Shown here: in pieces, positions 1 to 64,000 of the stretch | Layout: every line of letters begins with the position of its first letter | How positions within the stretch are numbered: the stretch's first letter is position 1 | Source of the DNA: Eutreptiella sp. 'Long Island Sound 2002' | Taxonomy: Eukaryota; Protista; Euglenida | Assembly: GCA_964036045.1 (NCBI GenBank) | Contig: OZ038378.1 | Location: forward strand, 146,072,001 to 146,136,000 | Direction: 5' to 3' | DNA length: 64,000 bases | The notes under the pieces: generated by a model | What the model was told of the DNA's origin: nothing | The model's input: only the letters and a program-made list of their open reading frames with translations | The model's database searches: none | Translations under genes and position numbers: made by a program

Positions 1-840
1 ACATCGGACCTTAGAACGTTTGATTGCCTGTAGTATTTGCCCCCAGTGCACCACAAGTGGGTCGCTCTTTGGTTGGTGCTACTGTGCACTGGGCATAATA
101 ACGTGCCCATGTCCACAAATGGCAACCTGAAAATTGCTACTGGCATTTTTTTTCGTTGCAGTTCTCGACGTTTGCGGCCTTTCCCAAGTGCCATCGATAT
201 TCCTTTCATTCTCTACACACAGCAACATACAACAGCAAGCACAACAAAAAGCGCAACAGCAACGTTTGAAAGAATGATTGTTGAAACTCATGGCCCTAAG
301 CCTGCTTCAAAAAGTCTCAGCGTTTATCTCCTTCATGTGGCAGTGGATAAAGCTGACGAAAGTGATGGTGTAGTATATAATGCTTAAAACTGTTGGCCCC
401 AGGCCTGCTTGAAAAGAGTTAAGCATTCTCTAGTAACACACAAAGAATCACATGGAACTGAAATTGCCTGAGACCGGACCCGCAAAGGCAACATACTTCC
501 CCACCTTGCCTAAGGGTGGGCAGGGCGCATTGGGCAACTTACACACAACTCATACCACATTGACGTTCTCTAGACGCGAAGCAAGAACGGGGCAAGAGGC
601 AACAGAATCAGCGAAAAACACAAAGCCCCACATGGTCCTACGCGTCACGCCACATGTACACCTCAAATATTACCCCCGCACCAACACGCAAATGTTGCGT
701 GCCCATCACATGCCACTGTAGACTAAAGAAACCATGCAAAAAAAGGCAATATGTGTGCGATTTGGTGAAAAATGCTCGAGGGGGGGGGGGGGGGGGGGGC
801 ATGATTCTTCTTTCGACCGGAGGGATCCATTCGCCAAGGG

Positions 841-1412
841 GCCCAAGTTTCTTCTTTCGAAGGGGGGGGGTCCATTGGCACAGGGGGTCCATTGACACGG
901 GTGGGGGTGTGTATCTGAGTTGGACATGCCATCCCCTGTCTGGTCATGTTGTGCAATGCCATGGCACAATCATGTGAAGCGCCGTACCACCATGCCACAG
1001 TGCTATGACATGACATATGATAACGTTAAACCACATGACATGACATAGCAAGAGATGACAGGACACAATACGACATGACATGACACGATATGACACGACA
1101 CGGAAGCCCATTACTCCAATGCCCCTTCGGTGGGCGTCCCTGCCCCCCCCCCCCCCCGCCCCGACCCTCGCCGTGAAGTTGAGCTCTACTGGTGTGAAAA
1201 AGTGCAAAAAGTTGTAAACATGAGCTCTATAGCCATCACTAAGATGCAAGAGGTACAAATGTTATGTCTAGACCACTTTTAAAGCGATGGCACAAGCTAG
1301 AAAGTGCTTACACAAAGAGTTCTTCTAGATTTTCAAAGAGAATTTGAGTCAATGGACCCCCCGCGCCCATGCCAATGGACCCCCTCTCTCGAAAGAAGAA
1401 ACATGGCCTGGG
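841..1412. repeat. Imperfect inverted-repeat pair (~55-65 bp arms) enclosing a pentamer microsatellite; MITE-like
   Basis: 841-896 (...tttcttctttcgaagggggggggtccattggcacagggggtccattgac) is the approximate reverse complement of 1348-1412 (gtcaatggaccc...gccaatggaccccctctctcgaaagaagaaac). Confidence 0.6.
990..1101 (+). repeat. Degenerate (ACATG/ACACG)n microsatellite
   Basis: Runs such as atgacatgacatatga, acatgacatgacatag and acatgacatgacacgatatgacacgacacgg. Confidence 0.8.
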
Positions 1413-1769
1413 CCATTGACACGGGCGGGGGGGGGGGGGGGGGGGGCACTCCACCGGTTCTAGCTCCCAAGTGCAGGGTCATTGCCCTGCACAGAAGTTC
1501 TTTCCACGGAAATCACGACCCTGCTTGGAGCTGGCCTTGGAGCGGGCGCACTCAGCGCAGCGCGCGTGTAACTAGTGCAACTAGCGTGCAACTAGTTGGG
1601 TTTCTTGCCGTACTAGAGACCCATACTTTGGAATACCAGGGGCATCATTAGTTGTCAAAGGTACCGGGGTACTAGGGAGTCGATGGGTGCCGAGGGCTCC
1701 CAATTGTCCACAAGCACCAAAACTATTACCCTCAGCGCTTGAGTTGAGGTGATGGACACACAATGAAGG

Positions 1770-4030
1770 AGGGGGGTGGGGGTTGCCATTTTAGAGAGGA
1801 AGGCCTACAGGGGTTTACGGACTGCCCGCTGGAAGAGAGGGGAGGGTTGCCCGCATATGGACCTCCGTTCTCGACCGTGGGTGGAAAGAGGGCTCCTCCC
1901 CCGCACGCCGCCCTCGCCAAGGCCAGAGCCTCTTTGGGGGGCGTGTTTATGAAACTTCCGTGCCCGCGCGGGCATGCTGCTCTACCGGGCGAGCCAAGCG
2001 CCATCACTTGCTGTTTCTTCCAAGGGGGGGGGGTGTGTCCGTGCGGCGCTTCAGTCCTCTCCCCCCACTGTTAGGGGCTTGGGGGGGGGGGGCAGCTGGT
2101 GGCGTGCAGGCATGCCCCTGGAGGAGCCCTGTTCCATGGGCCTCTTGGGTGTCGGCGTACCTCCCGCCCTGGGGTATGTTGGCTGGCCGGTCGTGCACGC
2201 AGTCGTGTGTGCTTAGGTGTGTGTGGGCCGGGAGCACAGACCCCCTTCGGGTGTCCACAGTGTCCCGTGTCCCCTGTCACAGCAGTGTCGCACCCGCCGG
2301 TGTGTCAAGGCGCAATTCGGACATGGGGGGTTGCCGTGACGCTCACAGACCCAAGATTTTGCCAGGCGCCCCCTTATTTCCTTCCTCCGTGCCCTGCCCC
2401 AAGCCATTTGCGGTGTGAAGAGAGGGGCCGCTTGTCGCCCATGCTCCACGTCTCCCACATCTCTGTCCGACGCCGCATCCCCCCCCCCGCCCCAGCCATG
2501 GTGTGTCCGCCCTTTCTCTAGCTTAGCATAGAAATCCATATCGTAGTGTCGCGCCAAGCTCTTAGCGGCTCCCTTTGCAGGGCGGCGCTTCTCCTGGGAG
2601 TCGCCCCGCCTTGCGGGCGGGCCCCCCCGCTGGTTTCTTGTTCTTGCCCCACAATTTGGCGTTGTGCTTGGCTGTGCACGCTTTCTCTTTCGGTGCCTAT
2701 CTGCCCTCCCCATGCGTCCGCGGTCATTCGAGGTGGCACCATATTGCAAGCGGGTGGGTGAAAAGGGGGCGGCCTTCGAGCCCCATGACGGTGCCCACCC
2801 ACATGGAGGTCAGGGAGCGGCAGTGATGCGTCATCTTGGCGGGGAAGATCGATTCTTGCTCTGTGGCCGTGCCCAAGGGTGGCTATCAGCTGCAACACGC
2901 TGCCCTTTTCTTGAAGAGACATGTCACCACCGATGAAGTTGGACTGCGGGGGCGGCGGTAACGACCGCCCTACATATGCCCCGAAGTCTAAGGCCAGCTC
3001 CATGAAAGATACTTGCCAATGCGCTTGTGGGAGGCGTTCGTGACTTGGGGGTAGCTTCAAAAGTTTGGAGTGCTAGTGTAGCACCATGGGTAGTAGGTCA
3101 GGCCCCCATTTCCATTCCCTTGGCATCTGTCGAAAGATTTGGGCGTCTGTGGGTGCTTCGCGCAGTTGTGGCCGCTGGAGCTGGTACTAGGGGTAGGTGT
3201 CCCGCTGGCCATTACTCGTCTAGATGGGGAAAAGCAGTACATATTCATCGTACATCACCTCTGTGGCCCCCAAAACTGTCAAAAACATGCCGTGCAGGCA
3301 TTGCATGAGGAACTCCCAGGGGTGTTTGTCCCCTGCGGCCCATTTGCGCCCTGCTTGTTATACTTGGTGCAGCTCCTGTCTTGTGGGCTCTAGCTCCTCT
3401 TTGAGCTCTTGACGGCGCTTGTGGCAGCGGTTGTCCTGGTCCATGCTACTAGTTTTCACCACGCTTTCCCGGACAATGCCGCACACGCGCAATCATGGCG
3501 GCCAGTCCCTCAAGGACCAAGCCGCAGGCCTTTGGCCGGTAGCATGACGTCTGTGATGAAGGGTTCCCATGCTGCCGCCTAGACCTCCCACCACCAGAGT
3601 AGGTGCTCCTCGTCCTCGGGTGCTCCCGAGGCACAGTAAGGGCATGTGCCCGTCGGACGTAAGCCCCGCATATGCACGCAGCTATGGCCGCTCGTCCATC
3701 AAAGCCCAGTGGGAGCGACCTCGGCTTCATGAGCGCTTTTTGTGCCTCCATGACACACTTCTCCCGGGCCCTTTTATTGGTTGCATCCCCAACTGCTTGA
3801 TCTCGTGTTGCTGCGGCAAAGTCCCACTATTGAGCTTCACTTTCGGGCCGTCCAGGGTTCCTTTGGCCCTATGCTGCACTTAGAAGGCCGGGTATTTGCC
3901 TACATTGATCTCTTGTCCCGGCAGCCTTGTCCACGCGCCCGTTGCTTGGAGCATCAACGTTAGCGTCAAGGTGCAGAGCGCTAGCATGTACGTATCATCG
4001 GCGTATCCTTCCGCCGATATCTCCACCGTG
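1770..4030 (-). mobile_element. 5'-truncated, decayed non-LTR (LINE) retrotransposon: RT C-terminal half plus 3' region
   Basis: Minus strand reads EGYADDTYML (YADD at 3994-4005), then MLQATGAWTRLPGQEINVGK (post-YADD IN.K motif), EIKQLG (YLG-like), SLPLGFDGRAAIAA and VSFMELALDF (2518-3060). Broken by stops and frameshifts; no QG motif upstream, so 5' truncated. Confidence 0.75.
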
Positions 4031-4715
4031 GTGCCTAGCGCCATCTCCTTTGTCAGTTCCTGGTCCTCATTGCTGTGTGCACCACTGCTCTCTGCTAAGT
4101 TGAAGCTAAACAGAGTCATGGCCACCCCAGGTCGCTTTGCAGGTATACTCAAGGTAGGAATACCACCGAAAACACCGATACCACCGAGAGAGACTGTGGG
4201 TGGAATGTGTGCCGCACCCAATCCATAGCAGTCTTACCGCCGCGCGGCAGCACGCCAAACGCATCGTCCTCTGAGCTGCCCAGGACAATGACGTAATACC
4301 CAATCATGGACGACGCGGCACCATCACCGAAAGCTCCAACAAATGGCCAACAGTCCCCATCCTCCTGCCTCGGTGAGCCGAACACCGAGGGGGAAACGGA
4401 GTACGGCAGCATGAGCCCATCATCCTCCTGCATAAACTTGAACGCCGGTTGGACGGACAAGGATGATCTTGGTGTTGGTGTTACGGCGTTGGGGTCGCCC
4501 TCAAACACCACAGACACCACTGACACCACAACAAGAAAACGGATATCAGGCGTCCACTGCAGGGAATCCATGCCTATGACCCAACTGATTTTGGCAACAG
4601 CTGCACGTGGTGCGACATGCAAAAAGTATCTGATTTTGCTAGGAACCAATTGCGGTGCGATCGGCTTGGTTTCCAATGTGGGAAAATGCGGATTTGAATT
4701 GATGGGTCCTCTTAG

Positions 4716-4801
4716 GGTACCAGCCTGAAATGGCCAAAACGACGGAAAAAAATGAAAATGTTGGGCGCCCGAGAATGGCCACAAACTTCGGGGCTGCCTG
4801 C
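4716..4801. repeat. ~85-bp foldback insertion of the tttcggccgttttggcc/ggctgcattttt family
   Basis: cagcctgaa (from 4721) pairs with ttcggggctg (ending 4796); the interior is one or two units of the family seen at 5011-5829. Confidence 0.55.
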
Positions 4802-5007
4802 AAAGGGGACCCTCCCGCAAAGCGCGCAGATCGGTGAGATCGCACTCGGGGGTGGCCGACACGACGCCGTCTCAGAGGGCTTCGGCAAACGGCAAACAGC
4901 CCTCCCGTGAAGTGCACCAGTGTCCTCAACAACCAACAATCAGCGGTGATTGCCATGCTCCACGTCTGTGTGCTGCGCACAGTTGAGGCAGATGAGGTGA
5001 AGATGGG

Positions 5008-5830
5008 TGTAGTCAGCTGCCCAAAAGAGTCGAAAACGGGAGAAAACAATGAAAACACAGCTGCCCCAAAATGGCCAAAGGAGCACAAAAAAAAAAGAAG
5101 AAGAAGCCGCGCAAAAGAGCCGAAGCGACCAAAGAGAAGAAACAAGGAGGCCTCCCGAAAATGGCCAAAACGGCCGAGGATGATGACCCTGAGCGTCAGG
5201 AAGTGTAAAAAAAAAAACGGCCGAGGATGATAAGACCCCAGCTGCCAAAAAGAAGGCCCGAAATGGCCACTAAGAATAAAAGAGCAGCCTCGTGAAAATG
5301 ACAATGACAACCGAAAAGAATGGAAACGCCACAGCCTGAAACTGGCCACAAAGGCAGACAATAATGAAAATGCAGCCACCCTATTATTTTCGGCTTTTTT
5401 GGCCATTTTCGGACGACCAACATTTTTATTGTTTTTCGGCCATTTTGGCAATTTCAGGCTGCTGCATTCATAGTATTTCAGGCCGTTTTGGCCGTTTTTG
5501 GACGGCTTCACTGCTATTATTTTCGGCTTTTTGGGCCATATTCGCGCGACTACCTTTTCATTTTCTTGCGCCGTTTTTTCCCCCGCCATTTGCGGGCCAC
5601 TGCTTTTTTTAAATCTTTTGGCCGTGTGGGCCATTTACTGGCAGTTGTATTTTTATCCTTTTCAGCCCTTTTGGTCAGTTTTGGGCGGCTGCATTTTTAT
5701 TACTTTCGGGCGTTTCTGCCATTTGCGGGACACTACATTTTTACTATTTTCCGCCGCTTTTTCTGTTTTCGGGCAGCTGCATTTTTATCTTTTTCGGCCG
5801 TCTTTGGCCATTGTCTGGCGGCTGGCTGCA
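5008..5830. repeat. Head-to-head foldback array of a ~40-45 bp degenerate AT-rich unit
   Basis: 5020-5350 carries units as aaaatggcc..aaaa..gcagcc; 5370-5830 carries the reverse orientation (tttcggccgttttggcc..ggcggctgcattttt). Termini 5008-5021 and 5817-5830 form a 14-bp stem with three G-U pairs. Confidence 0.75.
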
Positions 5831-6879
5831 TTTTTGCCCCTGGGCCGCAAGGCCCGCCGTTCGCTGTCCGGCCGCGGGGGAGGGGCCTCCGCGGCCGCCT
5901 GCGACGCTCAGCTGTAAAGCTGACCCCGGTGATTATGTTTACGGAGTAGCGCTCTCTCACTGTTGGCAACGGATGAAGTTCCGGGCGAACCGAAGGTATA
6001 TTTGTGGATGGCAGGTCGGGCCCTAAGTGGTTATATAGGGGACTTTTTTTTTACTGGCCAGAATCCGGATTTCTGGTCAAAAATAGGCGCGCACGCGTGA
6101 CCAGTGGCTGTCGCCGACATTTGTCCTGTTCAACTCAGCACCTAGCTAGAGTTGACGAAAATTCGATTTAAGACCATGAATGTGAAGGGTTTTAAAGCCC
6201 GGATAGTGCTGTGAAATCGGATTTTCGCAAAATTGCACGAATCACTGTTTCGGAACACCGATCGGCGATTTGCGCCAGCAGCGTGTTCGACGCCGAGGTT
6301 TTGACTGAATATTCGTGTTCAGCGTCAAAAACTACCCAGATTTAGCTTTCGGTTTATCAAAATTCGAGCCGGTAGGCCGAAGGTATGATTTTTTCAAGTT
6401 TTTATATAGTAGGCTCAGTTTGGCCATTTTGGCCTGTTTCGTAGGCCTATTGTAGCGAAACCACGAGGGTCTAGCAACGACCCAAGTGACAATCCAAGTT
6501 CATTTGCACGCAAATGATGTGAAAATCCCCAACGTTGACCACTCCAGCCTCCTCTTGATGCCTAGAAAGAGGGTACAAACGGTACAAAAAAAAGTACTTA
6601 GAGAAGGTTGCTTTTTCCATTGTACAGCCTTGTCAAAGCGCTATATCCCGGCCTAGGGATTGAACCTTTGTGCAAACTAGTCCCGTATGGGTCCAATGGA
6701 ACGGGTATAAGCAATGTTACGTCCCTATGGCCTCTATAGAGAGCACATGGGGGCGAAAACTCAAAGATACGTGCTTTTTAAGCTGTGTTTTTGGGTGCTG
6801 TCACAACACCAGCCTGCCAAAATCATGCGTCTCCCCCCCGGTGTTCCGGTTGCATGCCCGTGCTTCCTTGGGACTTCAA

Positions 6880-7640
6880 CCAAGCATATTTGAGTAGTTT
6901 GGACCTAGAGGGAGGGGAATGGCCACTAGTTTGCCTGGTGTACCCCCAAAGACCGCTAGATATGGGAGCCGGGGGTTTGGCATTTTGGTCAAAAATGGAC
7001 GTTTTCGGTTTGTGGGTCCATTTGTCGGAGGTCGTTCTCCGACATACCGTGGAGTTAGAACAAAGTGTTGGGCTCGTTTGAAAGCCGAGAACATGTCCCA
7101 AAAGGATAATAGGACCCGCCACAGGCGGTCTCACACGCATTTCTCGCAAAAATTGCATCTTTGGTGGTCATTTTTGACAAAAATCAGTTGTATCTTGTGC
7201 GTACCCTGCCACGGCAAAATGTGTACCTGTCGGCACGTAGTCAAGTAGGAAGCACATATGTTACCAAGCCCTCAACCAAGCATAATGGAGTTATTTGGAT
7301 CTAGAAGGATGCAAAAGGTCAATTGTTTGCCCATTGAAGCCCCGTTGGCCCGGATTTATAAGCGTTGGGGGTTTTGCATTTTTGTCAAAAGTAGCAACTT
7401 ACAGTTTATGCTTCCATTTGTCGGACTTCGTTCTCGAACATATTCTTGAGTTGGAACGAACCGTTTGGTTCGTTTCAAAGGTGAAGACATATCGTAATAG
7501 AATTCGAGGAATGATCATAGTCTAGCTTGTTAGCATTTTCCGCAACAATCAGGTTTTTAGTCATCATTTTCGGTCAAAATCAGCGCAATGAAATGTGTAC
7601 TTGTTGGTACGTACCAAAATTTCTGATACTTTCGGCTTTC
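6880..7640 (+). repeat. Degenerate tandem duplication, period ~400 bp
   Basis: ccatttgtcgga..cgttctc.gacata..gagtt.gaac.aa..gtt.gg.tcgttt.aaag occurs at ~7018-7085 and ~7414-7480, each preceded by gggggttt.gcatttt.gtcaaaa. Confidence 0.65.
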
Positions 7641-8214
7641 TAGGCTTGGGAAGGAGGAGCATAGCGAGTCCTTCCCAAGCCTAGTCACAAAGCTAATGCC
7701 ATGGATTCTTTCTTTTTTTTTTTTTAAATGTCCTTGTAACTGCATTGCATACCAATTTTGCAAATGGGTAAATTTTTGCTGCAATGTATATTATGCTTAG
7801 GTTGTATTGTTCTCATGATGGATCGCAGAAACAAAGGAACTATTGTTTTGGGCGCGTGTAGTAGCATGTGGTGATGATAGTTGATCTTTTTTTATTTTCG
7901 TCATTTTCTTTTTCGGCTGAATAATATAATGTGTACCAAAATCAGTGTACGGACCAAAAGTGTGATGTAACACAATCTGTATCACAATGAACAAGAGCTA
8001 TGAAGTATGCATTCTTTGATCTATTTTGATTATTATTTTGACTAAAGAAATGAGCCATAATGCAATTCAACTGTATCCATGCCCCTCCTATTAGAAACAC
8101 ACACAAAAAAACCCTGGTATGTGACATGGGCGTGTGACACGGAAGTGACTAACACTAACTACCACTATCCCGCCGGGTCTTGTCGCGGGTGGGCGGGCCG
8201 GGCTTCCCATCAGC

Positions 8215-8660
8215 GCTTGTTATTATTCTCGGCCGTATTTGCCACTTGCGGGCGGCCACAGTTTTATTATTTTCCGCCGTTATTGCCCTTTCTGGGTGGC
8301 TGCAGTTTTATCCTTTTCGGCCGTTTTTGCCATTTGCCAGCCGCTGCATTTTTATGTTTTTCGGCCTTCTTTTCCATTTTCACGAAGGCCCAGTTTTATT
8401 TTTTGGGCCGTTTTGTCCGTTTTTGGGCAGTTGCATTTTTAGTATCTTCGGCCTTTTTGCTGTTTCCGGGCGGCTGCATTTTTGTTATTTTCAGCCATGT
8501 TGGGTATTTTAATTCAGGTGCATTTTCATTATGTTCGGCGGTTTAGGCCATTTTCAGGCGGCCTGAATTTCCCCCTTTTCAGGTGGCTGCATGTTTGCGT
8601 TTCTTCGTCTCCCTTGGCCATTCACGGGCGGCTGCAGTTTAATTATTTCCCCAGAGATGT
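8215..8660 (+). repeat. Third array of the ggcggctgcattttt/tttcggccg family (single orientation)
   Basis: About ten degenerate units matching the 5370-5830 array. Confidence 0.75.
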
Positions 8661-10010
8661 GCCGGTTACCCCAGTCCTCACCCATTTCTCCCCATTTCCC
8701 CCCTGTTCCGTCATTGTCCCCATGAACCTCTGCCCAGGAGCGCAGCGCCCTGCTACTGCCCAGGAGCACGGCACTGAGCTGCTCCCGTGAGGACACTGCC
8801 CTTCTGCTGCCCCACGCCACAGCACCCGGCTGCTGCTGCAGAGCAGAGCACCCGGATGCTGCCCTGTGACATAGTGTCTTGCTGCTGTATGTGCCATGCC
8901 ATGGTGGGCCCGTGTTGGCCCTGACAGGAATACCTCAGGCTGCACTGCCACACAACTGGGGGACTATTTCCCAAGGGATGCCTTTGCACGCAGTCCTCAC
9001 ACGGTGCAAAGTTTTCTGACAGCCATACTTGCAGGCTTTTTCGAATGGAGCACGAAACTCCTGTGCAACTGGAGGTTTCAAGGGCCCCACATGTGCCAGC
9101 GGTCCAGTGTAGCATATGAGTCAGATGCGCGCTTGACAAGAACTGTCTTGATTACTGAGCTTAGCACAAGCCTGAGTCAGCCCCCCCCCCCCCCAGGCCC
9201 AAAAAGAAAATGCCAATAGTGTGGGAAGGGGCAGCCAATATTGAAGGCAAACTGGAAGGCAAGGATTGGGAGGGAGGGCACCAACTGGGAGGCAGAGGAC
9301 ATGGCTAGGGGGATCTGGGTGCAGAGCTATGTCAAGTGATGAGGGGGGACACAGTGGGGGGAAGGGGGAGAGGTTAGTGGGTGGATCAAGGGTGAAGATA
9401 AGTGGACAGAGGAGATGACAGCAGAGTCAGTCCCTGGGTGTGCCGGTGGAATGGAGAAGAAAGGGGAGCAGGAGAGGAAAAGAGAAGTGGTTGGGATGTA
9501 TGTCAGGGGGTTCGCAGCACGGAAGCTTGCAACAGTAGATGACAAAGGTGATGGATGGGTGGGACATGTGGGCACACTGTGGGTGGAAGCAGATCCCACC
9601 AAGCCACCCCCTACCTGGCATCATCCTTGCTCAGTCACCCAAACCCTCCACCTTTGTTCCTTTCACTAGTCCCTCCCTCATGCGCTTCCTCTTCTTCTGG
9701 CTGCTGTGCCCCCCTAACAACAACAGCAACAAAGAACAACAATGTAGCACTGGACAGCTCTGAGCCTTGACTCCGAGAGGTTATCTCGAGTACCGTGAAG
9801 TGAGCAGGCTACGCCAGCTCATCTTGGTCTGAACCCCCCCCCAAAAAAAAACAGCAATGAAGAACAACAGCACCCCTTACCCTTTGCATGTGCATCATCG
9901 AATTTAGTAGTGCGGTTGCACTGCATTTCCGACACCTTGGAATGCAGCGGCAAGCATCTCCGTTTCTCGTGCAGACATTGGTCCCATCAGAAGGCTGCCG
10001 TCCTCAGCCA

Positions 10011-10964
10011 ATGGACGCAGCCTGGCGCCGCGACCTCGCGGCCGTGCTGCACCCAGCCACCCTCGCGCACCTCGAGGCGGAGTTGGCCGAGGAAGCGGCT
10101 GCCGAGGCCGAAGATGCGCCGCCATTCGTGCTCTTTGGCGAGGAGGCCGGCGAGAGTGACGGCGATGGCGTGACGGCGGTGTCCGCAGCACTGGCCCAGG
10201 AGCCAGGGCTGGGGCTTTGCGTCGAGGATGTGCCGCTCCCCTTTCGGTCGAAGTTGTGGTTCAAGGTCCTGCGGCCCGGGGGGAAGGCGGTCCCGGTGGT
10301 AGAGGGCAAATCTCAGAGGGGTCACGGCGACGTGATCTGGGCGGCGGCCGAGTATAGTGCCGAGGCATTGGTGGATGGGGCCATCGCTGGACTTGTCGGC
10401 CCCCTGCCCGGCCGCCGCGTTCTCGAGGTCGGGGCCGGCGTGGGACTGCCCTCCTGCGCGGCGCTGCGGTGCGGCGCCGATGTCGTTGCCTCTGATCTGC
10501 CGGACCTCTGGCGCCTCTTGGCCTTGGCGTCGTCGCTGGCCCTCAACCAGAAGGTCGGGGGCGCGGATCACGGCCCGAAAGGCAGGGCCCAGGTCGTGGG
10601 GCACGCGTGGGGCGAGAGCTGCGACGCGCTCTGCGCGGAGGGCCGCTTCGACCTGGTCATCTGCTGCGATTGCCTCTACATCCCGTCGCTCCATCGACCG
10701 CTCGTCCAGACGTTGGCCGGTTGTCTTGCCGAGGCCGGCGTCGCGTTCGTCTGCTTCTCGCTGCACGGCAATGCCCCCGATGAGGAGGTCCTCGGCTTCT
10801 TCGATGCGGCCCGGGAGCGCGGCTTCGATGCCGACCTCTTCGGGGAGCGCCAACTGCCGCCCCGCTGTGTCAACGTGGCGCCCAAGCGCAGCTACGTCTA
10901 CGCCTACACCCTTCGTTGGCGTCGAGGTGATGGTGGCGCAGTTGTTGACCCCCCACTTGGTTGA
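10011..10964 (+). CDS. Intronless class I SAM-dependent protein methyltransferase, family 16 (Methyltransf_16; METTL21/Efm7-Nnt1-like)
   Basis: Open GC3-rich frame (9888-10964; ATGs at 9942 and 10011) with GHGDVIWAAA, motif I RVLEVGAGVGLPS, post-I VVASD, VVGHAWG and FDLVICCDCLY, the typical family-16 motif series. Possible splice or trans-splice acceptor tttctcgtgcag ending near 9973. Start codon uncertain. Confidence 0.85.
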   Translation: MDAAWRRDLAAVLHPATLAHLEAELAEEAAAEAEDAPPFVLFGEEAGESDGDGVTAVSAALAQEPGLGLCVEDVPLPFRSKLWFKVLRPGGKAVPVVEGKSQRGHGDVIWAAAEYSAEALVDGAIAGLVGPLPGRRVLEVGAGVGLPSCAALRCGADVVASDLPDLWRLLALASSLALNQKVGGADHGPKGRAQVVGHAWGESCDALCAEGRFDLVICCDCLYIPSLHRPLVQTLAGCLAEAGVAFVCFSLHGNAPDEEVLGFFDAARERGFDADLFGERQLPPRCVNVAPKRSYVYAYTLRWRRGDGGAVVDPPLG

Positions 10965-11276
10965 GCACCTATGGAACCAGCAGGCGCTTGCGCGGTCCGG
11001 CCGCCCTGGTGGCTGCCCGTGATATGATTGGTCCGATTCATCGCACGGATGAGGGTTGCTGTAGCTGATGCGGTAGTGCAACGGTCGTTAAGGTTGTCAT
11101 TGTTGTCGGTCGGCTATTGTTGTTGGTGGTTGTCCGTCTTAGTCGACCCTGTATCACAGACACCGACACCGAGACAGTGTGAGTGGGGATGTTGTGACAG
11201 TATATGCCTACTAGGTTACGAAAGGACGTTTTTTGCAGTCTCTAGCCTTGCCAAGGGCCGGTCAAAACCCGTGGGT

Positions 11277-11590
11277 ACAGCTCAAAAATCGAAGTTTTCG
11301 AAACTTATTTTTTTGACATCATTGCCACTCACAATGACCAACCAAGGTATTTAAAGCATGTTTTACGCCATATTTATGTGTTTTTCACCCCATTTGGGGA
11401 TTGGGTGTGGGGGGGGGGGGGTCACCCAATGGAGTGGTACACAACCTGCTTATGCAGTTTTTCACCCTATACAGCTCTAAAATCGAAGTTTCCGAAACTT
11501 ATTTTTTTTTTGATATTGTGATCACCTAAAATGGCCATCCAAGATATGTAAAGCATGTTTTAGCCCGTATTTATGTAGTTTTTACCGTAT
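11277..11590 (+). repeat. Direct repeat pair (~115 bp)
   Basis: acagctc.aaaatcgaagttt..gaaactt.ttttttt...aagcatgtttta..cc.tatttatgt at 11277-11390 and 11471-11590. Confidence 0.7.
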
Positions 11591-12689
11591 TTTGGGTGTG
11601 TGTTGCTTGGGGTAGATTCTTTGCGAGGTGGACTTGCCGAAGGCAATAGAATTTTTTTTCAAAAATTTGTACACCAGTTGTGTATATTCAAAACGATCAG
11701 CGCGTCATGGGGATCATTTTGAGGGGTATGTAGGTTGGGGTATTCACCCCCCCCCCCCCCCCTGGGGAGCCTGGCGGCTGACCGCCCGACCCGCCGACCC
11801 CCTAGGTTTGGGTCAACCAAGGGCAGGGGGGGGGGTCCACCCCCCCAACCCCCCCTACGACCCCCAAAACGACTGCACACCCCTCGGGGTCACACATTTG
11901 CTGGCGGCAGCGCCCGTGAGGCCCCAGCAGTCAAGAAGAAGAGATTTATGCACTACTTTACGGCGAAGTGGCAGGTCGGACGCCCGTGGCTGGTGTACGC
12001 CAATGGGGTCATGTGGTATGTTGCGTGCCAGGCATGCCCTCAACCGGGCCCGTCAGCTCCGCCATCAGATTTTGTTGTACCACGGCAACTCGGGACTCTA
12101 TGCCGCGGACTTATGGAACACTTGAAAAATATCTCTCCAACCGCTTTGTGTTTGCTTTGCATTCCTGGGAATGGGATTGAGTACGGCCATGCTGATAGAA
12201 ACATGCGGGAATGAACACCAGCTTCCCCCAAAAAAGGCAGCCAACCAATGCCCGACAGAGTCATACTGTGGTCAACAATGTTCCAAACAAAAGAAAAACA
12301 ACTACAACCAGACTTGTGCAAGAATGAACAATGTGCATCAGTGTTCCACAAATAGTCTCTACAGATCCCGAGTGAGATGAGTGCCCATCATTGTTGTCCC
12401 AAAAAGACATCAGTGTCCATCCAAGAACGAACAAGTGTCTAACAGTGATCCGCAAAGCATTTATTCGGAGCCAACAATCCCCCCCCCCCCCCCGAAGGTT
12501 GGAGGCTAGGTCCGGCGGAGCCTCCCGTGGAGGCGATGGGGCCGGCCCTGCCTCCGGGCTTCGGTTCGAGATATGAACCAACGGACAGTTCGAACCCCGG
12601 GGAGGGAAACTGGGAAACGGGAGCGGACGGTTGGGAAAACGGCTATATTGGTGACGGCCAAGCAGCAAACCGGAAGTGCACTGCACACA

Positions 12690-13010
12690 CACGCCACAGA
12701 ACGCGGGTTCGAGCCCAGGTCACGGTTGGCCTGCCGTGGAGCCGTCGCTTTTGTGATTCTGGGATGCCTGCCTAACCGACCGGATGGGGGGTGTAGGCTT
12801 GTAGGCTTATCCAAACGGGCCAAGAAACATTCGATAGCCGCTGACTGCGGTGGGCTCAAGGCAACATTGGGCCCATGTTTGAGGGGTACTGCAAAGCAGA
12901 ATGTCAAACATTGAACTGCAGTTTGTGGCGATGACCATATGCCTGTGACACGGGGGCATATGTGAGCTCTGTATCCGTTGCTTTATGGCCGAAGAAAAAA
13001 CAGTATCATT
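12690..13010 (+). mobile_element. Dispersed SINE-like repeat, copy 1 (others at ~32140-32450 and ~35705-35790)
   Basis: Shared blocks gcgggttcgagccc (B-box-like), ccaagaaacattcgatagccg, ctcaaggcaacatt and atgaccatatgcctgtgacacggggg..gagctctgtatccgt. Confidence 0.65.
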
Positions 13011-13321
13011 CATCCGTGACCCTCCAGTATTGGACATATGTTCAACAATGTTCGCCAAAAACCAAAAACCCATGATGCCATGTTGCATGGAAAAGACAAC
13101 TCAAGCACAGACATAAAAAGCACCCCCCCCCCCCCATGAAATTACCATCCTGCACATCCTTCTCCCCAGGCATGGGCTAAACACCCGTCACCAAGGCCAT
13201 TGACGGGTTGACGGGTTGGTCCAAGAAAGTTTGTTTTTTTCCTGTTTTGAATGTTTTTGGCGGTTTTTTGTAGCACAAAAAGGTGCCAAAGGCCCATTCT
13301 TGGGGGGTTGGGGCAGGGGAC

Positions 13322-13891
13322 CATGTGCTATGTGGCCGTGTTGTCCCAGATGACCATGGCCCCGGGGTCCACGTCCTGCCAATGGACGGTGACGTGCGGC
13401 TGGTGCCGTAGCGCCGCGCTCACCCGATCGAAGACCTCCCGGCACTCCGCCTCGGACAGCCCCGCGCCGGTGATGTAGTTGGTGAAGCACGGGTTGATGA
13501 GCAGGTGGGGCTTGCTTGTGGCGGGGTGCTTGATCACCGCCGGGTGGGTCGCCCGATCGTCGCCGTACGTGGCGGCGTCCGGCTTTGGGCGCTCCGAGTT
13601 GATGTCCTCGGTGCCGGGGCGACCGACCCGCGAGCAGCCGGTCTCCGGGTTGTGGTGGCCCTCCATGTGCAGCAGCACCTCCCGCAGGTCCTTGTACAGG
13701 CTGAGGTACGCCGCGTTCGTGTCCATGACCTTCGTGCCCCCCCCGAAGGGCGGGATGACATGCACGCACAGCAGCCCCGCCCGCGGCGGGTTGGGCCGCT
13801 GGGTCATGTCGCTGTGCCAGAGCAAGGGGTCCGGGCCAGCCCCCGGGCCGCCGGTGGGCGGCTGCTGGGGGAGAGCCTCAGGTGCCACACT
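13322..13891 (-). CDS. Exon of a TauD/TfdA-family Fe(II)/2-oxoglutarate dioxygenase, with an in-frame TAG (possible pseudogene)
   Basis: LLWHSD (HxD ligands), PPFGGGT, HPAVIKHPATSKPHLLINP and GAMVIWDNTAT*H; GC3-rich. Acceptor ccctgcacAG at 13893-13892 and a GT donor at 13321-13320 right after H-M. Flanking exons not identified. Confidence 0.8.
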
Positions 13892-14281
13892 CTGTGCAGG
13901 GGAGACTCAGCGGCCACACACACCCTGTCATGCAGGTTGTGTTTGCTGACAGGTGTTTGAATTTTGACAGTGGGGTCCAATCCACCCATGGCAAGCGCGA
14001 CTGTAACTCCCCGCATACTGGACCGTGCTTGACATTTTTCTCGACTGTGTCACTTGCAGTGGTCCACCTCTTCAAATAAAGCAGAGAAATGCATGAATGA
14101 ATGCTGAATTTTCCTAAAGAAATGGACACAAAAAAACTATTCCAATGAAATATTGCAGCAAGTTGTCACTCTGTGCCAAAAAACTTGCCTGAAAGACACT
14201 TTTCGCATGGAACTATAAAATCAGTCACCAAGAGGGTATTTTGTAGCAATTTCGATGAAATGCAACAACGTTTGCTAACAG

Positions 14282-14343
14282 CTGAAGGCAAGAACACCAG
14301 CGGGTCAGAAAAAGGTGACGTCGGCGCTGTACTGCACGATCAG
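14282..14343 (+). other. Possible short 5' (UTR) exon upstream of the BTB gene
   Basis: Acceptor-like ttgctaacAG (with ctaac) at 14280-14281 and donor-like CAG|GTCAGT at 14344; downstream acceptors at 14514-14515 and 14532-14533 lie just before ATG 14535. Signals only. Confidence 0.3.
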
Positions 14344-14534
14344 GTCAGTGGTTGCAAGGGTGGGTGGGTGGGTGGCGCCCAGTGAGTGCGAGCAACTTGA
14401 CTATCGTCAGAAAGATGGTCACGTCAACCTCGTTCAAAATTCGTCACCGACCCGTGGGGTCATGCCTTTGACTCCTGTGCAAGTGCCCACTTGCACATGC
14501 CGCCTCGCGTTTTAGACCCCCATCGTGGTTCAGC

Positions 14535-16832
14535 ATGGCCACAGAATTGACGATGGGTGCCTCGGAGGCGTTCTGGTACAACCGCGAGCTCGCGAACCCG
14601 GTGCTTCAAGTGGTAGTCTTTGCGCCAGGGAGTCGGGATGCTGAGGGACTACAACTTTTGACGCTGTCCGACGGCTTGTACTACTTCGAAGGTCGGCTTG
14701 CTTCCTCGTCCGCGTCCTACTATCTCAGCTACTCCCTAGAGCTGGGCTGCTTGATCCGTCTGAAACGATTTTGCAACCCGGTGTGCCCCACTGCTGGGGC
14801 CAGGGAGCTTGCGATCGATGAATACGAGGTCGTTTCACGGCCCAAAGAGCTTCTGGGCAATCCGCAGCCCGTCACAATCCTGCCCCCCAGGCCGCAGGAC
14901 GTGCCTGCGCCGTCCGGCCCTGAGGCGTGTCTAAGTGACGAGGCCGAAGGCCTCTTGAGCAGACTCCTGGCGCTAAAATCGTCCTGGTCGAGTGATAGGC
15001 AGCCGCTCGAGCAAGCGGTGGATGCGTTGCGCGCTCAGCTGCTGAAGGAGCGCCGGGAGCAGCAGGCCGCCCAGCAGCAGGCTCAGCGGCTGCTGCTGTC
15101 CGCGATCGACACCAGCGATGTGACCGTGCGCTCCTCCGACGGCCACTGCATCCCGACCCGCCGGGCGGTCCTGTCGAGGGCCGAGGTCCTCCAGCGGATG
15201 CTGGCCTCTCCGCTGAGCGAGGGACAGGCCGCCGAACTCGAACTCCCGAACGTCGACGGTTTGAGCCTTCGGTATCTGATCGCAGCCCTCCAGACTGGTC
15301 CCGACGCCGCGGTGCCCCTGCCCGCGGAGCCGGAGCGGCTGGGGCTGCTCGTCGAGCTCGCGACGTTCTACGGCATCCCGTGGCTTGCGACGCAGGCGGT
15401 CGATGCCCTGCCCACCGGCCAGTGGGACGTGGATGCGGAACTTTCTCCGTTGGTCTTCCTCGGCATCGCGGAGAAGCATTTGGCCAGTGACGACGACGAG
15501 CGCCAGCGGGCCGTGTGGGAGCGCGCACAGAGCGCCGCGGTCTCTGCGATCGGCAGTCGCCTGGAGGACGCGCTGGTGCTGCCGGATTTCGCGAATGTCA
15601 GCCTCGGGGGTTTGGACCGCATCGCGCGCGCGCTCGGGGACGCCGGGGCCGCGGGGCCCTGGCTCAGCTGCCGGGGCCGGGCTGGGGAGTCCGGGGCCGT
15701 GGAGTTCGACGCCGAGGCGTTCCACGGGGCGTTCGGCGCTGACGGCGACGTGCTGGACGTCCACATCCGCGGCGTCCCCCCGCACCCCGTCATCGATGGC
15801 TGTTGCATCTTCGCGGCGCGCGTGGAGGTGCAGTGCGAGGGGCAGGCCCTGGTCGTGGCCACGCACGAGGGCGCTCTCTGCAGCACCGCGCAGACGCTGC
15901 GGACCGGCTTCTCGGGGCTGGAGCGGCGGTCGCGTCTGAAGGCCCCGGCCCCGGACGAGTACGTCTTGAAGGTCCGGCTGGCGCCCCTTGAGCGCCAGTG
16001 CCGGGCCATTATGACGTGGGCCCGCGGCAACCTCCCCGGCCCCCCTCGCGACCTCGTCGGGACTGTGATGGGCTTGGCCGGTCTCGGGCCCGACGCCGCC
16101 GCGCTGCAGCCGCTGGTCTCGGACTACATCGCACGGGCGTTCTGCCACTTGGACCGGGACCGCCTCTGCGTGCTGCCCGCTCCGCTTCTGCGGCACATCA
16201 TCGAGCAGGACGCGGTGAACACGGGGGCCCGGGGGGAGATCAGTGTGGCTGAGCTGCTGTTTGCGTGGGCTGAGCACCCGGCGGGACCGGGGGTCGGCCA
16301 GGAGGCGACGCGGGAGGTCCGGGGACGGGAGGGGCAGCGGGACGGGGAGGGCAGTGGGGTGGAGGCGGGGGCGGGACACGACAGCGTTGCCGAAGAGGGC
16401 AAGGCGGCGGGGGCAAAGACGACAGGCGCCACGAAGCACTTTAGAACGCATGACGGGGGTGACGGTGAAGCGCTGTCGCAGGGGCAGGGGCGCCAGGAAG
16501 ACGAGCGAAGGCGCGTGCCGCAGGAGGGGGCCGTTGTGGACCGATGGGCTCAGCTGCCGGAGTTGCTGCGGTGCCTGCGGATGCAGTTCATATCGATTGA
16601 GCACTGGCGTGACCGCGCGCGGGCCTTTCAGTACTTTTGCCGGCATCCAGACTTCCGGCCCCTGTTCCTGGGGGCCGTGGAGATTCAGGCCGGGAAGCGC
16701 AAGCGGGACCAAGAGGCGGATGGCCGTAGCCGGAAGCGGGTGTGCCTCAGCAGCATCCCGAGGATAGCAAATCCGTTGGAGGCCATGTTCGACCTTGTGG
16801 CTTCCGCAGGGACGTCTTCTGAATGCCCTTGA
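14535..16832 (+). CDS. Intronless 765-aa protein: RPA70 N-terminal-like OB fold, coiled coil, BTB/POZ, BACK-like region, C-terminal basic NLS-like motif
   Basis: ATG-to-TGA ORF with strong GC3 bias. NPVLQVV..LLTLSDG..L..GCLIRL..EYEVV..LLGNPQPV resembles Rep-A_N; SDVTVRSSDGHCIPTRRAVLSRAEVLQRMLASPLSEGQAAELELPNV resembles BTB; LCVLPAPLLRHIIEQDAV..EISVAELLFAW and LLRCLRMQFI resemble BACK; GKRKR..RSRKRV. Confidence 0.8.
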   Translation: MATELTMGASEAFWYNRELANPVLQVVVFAPGSRDAEGLQLLTLSDGLYYFEGRLASSSASYYLSYSLELGCLIRLKRFCNPVCPTAGARELAIDEYEVVSRPKELLGNPQPVTILPPRPQDVPAPSGPEACLSDEAEGLLSRLLALKSSWSSDRQPLEQAVDALRAQLLKERREQQAAQQQAQRLLLSAIDTSDVTVRSSDGHCIPTRRAVLSRAEVLQRMLASPLSEGQAAELELPNVDGLSLRYLIAALQTGPDAAVPLPAEPERLGLLVELATFYGIPWLATQAVDALPTGQWDVDAELSPLVFLGIAEKHLASDDDERQRAVWERAQSAAVSAIGSRLEDALVLPDFANVSLGGLDRIARALGDAGAAGPWLSCRGRAGESGAVEFDAEAFHGAFGADGDVLDVHIRGVPPHPVIDGCCIFAARVEVQCEGQALVVATHEGALCSTAQTLRTGFSGLERRSRLKAPAPDEYVLKVRLAPLERQCRAIMTWARGNLPGPPRDLVGTVMGLAGLGPDAAALQPLVSDYIARAFCHLDRDRLCVLPAPLLRHIIEQDAVNTGARGEISVAELLFAWAEHPAGPGVGQEATREVRGREGQRDGEGSGVEAGAGHDSVAEEGKAAGAKTTGATKHFRTHDGGDGEALSQGQGRQEDERRRVPQEGAVVDRWAQLPELLRCLRMQFISIEHWRDRARAFQYFCRHPDFRPLFLGAVEIQAGKRKRDQEADGRSRKRVCLSSIPRIANPLEAMFDLVASAGTSSECP

Positions 16833-17899
16833 TCACCGGTGGTTCGCAAATCCGTGAGTCAGTGCATGGCAGGAGCGGAAGGGGAAGGGAAGGGGTGGGG
16901 GGGCGGGTGAGGATCTCGTGTGGGAGTCGTTCTTTCGCTCAACACGTGGACAACACACGTGCGCACACACCCGCACACACGCCTGTGCCAGAGCTCACCA
17001 CGCACAATGATCCCAAACACATGACTTTTCTCCAAGCGACCCCCCCACCCACCCACCAAACACTCAAGGGGCTGCGGTGAGTGTGATGTCCTCTGGCAAG
17101 CCTCACCAGTCTCAATACCTGGTCCTGTGGTCTATTGGCTCGACCCTGACCTCGTGTCTCTGACATGACGTGTGACATCATGTCTCGGACTGTGCACCAC
17201 TGCCTGTGTGTCTCCGACACCATGGCACATTGTGGGACCTGCTGTGGCTGCCACTTCTTGTGGGTGAGCGCAGATACTCCACTGACTGCTTGCGCAGCGC
17301 CTCAGTGCCCCCGGTTAGGGCCATCCATGAATTGACATGGTTGTGTATGCATGTGTGAATGTGCATCGGCATGTGCCGGGCTTCGCTGCGCCTGGGTCGC
17401 CCAGGGTCTGCGGTGGCCTTGTAGCCCCGAGTCCAACACGGGGGAGCCTGAGACAACCTGACAGGTCTGCCCCGGGGAAGGCTCAAGACTCAAGGCTCAA
17501 GACTGGTGGTGGACACACACCCAACCCGACCCAACCCGCCCAAACACGTGAATTTCCATCACCGGCAATTTTCTGCCCCTCCACAGATGATGAACGACGA
17601 TCGCGAAAAATGTTGCGGCAAAGAACCGCGTTTGTGAGGCTCAGTATCCCGCACTTATCTCCGGCCTGAGGCTCAAATTCCCACAAATTGGGGGTGCTAG
17701 GACAGGCGCAGGTAAGAAAAAGCTGTTCATCTGGGACCCACTGCACTCCGACTGCACCGTAACGGGCTGCAGCCTGTCCCCCTGTAATTTCTGGGTTGTG
17801 CACATCACTCAACACCTTCCTTTGCTGTGCACTGGCTGGGCACAACGAGCATAGGAACCCGCATGAGCACTGGTACACCCTTCTTGGAACCATAAGCCC

Positions 17900-20800
17900 C
17901 AACAGCTTTAAGAAGGTTGCCAGCCACCCTCTTCGGGGTGCAAAACCGACTGCCCTCGGATTTCAGTGTTGGGCCGGAATCCAGAAATGAAAGTTCTTCG
18001 TGATTGCTGAATCGATTGTGCCTTTCGGATTTTTTTTGTTAGCGGGTGCTAAAAAGGGACAATGTCTCTGTCTAGGCTCCACACAGTGTCAAACGGGACA
18101 ATGCTTGAAAAAACGCATCTTTCCACCCTTTTTTTGACCCCAGTGTGGGGACATTTGTGCCTACCTCCAATGGCTTTGCTGGATTGTGAGGGAGACCTTG
18201 GAAGACAGGTTTAGAAGATAGAAACCCAGACAAAAAATTCAGTTCGCATCGCACAGGTAGCCACACGGACCCCCAACCCCCCCACGTCATGGGTGTGTGC
18301 AACACATCCACAGCAATATCCCGGGGAAGCAGGAGCAGACTGCAGAGTACATCATTCATGGGTATCTGTAAATCAGATATTACAGAGGGAGGCAGGGCTG
18401 AGCCCTTTGCAACAGAGTCCAAGATAGCAATCAAATAGGCCATGGTCGCACGCAAAGCCAAGAGCAGATTAGGCTGGGACCGCCGTACAAAAGTGCGCAG
18501 AGTCCGAGACCTCTTCATAAACCGAAGAACTAATTCCGGGGACGCCGCCTGGGGTTCCAGGGTGATTCCCACTATCACAGGCACGTCCCGTGAGGCAGAT
18601 ACAGGGGTACTATGCACGTCAAGAACTCCGGAGCCCCACTGTACCTCCCCTCCTGCTTGCACCCCGAGGACCGTGTATGCCATTTTCGCCTGGTTGCTCG
18701 GGGCGCAGGCATCACCAGACAGGATGTGAGCTACTGTGGCGACTCGTGAAGCCTCCTCAGCCACCACCACATATTTATCCATTCCACCCCATTTTTTCTC
18801 CAATTCCCCCGCATTTCCCCCGATTTCCCCCATTTTTCCTCGGGAACCTTTCCTAATGCACCCCCTGCCCCGCTGCTGCCCTATTACCAACAAAAACCTT
18901 GTTTTTTGTGGCATTTCAGCCCATAATTTCCCCATTTTTCTATGGAGCATCCAACATTTTCCCCATTTCCCCCAATTTCCCCCCATTTTCCTAAAATCAG
19001 CCCACTTTGACGATAGTGTGCCGGCAGCGTCGCACAAACGGTTAGTTCCGAGCCCTGAACCAGGCCTAGCGTTCCAGACTTGGACAGTGTGGAGACCCAG
19101 GTTTTTGTTATTTATTTGGTGTCATTCTTGTGTTGTTGGACGCTCTGAAGGATTTTCAAAATGATGCATTTGGAGGTTTTGGAAGTGGCACGACTCAAGA
19201 AAGTGGGAAACATTAAATGGCGTAGCTGAAGATAAACCCAAATGCATGGCGGTAGCACTTCCAGTTTTCATTGCAGTGCCCAAATTATTCCTCCTCACTT
19301 CCAACATCGCTTTTTCCGTATACCCTCACCATTTTCTGTCCTCACCATCTCTCCTCCTTTCTTTCCTCACCTATCCCCCCAAAAGCACCCGTGCGACCAA
19401 ACCATCGCCTATCATCCGAAAAAGTGAACTCAAACGAAGGCACACCAGGCTGGATCCACCAGCCCTCACTAAGAGTCTGCAGATGGCGAGAACACAGAAC
19501 CCCTAGATCTGTGTAAGCCGTAGCTGCGAGGGTACATCCCTGCGCAAATCCCAATTCGGGAGTGGTGGGGGGAGCAAGGCCACAAATAGTCCAAAGTCTG
19601 ACCTGCTGTCTCCCGTAAAAACTCCTTGCCCAGTCACCATAATTGCACTACCCAGGCAAAATCAGGCAAGAGTAAAGAGCTACATCGTCGCGCACCGGCA
19701 TGTCAAATGCCCCTGATTCATCCCCATCAACAATGTGGCATTCACCAGTTTCCTTGAGTGACAACGCCACTGTAGCCCTCGCGGACAAAGCCATGTAAGC
19801 AAGACACAGCTCTTTTCGATACGAAAACATACCCGCACACCACGTACCCAGAGCCTCCCCACGGGTGACCACATCATCATGCACAACCCCCGCAAAGAGT
19901 CTACTAAAGCTAGACCCCATTTTGATCGGGCGATAAGAATTGAATAGATACAGTTTCTCCCCCCTTTCATTATACCGATCTGGAGAATAACATTGGACAG
20001 AGCCCCCTCGTGCAAAGAAAGTAGTTTGGAATAATGCAACAATGGACCCATAGCGCAGTGGGGCAGCCCCTGAAGCAGAGAGAACGGAACATCGTCCAAT
20101 GAGGCGGCATTGGAGCCACCGCGATCTAGACCCTTTGTAATGGCTTTAGTGGTAAAAAGAGGCTCTTTGGGCTGGGATCTAATTGCAAATGCATAGCGCT
20201 CACGATTTGTGGACCAGGTCACATCCTGAAGCTGACAAAATAGAATGGCATAAGGCAAATCATCAGAGACACAGAGACGTTCGTGGGGCCGAGCTTTAAA
20301 TATCAGCACTGGCAAATTCATACACTCACCTTTAGACAGGTGATAGAAACGAAGCTGCTGTCGGGCCAAAGAAAGGAGTTCTGATGCGTCCTTGCCTGAG
20401 GAGTCCTCAACAAGATTGGGGTACGGTTGAGGCATGCTGCGCCGAAGAAGTAAAGCGGAAGTGGTATAGGAAGTAATCAAGACCTGATTCAGAATTTCTT
20501 GAGTCAACTTCAAACCACGTGCAAACAAATGATCCTGAACTGCCGCTTTCTATGCTGAGATATCCGTCTGATGGACCTGCTTCCTAGCCGTTTGACAACC
20601 TTTTGTCATTAGACCCTCAGCACTGTGACGCAGAGATTGGGAAAACAAGAAACGATCGGCAAGAACCCAATATGCATGAATCCAATCATGGGGGGGGGGG
20701 ATACTTGACTCATCCACCACCAAAATACAGCCACAAGGCAAGCAAGTGAACTCATAGTTTCAGGTGCAGTAACCCTATGTTTGTACCGTTTCTGAAAGGA

Positions 20801-21000
20801 GGATGCAGTACCACGTACACCACGCACCTCAACTACTAGAACTCCATGGATATAGACTCCTGGGTAAACACGAAAATCTTCTACAGAAAGCAGACGAGAA
20901 ACAAGAATATAATATATCTCTGTCTCAGTCACACCTGAAGCAGAATGTACAATGTTAGTGAACTGGCCCGGAAGATACTCTAATTTCATTTGATCCAATG
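17900..21000 (-). mobile_element. Decayed LINE-type retrotransposon ORF2 (RT motifs), interrupted by a purine-rich repeat
   Basis: In minus-strand order: IVDGDESGAFD (~19702-19730), GFAQGCTLA (~19530-19552), FSDD (19411-19422), HLG, and VLHTPMTWGGWG (~18280-18310). Multiple frameshifts; a gggaaaatggggg repeat occupies ~18775-19000. Confidence 0.7.
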
Positions 21001-21116
21001 CCCCTCCCCTTTCTAGTTGACGTGCAATATTGTTTCTGTATGTCTACGGAATGGGTTGCCTCTGGCGAGGCAATCACCTACCGCATTACAGACCATCTTG
21101 GGTGAATGTGTATGAG

Positions 21117-22516
21117 CTATGGGCTAATGCCTTCATGTGAGGCCACCTTGAGGGGCCGCCGTTTGTATGCATTGGATGATGAAGGGAGGTTCATTCCCAC
21201 AGGGGACATCTTGCAGAACATATGTCTTACCTCAAGATCCACTGCGCACCGGTGGCTCCCGTGGGTGGGGCGGGTTGACCGGGGGGGCTGCTCCACGTCG
21301 CCCCACAGCCGCCCAAGCACCAGGCGCGCGTTCGGGTTGAAGGCCATTTCGGACGCCGGGATCAGCAGCATCTTGTGCTCCCAGAGGCTGGTCTTCACCT
21401 TCTGTAGGCACTCGGGGTGTGTGACGTCCAGGTGCTTGACCATACCCCCCACGGGGTGTAGGGGCTAGATCTGCAAAGCCCCGCGGACCCCGTCACCAAG
21501 TTGACGAACCCCGGATTCGTCCTGGGGCCGATCTTGGCCTCGTAGTCTACAATCTCCTGCTGGACCTTGGCGTGGGCCTCGTTGTCGAGCCGGGTGAACT
21601 GGTAAACGGTCCCCTCGCCATAGTACTCCCTGGCTTTGTAGACCTTGGCCACCAGAGCGGCGCCGTTGTCCTCCTCCAAGACCTTCGCCACCTTGGAGAG
21701 GAACACATCTTGTTCCACCGCCGTCATGTACGCAAAGCAACCCTCGGACACCCTCCACTCGGGGTTAGCGCCTTGGCAATCTCGTCCCGGGCCTCCGGGG
21801 TCCAATGCGAGCCGTCCGGGATGGTCATGTCGTTCAGCCTAAAGCCCAAACTGGCAGCCAACCGAAGGAGGCTGTGCTTGTTCTTGGGAGTATGCTCGAA
21901 GCACGTCCAACGATCGTCTTCAGCAAGACGCTCCCGCACATTGTCCTCCATCAACCTGAAGGTCCAATACGAGTGGCGGTGCTGGGTCCAACGCGTGACA
22001 GTGACAAGCAGTAGTCCTCCGGGTCTCAGCACTCGCTTTGCAAAGCCTGTTCCATGGAGCCACGGATGGGCTTCGGCAGATGGTGAAGCACTTGGCTCAG
22101 TACAACAACATCAAAGGCCCCATCGTCAAGCGGCAGTTTGAGCACGTCACCCACGCCGAAGCGCACCCCATCCCTCCTTGGCTCTCCTTGGCCATCTTAA
22201 GCATATCGGGGCTGTTGTCACAACCAATGACGTCTGCCTCTAGGAATGCATCAGCCAGCTGCTTGCTGAGCAGGCCCGTGCCACACCTTGCGTCGAGGAT
22301 CTTGAGTTTGCTGGGAAGGTCGGCCCGCTTAATCATGCTGGAAATAACCTCTGCGCCATACGGAGCCCTGACTGTCATGGAACTCTTCGCTGCAGTCTCG
22401 CCATAGGCGGAGGGCACCTGGCTGCCAAAGCAATGCGTCACCGTGGGCGGTGGCGGGGCCTCCGCCTCCTGCACCGAGGCCAACATGGCTTGTTGCATCA
22501 GGGCATCATCATCCAT
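21117..22516 (-). pseudogene. Intronless, frameshifted UIM-like + class I SAM methyltransferase gene
   Basis: MDDDALMQQAMLASVQEAE (UIM-like), KILDARCGTG (motif I with G>R) and VIGCDNSPDML; then after successive frame changes VRFGVGDVLKLPLDDGAFDVVVLSQVLHHL, RVLRPGGLLLV and further open segments ending at 21117. Confidence 0.75.
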
Positions 22517-23166
22517 GTGGGCCCCGGGTGGACCCAGACTCACATTGAAGCCTGATGGAAAGCAATTCCACATATGCGTGCTCACTTCAGAGGGAATGTT
22601 TGTACGGCAACACACACGACAGACCCAGTGACGACTTTTCTATTGGATTTGTGTGGTATTTTTGTCCGCAAATGTGACCTTAGGGATCCAAAGGGCGAAC
22701 CAGCAAGGGCATTGCTTCCACAGGGTCATTAGATAGAAGCAGTAGTAGGACCACAACTGGGGGGAGGATGGCTTTCCTGGGCTTGTCAAGGGGGCATGGC
22801 AGGGGAATGGGAATGCGGATGGAAAAGAATGGAACTTGAATTTGAGGGATGCCAAAACTCTGCACTGTGCTAAGAAACTAACCTTAAAATAAACACAGTG
22901 TTGCTGTTGCCCTTGCCAATGCCCTAACATTGTCATCACTAGTGCCGCCCCTAGGGCCCCCAACGATTACGGGCCCAACCTCCGCCTCATGCAGCACGCC
23001 GTCACGATTGGTGCGGGCGCACCTCAGGCATATTGTTGAGTGCCGAGCTTGTGTAGAAGAAGAAGAAGCGCATGCGCCAGAAGTGTAGCTGCGATTGCGG
23101 AAGGGCACGGTGTAGGACTCGCTCCCTCCCGCACCCCCGCCGTACCTGGACAGGGAAAAGGAGGTG

Positions 23167-24611
23167 CCATTGAACCAAGACCAAGGAGCCCTCGAACAAG
23201 GCGCTATCCAAGGCGCCCTTGGTGAAGGCACACTCTCGAGGCGCCCTTGATGATGGCCCAAGTGCCCCTATGCACAATGCCCGGGCGCCTTTGAAGAGGA
23301 CCAAAGCGCCCTTTCGAAGGAGCTCGCGCTTGAAACAAGGGCGCCTTGATGCCCAAAGGCACCAAACCTGAACGGAACGAAGGCACCTTGGCCTCCACCC
23401 ACACCCGGGCCTGTCGCTCACCCTTGACCTGGTTTGTGAATTTTCGGCGGACATACGTTGGACCTTCGGTCTCTGATTTTACAAAAAAAGAAAAGGTATA
23501 TGTGATTGCGGAATATAAATGGGGCATCAAGGCCTCAGGCCTGTGCAGTCTTGGGTGCTTGTGCACCTGAAGCTCGAGGGCGTCCACAGAATGCTCCGCC
23601 GTGCCCGAAGCATCCTCCTGTTGTCCGAGGCATATCTGTAATTGCGAAGAATAAATGGGACGTGCAGGCCACATAGTGCCTCCAGCATGTATAGTCATCG
23701 TGGGTGCTTGTGCAACTGATGCTCCATGGCGCCCGGATCATGTTCCACGTGCGTGATGTCAGCATGCAGTCGCCAAGTTCTTGACACACATACACAATAT
23801 CGCCTTTGCGACACCCGATACGGCACCCACGATGGCCATGCTAAGACATCCTCGGATTCTAAGCGAACAACGCGAAAACTGACATCTGTCGCTCGGTCTA
23901 GACCATGCTCTTGAGACCATCCTATGGGACGGAGTGGTGAACGTTGCACAACCCCATTTTGAAATATTTGGATTGCATTGTTGCGCACCCTAATTGGGCC
24001 CACAACGCCAATTCTGATGACATGGACGTCATCAAGTCGGACATGGCACACTACGGCGCTAGACCCGTGGGAACGGAGTCATATCATCTTCGTCACGTTG
24101 ATGCCTCGATGGTTGCACGGTGGAGTCCTCTGGTCCTTAAACCACTAGTTTCACGGAGTGGACAAGCTGTGTGCCTGATTCGTGAGGCCACCAAAAGGTA
24201 TGGTCCTAGCAGAAGCACTACTGGCCAAACTAGAGCTAGGTTTGCACACTAGGCTCGCTAAGTATGGAATACCACACATTGCCGTTGTACTTGTGGAGCA
24301 CTTGACATTAGTTGATGGTTGTGGTGGTGACAATCAAGCTTGAGGGGCTTGTGCGGCCATCATTTGTCCGTCAGGTTGTATGGGATGGGACAGGGTGGGG
24401 AGAGGATGCCCAAGCACCATTGAACCAAGACCAAGGCGCCCTCAAACAAGGCGCCATCCAAGGCGCCCTTGGCGAAGGCGGACTCTCGAGGCGCCCTTGA
24501 TGATGGCCCAAGTGCCCATCATGCACAATGCCCAGGCGCCTTTGAAGAGGACCAAAGCGCCCTTTCGAAGGAGCTTACGCTTGAAACAAGGGTGCCTTGA
24601 TGCCCAAAGGC
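23167..24611 (+). repeat. ~195-bp direct repeats (23167-23360, 24417-24611) flanking ~1.05 kb; LTR-like arrangement
   Basis: ccattgaaccaagaccaagg.gccctc.aacaaggcgc...cttgatgcccaaaggc present twice with high identity; the unit is rich in the aggcgccct motif. Confidence 0.75.
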
Positions 24612-26902
24612 CACACACACGGAACAAAAGGTTTATTGAGATCGCCCCTAGGCTAATTGCTCATGCTTTGGATGGAACTCTACATACTTGCTCTTCAAAG
24701 CAGCATGCTCGTGAAGGCGGTGTTCCTGTTGGCCTTTGCTTGCAACTGATTTACCGCCCAACGGAATTATCGGAAGTGGGGACTGACCCAGCCTTCGCTA
24801 TGAGTTCATATCGCCGTTCTGCTCACTGAAATACCTCCGTAGTTGACATACCACTAGTGTCACACGTCTCCTTGAAAGCCTTGATTTCGTTCCGTGCTAA
24901 ATCCAATGGACATTCAAGGGCTTGCTTTTCCTCGAGAAGGTTCTCATTCGTAACCACGAGGCATCAGCAGCCTTCGCACGTTCCTTACTTTCGCGAGCCT
25001 TTCTCATGCTCGATCTTGGCTGCCCTTTTGACCTTTACCAAGCACACCAAAGTTGAGCAACAAAAAGCTTGTAATTGTATTTCTCTTCTCTGTTCTCTCT
25101 TCCGAAGTGTTCTGGTTTCCGGAGTTGCTCGGGACCAATGCAAAATGACAGAGGCAAGGAAAATGCACACCCTCAAAGCATTCACAGCCATGGCACATAT
25201 CTTGATGGAGCTGCAGGATCCCCTCGGCGTGTTGTCTGCGCAACCCATGTGGGGAGGTTTCTATATGCCCCAAAACACCTTAATACAATCAGAAGTAACC
25301 AGGACCTCTGAGACCAATCTCCAAATCTGAACTGGCATGGCAGAGCAAACGGATTCGACACGTGGTATTCTTTTCTGTGAAATCACAATTTTGAACCCTT
25401 AAATCCTCGACCCCAAACACATTTAGACTCCTTAAATCGATTTAATGCTCTGTGCGCGCGTCCATTGTGAGGACTGTGTTGTGCGCGCGTTCTATTTAGC
25501 GTCTGTCACTAATCTTGCAATCATCCCTGTTCACAATTTAAGTCATGGGTAATTCAGTCAAGCCCTGCTTAGTCGTATTACACCCTTCGGGCCATTCAAA
25601 CTCTTGGGCATGGTGTGGTTCAAATTGTATGCTGGATGGGGTGCAGTGCATGGTTGGTGGGGTAAATTGTATGCTGGGCAGGGTAGACTGCATCGAGTTG
25701 CGCCATGCAGCGGTCACATGCACATTCTCACCAGGTCACTTCATAGCAAAAGCCCAAAATCAACTGGTGATGAATGCACATTTAGAAATATGGAAATTTT
25801 CGGATTTACGGGGAATAGAACAATACATTTTGGGCTGAGTGGGCCTGGGAGGCCTCCTGGGCTAGGACATGCCATTTTGGGCTGTAGTGGAACTGGGAGG
25901 CCTTCCAGGCAAGGGCATGCCATTTTGGCACAAGCACAACCAACACTCATGACCTCTCTCCTCCCATGCCCTTTGTCACCAACCCGCAGGGGGTTTGGTG
26001 GTCCATGCTGATGGAATGCATGCCCCCATCCGTAGCAGAGTCTCCGTATCACCACGGCATCCCTTTGAACGCTGAAGCACCAGTGGATGCCTCTGCAACA
26101 TGCAATTTCTGTGGAGGGTCCCCCCGGATGGGCATGGCATGGCACGGCACGCACCACTCTCCGCAGCACACGGCCTCCGCTCAAGGATGTGCAGCGGGGC
26201 CTCCCGCGCGGCGCGGCCCCATCCCCTCAGGGCTTCACCAGCGCACGAGGGACAGGGACCACGAGGCCTTCCGTCTTGGGCGCACCGGGGCCCTGTTGTT
26301 CTGCGCAGCTGCGAGGCACCATGGCCGGGTAGCCGATGGAGGAGGCCTGCGCGGGGGCTGGGCCGACACTGCCACATGCACATGCCGCTGATGCAGAGGG
26401 CCCCTCGATGCAGGTAGCAGCCTCCCCCCCCCCTTGCAATCCCCAGATCTGACCGTAAAGGGCGAGATGAACAGGGAGAGGGCAGGGAGCGAGCACACAA
26501 GACATTGGCTGTGCGGACGATCGGCGGATATTGGCTCGAACAATGGACAGTAGGCGGTGAAGGCCGTGGGGAGCAGGCGCGGCTGGAGCCTAATGCGGAC
26601 ATTGCAACCTGACCCATTGCAGCCCTTGCAATCCCCCCCCCCCGTGAGGTTGAGGGTGAGCAGAGTTCTAACCCGGTCTGCCCAAGAAACGTTCGAGAAC
26701 CGTGTGTGGTGCAGAATGGAGCAGCAGATGGAACTGATGGAGTGTGGCATATGGTCAGGACTTTGCTGGTTGTTTCAAAACCCGACGTCATGCCCTTGAG
26801 GGGCAAAAAGCATAGGAAATACTGGGCGCTGAAGAAAAAATTTCTTTCGCCTGTACGAGAACTGCTGCGGTTTTAGCTCTACCATTGTGTGGTGCAAGGG
26901 CC

Positions 26903-27047
26903 TGTAGTGAAACCTAGTAAAAGATTTTTTTAGAAAAAATTTTTAGAACATTTTTTTAATAGGTTTTACTACATTTTACTAGGTTTTACTACATTTTACT
27001 AGGTTTTACTACATTTCACTAGGTTTTGCTACAGCGCATACTAGGTT
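26903..27047. repeat. 20-bp tandem repeat (taggttttactacattttac, ~4 copies) with an inverted copy upstream
   Basis: Tandem units from 26960; tgtagtgaaacctagtaaaa at 26903-26922 is the near reverse complement of one unit. Confidence 0.8.
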
Positions 27048-27613
27048 TCACCACATGCCCTGTGGTGCAAGCCCCCCACCCCAAAGGGGGGGGGGGGGAT
27101 CGTCACTTCGTGACCGTCTCCCCGCCTGCCCCATTGGGGGGGGGGGGGCGTCACGGCATTGGGTTGAGGATGTCAGAGGCGGGGGGGGGGGGGGGGCGAG
27201 GTGGCAGCCCCCCAGTCTGTCCTGGGCACAGGGCCCCAGCCGGTGGATCGAGCGTGCTGAGGCGGGAGGGGCCTGGTCGGCGGGGCGTGTCGGCCGGTCA
27301 AGACAGTACAGCGGGGACAGACCACAGGCACGCAGAGTGCGTGTACCCGGAAAGCAGGGCCTTTACCTGCCCCAACCCCCTTCTTCTTCCGTGTGACCAC
27401 GGCGCTTGTCCGAGCAGCACGAGGGGGTGGTCCGCGACCGTTGGAACTGGGGGACTTGGGGGTTTCCTTTTGGTGTTGGTCTGTGAAGAGCAGGTTTGCC
27501 CTGTGGTTTGCTGGGGGATGGCATTTCAGGGATGCCGATGGACTGTCCCGCCACTTTGTTGCCCCCTCCCCCTTCAGTAAACCCCCCCCCCTTGTATGAG
27601 CTACGTCAAAGTC

Positions 27614-27918
27614 CCAAATTGATACGGTCCCTATGCCTACTGTAGTCTGGAGAAGGCCGTGGCTTACGCGTACCACACACATGGTGAGCTGGTGCGAGAA
27701 AGGGGAATATAATGCACAAATATCCCCAAAATCAGAGCTGTGTGGGTTCACATGGGTAAACAGTCACAACACCTGTGTCCATGACGCTATGCAACTGGCA
27801 AATTTGGCACCAACCCCATGTCTTACGTGGCTGCACTACATTTGCACCGAATCACATTAGTTACCAAATTGATACGGTCCCTACGCCCGCTGTAGCTTGG
27901 ACAAGGCCGTAGCTATTA
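27614..27918 (+). repeat. ~55-bp direct repeats 250 bp apart
   Basis: ccaaattgatacggtcccta.gcc..ctgtag..tgga.aaggccgt.gct at ~27614 and ~27864. Confidence 0.75.
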
Positions 27919-27940
27919 CAGGCAGGGGGGGGGGGGTAAC

Positions 27941-27961
27941 CTGAGTGTCTATTTTTTTTTG
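27941..27961 (+). other. Relic of the euglenid spliced-leader (SL) exon
   Basis: CTGAGTGTCTATTTTTTTTTG versus the 3' 21 nt of the Euglena SL (CTGAGTGTCTATTTTTTTTCG): 20/21 identical, the mismatch being C>T in the terminal CG. Not followed by a GT donor. Confidence 0.8.
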
Positions 27962-29712
27962 ACATTGGCGAAAGGCGCCTAGGACAGATCAGCCTTGATC
28001 TCTTTTTGGCTGTGCATGCTGTTGCTTGCGCAATTTCTCTGAGCGCAATCACCACTTGACACACTCACGTGTCACTGCACGGGGGGGGGGGTACGTCACA
28101 TTGATGCACCTCCATAGACATGGTGGTCTGGGCCTCGGCAGTCTCTTCACGGTGCGTGCACACAACGCCCTCTGTCAGTTGTTTTCGGTGGTGCTTTTAC
28201 CGTTGTTCTCGCCCAAAGGGCGGGGGGGGGGGAGGTATGTGCAGCGCCACAGCCTGTCCCCTTCTGCGCACCCGCCTCATGTGCGCCGTCTCAGTCCCAC
28301 TCCACACAGACCACCGTGGTACTGCCGTTGGTGTGTCTGGTCGCCGTCGTGCCCCGACCCAATGTCCCGGGCCGCACTCCGGCTCCGTGTGCCGTACCGC
28401 AGCCCCCGCCATGTGCCTGGCTGTGCTGCCTTCAACGCCCGGCTGTAGTTGTTCTCTGCGAAGGGAATCGGCGATGACTGTCTCCTAAGTTGGGTTCCCA
28501 CCGGCCCAAGGGCTGAAAAAAATTGCCCCATAGTTTGCAATTGGCCTTATCACATTTACATTGGTTTTTTGTGGGCCCCAAAGTGGGGTTATGACCAATA
28601 ATAGGTCAAATTGGCCTCCAAACAGGTTGGTTGAATTTTTTGCAAAAAATCCCTCGTGAAGGGAATTGGCGATGACTGGCAGTCCCGCTTTGTGCCCCGT
28701 GCTGTAGTCTCGGAGGGCACGGGGCAGGAGTGCAGCGGGGCATATGGCGCAGGACTGCATCACGGGGCTGGGGGCTACTGAGGGCGGGACCTGAGAAGGC
28801 TTATGAAGCAGGACTGCAGTCGGGGTACGCGGGCTCACTACCCACGTGGACCAGTGCAGCAAGGCGCCCGAAGTGGCACATGGAGCAGAAGTTCATCATG
28901 GCCCATCGGTCGGGGCTGTGGTCTGAGCTCGGGGATGACGATGGTGATGCGCCAGGAGAGGGTGACGACAGGTCTACAGATGACGGACATTGAGGAAACA
29001 CAGGATCAGGGCACTGCAAGACGAGGGTCTGTGGCAGGGTGAGCAGCATCACAAAATGGGGCGGCTGGTTTTGATGGGTTGCATATTCAGGCGTACAGTA
29101 GGAAGCGGGGCACTCACTGGAAACAGAAAACACATGCAGATTGGAGCAGTCGCGTTCCGCTGCATCCGTTGGTGACAGTATAAGATTTTCAAGTACACAT
29201 CCCACCGTCCTCTGACGGCAGGTGGGTCCTCCACGCGGGATCATATGTGTTGTCCCTTAACTGCCACGCAGATCCGGTCCGTCTGACCAAACGCTCACGA
29301 GGCACATGTAAGTCTGAGCAATGAAAAAAAAGAAAATACTGACGGCTTGGGGCACGTGTGCAGCGGCTCCAAGAGTAGTGCGGAGCAGACGAGACACACA
29401 GATTGAGGGTGCAGTGGGGCTCATGGGGCAGGATGGCAGCGGGGATGAGGCGTGTTGAGTGGGACTGCAGGCGCGCACCTGCGGCCCAGCGGGGCCGCAG
29501 CACTGCATCGTGTTGCATCCCGCAGTAGTGCCGCAGGGTACATGGGGGACTGCCCCCCCTGTGCATGCGGCAGGCCGGCATGCGTGCGCATGGCACCGGA
29601 CCACCGCGGGGCACGCAGAGAGACACTGCAGGCGGATACAGCGAGCAATGCCTGTCATAGGGTGACGAGGGGCGGGGGAGAGCGGTATTGCAGAAGCGGG
29701 GCTTGAGCAGGG

Positions 29713-29963
29713 GCTTTTTTAGGGGACAATTTTTTTTAGTTAAAGAACCTGGTCTTGGTCCAGTAGCATTTTTTCTCCAACCGCCATCGGTTACTCCCCA
29801 ATCGCCGTCAGTTACCCTCCAACCGCCGTCGGTTGCACTCCGACCGCCGTCGGTTGCACTCCGACCGCCGTCGGTTACCCCTCAAGTGCCATCGGTTGGA
29901 GCTGTGCATTTTACTGACCACCGGACACACCAGCTTTTTTTTTTCTGAATTGAAAAACCCCAT
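29713..29963 (+). mobile_element. 251-bp insertion with ~21-bp internal repeats, flanked by a 14-bp direct repeat
   Basis: gggcttgagcaggg at 29699-29712 and 29964-29977; interior accgccgtcggttgcactccg-type units at ~29780-29900. Confidence 0.65.
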
Positions 29964-30101
29964 GGGCTTGAGCAGGGCACCGCGGGCAGAATCGGGAGTG
30001 GGCCTTCGGGAGCAGCGCCCCCTCATTGTGCCCAGGTCCCGCACGCACCGCCGTCTCCAGAGGGGCAGCCGCCCCCCACCGCACCGCCCCCGCCGGTGCA
30101 G

Positions 30102-30449
30102 TGCGGGGGGGGCTACCAGCCCCGCTTCCCCGCGGGCTACCGGGCGCTCTACCGCCTGGGGCAAGGGGCCCAGGGCGTGGTCTACCAGTGCGAGTGCGCC
30201 CGGAGCGCCCGGAAGGTGGCGGTCAAGCAGTTCTTCATGAGGACCCCGGCGGACGCCCGCAAGGCCTACCGCGAGCTGCGGATCCTCGCGCACCTGCAGC
30301 CGAGCGCCCGCGTGCCGCGGGTGATCGAGTGCACGCAGCAGCAGGGCACCGTGTCCCTGGTCATGGAGCTGATCGACTGCAACTTGGCGGAGGCCCTGCG
30401 AGGGGGCGCCATCCGGCAGTACTACGTCGTCCGGTTGATCCTGCTGCAG
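30102..30449 (+). CDS. MAPK-like (CMGC) Ser/Thr kinase, N-lobe exon
   Basis: LGQGAQGVVY (Gly loop), VAVK, AYRELRIL (alphaC Glu) and LVMELIDCNL. Acceptor gtgcAG at 30100-30101; donor CAG|GT at 30450, phase 0. A possible first exon 29590-29661 (ATG..AGG|GTGACG) is unproven. Confidence 0.85.
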
Positions 30450-31338
30450 GTGCTGCGCGGCGCCAGTGCATGCCCACCCCCCCCTTCTGCCAGGCCTGGG
30501 GGGGCGGGACATGGTGGGGTCATGGTCTTAGGGACGCCCGTGGAAGGGGGTGGTGAGCTGACCCAGACAGCCCATGGAATGGTCACATGGTCACATGTCT
30601 CGAAAGGCGTTCCCCCACGTGCCCCACAACCTCATCCTTGGATCCAGCAAGAGAGCCTTTTTTTTGTAAACAAAGCGTTTTTCGATGACAGGTGTTCACT
30701 GTTCTTCGATCAGGGAACACCATCAACGCAAAGGGGCTGAAGGGGGGGCACCTGCCGCGGCGCGCGCGCGGAGCGGAGATTTGGCGACCTATCCCTACCA
30801 AGGAACGGTGCCTACCACCAACGGGTTTTCTCTTCGTAGGGGCCGTTTTAGGATGGGGAAAGCCTAGTCCGTTCCGGGAAAACACGCCGTCCTGTATTCC
30901 ACAGCTCCCAATTCCCTTGATGGGCAGTCACGACATGAAGAATATGCTGATCTTTGCCTGCACATGGTCATGCTGCCCTGTTGTGACCGCGCTGGTGCGG
31001 TGAGGTATGGGCACATTTTGCTACATCCCTGTTTTTAGTACCGCTCATCACACAAGCATGGCCTTATCTAAGCACGGGCCCCCTGTCTGACCATTGTTTT
31101 GCTGACCTTCAGCGTGCTTGTGCAAGGGGACGGGGGTACCGTCGTCCATTGGCCCCCACCCTCGTCCCTAGACCCCCAAACTGCCGGGGGTTGTTGGCCA
31201 CGTTGTGTCATTCACACCCCCAAAACACGATCACGCGACCCCCTCCACCGCTGCTAACCCCACGAGCCCCATGAGCAGGGGTGATGTCGGATGCCGCCCC
31301 AGGAGCGCTGTGTCAGGTCCGCCGGTCTTGTGTCGCAG

Positions 31339-31795
31339 GTGCTGCAGGGCCTGCGGTACATGACGCAGTGCGGGATCATGCACCGGGACCTGAAGCCCGC
31401 CAACCTCCTGATCCGCGAGGACTGCCTGGTCAAGATCTGTGACTTCGGGATGGCCCGCGCCTCCAAGTTCCCGGACGCCTGCGGCGGTCTGGAGGCCCTG
31501 ACCACCAACGTCATGACGTGGCCGTACCGGTCCCCGGAGGTCATCCTGGGCCTGCCCTACGCCTGCGACACCGTCGACTCCTTCTCCGTCGGCGTCATCT
31601 TGGGGGAGATGCTGCAGAGCCTGTGCCACACCAAAGCGGAGCTCCGGGGGCTCCCCCTGAGCCGGCTGCTGCTATTCCCTGTGGACCGGGACGACCGGCG
31701 GCCCCGAGAGATGTGGATTCAGGAGCACCTGCGGCTGATCTTTGGGCTGATCGGGAGGCCCACGGCGGAGCAGTTGGAGGAGGTCGGGGCCACAG
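31339..31795 (+). CDS. MAPK-like kinase, catalytic exon
   Basis: IMHRDLKPANLL, VKICDFGMAR, TTNVMTWPYRSPEV and DSFSVGVILGEM. Acceptor tcgcAG at 31337-31338 (phase 0, matches upstream exon); donor CAG|GT at 31796 (phase 1). Confidence 0.92.
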
Positions 31796-32139
31796 GTGTG
31801 GCACGTCTGGGACGGGCTGGTCCACCGCCCGTCCCCGCCTCTCTGTCGTGCCACTGCCCCCCTGTCATACCACTGTCCCCGTGCCCCCTTGGCACACCCA
31901 AACCACCAGCACAGGCACCACAACATGCAGTGCGATGTGGTGCCCGGCCTCTCGTGTGTGCCCTGGTGCTTCCGGCCCAATGCATGTCTGGGATGACGAC
32001 GGGATGCCTCATGGCACACCGTTGTGTAGATGATCCGAACCAAAGACGCCCCAGTTTGGCGAAATGATTTTGCGAGCGGGTGGTTCGGAAAACGGTTACA
32101 CGGGTGACGGTGATGTAGCATACCGGAAATACACCGCGC

Positions 32140-32450
32140 ACACACAAACCGCGGGTTCGAGCCCCCGTCGGTCTGCCATGGAGCCGTTGCTTTTACCTTT
32201 TGGTGCTGGGACATTGGGGGTGGCCCCTGCATGGCACGCCTGACGGGCACAGTGGGAGGGGGAAGAGCTGACCCAGACAGGCCAAGAAACATTCGATAGC
32301 CGCTACCCACGGCCAACTCAAGGCAACATTCGGCCCTCGTCTGAGGTATGCTGCGGTGCAGCAGGTCAACCAATGAACTGAGGTTTGTGGCAATGACCAT
32401 ATGCCTGTGACACGGGGGTGTATGCGAGCTCTGTATCCGTGGCTTCATGG
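32140..32450 (+). mobile_element. SINE-like repeat, copy 2 (kinase intron 2)
   Basis: Same blocks as 12690-13010. Confidence 0.65.
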
Positions 32451-33676
32451 CCCCTTGCATAGTAATCGCCCGTGCGTAGTAATCAGGGGGGCGAGGGAAC
32501 CGTCGCTTTCCGTTTTGCAAGTTTACGCAGAAGGTTGGATACTGAGCTTCTCCAGTGCGTTTGCTGGCTGGCCAAGGTGGTATTATTGGTGCATTGCTGT
32601 GCACTTCAGGTTTCTTGCCTCCAAGGCACTCCGCGTACCCTGTATCATGCAGAACACTTCAGTTTTTCGTAATTTCAGTCATGGATTAGGCAGAAAGACA
32701 AGGCACCATGAGATGGAACGAAAGCCTTGTGCATGGATTGTAGCATGAAGGCACAAACGGGACATCATGACCAAGAAGATGTGCTTTGCTTCGGCCAGGA
32801 AACGGGACAGTGCGTCAGACACTGAGCTTGTGTAGGCAACGAATGCGCGTGGTGTATGGGGACTGGCAAATGTTTTTGCCAATGGAAAATTGTATTTCAT
32901 GTGCGATGTTCCTGAGGCAAACTGCTTGCCACAAGGGCTGGAGCCCCCTGCCAAGCCCCCTGCCAAGCCTCCTCCCAAAGCTGCCAAACCTGGTGCCAAC
33001 CCCCCACCCAAGAGTGCAGCCAAACCTGCAGCCCAGGTGGCAGCCAGGCCTGCAACCCAGCCTGCACCGGAGAGCCCATTCGCGCAGCCCTCGCCGAGCA
33101 TGCGCAGCTTTTCAGAGTCAAATACCCCCGCCAGAAAAACCGTCACTTGGGGTATGTTCCCTCGCGGGGTGCGGGGATGCTGTCACGCGCAGGCGATTAC
33201 TATGCAAGGAGGAGGGGGCGTACCATGCACCTGACAAAGTGCCCCACACGATCCTACCGCAAGAAAAGCCGCACAACGACGTTCCATAGAACGCTCTTGG
33301 GTGAACCCGTTGGCACGGGCAAGACTGGGCTGTGTAATGTGGCTTTTGGCATTCACAGGGTCCATCCCCCCGCGGCAAGTGTCAAGACAGTGTTTTGCAT
33401 CCTCCTCCTCCTCCACCACCACCTCCTCCCCCCCGTCCAGAGATTTGTAATTATTTGCAATTGGAATAGCCATTTGGAATGGGCTTTATATCCATAGGCA
33501 GGGACCGCCCTCTTTTTGTTGTGATCTCTCATAAGTGGAAGATGAGTGGGGACAGTCGAGTGCCTGGAGCTCTCCTCCGTCCTTTGTCGACTGTTATTTT
33601 TTTTTTTTGCTTGTATGCCACGGAGGGTTTCAGGTCGTGGGGTCATATGGACTGATAGAGAGGCCCGCCGGGAGCC

Positions 33677-33898
33677 GTGCACCGCAATATTTTAAATGTA
33701 GATGCGGCCCCGTGCACTTGCTTGGGCTTTCGAATTGGCATATTTGTGCCACCAGCCGGTATTCGTTATTATAAATGCCCTCCATGGATTAATTCTTTGC
33801 AGCAGGCAGAGTTCTATGCCATTGTGCAAGCCTATAAACTTGCTCGTTACATGAGCTGGAGCAGGGTGGCGGTGCGCTCCAACAGCTTTCGTGGCTAG
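33677..33898 (+). mobile_element. RNase H-like relic resembling DIRS/Ngaro (tyrosine-recombinase retroelement) RNase H
   Basis: VDAAP..(~25 aa)..WINSLQQAEFYAIVQA..V.VRSNS parallels the D..E..D spacing TDAS / IN.LEL.A / V..DN. Isolated fragment. Confidence 0.45.
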
Positions 33899-34380
33899 AC
33901 ACTAGCTTGTGGGACAAAGATGTGTGGCGAGCTTGCCAGTGCAGAACTGAATTGTGTGTCGTTTTTTTCGATGGCTTTGGTGGGCAGGTGTAGCGGTGTC
34001 TTGCTTTTGCGTGCTGTCCAAAATGAACCCAGCAAACCCACTGAGTAGGAGGCGGATTTATGATGGACGACATGAATGTCAGTCGGCAGCAATGAGACTT
34101 TATGAGTGGTGGAGGGAACTAGAATTATCGTTCCCTTGTTTTGCGAGTTTTCCCCGTTCCCGTGGAGAAGAGAGGCCAAGTGACCTCTGCCTTTCCTGTT
34201 TTCTGCAGTTTTTGATTTTGAGCCGGTGCGCCTTGATTACTGTTGGTGTCCCTTTGGTTGCTTTTCCAGATGTGTTTATTAGTTTCATCTGAGCACGGTG
34301 TACAGTCGCTAGCGGTCGGTGGTTGCGGTGGTGGTCTGAAGTAGCCTTTTTGGGATGTGGCCGATTCCAAGGAGTAGGAG

Positions 34381-34790
34381 TGGCAGGTGTTTGCTGTGGA
34401 CGCTACATGTACCAATCGACAGTAGCTGGAGCCTGTGCTTGTCGGGGTTTGCGTGAAATTTTCTAAAAATTGATGTTTCGCAGAGAAACAAAGGTTTTTG
34501 GCTGTAAATGGAACCCCCTTTCCTTGAAGTGCAGATGGCTGACAAGTTTGAGCTGAACAAAGTTGACCCGGGTGTTACCCTGTTTTCGTGTAATTTGTTA
34601 TAACACCGCATGTGGCTGGTGGGCCTACCCACCGACCCAGTTTGTATCGTACCCTGTTGTGCAGGGTTAACAGGACTCTGTTCCTTGGTCAAGGACCTGG
34701 AGTATGCCTGTGTGGCAAATGTTTGCTGTGCACACCACATGTAACAATTGACGACAGCTGGGGCATGTGCTTGTCGGGGTTGGGGTGACA
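34381..34790 (+). repeat. ~75-bp direct repeat pair
   Basis: tggca..tgtttgctgtg.ac.c.acatgta.caat..acag...gtgcttgtcggggtt at ~34381 and ~34713. Confidence 0.6.
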
Positions 34791-35227
34791 TTTACTAAAA
34801 ACAGGGGTTGGGGGGGGGCTTACAGTGGCAGTCCATTGAACGCGCGCGTGCTTTTCTTATTGTTGGCGCAATCGATTTCATTTATAATTGTGTTTTGACC
34901 TCGACGATCTCTGCCCACCAACGTTTCTTATGGTTTGTCATTTCGTTTTCCGCTGCCACTTCTGTGTCCCGCAATGGGCTTGTACGGTGGTATTAAGGTT
35001 ACTTAGTACCACCCCAGGGGATGGGCTGGACCGTCTTCCCTAGAGGGGGGGCGGGGGACAAACGGGGGGGCAAGTACTTTGAGATGTAAGTGAAGTGGTC
35101 TCTTGACACATTGCGGCAACACAGCGAAACACACAATAATGACATGGTTGACCCCCCCCCCCCGCCACTCCGTGCAGAAGTAGGATTGTGGGGCATAGAG
35201 GGTGCACCGGTCCGTCCCTTTGCACAG

Positions 35228-35580
35228 CGGCCCACAAGGCCACGGTGGCGGCGCTGGAGCCCAGGGCCGAGTACTATGCGGCGTTCTTCGAGCGCGTCCA
35301 CACCCGCGGCCACGGTGCGTGCGCCCCGGAGGACGAGACCGCGGAGGAGTGGGCCCAGTGGACGGGCGAGGCCCGGGACTTGATGCTGCAGCTGCTGGAG
35401 GTCAGCCCCACCCGGCGGTGCACGGCCCAGCGGGCCCTGGACCACGCGTTCATGCGGTTTGAGGCCCCGGATGAGCTGGTGCAGGCGGCCCCCCCGCGCC
35501 TCCACTTCGACGCCTCGTTCGAGGAACAGCCGGACCATCGCTTCCCTGAATTGTTGTCTCTTCTGCTGCAGCAGCGCTGA
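35228..35580 (+). CDS. MAPK-like kinase, terminal exon
   Basis: Acceptor ccctttgcacAG at 35226-35227 in phase 1, matching the 31796 donor; EARDLMLQLLEVSPTRRCTAQRALDHAFM is kinase subdomain XI; ends in TGA. Confidence 0.85.
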
Positions 35581-35704
35581 GCAGTGGAGGGGGGGGAATG
35601 GGGGGGGGGGTTGGCTTTGGGGGGGGGGGGGGGTCAACAATCTCATGGGAGGTGGGAGCGCCCCCCCCGTCCCCCCCCACTCCCCCTCGGTTCTTGCCCT
35701 AACG

Positions 35705-35790
35705 CAGTCCAAGAAACATTCGATGGCCGAGTTGTCGGCGAACTCAAGGCAAATTTCGGAACTGGTGAGCAATGACCGCATGCCTGTGTC
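35705..35790 (+). mobile_element. SINE-like repeat, partial copy 3
   Basis: ccaagaaacattcgat.gccg..ctcaaggcaa..aatgacc..atgcctgtg. Confidence 0.55.
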
Positions 35791-36311
35791 GTGAGGGACG
35801 ACGAAACCGTGGCATTTGGCGTTTTATTCGCCTCCCTCTCGTGTCCACTGAGCACCCCCCGGGAGGTGCATCGTTTCAGTACCGCGGGAGAGAAAATTAG
35901 GAACAGTCGAACGGCAAAAGTGTGCCAAGTTATGCCGTGGTATTTGAAGGTCCGTAGCCATTTTTGTAGGTGTCATTGTTAGTGCTCTTGGGGCCGTGCC
36001 CACGCAATGTGCTCTGCACCGACAATGACTGCCACCATCCAGAGGCCTCCAGCAATCAACCAAAGGCCCAGGGGCAATAACAACCACCATTCACCATCGA
36101 TGTGTGTTGGATTTTTCAGTGGTATTTAAGAATTGGTGCCAAAATGTCTCCGCACCAAATTTTGCCACTCCAAAGTTCGCACGTACCCAACGTTCCCTCC
36201 GCCGGTATTCGTTGCCACCGACGAGAGATGGGCCCTTGCGAACGACGTGTGGCCCATGAGCTGCCGCACACGGCCCTGTGCAGAGCGCCGGGGGGGGGGG
36301 GGGTCCTTCAT

Positions 36312-36680
36312 GGGGGTCCTTAAGGGACCAGTTTTTTTTGTTAAGGACCGCCCTTAGGGACCGCCCCAAGGGACCATCAACCGCCAACCGCCAACCATAA
36401 CCGCCACCAGCCGCCAACCGCCACCAGCCGCCAACCGCCACCAACCGCCAACCACCAACCGCCAACCGCCAACCACTGCCAACTGCCATCAACCACCAAT
36501 CCCCAACCACCAGCCGCCGCCAACCACAACCAACCGCCACCAACCACCACCAACCGCCACCAACCGCCAGTCGCCAACCGCCAACTGCCAACCACCCACC
36601 GCCAACACATGGTGTGCCCGCGGGCTTTTTTGGGAAAACTGTGCAAAGGAACACTCTTTTTCCCCCCGTTAAGGACCTCC
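36312..36680. mobile_element. MITE-like element with internal (ACCGCCA/ACC)n array
   Basis: TIR gggggtccttaa (36312-36323) / ttaaggacctcc (36669-36680), 11/12 complementary; array at ~36378-36605; homologous to 61294-63252 and a fragment at ~37870-37930. Confidence 0.7.
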
Positions 36681-38522
36681 CTGGTTGGGTTTGCCTCGCC
36701 CCACTGCCCTCCACACATCTCAGGGCCTTAGAGACCGCACCCCCCGTCAGCGGTAGGCGTGGCCGTGGGGGCTCAGCTGCATCGGGGGGGCTCGTGGGAC
36801 ATCTCTGCGCCGATGGTGCGTCTGGGGCAGCCCCACCACCGTCTCGGCGACACGTGGGGTCTGCCCGCGGAGGCCGCCCCCCCGGGTCCGCGGCGGGCCC
36901 ACGTCCCCCTGGGGCCCTGTCGAAGGCCGGCGTGACGGAGTGGGGGAGGGCAGGAGGACGGGGGTCCGGGGCCCAGGGAGCACGGGTCCGCAGATCAGCG
37001 TGACGGAGGGCATATCTCACTGCGTGTCTGAGGCGCTGTGACGCAGGCCGGGGGGGCGGGGGGCGTACATCCAACCGCCTCAGGCAGTACACGGGGGCAG
37101 GGGAAGTTGGGGGGGGGGGGGCAGTGGCATGTTAAGAGCGGGGGCGGAGTTGCCTCCGGCGAAAATAGGCCCCGAGCGCCATAGGGGCCTCGTCCCGGTG
37201 GTGCACGGGGGTGCCGCATGCGGTGATGGTGCCGGGGCTGGGGACGGTGGCCGCAGCCGTGTGACCGGGAGTCTCTGTGCTCTGCACGTTTGTCTGTGTC
37301 TCAGTGCAGAGGCAATTGAGCGCGCGGCACCGGGGCTTTGGGGGTGCGAAGGCGGGCGAAGTGGTGCCTGGGCGACCGGTTTCCGCCCGCACCTGCGCCG
37401 TCTGTCCCCCAGGGGCGCCTCTTGTGTGTTGTGTGCGGCGGCACCACCGCCTCTGGGACTCCGCAGGGCTGAGGACTATGTCTGCGGGTGGGAAGGGCCG
37501 TGGGGCTCTAGACCCCGCTTCTGCGCCGGCTCTGTGACCCGACCCTGCGTGAGATGAGGCAACGCTGCGGAGGGGAAAGGGCCACAGGTCCCTCTTCACA
37601 AGGGCCTGCGCCACGACTGCCCCCCCTCGCCCCCACCCCTCCCCACCCCCCCCCCAGCCCTCGGGCCCCTCCCTTGTGTTGCGGGCGGTCCCCGCGGCTC
37701 TGTCCCCCACAGCACCGTGAAGCCCAGGGGCTTCCCCCCCAGGGCCGCAGTGGAGGTGCATGCGGGCATGACAGCCCCCCAGTGGAGTGTGCATTGGCGG
37801 AGTGCATTGTTGCAGGGCCCGGCCATGCAGCAGCAGCCCCAGGGCTGTACTTAGCAACCCCCATTCTTCTTTTTCTTTTTGTTAAGGACAGCTCTTACGG
37901 ACAGCCCCCAAGGATCACCACCGCCAAACATTGTTCAATACGGGTTCTGTGGTTTTTGTCTTGCCCACGTCTTGGCCATGAAGCAGCGCGTCCCAGTGAG
38001 CCGCCCAACCGTTTCACGGATGCTCCGTCCGGACCTCCATCCAAACGTGGATGGCGGTCTGCACCGAATGTGCAGGCCAGTGTTCTGATTCATTCAGATA
38101 TCTGAGATGGTCTGACCATCCGAGTGCACTTCGCTTTGCATTGCCTCTCTTGCCAACGCTGGGGGCCGGGCATCCGGGGTCTGTCTGCACCGCACACGAC
38201 GCACACGCTGGGGTGGCCCTTGACCCCAATGTGCCCTACATCACCTCGAAGACGGTTGTGCGATGAAGGGCCATTGCGGGCGTCCAAAACCACCGCACTT
38301 CTGGGCAGTATCCGCATGGCTGTGCATGCCCCCACCCGAGAGACAGGGCACGACACCCGCGCACAGTCCCGGAAGGATGGCCGGAATAAGGAGCAGGATG
38401 GTGGATCATAAGCAACGGCAGGACATCGCGCCGGTGGGCGGGGACATGCCCTCCGTGCGCCTCACTCACCCCTCCCGGGAAGCTCTGTGGAATGGAAGAG
38501 CAGGGTGCGCTGACCGCCTCAC

Positions 38523-38645
38523 CTGGTGGGCCAGTGGTGTGTGTGCCTCCTCCCGATAGCAGCGTCCCCGGAATGCGCGCCCTGTATTGGCCGGTCCTGG
38601 TGGCGGGGGCCTGCTCCGGCCCATCCAGCTCGCTGCCAATGCCAT
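38523..38645 (-). CDS. Possible first coding exon of an unidentified gene
   Basis: ATG at 38645, open for 41 codons to a strong donor CAG|GTGAGG (phase 0). No homology recognised and downstream exons unresolved. Confidence 0.25.
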
Positions 38646-40098
38646 TTCGGCCACCACCAATGGTCTCGGTTGGTGTTCACCCGTCTCGGCTCAGATAGCG
38701 TTTGGTTGTTGGTTCTAGATCATCGAGTGACAGTAAAATCCTGCAGGTGAAAGGGTGTAGGTTTTATGCCACGGGTTAAAGGTCAAAGACTGCGGGCTCT
38801 GATTTGGAAGCATCGAACAAGGAAAGTGGGAAAAGGTCAGACCCACAACGTAATGTCATTGGGAGGTGCAATGGAATCCTCCCTTTTTTTTTAGCACCGT
38901 CCACAAGGGTTGTGCACCAAACATATCAGAAGCCCAGCAGTAGGATCTACAGCAATTGGGAGGCGTGCGTTGTGCTGCAGAAAGGTGACTGTGATGCAAA
39001 ACGATGAGAGTGACGAGTTGCAATCTGGTCCCAGTGGCACACGAAGTTGTAGAAGAAGTCATGCATGCACAAGTAACAGGGGAGGGAAGGGGTTGCCAAG
39101 ATCAGCGGTCAAATCGCAACGAGCAATCAAAACACTTGCCAAAAAAGACGGACAACCTCCGCCCCCTTACGTGGCGGTTGCCTTCCTCAAAGGCAATTCT
39201 CAAAGCCCATTCTGTACACACTCCGGCATACCCACCCTTGCAAAGGAGCAACAAGTTGGAATGTCAGAGTTAGTTGCCGTAGGTTGTTGATTTAGTCATG
39301 TTGCTTCTGTTTTGCCCACTATTCTTGGGGAATGGGTGATGTTCCGCATTGTTTGGTGCATGTTTTTTCGTTGGAAAGTTGTCTTGATGCGTATTTTTGT
39401 TTTACAACACGGCGATCGCTTTTTTTCTGGACGGGCCCCAAACGTCACACAAGGTTTTTTTGTTTTGTGGCTGCTTCTGTATCAACTGCCTTTTCGCAAG
39501 GCATTTGGTGGTGCCACATTGTTTGTAGCTGACAGCCAAAGAACGGGCGTTCAAGAGAGGGAGAGCGGAGCCTTCCCCAACCCCCCACCCTCCGGGCAAA
39601 AGGGCATGTCTGCAGCTGCATGATGAAGCGCGGCACGGACGTGCAGGAGCGGAGGTCACCTGGGCCCCCTTCCCCAAAGGCTCTGATGCAGGCAAGACCC
39701 CCAAATGTGAGCCAACCAGGCGCCAGACAGGCACGCAGCCAGGCCGATAGGACTGCACGCAGGCCTGCTTTTGATGGCACCGCAGGCGATGGCAGTGGCC
39801 ATAACTCGCCCTAAGGGCCCCAAAACACGCGGCATTTTTTACCATCGAATCCCGAATTTCCAGCTATTCGCATTTATATCCCGCAAAATTTGCTGAAAAT
39901 GCACGAAGCCCCGGGAATTTGCGATGTATTGCCATTTCGGGCCGTTTTCGGCTTGAAAAATACACTCCTGCCGTGGCCGGCCGGGCAACTAAAATGACCA
40001 TAACTCGGTCTAGGGGCACTTTTTGCCATCGAATGCGGAATTTCACGCCCTTCGGTTTTGTCTGTTGTGAAATATTGCTGAAAATGCACGTTTCCAGT

Positions 40099-40790
40099 CA
40101 AAATGGAAATTTTTTTGCGCGCCGCGCTGCGTGGGCGCTTGGGCAAAATCAGTTATGCTCAGCCCAGCCCAGGGACATTCCAGCCAAATATGGGTATGTC
40201 ATCGGGGGTACCCCAGTTTGACCCAGAATTTCAACCCCTTCTTTTCCTACACTTTTAAGCATGCCGATTCCACCCACATCGATTTCCGGTCAAAATGGAA
40301 CTTTTTTGCGCGCCGCGCTATGGGCGCGCCTGGGCAAAATCACTCCTCGTCAGCCCAGCCCAGGGACATTCCAACCAAATATGGGTATGTCATCGGGGGT
40401 TCCCCAGTTTGACCCAGAAAATCAACCCCTTCTTTTCCTACACTTTTGAGCATGCCAATTCCACCCAGATCGATTTCCCGTCAAAATGGAACTTTTTTAT
40501 GCGCCGCGCTTCGGGCGTGCCTGGGCAAAATCACTCCTCGTCAGCCCAGCCCAGGGACATTCCAGCCAAATATGGGTATGTCACCGGGGGTACCCCAGTT
40601 TGACCCAGAGTTTCAACCCCTTCTTTTCCTACACTTTTAAGCATGCCGATCCCACCCACATCGATTTCCGGTCAAAATGGAATGCTTTTTGCGTGCCGCC
40701 CGTGCGCGCGCCTGGGCAAAATAAGTTCTGGTCAGCCCAGCCCAGGGCCATTCCATCCAAATAGGGGTATGTCACTGGGGGTACCCTAGT
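40099..40790 (+). repeat. Tandem repeat, period 191-192 bp, ~3.6 copies
   Basis: caaaatggaa unit starts at 40099, 40291, 40482 and 40673. Confidence 0.9.
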
Positions 40791-40959
40791 ATGGCAGTCA
40801 CCATTTGTGTCCCCATGGTTGCTCAAACACCGGTATTGTCACCAAATGATCACCCCACCCCGTCCGAGGGCCCATGAAAGGGTTCTTGAAAAAGTCGATT
40901 TTTTCCAAAAATTTTAGGTGCCACTGAACAATGTAAGATCACCAAACTCATGGTTTTTT

Positions 40960-41365
40960 GCGTGGCCCAAGCAGCCCAAGCGTTTAACTGGTAAGCCCAA
41001 AGGTTTAAATGGTGGGCCCAAGCCTTTAAATGGTGCGCCCAAGCCTTTAAATGCTGAGCCCCAGCCTTTAAGTTGTGGTCCGCCAAACACTTTAAAGGAT
41101 AAGCCCAGGCTCCTAAATGGTGAGCCCAAGCCTTTAATTGGTGAGCCCAAGCGTATAGCTGGTGAGCCCATGCCTTGTAATGGTGAGCCCAAGCCCTTAC
41201 ATGGTCCGCCAAACGCTTTAAAGGAAAAACAGAGGCATTTAAATTGTGAGGCGAAGCCTTTAAATGGTGAGCCCAAGGCATTAAATGGTGAACCCAAGCC
41301 TTTAGCTGGTGAGCCCAAGCCTTTAAATGGTGAACCCAAGCTTTTAATTGGGAAGCCAAAGCCTT
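40960..41365 (+). repeat. Degenerate 21-bp minisatellite (aagcctttaaatggtgagccc)
   Basis: Roughly 19 units; explains spurious ORFs 40850-41359, 40914-41411 and 40918-41433. Confidence 0.9.
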
Positions 41366-41439
41366 TACATGTTAAGCCCACTCCTTTGAATTGGGAACAC
41401 TTCAGCTTCACCCATAATTTGGAACATAAGTAAGCGGAT

Positions 41440-42600
41440 GCACCGTATTTTTCCGTCTGTGGATTGGGGCTGTGCGCTCTGTGGGTCCATTGAGGACCAT
41501 TACCATTGTTTGAAGGTGTGCTTGTCTATGTCGGTACCGCTGTCGGCACTCAGCTCCCTGTTCCCCCCGGTATTTTCAGACTGGCGTCACATATCGGTAG
41601 GTCATCTGCGTAGTCATTCCCCGGCTCAGTCTCTACGCCGTTCTTGAGGTATCCTGTTATGAAGTCAATACGGGTGCTTTGGTCGTTCCGTTCAAGGGTG
41701 CTGTTCCACAAGGCATGTGCATCGGTTTCAGGTATCTGTCGTCGCTGGTTTTTTGCATGGGAAGATTGGATGCAACGTCTTGACATATGTTTGACCCACT
41801 TTGTGGTACGGGGTTTTCGGCGGGGCTTGGAACAGGTGAGGGGGGGGCGTTGCAGTGGAACGCCACGTCGGAGCTCACTTTTCTTACGGACTCGTGGGAA
41901 TGGAAGCGCCAGGATGAAGGGGCTACCAATAGGTTCTTTGATTATAGTGCAGATTAGAAGGAGCGGAAACGTCGGAGGATAGAGGCGGGTCGGGCGATGC
42001 TGGCGTCGGGGGGGTTACCCCAGGCCCCCCGGGGGTTTTGGTAGTGTATACCGATGGGTCGGCGTCGGAGGAGGCCTCTGGGATGGCGTTTGCGGGCCAG
42101 GGAATATGGTTTGGGAAGGGGGATGTGTGCAATCAGGCCCTGCCGCCGCTAGGGGTGGCGGGTGCAGACCTATAACAAGGCGGAGGTGTAAGCTGTTATC
42201 TGGGTCTGTCGGTATGTGCCCGCGTGTCGAGACGTCGAGGTCAGGAGTGATAGTAAATACTGCATTGACGGAATAGAGAGCATGGGTGCGTGGCGTTCAA
42301 ACGGGTGGCGAACTGTCCTCCGCTTATGAAGTGTTGAACCAGGACCTCTGAGGGGAGCTGGGGGGGGGGGGGGGGGCTGCTAGGTCGTCGCCGGGGGCGA
42401 CTGCGCTGTGTCTATGTTCGGGTCCACATCGGAGATTTGGGTAATGAGTCGGCTGATGAGCTGGCGGAAGAGGGTAGACTCAAGAACCCGGGTAGGATAA
42501 AGTTTTTGGCAAAGAGGCTATTGTTGTTCACAACTTTGTGGCAGTGGGCAAAGCAGATGATAGTGTCGGCGCCGGACGTCTCACCTCTTTGATTTTATTT
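41440..42600 (+). mobile_element. LINE-like ORF2 3' fragment: CCHC-type zinc finger followed by an RNase H1-like domain, then a T-rich tail
   Basis: CALCGSIEDHYHCLKVC, LWSFRSRVLF, then VVYTDGSA, QTYNKAEV, VRSDSKYCIDG..W..NGWRT, LNQDL, HIGDLGNESADELAEEG. Broken by stops and frameshifts. Zinc-finger part duplicated at ~44205-44720. Confidence 0.75.
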
Positions 42601-43254
42601 TTTTCCTTTACAGATATCAGTCTTGTCATCTATCTTGGCGAGGGGTGCCCGTTGAGCTTTCTTGGAGGCGTCTAGTGTTCATACTGCTTGTCTGGGGCTC
42701 GAACCCCGATGGGGGCTAGGGTGTAGCGCCCGGCCCGACTCTTCTTGCCTTGGCGTGGGTGGGGCGGGTATGAGGGTACGCTAGTATTAAGGTACCATAG
42801 CGTCATCATACTATAGCGGAGGAACGCCAAGCGCTGGGCATCGTCGGCGGTGGTTCGAATCCCGGTGCCGTGGTGTTGTGGCCCATCGATATCTAGGTAC
42901 CGCCTAGTATCTTGTGCTCCCAACCCGGGGGCATATAGGTTTCTGACGGTGGTGTGCGTCTTGCGGCTGTGCGCCTACGCATGCGAGCCGGTGTCTATGC
43001 ATTCGGGTCGGTGTGTGCAGCGCCTGCTTTTGTACTATTTCTGTGCTGGAGACAGCCCTGCCTCGGTCTCGGCGAGGGGAGCCCGTTAGGCTTTCATGGA
43101 CGCTTTGGTTGTTCATATTGATTGTCTGTTGTATATCGATGTGCTTCACTTGGACTTCGGCTCGGGGCGACGTGGATGGACATTGCCTGCCCTTGGGCCG
43201 CCTGTGATTGTTGAATTGGTGCTGGGTAATTTCGAACATATCATGTCAGCTTTT

Positions 43255-43631
43255 ATCAGGGTCTCTCGGTATGTGCCCGCGTGTCAAGACTTCGAGGTCA
43301 AGAGTGATAGTAAATACTGCATTGACGGAGTAGAGAGCAAGGTTGCGTGGGGTGTGAACGGGTGGCGAACGTCATCCGGGTCTGAAGTGTCGAATCGGGA
43401 CCTCTGGGACGACCTGGGGGGGGGGGGGGGGATGCCGGGTCGTCGCCGGGGGCGACTTCGCTGTGTGTATGTTCAGGGCCACATCGGAGAAATGGGTAAT
43501 GAGTCGGCTAATGAGCTTGCGCAAGAGTGCAGACTCAAGAACCCGGGTAGGATAAAGTATTTGGCAGAGAGGCTATTGCCGTTCATAGCTTTGTGGCAGC
43601 GAGCGAAGCCTATGGTAGCGTTGGCGCCGGA
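43255..43631 (+). mobile_element. Partial RNase H1-like copy 2
   Basis: EVKSDSKYCIDGVESKVAWGVNGWRTSSGSEVSNRDLWDDL..YVQGHIGEMGNESANELAQE in ORF 43096-44019. Confidence 0.75.
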
Positions 43632-44889
43632 TATTTTCTGTACTGGTAGCAGCCCTGCCTTGGTCTCGGCGAGGAGAGCTTGTCATGCTTTCATGGACAC
43701 TTTGGTCGTTCATATTGATTGTCTGTTGGATATCGATTTGCTTCCATTGGACTTCGGCTCGGGGCGACGTGGATGGACATTGCCTGCCCTTAGGCCGCGC
43801 GTGATTCTGGAGTTGGTGTATGGTAATTGGGAACATATGTTGTCGTCCATTTCTAAGCAAGCCGAATCCACGTGGTGTCGCTCCCGGCGAAACGCGGAAC
43901 TTCGCGCTCTTCGCATTTATATCCCCCAAAATATGCTGAAAATGCACGTAGCCCCGGGGAATGGCACTTTATTGCCATTTCGGGCCGCTTTCGGCTTGAA
44001 ACGTCTGCTCGGGCCGTAGTCAGCCGGGCGACTAAAATGGCCATAACTTGCACTACGGGCCCAAAAACGAGCCGCACTTTTTTTTTGCTCGAATACTGAA
44101 TTTCACGCATGTCGATTCTGTTTGCCGCAAAAATTGCTCAAAATGCACGTAGCCCCCAGAAATCACAATTTATTGCCATTTTGGGCCGCTTTCGGCCCGT
44201 TAGCCCAAGCCTTTAATTGGGAAGCCAAAGCTTTTACATGTTAAGCCCGATTCTTTTGAAATTGGGAACACTCCAGCTTCACCCATAATTTCAAACATAA
44301 ATAAGCGGATGGGATTTTGCCGTCCGTCGATCAGGGCTGTGCGCTCTCTGGCTCCATTGAGGACCATTGCCAGTGTTTGAAGGTGTGCCCGTTTATGTTG
44401 GTAGAGTTGTCGGCATTGAGCTCCCTAGGCCTGCCGGTTCTTCAGGACTCGCGTCACATATCGCTAGGTCGTCTGTGTAGTGATTCCCCGACTCAGTCTC
44501 TACGCTGTTCTTGAGGTATCAAGTCAATATGGGTGCTTTGGTCGTTCCGTTCAAATGTGCTGTTCCACAAGGCGTGTGCGTCGGTTGTAGGTATTTGTCG
44601 TCGCTGGTTTTTGCATTGCATGATTGGATACAACGTCTTGACATAGGTTTGACCCACTCTGTGGTACGGGGTTTTCGGCAAGTCTTGGAACAGGTGAGGG
44701 GGGGGCGGGGGGCGTTGCAGTGGAACAGGCAGGACTGTCAGCGTCACGAAAAAAAAAGCAAAGCACGCGCTGGACAATTAGTACGAACACCAGACGCCCG
44801 CACGAAAGCCCGATGGGCTCCCCCCGCCGAGACAGATGACAGGGCTGCCACTAGTATGGAAAGAATAGAAAATTAAAGAGGTGAGCCGT

Positions 44890-45270
44890 CCGGCGCCAAC
44901 GCTACCATAGGCTTCGCTCGCTGCCACAAAGCTATGAACGGCAATAGCCTCTCGGCCAAATACTTTATCCTACCCGGGTTCTTGAGTCTGCCCTCTTCCG
45001 CAAGCTCATTAGCCGACTCATTACCCATTTCTCCGATGTGGGCCCGAACATACACACAGCGAAGTCGCCCCCGGGGACGACCCGGCATCCCCCCCCCCCC
45101 CCCCGAGGTCGTCCCAGAGGTCCCGATTCGACACTTCAGACCCGGATGACGTTCGCCACCCGTTCACACCCCACGCAACCTTGCTCTCTACTCCGTCAAT
45201 GCAGTATTTACTATCACTCTTGACCTCGAAGTCTTGACACGCGGGCACATACCGAGAGACCCTGATAAAA
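44890..45270 (-). mobile_element. Partial RNase H1-like copy 3 (inverted twin of copy 2)
   Basis: ORFs 45021-45425 and 44873-45088 (-) are nearly identical to 43096-43631 (+). Confidence 0.75.
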
Positions 45271-45919
45271 GCTGACATGATATGTTCCAAATTACCCAGC
45301 ACCAATTCAACAATCACAGGCGGCCCAAGGGCAGGCAATGTCCATCCACGTCGCCCCGAGCCGAAGTCCAAGTGAAGCACATCGATATACAACAGACAAT
45401 CAATATGAACAACCAAAGCGTCCATGAAAGCCTAACGGGCTCCCCTCGCCGAGACCGAGGCAGGGCTGTCTCCAGCACAGAAAAAGTACAAAAGCAGGCG
45501 CTGCACACACCGACCCGAATGCATAAACACCGGCTCGCATGCGTAGGCGCACAGCCGCAAGACGCACACCACCGTCAGAAACCGGGTTGGGAGCACAAGA
45601 TACTAGGCGGTACCTAGATATCGATGGGCCACAACACCACGGCACCGGGATTCGAACCACCGCCGACGATGCCCAGCGCTTGGCGTTCCTCCGCTATAGT
45701 ATGATGACGCTATGGTACCTTAATACTAGCGTACGCTTGGTGGCTTGGTGGCTTGATCGGTGCTCCGCTGGGCGCTCCAAGGAGCCTCGGGAAGTATACT
45801 CACAACTCCATAAACAAATCAACCTCATTGGTGTTGATTGTGTTACAGCGGAGGAATTCTACATGAAGTATGGCGCGGAAGGTTTGTGGTCCTAGGACGA
45901 CCTTCCAACACCTCTGTTT

Positions 45920-46242
45920 TCTTCCGCAAATTCCAAGTTGGGACAACTGTGCCTATATGTCTCGCTCAGATTGTTCGGATGATGTGTATATGCGATGTAC
46001 TCTTAAATCCCAAGTACACAGGCCATGTTTATAAGGTAACGGTGGCCGTGCACAACCTTGGGAATATAGTATGGATATGTGATCTTATGCCGGGAACGTC
46101 GGCGGATGTTACGATTTGGGATCAACGTGGTCCTTCGCGAATGCACGGACACTTCTTCGATTATGAAGTAGGTAATCACGATGGCGCTTACAAGGGTTAC
46201 AGTGATTGCAACTGCATAGTGGTACTCTACAACAATAAATGA
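45920..46242 (+). mobile_element. PIF/Harbinger-ISL2EU-type (DDE_Tnp_4-like) transposase fragment
   Basis: LLNPKYTGHVYKVTVAVHNLGNIVWICDLMPGTSADVTIW..DGAYKG fits the pattern Y..K..H..K....V...G.I.......G...D......D.gY.G. Truncated. Confidence 0.6.
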
Positions 46243-46356
46243 GATGTTCACAGGTACATCAAAGTACTGGGTTGGTGGTGGTTCAATGTGTGTCCTGTGG
46301 GCTTTGTTGCTTTGCAGTGTTATACAGAGGTGGCATGGGGTGGGTTTCACTGCAAT

Positions 46357-46440
46357 GTGCACGCAGTGCGCACGCAGTGCGCACGCAGTGCCCACGCAGT
46401 GCGCACGCAGTGCACACGCAGTGCGCACGCAGTGCAAACA
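46357..46440 (+). repeat. 11-bp tandem repeat (cacgcagtgcg), ~7 copies
   Basis: Directly visible. Confidence 0.9.
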
Positions 46441-46759
46441 CTTGCCCATAGTATGATGACGCTATGGTACCTTAATACTAGCATACGATGACACCCGCCC
46501 CACCCATGCCAAGGCAACAAGCGTCGGGGCGTGCGGTGCAACCCAGGCCCCATCGGGGTTCGCCCCCCCCCCCCCGAGATGACACGAGTCCAGTGCACCT
46601 CCTGCTACGGTGTACCATAGTGGTACAGCTCCAAGGCCGCTCACCACACCGGCAATATCCGAGACAATCGGTATGAACACTAGACGCCTCCAAGAAAGCC
46701 TGGCTGTCTCCCCTCGCCGGAATGGATAACAGGATTGATACCAGTACAGAAAGAGAAGA

Positions 46760-47455
46760 AAATTAAAGAGGTGAGACGTCCGGCGCCAACGCTACCATAG
46801 GCTTTGCCCGCTGCCACAAAGCTATGAACGGCACTAGCCTCTCTGCCAATTACTTTATCCTACCCGGGTTCTTGAGTCTGCCCTCTTCCGCTAGCTCATT
46901 AGCCGACTCATTACCGAAATCTCCGATGCGGACCCAAACATAGACACATTGCAGTCGCCCACGGCGACGACCTAGCACCCCCCCCCCCCCCAGCTCTGTT
47001 AAGAGGTCCTGGTTCAACAACTCATATCCGGAGGACATTTGCCACCTGTTTGAACGCCACGCACCCATGCTCTCTCTTCCGACAATGTAGTATTTGCTAT
47101 CACTCCTGACCTCGACGTCTTGACACGCGGGCTCAAGCCGACACACGCAAATAGCAGCTTACACCTCCGCCTTGTTGTTGGTCTGTACCCGCCCCCCAGC
47201 GGCAGAGCTTGATTGCGCACATCCCCCTTCCGAAACCATATCCCACACCCGCAAACGCCACCCCAGGGGCCTCCTCCGCCGCCGATCCATTAGTATACAC
47301 TACCGAAAAACCCGGGGGAGCCTGGGGTAACCCCCCCGACGCCAACATCGCCCGATCCGCCTCTATTCTCCGACGTTTCTGCTCCTTCTAATCTGCATTA
47401 TCATCATAGAAACTGTTGGCACCTTGGCGCTTCCATTCCCACAGGTCCGTAAGTG
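46760..47455 (-). mobile_element. RNase H1-like copy 4 (inverted homologue of 41880-42600)
   Basis: MLASGGLPQAPPGFSVVYTNGSA, QTNNKAEV, DVEVRSDSKYYIVG and IGDFGNESANELAEEGRLKNPGRIK. Confidence 0.75.
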
Positions 47456-49034
47456 AGCGGCTACGGTCTCGGCGAGGGGAGCCCGTCGTGCTTTAATGGA
47501 CGCTTTGGTTGTTCGTATTGATTGTCCGTTTGGATATGAATTTGCTTCCATTGGACTTCGGCTCGGGGCGACGTGGTTGGACATTGCCTGCCCTTAGGCC
47601 GCGTGTGATTCTGGAGTTGGTGCATGGTAATTTCGACCATACGTTTTGGTCAATTTCTAAGCAAGCTGAATCCACGTGGTTTCGCTCCCGTCGAAAACGG
47701 AAATTTTTTCCCATGACGCGCCGCGCGCGCGTGTTGAAAAAATCACTTGCTGCTTGAAAAACTCCTCTTCTTTCGAACTTTTGCAAACGTTTGGACATTT
47801 CTGGGCCTGTGTCAGGACAGCCAACTAATATGGCCATTACTCGCTGGTTGAAAAACTCCCTTTGCGAGCAACGAAAATTGCCACCACTCGGTTTCGGGGG
47901 GGCCAAAACGGGGTACACTTTATAACATCAAATCCGGAACTTCGCGCTCTTCGCATTTATATCCCCCAAAATATGCTGAAAATGCACGTAGCCCCGGGGA
48001 ATGGCACTTTATTGCCATTTCGGGCCGCTTTCAGCTTCAAAAATTCGCTCCGGCCGTAGTCGGCCGGGCGACTAAAATGGCCATAACTTGGTCTACGGGT
48101 CCCAAAACAAGCAGTGCTTTTTTTGCTCGAATACTGAATTTCACGCACGTCGATTATGTATGTCCCAGAATTTGCTGAAAATGCACGTAGCCCCCAGAAA
48201 TCGCAATTTATTGCCATTTTGGGCCGTTTTCAGCCCGTTAGCCATCCAAGTGCCATTTTGGCACTAATTGGGTATATCGCTGGTATCATCTTTCGGTGGT
48301 GTATGTCTTTCGGTTGTGCGTGTATGCGTCTATTTTTTCTGTGCTCGTGACACCCCTAATCGGTCTTAGCGAGGGGACCCGGTCGTGCTTTCGAGGATGC
48401 TTTGGTTGTTCATATTGATTGTCTGTTGTTTATCCATTTGGTTCCATTGGACTTCGGCTCAGGGCGGCGCTGTTGGACATCGCCTTCTCTTAGGCCGCCT
48501 GTGATTGTTGAATTGGTGCATATATACCATGGTAATTTCGACCATACGTTTTTGTCCATTTCTCCGAGTTTCGCTCCCGGTGTAAACGGATACCTTTTTC
48601 CTTGTTGCGCCGCGCGCGCATGTTGAAAAAATCAGTTCCGGGTTGAAAAACTCCCTCTGGGAGCGACCAAAATTGCCACAACTCAGTCTAGGGCCCCAAA
48701 GCGCGTGGCACTTTTGACGATTGAATGTGGAATTTCATGCCCTTCGATATTGTCTCTCACAAATTGCTGAAAATACACGTAGCCCCGAGAAATCGCAGTT
48801 TATTGCCATTTCAGGAGGTTTTCGGCCAGTTGGCCATCCAAGTGCCATTTTGGCACTGTTTGCGTATATCACAAAAAAACACCCCAGCTTGACCCATAAT
48901 TTCAAGCATACGTTTTCCTTCATTTCTAAGCAAGCCGAATCCACCCGATTTCGCTCCCGGCGAAAACGGAAACCTTTTTGCGCGTTGTGCCTTGCGCGCG
49001 TGTTGAAAAAATCAATCCCTGCTTGACAATTCCC

Positions 49035-49815
49035 CTCCTTTTGGACTTGGAAACCTTTGGAAACGTTTGGAAACTTGTTGGAAACTTTTGGAAACATTTG
49101 GAAAGTTCTTGCAAACGGTTGGAAACCCTCAAAAACTTCTTGGAAACGTTTGTAAACGTTTGGAAACTTCTTGGAGATTCTGGGAAACGTTTGGAAACTG
49201 CTTGGGGACTTTGGGAAACGCTTGGAAACTTCTTGGAAACGTTTGGAAATGTTCGGAAACTTCTTGGAAACTTTTGGAAACGTTTGGAAATTTCTTTGAA
49301 ACTTTTGGAAATGTTTGGAAACTTCTTGGAAACTATTGGACACGTTTGGAAACGTCATGCTAGCTTTTCGAAACGTTTGGAACTGCTTCGAAACTTCCGG
49401 AAACGTTGGGACACTTCTTGGGAAACTTTTGCAAACGTTTGGAAACTTCCCCACAAATTTTGGAAATGTTTGGAGACTTCTTGGAAAAGTTTGAAAACCT
49501 TTGGAAACTTCTTGGAAACTTTTGGAAACATATGGAAACTTCTTGGAAACTTTGGAAGCGTTTGGAAACTTCTTGGAAACTTTTGGAAAGGTTTGGAAGC
49601 TTCTTGGAAACTTCTGGAAACGTTTGGAAACATCCTCGAAACTTTTGGAATGGTTTGGAAACTTCTTGGAAACTTTTGGAAACGTTTGGAAACTTCTTGG
49701 AAACGTTTGGAACCGTTTGGAAACTTCTTGGAAGTTGCTGGAAACATTTGGAAACGTCTTGAAAACCTTTGAAAACGTCTTGGAAACTTCTTGGGAACTT
49801 TTGGAAACGTTTGAA
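49035..49815 (+). repeat. Degenerate 10-11 bp satellite (ttggaaacgt / cttggaaactt)
   Basis: About 780 bp of near-continuous TGGAAAC-based units; explains ORFs 48735-49844 and 48978-49772. Confidence 0.9.
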
Positions 49816-50698
49816 ACCTTCTGGGGCTGTGTCAGGACAGGCAACTAAAATGGCCACAACTCGGTCTGGGGACCCAAAACGCGCAGCAGTTTTTACCATC
49901 AAATCCGGAATTTCGCGCTCTTTGCATTTATATCCCGCCAAATTTGCTGAAAATGCACGTAGCACCGGGAAATCGCGATTTGTTGCCATTTTGGGCCGTT
50001 TTCGGCTTGAGAAATCCGCTGCGGCCGTGGGCGGCCGGGCGACTAAAATGGCTATAGCTCGGTCTAGGGGCCCCAAAACGCGCGGCACTTTTTACGATCG
50101 AATGCGGAATTTCACGCCCTTCGATGTCCCTCACAGAAATTGCTGAAAATGCACGTAGCCCCCAGAAATCCCAATTTATGGCCAATTAGGGCCGTTTGTG
50201 GTCCGTTGGCCATCCAAGTGCCATTTTGGCACTACTTGGGTATATCGCGGGGAACCCATATTTTCGAACATACGTTGTCCTCCATTTCTAAGCAAGCCGA
50301 ATCCACCCGATCTCGCTCCCAGCGAAAACAGAAACTTTTTTGCGCGTCGTGCCGCGCGTGTGCGTGTTGAAAAAATCAGTTCCGGCTCGAAAAAATCCCC
50401 TCCGGCAGTGTCCTGACGGGCAACTAAAATTGCCCTTGACCCATGCAGGTCTCCCTCTCTAATATTTTTTTTGCCCCATTTGTAGCTGACACACTACACA
50501 TGTGAAACAAAACAGGCATGCCTTCTAAACAGGGCAACCACAACAATGTATTTGCCTGATGCCATTCACCCTTCCACAAGAATACCTTCTTTGAAGCACG
50601 TCGGGCAGCACTATCGTGCCAGTCGACGCGGAACTTTACACGTTGGCAACGCAAGACGGACCCGCATTGAGTAGTTTCATTGCCTTCGGGGCAGAGTC

Positions 50699-50789
50699 AT
50701 GGATGCAGCAATATGCTCCGGTCCCCGTCCGCCGATGAGTGCAGGTTCGTGCAGCGTCGGCACGTCTCCCGCCGTTCCCCAGAACAAGG
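50699..50789 (+). CDS. Candidate first exon of an unknown gene
   Basis: ATG at 50699; donor AAG G|GTGCGG at 50790 in phase 1, compatible with the acceptor of exon 51074. Confidence 0.4.
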
Positions 50790-51073
50790 GTGCGGTCCCA
50801 CCGGTGCACTCGCCAGGCGTGCCAAGGCTGGGCCCAGACAATGCGCAGCCCCCCTCCGCTCCCTCCGCCCCTCACACGTAGGACCAAAGGGCACCGCTTC
50901 TGCAGCCCCCGTGCCCCCAAATCCTGGGTGCCTGGTCTCTGCCTGTGCCTTGTGTGCGCTGCACTGAGCCGTGGGGTGCCGGGCGGGACGGCGGCACCCG
51001 AACTCGGAAGGCAAACAGCGTGCCCACGCCCACGCCCCATCGCTGCCACACCTCGGCCCGCGCCCCATCACAG

Positions 51074-51327
51074 CAATGCCCGCAATGTGGTGCCCGTACA
51101 GCGACGACGAGGCGTCGGAGCCGGACAACGACGTCTACCTCATCGGCCTGAACCCGGAGGAGTGCGCGTACGAGGACGGCGAGCTGGACGACCATGACAC
51201 CTACGTGTACTACTGGGACAATCCGGGGTGGCATCTGTGGCGTGACGACGCGTCGCTGGGCGTGCCGATGTTCGACAACACCGCCATCTTGAGGCCCAGG
51301 AGTAGCCCCAATGACGACACTGCGGAG
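51074..51327 (+). CDS. Acidic, aromatic-rich exon of an unknown protein
   Basis: Strong GC3 bias (YSDDEASEPDNDVYLIGLNPEECAYEDGELDDHDTYVYYWDNPGWHLW); acceptor cccatcacAG at 51072-51073; donor GAG|GTATCT at 51328. Confidence 0.6.
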
Positions 51328-52092
51328 GTATCTTGCCCGCTGCCTTGCCTCTGCTGCTACAAGGCTGGGGTTGACGCCTGGACCTTTGAGTCTCTGTGCC
51401 TCTAATCCATTTTTATGTGACAGAGGCATCAGAGCACTGAATGTTTTTTTTTTGAGGGGCGACTGAAATTTGGAGCGATGGGCGACGCAACGAGGCCTGG
51501 GAGGGCCACAGGGAAATGTTTTGGCGCGGGTCAGAGGTATTGCAGGGGGGCGCATCGTGCGAAGTGCACGCGCCGTGCGTGCGCCAACACAACCGTTTCG
51601 GACCTGCCAATCACCATCAAACGCAGAGTGATGGGTGCGTGGGCCGCCATAAGTGGATTTTCGTCCATCGACCCCGTCCCTTGTCACTAGGGATGTGTTC
51701 ATATGACGGGTGTGTGACGCCGGTGGTGGTGTAGGGCCGACATGGCACGGCTTTATTGAGGTGGCCCGGGTGCACCCAATGAGGGGCTGCACGTCCCACG
51801 GGCGCTTGTAGTGCACTGCAGTGTGCTACGAGGACATTGTCAGCCTGACCATTGAAGTGGGCAAGATAGCCAAGGACACGCTCACTGCCCGAACGGTGTA
51901 CTAACAAGTCCAACGAATGCGCGCCAAGGACGTCCAGCACCGCTCTCTCAGGCGGGCAGGCAGGCCCAAGTCAAGGGTGCCAGGTCAGCCAGTCTTGGGA
52001 TTCCATGGTTGCTTGCACCGTGCGGGCTGCAATACCGCATGGAAGAGGTGGTATAGGAGCTGTGGGCAGATGTGGTGTCTCGCTGTTGGCGC

Positions 52093-52262
52093 GACATGTG
52101 GCGTGACATGTGGTGTGACATGTGCTGTGACATGTGGCGTGACATGTGGTGTGACATGTGGTGTGACATGTGGTGTGACATGTGGTGTAACATGCGGCGT
52201 GACATGTTGCGTGACATGGGGCGTGACATGTGGTGTGACATGCGGCGTGACATGCGGCGTGA
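52093..52262 (+). repeat. 12-bp minisatellite (gtgacatgtggt), ~14 copies
   Basis: Directly visible; source of the VTCG/PHVT/CDMW ORFs. Confidence 0.9.
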
Positions 52263-52842
52263 CTGCACACACCTAACACACCTAACTTCTCACCTTTTGG
52301 CACTGGCCCGTGGCAGTAGCGGCGCCGGCTGGTTTTGGGTATCGTCTGCAACATAATGGGCCCCGTACATGCGGTGTGTGCGAACACTCTTCTTGTGTTG
52401 CCATGCGATTCGGAGCATTATACCGTCTACGCATGGGGCATTGTAACGCAGAGGACACCAGTTTAGGCCTTGTGAGGCATGGGGCGCTATCAAGGCGTCC
52501 TCGCAGAAGGAATCCGGAGAGCGCTGCTACACCCGAGGGAGTGTGTGACATGGTGAAGGAGTGGACTGGATTACGCTTGCAGCGCTTCCCCAAAATGCTG
52601 GAGTTAGAGGTCGGAGGCCAGGCTGTGTCCCAAGACAAGACGGTCGGTGGTGTGTGCCCCACACTCAAGACAACGTTTGGTAGGAGAGCCGCGCGCCTTG
52701 CACTGCTGAGGAGAACGGCGAAGGAAGGGTTTTTACTTCTGGCGTCTATCGTCGTTTATGGCCCCAGCCCCCCCCCCCCTCCCCCCCCCCCTCATTTTGG
52801 TGGTGGTGGGGGGAGACCAGAGGACGGGACCCGGTCGCGGAC

Positions 52843-53547
52843 ATGCCAGACACACTACCAGGGAACTGGTACCAGGTGCTAGGAGTGCGGTACCCTGGGG
52901 CCACAACAGAGGAAATAAAGCGGGCATACAAGCAGCTCAGTGTCAAGCTACACCCAGACAAAAACGCGCACCACAAGGAGAAGGCTGGGGGACTATTCAA
53001 ACAAATAGGGAAGGCAAAGGACGGATTGCTAGACACAGAGGCCCGAAGACGGCATGATGCCGACATACAAAGAGGGGACAGACGCCAACAACGGGAGGTA
53101 CGCCATTGCAATAGGGGAGCGGCAACGCACGACCCCGGACAGGAGGGCAGAAGGCCAGGGGAGCCAAACACGTTGACAATGCAACGACGCTTTGCATACG
53201 CAACCGTGGACTTCATGGAAGCACAATACAAAAGTATAGTGCGGGCCCGCGAGTGGCAGCTGGCCCGCACACCGATGCCCAACATGACCAGGGGTGAGGT
53301 GTGGTACCTCATATGCCCACGACTCATGATGCCGGTGGTCCGGGTACGCATCGTGGCCGTGGGTGTGTATACCCCGCAGTGTAGCTGCCACCCACATGGG
53401 GTGTGCTACACACATGGAGAGTGGCAACCGGTTGTGCACATAGACGGGGACCTACCAGGAGAGCACGTCCTGGTCTCACAACCGGGCAGATTGCTGCCCA
53501 CGGATCGCCTAGCGCAGTTAATCGCGGCAGCCTCCCGGAGGCGTTAA
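52843..53547 (+). CDS. Intronless J-domain (DnaJ/Hsp40-type) ORF with unknown Cys/His C-terminal region; probably repeat- or TE-borne
   Basis: NWYQVLGV..ATTEEIKRAYKQLSVKLHPDKN..AGGLFKQIGKAKDGLLD..RRRHD is a complete J-domain with HPD (52951-52959). A-rich codon usage unlike the GC3-rich host exons. Confidence 0.8.
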   Translation: MPDTLPGNWYQVLGVRYPGATTEEIKRAYKQLSVKLHPDKNAHHKEKAGGLFKQIGKAKDGLLDTEARRRHDADIQRGDRRQQREVRHCNRGAATHDPGQEGRRPGEPNTLTMQRRFAYATVDFMEAQYKSIVRAREWQLARTPMPNMTRGEVWYLICPRLMMPVVRVRIVAVGVYTPQCSCHPHGVCYTHGEWQPVVHIDGDLPGEHVLVSQPGRLLPTDRLAQLIAAASRRR

Positions 53548-53696
53548 GGAGTTCAGCGCAACGCCCAGGCATGCAGATCCAACAGAATGCAGCACAGTGC
53601 AGCGCAACGCAAATGAGAATAACATAGGGCAACACGACGCCCAAGCACATGGAGCGGACGGAGGCGCACAAAGGAGAGCAGTGCACAAACCTCGTA

Positions 53697-54530
53697 GGCA
53701 GGCCCCGGAGGCTCGGATTCGGCCCCGCCAATGGGTGGGCGGCCCTGTCCAAGCACTTCGGAGGTTACCTGGGCTCGGCCCCGACGGGAAGAGTGGCCCT
53801 ACCCAGGTAGCCGCGGCCGCCACACCTCATGGAGGCAACGCAGCGCACAAGGCAGCGCAGCACTGAAGAGCAGACAGAGACACATAGCGAAATTTGCCAG
53901 CACACGAAAGCACGCAGCACACAATACAGCAAAACAAAGCAAAGCAGTGTACCACAATGATGGCGGCGGACAGCCACACCACCCGCTGCAAGCACCAGCG
54001 CCACCCAACACCCAACGCCCAGTGTGGGGGGCAGACCCACCACACGGGCAGTGCACCCACGCACAGCCACCGCCGCCCACAAACGGGGCGCGCGCGCAAG
54101 AATCACAGGCAGGCCCCGGGGGCTCGGACTCGGCCCCGCCAATGGGTGGGCGGCCCTGTCCAAGCGCTTCGGAGGTTACCCGAACTCGGCCCCCACGGGA
54201 GGAGCGGCCCTGCCCGGGTAGCCGCGGCCGCCGCGCCTCATGGAGGCAGCGTAGCGCACAACGCGGAGGCAACATAACACATAACGCAGCACTGCAGGCC
54301 AAAGCCGGCAGAGACACACAATGAAACTCGCCAGCACACAACACCACGCAGCAGCACACAACTACAGAAGAGCAAAGCAAAGTAGTATACCACAACAACA
54401 GTGGCGGACAGCCACACCACCCGCCGCGAACACCAACACCAGCCAAACACCCAACACCCAGGGTGGGAACCAAACCCACCACACGGGCACTTCACCCACA
54501 CCCAACCACCGCCGCCCACAAACAAGGCAC
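53697..54530 (+). repeat. Tandem duplication of a ~410-430 bp unit
   Basis: ggcaggcccc..gctcgga.tcggccccgccaatgggtgggcggccctgtccaagc.cttcggaggttacc at 53697 and 54108; gcggacagccacaccacccgc block at ~53965 and ~54404. Confidence 0.85.
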
Positions 54531-54898
54531 ACACATGGAGCACCACCAAGAGCCCAAGACCCCACGCCCCAACGCCAACACGGCGCCCACCACACACGCA
54601 ACAACCAAGGCCACACTTACACACAACATAGAAGGGATGCTTCCCTGATGCACTCCCGGGAGCCATCACCATCCCGACCACACCGGGAGGGGAAGGCAAC
54701 CCAAACCTAAGTAAGGGGGTCGCCCCTGCGGGGGGCTGGCAGCCGGCTACGCGGTTGTCAATTGGGCAGCGACCTAAAACATGTACTGCCCGCCAGTAGC
54801 TAAGTTCTGTCACCAAGGCCTAGTGCAGGGGCCTTGGGCACGCTTATGAGACACAGCGTCCAAACCATTGGTGGTCACTGCACACGACCAACCAGGGG

Positions 54899-56341
54899 GT
54901 GGACTCACACGAGTCCCTAGCTCCGAGGCGTGGACAGCCCGGAGTGAAGTCCTCAAACGGGGAGCCCCTCAGCAGCCCAGAAAGCAAAAGAGCAACAACG
55001 CAACACATTCACCCCAGAACAACCCCAACAAACACCAGTGACAGATCAGTTTGTAGATTTGGAGACATGTGCAAAAGTGCCTGGTGCCCCTTGCACCACC
55101 CAACTGCGAGTGGGACAACCCAACAGCCACAATGGGATGCAGGGAGCGACATGCTACCCCCCTGGCGCCGCAGACCAGAAGTAGTGAGCAGGCCAGCAAA
55201 AAAAGAAAGAGCCCGACACTGGGAGGAACGCATGCAGCAAAACAGCTGGGCACAAGGCCGCCCTACACACGGCAGGGAGACGAGCCATAACAGGACACAC
55301 AACAAGACACAAGGGAACCATGAGGTGCGAGCACTGCAGCAACCACCAAATGCAGCGCACGCCGAGCGAGCCATCAGCAAACACCCCCCCTCCCTCTACA
55401 CGGTGCCCACGTACTCCACAAGGGCGGGGGCTGCGCCCCGCGCTCCGGGAGGTGCCCGCCACGGGGGTGGCACCAGGGCCGTGAACAGCCAACCGGGCAC
55501 GGGGCAGTCCACGTTGTATGGAGAAGTGAAATCCTCGTATGGGGGGGCAGGCGGGTGGAACAGGAGGGGGTGCGCGACATGGGCACCCAGGAGCGCCACC
55601 AGACAGGGGGAGGAGCAACACAGACACACAGAACGCGGGAGCCACACCAGGAGGGACAAGGGCGGGCACAGCAGACAAGGAGGAGGGGCACAGCAAGGCG
55701 GGAGAGGCAACTGGAACAGCGGGAACAGAGAACCAGAATGGAGCGGATGGCAGAGCGTGCGCATGGGAGGCAGCGACAATAAAGGGGATGGCTTGGCCAG
55801 CCAACCCCGTCGCTACCGGGTGCCAGGGCAACCCCTGCTCAACCGGCATCAGGTGGGGGGTGTCTCCCGCAGCCCAGATGGGCTGTTTGCGCAACAGGAG
55901 TGGGAGCCCATCAGGGGCAGACCAACCGTGAGGGGGAAAAGGACATATAGTGGACGGCCCGGACAGCGCGTGGAGGAAGGCACCTGGGCCGCACAGAAAC
56001 ACAGCGAGGCAGGCGATGGACGGCCTGTGGACAGAGGTGTGTGGACAGCAAAAACAGTCAAACGACCCCGGCAGCAACCAGCACATCCTCAATACGCCAA
56101 CTATTGGGCGCCGCTGACACGCAAACGGCACACCATGCCGCATTCAGCACAGTCCCAACACGCCAACTATTGGGCTCCGCGAACGCGGAAACGACACCAG
56201 CAAGAGCACCGGCCGCAACGGCCGACAGCAAGTAGCGACCCGACGCAACATGCGAAGGGAAGAACGGGTGACCGTCCAGGGCCCCGTAAAGGAGCAACAA
56301 CCAGACGGAATGTCACACAGGGGGGGGGGTCTGAGCTATGA
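54899..56341 (+). other. Low-complexity 480-codon open frame with a Nab2-type CCCH motif, running into an abundant repeat
   Basis: CRFGDMCKSAWCPLHHP (C-x5-C-x4-C-x3-H, ~55052-55102); no ATG at the ORF start; the last ~150 codons are the repeat duplicated at 57180-57616. Confidence 0.4.
55889..56330 (+). mobile_element. ~440-bp SINE-like or retroelement 3'-end repeat, copy 1
   Basis: caggag.gggagcccatca.gggcagacca.ccgtgagggggaaaaggacatat...cggaatgtcacac.ggggggggtctg; homologous to 57180-57616. Confidence 0.8.
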
Positions 56342-56747
56342 ACCTGCCCCCCCTTTCCCGGCTCAACATCACCGGCAGCACATCGGATTTGGAGGAAGCG
56401 CAACCCCTTTCGGGGGTTTGGGGTGATGGCCGCCCGCGTTCAGCACGGGGCACTTCTGGGCCCCTAGAGTCGCGGCCATGTGCAGTGGAGTGCCGCCGGG
56501 CCGAAGTACCGGGGGGGCTGCAGGGGGGCGTGCGAGGGGGCGGATGCACGAAGCCAGCGGCCGAGCCGCGCCGTCGTGGGTTGGGTCGTGGGGCATTGGG
56601 GTCCGTGTGGCGACGCGCCTAAAGGGCACGGCCCTGTGATGCCCCAGGCCACTGTGTGTCGGTGGTGCCGGCGGGTGGGCCCCCCGAAGGCCCCTGCACA
56701 CGGGGCCCTGGACCGCCTGGCCCCCCCTCTGTCACTGCCACGCGCAG

Positions 56748-57096
56748 CGGCGGCCCAACCGCCGTTTGCCGCCCCGATCCTCCGCGCGTTCCGTCGGAGG
56801 GCGGCCTGTTCCCGTTGTATCAGGGCAAGTGCGCGGCCGCAGATCCCGAGCCCAGTCCCGGTCCCGCAGCGGAGCGCCTCGGCCCCGATCCGGGGGTTAC
56901 CGAGACGTTGGAGCTGCTCGCGGAGGTCTTGGAGGTCTGCGGGGCGCGGGACGCGGACCGGCTGGCGGGGCTGGCGGCGCAGTGCGCGCAGGGGGACGCG
57001 CCCTGCCAGGCCTTCGTGCAGCGGTACCTCCGTGAGCCCCCGTCGGAGGAGTTGTGGCGGATGTCCTCCGTCTTCTTCACCGAGAGAAAGCAGTGG
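56748..57096 (+). CDS. Exon A of the RRM-like/DEDD-exonuclease-like gene
   Basis: Acceptor cacgcgcAG at 56746-56747 (phase 2); GC3-rich ..TETLELLAEVLEVCGARDADRLAGLAAQC..FFTERKQW; donor at 57097 (phase 0). Confidence 0.65.
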
Positions 57097-57179
57097 GTGT
57101 GTGGCCTGCCCTGTGCCTGTGCCTGCGCCAGGCTTTCTTGATGAGGAATTAATACCAAAGCGGGGGGGGGGGTTTTGCG

Positions 57180-57616
57180 CAGCAGGAGCGGGAGCCCATC
57201 ATGGGCAGACCAGCCGTGAGGGGGAAAAGGACATATGTTGGACGGCCGGGACAGCGCGTGGAGGAACAGGGCACCTGGGCCTCACGCACACAGCGGGGCA
57301 GGCTACGGACGGCCTGTGGACAGAGGCGCGTGGGCAGCAAAAACAGTCAAACGACCCCGGCAACAACCAGCACATCCTCAATACGCCAATTATTGGGCGC
57401 TGCTGACGCGCAAATGGCACATCCCGCCACATTCAGCACAGCCCCAACACACCAACGACTGAGCTCCGCGAACGCGGAAACGACACCAGCAAGAGCACCG
57501 GCCGCAGCGGCCGACAGAACGCAGCGACCCGACGCAACATGCGAAGGGACGAACGGGTGACTGTCCAGGGCCCCGTAAAGAAACGGCAACGCGACGGAAT
57601 GTCACACGGGGGGGGT
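57180..57616 (+). mobile_element. ~440-bp repeat, copy 2 (intronic)
   Basis: Homologous to 55889-56330, ending in the same G-run plus tctg. Confidence 0.8.
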
Positions 57617-58639
57617 CTGGGTGGGTCCCACAAAGGGGCCGCTTGTTCAAATTTGATTTTCCCTCAGCCAAACTTTGGGTCACGATTGTTTTGGGGATGG
57701 GCGGGTCTCAGAGCCAAAAGACCCCCCCTCCCCCCCTCTTATAAACAAAGTCGGGCCTGTGCCTGTGAGATACCACGTCTATGTCCCTGTGTCTGTCTCT
57801 TTTGTCTGTCCGTGTCTTTCTCTGTGTGTCTGTGTGTCTGTGTGTCTGTGTGTGTGTGTTTCTGTCCGTACGTCTTTGTGTCTGTGTCTGCGTGTCGATG
57901 TGTCTACGTCGGTGTCGCCTCCACCGCCGCCCAGGGGTCCGTGCCCTCACCGGCGTGTGGGGATGTACCCAGGGTGGGGCCTGGGCTAGCGCACGGCCTG
58001 GGGACAAGGGTGGCCCGTGGAGGGGTGAGGAGGTGGGTGATGGGCCCCTGCCAGCGCCGGCCACCCCCTAGTCCCCCCCACCCCCCGTGTGGGGGTAGGG
58101 ACTGCCGGTGGGGGGAGGTGTGGGGGGGGGATCCCGCCCAGCGCTGGGTACACCCCAGTCTCCCCGTGTGGGGGATAGGGACGGAGGGGGTGGGCTGGAT
58201 GGTGTACGAGGGTGTGTTTGTCTGTGTCTGTGCCTGTTTTGGTGGGGGGGGGGGTCCTTTGGGAGGCCTTTTTTTTTTGTTTATTTGAGGATCCCCCACC
58301 CCCCCTTTCGGCCTTGTGACCCACCAGCAGCCGTCATTTAACCGCCAACTGCTGTCGGTTCGCCACCCGCTGTTGTTGAGCCGCCAACTGATGTCGATCC
58401 GTGACCGGTCCAGACACACACATACCAGAGGCAGTTTCTTTTCTTTTCTTTTCCTCTTCTTTTTCCAAAAGGAACCCCCCCCCCCCCCTCCGGTGACCAA
58501 ACCGCTCCATGCCCTGTGATGGGGCGCCGACTGAGAGACGCGCCCGGGGGCTAGAGCCCACGAATGAAGGTGAACGTGTTGGTAGAACCTTCGGTAGATG
58601 TCCCATTGTCAAGTTTTTTTGGGGGGACCTCCTCCCTCC

Positions 58640-58875
58640 TGCTGTCGGTGTCCGTGTTGGTGTTGCTGTCGGTGTTGGTGTTGCTGTCGGTGTTGGTGTT
58701 GCTGTCGGTGTTGGTGTCGGTGTCGGTGTTGCTGTCGGTGTTGGTGTTGCTGTCGGTGTTGGTGTTGCTGTCGGTGTTGGTGTTGGTGTTGCTGTCGGTG
58801 TTGCTGTCGGTGTTGGTGTCGGTGTTGGTGTTGCTGTCGGTGTTGGTGTCGGTGTTGGTGTTGGTGTCGGTGTTT
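58640..58875 (+). repeat. Hexamer-based microsatellite (gtgttg / ctgtcg / gtgtcg)
   Basis: Directly visible; produces spurious TP-, NT- and VL-repeat ORFs. Confidence 0.9.
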
Positions 58876-59010
58876 CCATGTCCGTGTCTGTGTCCCTGTC
58901 TCTCTTGGCGTGCTTCAGTACTAAACGCCCCCAGAATAGCCCCGCCCACCCCAACCGCCCCAACCGCCCAGCCTCTCCCAAACGCACGCTCCCCTGCGCC
59001 ACGTCCGCAG

Positions 59011-59248
59011 TTGGAGAAGAACGGTCACGTCCGCATCGACGCGAAGCCCACCGCCATCGCAGAGCACCCGCTGCTGCTTCAGATCGCTCCGACGGGGCTG
59101 TCCAACGCGGCCCACATCACGAGTCTCCTCCCCGAGGACTGCTCCGCGAAGGTGAAGGTTGGGTACCTCAGCGGGTGCCCCCAGGCATTTGCCGCGCTGC
59201 AAGTGGATGACGAGGCCACCCTGGAGCGGCTCCAGGACACGCTGGAGG
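59011..59248 (+). CDS. Exon B (RRM-like segment)
   Basis: Acceptor cgtccgcAG at 59009-59010 (phase 0, matches 57097); LEKNGHVRID..LLLQIAPTGLS..KVKVGYLSGCPQAFAALQVDDEATLERLQDTLEG; donor G|GTGTGC at 59249 (phase 1). Confidence 0.75.
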
Positions 59249-60581
59249 GTGTGCGCGTGCGACCTCCGGGGCCGGTGCACGATGGTCTAAATCTGCCGGG
59301 GTTGTCTGGGGGATGGTGACCCTCGCGGGGGAACGGTGCTGCCGAATGACGTTGTGTGCGCGGGATAGACTCGGGGGAATGGGCTGTGGTGAGTCTGACG
59401 GCCTCCGTCCAAAGCACATCAGAACGCCCACCCCGAGACTGAACGGAGTGCGCTGAACGGCGTTGCGAGGGCACGAAGGGCGGCCTGAGGCCTGACGGGC
59501 CGATGCGTCCGCGCGTGGGGGTCTCTGCAGCCCCGAGGAAGGGCATTCCAGGTGCACACAGGCCGATGAGGCGGGTAAGGGCCGATGGGAAACCGGCGGA
59601 GTGTCGGTCGCCGGTGCAGCCGCACTCCCGGCGGTCCCGAGGAGCAGCGCCGGGGCAGCCGGTCCCGGACGGAGGCGCGAGGAGCGCCCCCCGGAGGCGG
59701 AGGATGGGGTGCCGCGAGGTGCCGGGCATCGCCCGGCGTGAGGCCCGGTATCCTCCGGCGGGCGGTCCGGCGGGGGGTCCGGCGGGCGGCGGCGGCGGTG
59801 GCGGGTGTTGGCGGTGGCGTGGTCTCACCCTCTGGCCACAAAGGACAGACGGGGAGCCGGCCACCCCGGCACAGGGCACAGGGGGTGTGCGGGGCGACCC
59901 GCGGTCGCTGTCGGGGGGTATCACGTGTACGCACCCGTGCGCTCCCCAGCGGCGGGGGCGGGAGGACGGGCCACAACGAAGCTCAATGCCGTTTGGGTCC
60001 GTCAGGTTTTGACTGCCGCACGGAGACGCGGAAACCGTGGGCCAAACCAGCGGCGTGCGGCGCTTCAGCGCGCGCACGCCCGCAGTCGCACGCTATTCCG
60101 AGAAACGCTCATCTCCGCGGGGGGCGTGTCTTGTGGGGTGGCCCCGTGGGGTAGCGGTGTGACACACTGTTCCGGGGGGATCGGGGGTGCGGGGCGCGGC
60201 CCAACGCGGGCCGGTCTGCGCAGGGGCCTGCGGCACAAACGCCGGGGGGGGCGTCTGTCCAGGACCCGAGTGGTCTGGGGCTCCGGAGTCCGGGCTCCAG
60301 TTGAGGGGGGGGGGGAGGGGGGCGTGCAGTGAAGTGAATGGGATGCTGCCGTGTCGTGGGCGAGGGATGTGACCCATGAACGAGCCCTCCCGCCCTCCAG
60401 TGCACCATCTCCCAGAGTGCCTCGTCTGTCGCAGCGGAAGGGGCCCGTGGCATTGTCACCGAAGAGCTCTTTGTTCACTGGTGTTGCGGTGCGGCCTGTG
60501 CCTTGCAGGGTCCACCAGTAGCACCCAACATCGGTGTCCCTCAGCAGGCTACAGTTTGGGGGTATGGGAGGGGGGGGGTCA

Positions 60582-60763
60582 GGGATGCATTGAGAAGGGG
60601 GGCAGCCTATCCCCAGCCACTGTCCCCCAGACGCCAAGTGCCAGCTTCAATGGCATTTGTAACCGACAGTAACCGCCCTCAACCGCTTTGGCAACCTCCT
60701 CCAACCGCCAGTCTAAACGCCTCTGGGGCCGCCTGTGAGGCCCCTTCCCTTCTGATGCATCCC
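60582..60763. mobile_element. 182-bp MITE
   Basis: TIRs gggatgcattgagaaggg / cccttctgatgcatccc. Confidence 0.75.
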
Positions 60764-60861
60764 GAGGGGGGGGAGGGGGGGGGTTGTCCTATTCGTTGCC
60801 GCGCGTGTCACTCAGCCCCCCACCCCTCCGCTGCCCCCGCCCCCTGTACCCTGGCCCACAG

Positions 60862-61116
60862 GTGTGACGTGGGACGGCCTGGGTCCCGGAACGTGTGCGC
60901 GGATCGCCCCCGACGACCCGGTCCGGCGCGCGCTGTACCGCGAGGACAAGAAGAAGAGGGCGACGGCCGGGGGGCCGCCCGCGCCGCCCTCGTCGAAGAA
61001 GGACAAGAAGGGGCAGCGGCGGGAGGCGGTGCTGCAGGACCTGCAGCGGCATTTCGAGGGCCGCCCGGTCGATGAGGTCCGCTTCTTCGTGGTCGACTTC
61101 GAGGCGGCGCTGACGG
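60862..61116 (+). CDS. Exon C, ending in a DEDD 3'-5' exonuclease ExoI-like motif
   Basis: Acceptor ggcccacAG at 60860-60861 (phase 1, matches 59249); GVTWDG..LYREDKKKR..EVRFFVVDFEAALT; donor G|GTGTGC at 61117. Confidence 0.75.
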
Positions 61117-61293
61117 GTGTGCGGCGCGGGGGGCGGAGGCCACTTTGCGTTGCGCGCGTGTCCCCCCAATCGGAGCTCCGTGCGTCGATGTCATCGATTT
61201 CTGGTCCGATCGCTTGCGATGTTACTGCGTCCTGCAGAACGGATGTGGGGCGGCATCGCCCGTTGCGGAGCCGTTCGGGAGAAGGAAGGGCAC

Positions 61294-63252
61294 GGGGGTC
61301 CTCTAGGAACTAGATTTTTTTTTTTGTTAAGGATCGCCCCTAAGCACCGCCCCCCGGGACCACCAATGGCCAACCGCCAATCACCACCAACCGCCAACCG
61401 CCAATCACCACCAACCGCCAACCGCCAATCTCCACCAACCGCCAACCGCCAATCACCATCAACCGCCAACCGCCAATCACCACCAACCGCCAACCGCCAA
61501 TCACCACCAACCGCCAACCGCCAATCACCACCAACCGCCAACCGCCAATCACCACCAACCGCCAACCGCCAATCACCACCAACCGCCAACCGCCAATCAC
61601 CACCAACCGCCAACCGCCAATCTCCACCAACCGCCAACCGCCAATCACCATTAACCGCCAACCGCCAATCACCACCAACCGCCAACCGCCAATCACCACC
61701 AACCGCCAACCGCCAATCACCACCAACCGCCAACCGCCAATCACCACCAACCGCCAACCGCCAATCACCACCAACCGCCAACCGCCAATCACCACCAACC
61801 GCCAACCGCCAATCACCACCAACCGCCAACCGCCAATCACCACCAACCGCCAACCGCCAATCACCACCAACCGCCAACCGCCAATCACCACCAACCGCCA
61901 ACCGCCAATCACCACCAACCGCCAACCGCCAATCACCACCAACCGCCAACCGCCAATCACCACCAACCGCCAACCGCCAATCACCACCAACCGCCAACCG
62001 CCAATCACCACCAACCGCCAACCGCCAATCACCACCAACCGCCAACCGCCAATCACCACCAACCGCCAACCGCCAATCACCACCAACCGCCAACCGCCAA
62101 TCACCACCAACCGCCAACCGCCAATCACCACCAACCGCCAACCGCCAATCACCACCAACCGCCAACCGCCAATCACCACCAACCGCCAACCGCCAATCAC
62201 CACCAACCGCCAACCGCCAATCACCACCAACCGCCAACCGCCAATCACCACCAACCGCCAACCGCCAATCACCACCAACCGCCAACCGCCAATCACCACC
62301 AACCGCCAACCGCCAATCACCACCAACCGCCAACCGCCAATCACCACCAACCGCCAACCGCCAATCTCCACCAACCGCCAACCGCCAATCACCATCAACC
62401 GCCAACCGCCAATCACCACCAACCGCCAACCGCCAATCACCACCAACCGCCAACCGCCAATCACCACCAACCGCCAACCGCCAATCACCACCAACCGCCA
62501 ACCGCCAATCACCACCAACCGCCAACCGCCAATCACCACCAACCGCCAACCGCCAATCACCACCAACCGCCAACCGCCAATCACCACCAACCGCCAACCG
62601 CCAATCACCACCAACCGCCAACCGCCAATCACCACCAACCGCCAACCGCCAATCACCACCAACCGCCAACCGCCAATCACCACCAACCGCCAACCGCCAA
62701 TCACCACCAACCGCCAACCGCCAATCACCACCAACCGCCAACCGCCAATCACCACCACCCGCCAACCGCCAATCACCACCAACCGCCAACCGCCAATCAC
62801 CACCAACCGCCAACCGCCAATCACCACCAACCGCCAACCGCCAATCTCCACCAACCGCCAACCGCCAATCACCACCAACCGCCAACCGCCAATCACCACC
62901 AACCGCCAACCGCCAATCACCACCAACCGCCAACCGCCAATCACCACCAACCGCCAACCGCCAATCACCACCAACCGCCAACCGCCAATCACCACCAACC
63001 GCCAACCGCCAATCACCACCAACCGCCAACCGCCAATCACCACCAACCGCCAACCGCCAATCACCACCAACCGCCAACCGCCAATCACCACCAACCGCCA
63101 ACCGCCAATCACCACCAACCGCCAACCGCCAATCACCACCAACCGCCAACCGCCAATCACCACCAACCATGGTTGAACACATCAGCTACATGCTGTCTTT
63201 TTGCAAAACTGCCGTTCAGGAACCATTTTTCTTCTTCTCTTAAGGATCCCCC
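61294..63252. mobile_element. MITE of the 36312 family carrying the expanded satellite
   Basis: Left gggggtcct..tttttttgttaagga.cgccc..accgccc...ggacca and right catggt...ctttttg.aaaactg...aggaac...ttaaggatccccc match the 36312-36680 copy. Confidence 0.7.
61372..63168 (+). repeat. Highly homogeneous 24-bp satellite (accgccaaccgccaatcaccacca), ~75 units
   Basis: Near-perfect units; a few variants at 61431, 61459, 61623, 61651-61652, 62367, 62395, 62759 and 62847. Confidence 0.97.
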
Positions 63253-64000
63253 TGAGGAGGGGATAGTTTGACCGTAACCCACTTGTGGTCAGGGCCTACG
63301 ATGACCGTAGGGGAGCGGGACGGACAGCAGCCGTGCAGTTGGGCCGGGATCCGCATTCCGTCGGTTCTGCGTCGTGCGTCGCGCGGCAGAGGGTGTACGT
63401 CCTGTGCGGCTTGGTGCCGGTGTCTTCCGCGCCTTGTGGTCGTGATGTGCCGCTGGTGACGGGAATCCCCACGTCCGACCAGCGCGTTCAGGCAAGTGCA
63501 AGTGTTGCGAACTGTTCTGCGCTGCGGGACGGGCCTTGCGCCCTCCCTCCAACTTCACGCCCCCCCTCCCCCCCCCAAAAGACGTGGGATGGCCGCCACC
63601 CCCCCCGACACGGAGCAGTGAGGCAGGGAAGGTCCCGGGGCTCCGTGGGCACCACCTCCCGAGGGAAGGCAAGGGTGACTGGGGGGGTGAGGGGGGGGGG
63701 GGCAGGCATAGGGAGAGGGGGGGGCGCACGAGGGGGTGAGAGGCCGATGGGCCCCCGCGCCGATGGAGGGAGAGGGCCCAAGGGAAGGGCGGTGAGTGGC
63801 GATCGGCCCATGGGCGCCGCAGACCAAAACACGCACCAAAGGCGTCATGCCGCACATCCCGAAGCGTCCGGGTGACCCACAGAGCGGCACCGGAGCTCCT
63901 GCGCACAACACAGGCCATCCCCCCCGCCCCCCAACGCCGGGGGGACAGAGATGCGCCCTCTACGCACACGCCAGACGGATCGCCGCACTCGTCTGCGTCT

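What the first reader, a model, noticed from the sequence alone, without database searches (positions are those of the whole stretch)
27941..27961. Spliced-leader relic in genomic DNA: trace of mRNA retro-recycling in a euglenid
Seen: CTGAGTGTCTATTTTTTTTTG, 20/21 identical to the 3' end of the Euglena spliced leader, the single difference being C>T in the final CG. It is followed by acattgg..., not by the GT donor an SL RNA gene would have. Known: the SL is normally added to mRNA by trans-splicing, and SL relics upstream of genes are the hallmark of cDNA re-integration described in dinoflagellates. Inference: a reverse-transcribed, trans-spliced mRNA 5' end was inserted here; the first downstream ATG (28016) opens only MLLLAQFL*, so the copy has decayed.
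Basis: partly seen in the sequence, partly recalled or inferred. Interest (0 to 1): 0.75.

Follow-up and report, generated by a model that had tools for sequence, protein, structure and literature searches.

The report
Spliced-leader-tagged Penelope-like retroelement tail
The 21 letters are a real DNA copy of the Euglena spliced leader, but they head a 119-letter end piece of a Penelope-like jumping gene rather than a decayed host gene, which shows that this element's RNA was trans-spliced and then copied back into a run of G's.

Summary
Observation confirmed. Window 27941-27961 equals nt 6-26 of the Euglena gracilis spliced leader (SL), with one C>T at the final CpG. The genome's own SL-RNA genes carry the same leader followed by GT.

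Interpretation partly supported. The relic does record reverse transcription of a trans-spliced RNA. That RNA was not a host mRNA. The sequence after the SL (27962-28080) is the last ~119 nt of the terminal repeat of a 5.6-kb retroelement. This element has a zinc-knuckle ORF1 and an ORF2 ordered GIY-YIG, CxC, RT-like, so it resembles a Chlamys-type Penelope-like element.

In SL-less copies the same sequence follows a pyrimidine tract plus AG. The SL is joined exactly after that AG in at least three independent insertions from three subfamilies. Each of these is bracketed by G-rich direct repeats; in the window the repeat is G11TA.

A 95-nt short-read contig at single-copy depth spans the junction without any difference.

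The scan has already met SL relics (LINEs, retrogenes) and these Penelope-like elements elsewhere in this genome. New here is the link between the two. I found no paper describing either in Euglena.

The parts
27925..27938 (+). Upstream G12 + TA. Positions 27926-27938 are the upstream copy of the 13-bp direct repeat G11TA, read as a target-site duplication in a (G)n tract.
   Evidence: Read directly. Found independently by the repeat finder (family D2) and by my script. Caveat: the sequence is low in complexity and another G run lies at 28220-28236.
27939..27940 (+). The two letters AC between the repeat and the relic. Their origin is open: SL nt 1-2 with TTT skipped, or untemplated letters.
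   Evidence: inference only.
27941..27961 (+). Spliced-leader relic, SL nt 6-26, with C>T at the last CpG.
27962..28080 (+). The part of the retroelement terminal repeat (pseudo-LTR) that lies after the acceptor, up to the family's common end ...CACTGCAC. It carries a 16-nt deletion relative to other copies.
28016..28042 (+). Its ATG is conserved in the tail of the family and it is not a decayed gene.
   Evidence: compare L081 990-1010 and alignment A3.
28081..28093 (+). Downstream G11TA, the second copy of the direct repeat.

Best explanation
A transcript of a Chlamys-like Penelope-like retroelement was SL trans-spliced at the AG acceptor that lies 185 nt into its 328-bp terminal repeat, 143 nt before the repeat's end. 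The element is about 5.6 kb long. It has a zinc-knuckle ORF1 and an ORF2 ordered GIY-YIG endonuclease, CxC motif, RT-like polymerase.

The resulting short RNA consisted of the SL plus the element's 3' tail. It kept the 3' end that the element's reverse transcriptase uses. It was reverse-transcribed and integrated by target-primed reverse transcription at a (G)n:(C)n tract, which duplicated G11TA. Reverse transcription stopped a few letters short of the capped SL 5' end.

Later changes were C>T at the SL's CpG and a 16-nt deletion.

Shown: the SL identity, the junction at the acceptor, family membership of the tail, the flanking repeat, the independent recurrences, and the presence in short-read contigs. 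Inferred: the trans-splicing event itself (no RNA data), the use of the element's own enzymes, and priming on the G tract.
For: 1. The SL is the organism's own.
2. Window 27962-28080 belongs to a dispersed family. In SL-less copies the same letters are preceded by ...tgttctccacAG or ...ttccctacAG.
3. The genome holds 145 exact SL-less junctions and 6 exact SL-headed ones. The six represent three independent insertions: the window; C19 x3 plus C1468, which are duplicates of one event; and C21. They come from three subfamilies and each is flanked by G-rich direct repeats.
4. Family copies pair at about 5.24 kb. L081 732-6303 is a 5572-bp unit with 328-bp direct terminal repeats (97% identical) and a GGGGGGATGG flank repeat.
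5. ORF1 has two CCHC knuckles.
6. ORF2 (1124 aa in L082) gives a weak GIY-YIG hit, E 0.0037, repeated in 5 of 13 homologues. It also has a CxC motif, a DK motif and polymerase motifs A, B and C.
7. The low-confidence model's best Foldseek matches are TERT, group II intron RT and retron RTs. VIA Z is 5-6.4 to the same enzymes over residues 232-484. Atlas look-alikes carry GIY-YIG, RVT_1 and HTH_animal.
8. Craig et al. 2021 describe N-terminal-EN PLEs with pLTRs, frequent 5' truncation, a TSS in the pLTR, non-autonomous derivatives that share 3' ends, no canonical hammerhead, and insertion into (CA)n and (C)n (PMC8557442). All of these were seen here.
9. A related junction, SL+AAAGGCGCC, occurs 96 times. 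Two sampled copies are flanked by (TG)n on both sides. An SL-less relative has ...ctgcAG directly before AAAGGCGCCTAG.
10. A short-read contig spans the junction at single-copy depth.
Against: No RNA evidence was available for SL-ACATTGG transcripts. The only RNA run laid (X7, an estuary metatranscriptome) has zero depth at the junction.

The flanking repeat is low in complexity, in a region with several G and C runs, so the target-site duplication cannot be proven.

The RT assignment rests on a poor model (pLDDT 53), on middling Z scores and on motifs read by eye. Pfam and PDB sequence searches find no RT. Motif C reads RDN, not xDD.

The kind of run for X1-X3 is not on record. They may come from the sample that was assembled, and they are contigs, not raw reads.
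Confidence: 0.85

Rival explanations
1. The origin is the same (a trans-spliced element RNA) but the route differs. A full-length SL-headed copy (SL, 143-nt partial repeat, body, 3' repeat) was inserted and later collapsed by recombination between the two repeats. Alternatively the RT jumped between the two identical repeats of one RNA. Either route leaves a solo SL plus tail.
For: The element carries the same 143 nt at both ends, so both events are mechanically possible. The acceptor in the 5' repeat would give a sensible mRNA with a ~245-nt 5' UTR before the ORF1 ATG.
Against: None of the six exact SL-headed copies is full length. The two sampled copies of the 96-copy sister junction are also short. 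The flanking direct repeat sits directly around the short insert.
Confidence: 0.1
2. One reading: a retro-copied host mRNA 5' end whose coding sequence has decayed.
For: An SL relic without a GT donor. Such retrogenes do exist in this genome, according to earlier scan notes.
Against: The sequence after the SL is a dispersed retroelement tail that ends after 119 nt at a direct repeat. 28094-28457 is unique sequence with no Pfam hit. Apart from one deletion the tail is 96-97% identical to its closest relatives. The nearest gene, a protein kinase from ~30096, is split into exons and lies 2 kb away.
Confidence: 0.02
3. A fragment of an SL-RNA gene or pseudogene into which a 5'-truncated element copy happened to insert at the exon end, or a chance similarity.
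For: SL-RNA genes are very numerous: up to 1476 sites have the SL followed by GT.
Against: The letters upstream of the relic (G12TAAC) do not resemble the conserved SL-gene upstream sequence ...cagagaggtac. The same junction, exactly at the family's AG acceptor, recurs in three subfamilies. Chance is excluded by the shuffles and the reversed control.
Confidence: 0.02
4. An assembly chimera or cDNA contamination.
For: None specific.
Against: A 95-nt short-read contig with 0 differences spans the flank, the SL and the tail at the same depth as the single-copy flanks. The insert is bracketed by a direct repeat inside otherwise unique DNA. A second study's run (X4) has junction-bin depth 4.5, against 4.3 on the unique flank.
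Confidence: 0.01

Closest known systems
Dinoflagellate SL relics and retrogenes (recycling of trans-spliced mRNAs; reviewed in PMC6050394 and PMC12014239)
   Same: A DNA-encoded copy of the organism's spliced leader sits at the 5' end of a retro-copied RNA and serves as a tag of RNA-mediated duplication. Stacked relics also occur in this genome (L013).
   Different: The host is a euglenid. At this locus the copied RNA is a retroelement's own non-coding tail and not a gene. The copy ends in a G run and not in poly(A). It sits in a homopolymer target with a direct repeat. There is only one relic here.
N-terminal-endonuclease Penelope-like elements (Chlamys/Naiad) and their non-autonomous derivatives such as MRC1 (Craig et al. 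2021, PMC8557442)
   Same: Domain order GIY-YIG, CxC, RT; pseudo-LTRs; frequent 5' truncation; insertion into (C)n/(CA)n microsatellites; no canonical hammerhead; short derivatives that share only the 3' end.
   Different: That paper does not mention Euglena. There is a separate zinc-knuckle ORF1. Motif C reads RDN. The short derivative here is headed by the host SL, so its 5' end was made by trans-splicing and not by truncation or deletion.
SINEs and L1-mobilised processed pseudogenes
   Same: A short non-coding RNA that carries the partner element's 3' end is copied in trans or in cis by target-primed reverse transcription, leaving target-site duplications.
   Different: There is no pol III promoter and no poly(A). 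The RNA is a processing product of the autonomous element itself.
SLACS/CZAR/CRE elements of trypanosomatids
   Same: Retroelements associated with spliced-leader sequence in Euglenozoa.
   Different: Those elements insert site-specifically into SL-RNA genes at the DNA level (my own knowledge, not tested here). Here the SL was acquired by the element's RNA and carried to an unrelated site.

Membership tests
SL-relic retrocopy (trans-spliced RNA copied back into DNA) | DNA-encoded copy of the organism's own SL, not followed by the SL-RNA intron | tested here: met
SL-relic retrocopy (trans-spliced RNA copied back into DNA) | The SL is joined at a 3' splice acceptor (AG) of the parent sequence | tested here: met
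   all SL-less copies inspected but one (L059) have a pyrimidine tract plus AG immediately before ACATTGG.
SL-relic retrocopy (trans-spliced RNA copied back into DNA) | The parent transcript is observed with the SL in RNA data | not testable with these tools
   The copy ends ...CACTGCAC followed by G11.
SL-RNA gene | SL exon followed by a GT donor and the conserved intron, with the conserved upstream sequence | tested here: not met
   compared.
N-terminal EN+ Penelope-like element (Chlamys-like), for the parent element | GIY-YIG endonuclease N-terminal to the polymerase | tested here: inconclusive
   Pfam GIY-YIG gives E 0.0037, below the gathering score, in 5 of 13 homologues. The motifs FIY..YVG and conserved R, H, E and N are visible in the sequence.
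N-terminal EN+ Penelope-like element (Chlamys-like), for the parent element | CxC motif between EN and RT | tested here: met
   PDCFCSD in ORF2; PxCxC in the family consensus.
N-terminal EN+ Penelope-like element (Chlamys-like), for the parent element | TERT-related reverse transcriptase | tested here: inconclusive
   There is no Pfam or PDB sequence hit. The model is poor (pLDDT 53), but its top structural matches are TERT, group II and retron RTs. Motif C is RDN.
N-terminal EN+ Penelope-like element (Chlamys-like), for the parent element | Pseudo-LTRs and frequent 5' truncation | tested here: met
   328-bp direct terminal repeats. Truncated copies L054, L059 and L067.
N-terminal EN+ Penelope-like element (Chlamys-like), for the parent element | Insertion bias for (C)n/(CA)n microsatellites | tested here: met
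   There is a G run at the 3' end of every copy, and on both sides of the copies whose 5' end was seen. Sister-family copies sit in (TG)n.
N-terminal EN+ Penelope-like element (Chlamys-like), for the parent element | No canonical hammerhead ribozyme in the pLTR | tested here: met
   No Rfam hit at E<=1 in L081 600-6500.
N-terminal EN+ Penelope-like element (Chlamys-like), for the parent element | Phylogenetic placement inside the Naiad/Chlamys clade | not tested
   No reference PLE proteins were obtained. The searches returned only unannotated close relatives.

The most novel reading that the evidence does not exclude
The AG acceptor that sits just before the conserved AAAGGCGCCTAG box in the pseudo-LTRs is the regular 5'-end maturation site of Euglena Penelope-like elements, which would mean they depend on host SL trans-splicing to cap their mRNAs. 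Because every unit carries the same acceptor ~140 nt before its 3' end, splicing would also release SL-capped tail RNAs. These would behave as self-generated, SINE-like riders and would have seeded a hundred or more insertions in (G)n and (TG)n microsatellites. More broadly, the thousands of SL relics would make euglenids a second lineage, after dinoflagellates, in which every RNA-mediated duplication is tagged and countable.
Probability: 0.45. Interest if true: 0.75.

Novelty: new variant of a known kind. Interest (0 to 1): 0.6.

Why it matters
SL relics are a built-in tag for RNA-to-DNA copying. In the papers I could search they are described for dinoflagellate genes, not for euglenids and not for Penelope-like elements.

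This locus shows three things:
- Euglena retroelement RNAs are substrates of the host trans-splicing machinery.
- The 3'-terminal ~120-140 nt of such an element appear to be enough for its mobilisation.
- The insertions go into homopolymer tracts.

It also gives a precise, testable splice site for studying how Penelope-like elements, whose life cycle is poorly understood, make their mRNA 5' ends. For annotation, it warns that many of the ~5000 SL matches in this 2.3-Gb genome mark transposon pieces and not recycled genes.

Tried and rejected
- Rfam at gathering score over the whole window and at E<=1 over 27000-29000 and over the parent element found no SL-RNA, hammerhead or other family. An earlier scan note reports a permuted hammerhead at an SL joining site in another Penelope-like family. 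The tail here has a vaguely similar layout (GAAA ... hairpin ... GUGAUCA), but the core is not canonical and no model matches it.
- Folding of the tail RNA gave z -1.7 and -1.4, which is not distinctive.
- Pfam finds no RT in any of 13 homologues. PDB sequence and profile searches found nothing.
- The word-indexed protein searches returned only unannotated ENA proteins.
- The exhaustive profile search found 1465 clusters, but the 150 listed are all close, mostly fragmentary relatives without names. It did not place the family.
- The AlphaFold model is of low confidence, so the structural matches are only indicative.
- A search for a paralogous empty site was not possible, because 28092-28457 is unique in the genome.
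As a result two further probable SL-headed copies seen (C6:15246650 and C25:9749324) and the 96 SL+AAAGGCGCC sites could not be read.
- Literature searches for SL relics, retrogenes or Penelope-like elements in Euglena found nothing relevant.

Full report
**Observation**

Window 27941-27961 reads CTGAGTGTCTATTTTTTTTTG and is followed by ACATTGG. The first 19 letters occur once in the window, against none in 100 shuffles. They occur 4966 times in the window's own 2.28-Gb genome, against none for the reversed control.

The published E. gracilis spliced leader is ACTTTCTGAGTGTCTATTTTTTTTCG (PMC6242988). An SL primer with two more 5' letters is given in PMC5654406. Ten of the first 30 genomic sites are SL-RNA genes: cACTTT...TTTTCG followed by GTATATACTCGC and a conserved upstream sequence. 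The organism therefore uses this leader. The window carries SL nt 6-26 with one change, C>T at the terminal CpG.

**What follows the relic**

A DNA search of the genome with 27930-28930 shows that 27961-28091 belongs to a dispersed family, at 84-97% identity on many chromosomes. In contrast, 28092-28457 is unique.

In the SL-less family members the letters ACATTGGCGAAAGGCGCCTAGG... are preceded by a pyrimidine-rich stretch ending in AG, for example tgttctccacAG or ttccctacAG. The SL in the window is joined exactly after that AG.

Exact-pattern counts give 145 SL-less junctions (CAG+ACATTGGCGAAAGGCGCC) and 6 SL-headed ones. The six are:
- the window;
- one event on C19 present in three segmental duplicates, plus an unplaced contig;
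- one event on C21.

Alignment A3 shows that these three events belong to three different subfamilies of the repeat and that all switch to SL at the same column. The SL 5' ends differ (CTGAG..., TTTTCTGAG..., TTCTGAG...), as expected for separate reverse-transcription events that stop near the capped end.

**Boundaries**

The family ends in all copies at ...CAC(C/T)GCAC followed by a G run. In the window:
- G12TA lies at 27925-27938.
- Two letters AC follow, then the relic (27941-27961) and the tail (27962-28080).
- G11TA lies at 28081-28093.

The 13-letter direct repeat was recovered by my script and by the repeat finder. The C19 and C21 insertions are likewise bracketed by G-rich repeats. 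The repeats are low in complexity and the neighbourhood has other G and C runs. I therefore read them as probable, not proven, target-site duplications.

Apart from a 16-nt deletion that removes a small hairpin, the window's tail differs from its closest relatives by 3-4 substitutions in 119 nt. The ATG at 28016 (MLLLAQFL*) is conserved in the family's tail. It is not the remnant of a gene.

**The parent element**

Family copies often pair at about 5.24 kb. In L081 the unit spans 732-6303 (5572 bp). It has 328-bp direct terminal repeats (97% identical), and GGGGGGATGG lies on both flanks. The acceptor lies 185 nt into the repeat, 143 nt before its end.

ORF1 has two CCHC zinc knuckles. An uninterrupted ORF2 of 1124 aa (L082) shows the following:
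- A weak GIY-YIG match at residues 349-429 (E 0.0037), repeated in 5 of 13 homologues.
- A CxC motif and a DK motif.
- Polymerase motifs A (EADCKDQFN), B (PMGGPFSAQAADL) and C (QFRDN). RDN is invariant across homologues down to 40% identity.

Pfam and PDB sequence searches do not see an RT. The AlphaFold model is poor (pLDDT 53). Still, its best Foldseek matches are telomerase, group II intron and retron reverse transcriptases. VIA-align gives Z 5-6.4 to the same enzymes over residues 232-484. Atlas look-alikes carry GIY-YIG, RVT_1 and HTH_animal.

Craig et al. 2021 (PMC8557442) define N-terminal-endonuclease Penelope-like elements by a set of features: GIY-YIG, CxC, RT order; pseudo-LTRs; frequent 5' truncation; a TSS in the pseudo-LTR; non-autonomous relatives sharing 3' ends; no canonical hammerhead; and insertion into (CA)n and (C)n. 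Truncated copies (L054, L059, L067), the G-run targets and the absence of a hammerhead fit. I file the parent as Chlamys-like with moderate confidence, because phylogenetic placement was not tested. Thirty-one earlier notes of this scan describe such two-ORF elements in this genome. I reached the assignment before reading them.

**Mechanism**

Shown: the junction of the host SL to the first letter after an acceptor of a retroelement repeat, three times independently, each time as a short insert in a G tract.

Inferred: an element transcript was trans-spliced at that acceptor. The SL-plus-tail RNA kept the 3' end used for target-primed reverse transcription. It was copied into a nicked (G)n:(C)n site by the element's own RT and endonuclease.

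The same short RNA can come from the acceptor near the unit's 3' end, or from the 5' repeat if 3'-end formation occurs at that repeat's own end. A collapse of a full-length SL-headed copy is a less likely route, because none of the six exact SL-headed copies is full length.

The pattern seems general. SL+AAAGGCGCC occurs 96 times. Two sampled copies are 150-190-nt inserts flanked by (TG)n. An SL-less relative has ...ctgcAG directly before AAAGGCGCCTAG. The acceptor next to this conserved box is thus shared by related families.

**Reads**

A 95-nt Logan contig of run X1 covers 27891-27985 without a difference at depth 25.6. That is the depth of the unique flanks (25-28). A loose end in X2 reproduces the C19 copy's flank. 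A run of another study (X4) has junction-bin depth 4.5, against 4.3 on the unique flank.

These are contigs of runs whose kind is not on record. X1-X3 may come from the assembled sample. No RNA evidence was obtained, because the single RNA run has no depth at the junction.

**Genome-wide frame**

Of the 4966 SL 19-mers:
- 1476 continue CGGT. This is an upper bound for SL-RNA genes, since at least one dispersed family also starts GT.
- 1924 continue CG plus a non-G letter and cannot be donors.
- In the 30-site sample, 20 are not SL-RNA genes, and most of these fall into repeat families.

Earlier scan notes report SL-headed LINEs and SL-tagged retrogenes in this genome. The phenomenon has therefore been met before in this scan. 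The link to Penelope-like tails is what this locus adds.

I found no paper on SL relics, retrogenes or Penelope-like elements in Euglena. The 2024 genome paper lists LTR, LINE and 'unknown' repeats only.

**Verdict**

It is a new variant of a known kind, of moderate to good interest.

Noticed in passing
L013 (G000:C1:1041251-1044269), around the SL match at C1:1042751-1042769 (- strand): Three SL copies in tandem: a full SL, then ACACTTTCTGGGTGTC...CG, then a stump AGTGTCTATTTTTTTTCG, before other sequence. This is the stacked-relic pattern known from dinoflagellates and implies repeated rounds of trans-splicing and retroposition.
   Followed up: no
L010 (G000:C1:440229-443247), SL match at C1:441729-441747 (- strand): The SL is joined directly to ACTGATGAGGGCC...GGGCCGAAACCGG, which looks like a canonical hammerhead core (CUGAUGA, stem, GAAAC). 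An A-rich tandem repeat follows ~250 nt downstream.
   Followed up: no
Genome-wide; examples L018 and L030: The junction SL+AAAGGCGCC occurs at 96 dispersed exact sites. The two copies read are 150-190-nt inserts with (TG)n on both sides, so they are probably SL-headed tails of a (CA)n-targeting sister family.
   Followed up: partly
L082:1811-5182:- (ORF2) and alignment A1: The polymerase motif C is QFRDN. R, D and N are invariant in 13 homologues down to 40% identity, where reverse transcriptases usually have xDD. Whether such an enzyme is active is open.
   Followed up: partly
window 27614-27664 and 27864-27914; also 27685-27758: Two copies (86% identical, 250 nt apart) of a 51-nt segment belonging to an extremely abundant repeat. 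Summed k-mer depth in the short-read contigs is 10^4-10^5, against 25 for single-copy DNA. The SL-tail insert lies ~10 nt beyond its end.
   Followed up: no
L002 and L003 (G000:C1:63399-66417 and 88316-91334): SL-RNA gene variants whose exon ends ...TTTTTTTTCA before GTATAT, instead of CG. SL 3'-end variants therefore exist, and the window's TG could in principle be a variant rather than CpG decay.
   Followed up: no
L014, L015, L017, L019: A repeat family whose copies begin with the full SL followed by GTGTCTTTTTGTCCATGCTTGCCC. Three of the four sit a few letters after C or G runs. A 272-aa ORF of unknown family lies ~230 nt downstream in L017.
   Followed up: partly
window 30096-30740 and 31291-32067 (+): Two exons of a protein kinase gene (Pkinase E 2e-12 and 6e-25), 2 kb downstream of the insert and unrelated to it.
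   Followed up: partly
window 29775-29898: Tandem array of a 21-nt unit (CTCCAACCGCCGTCGGTTACA), five copies.
   Followed up: no
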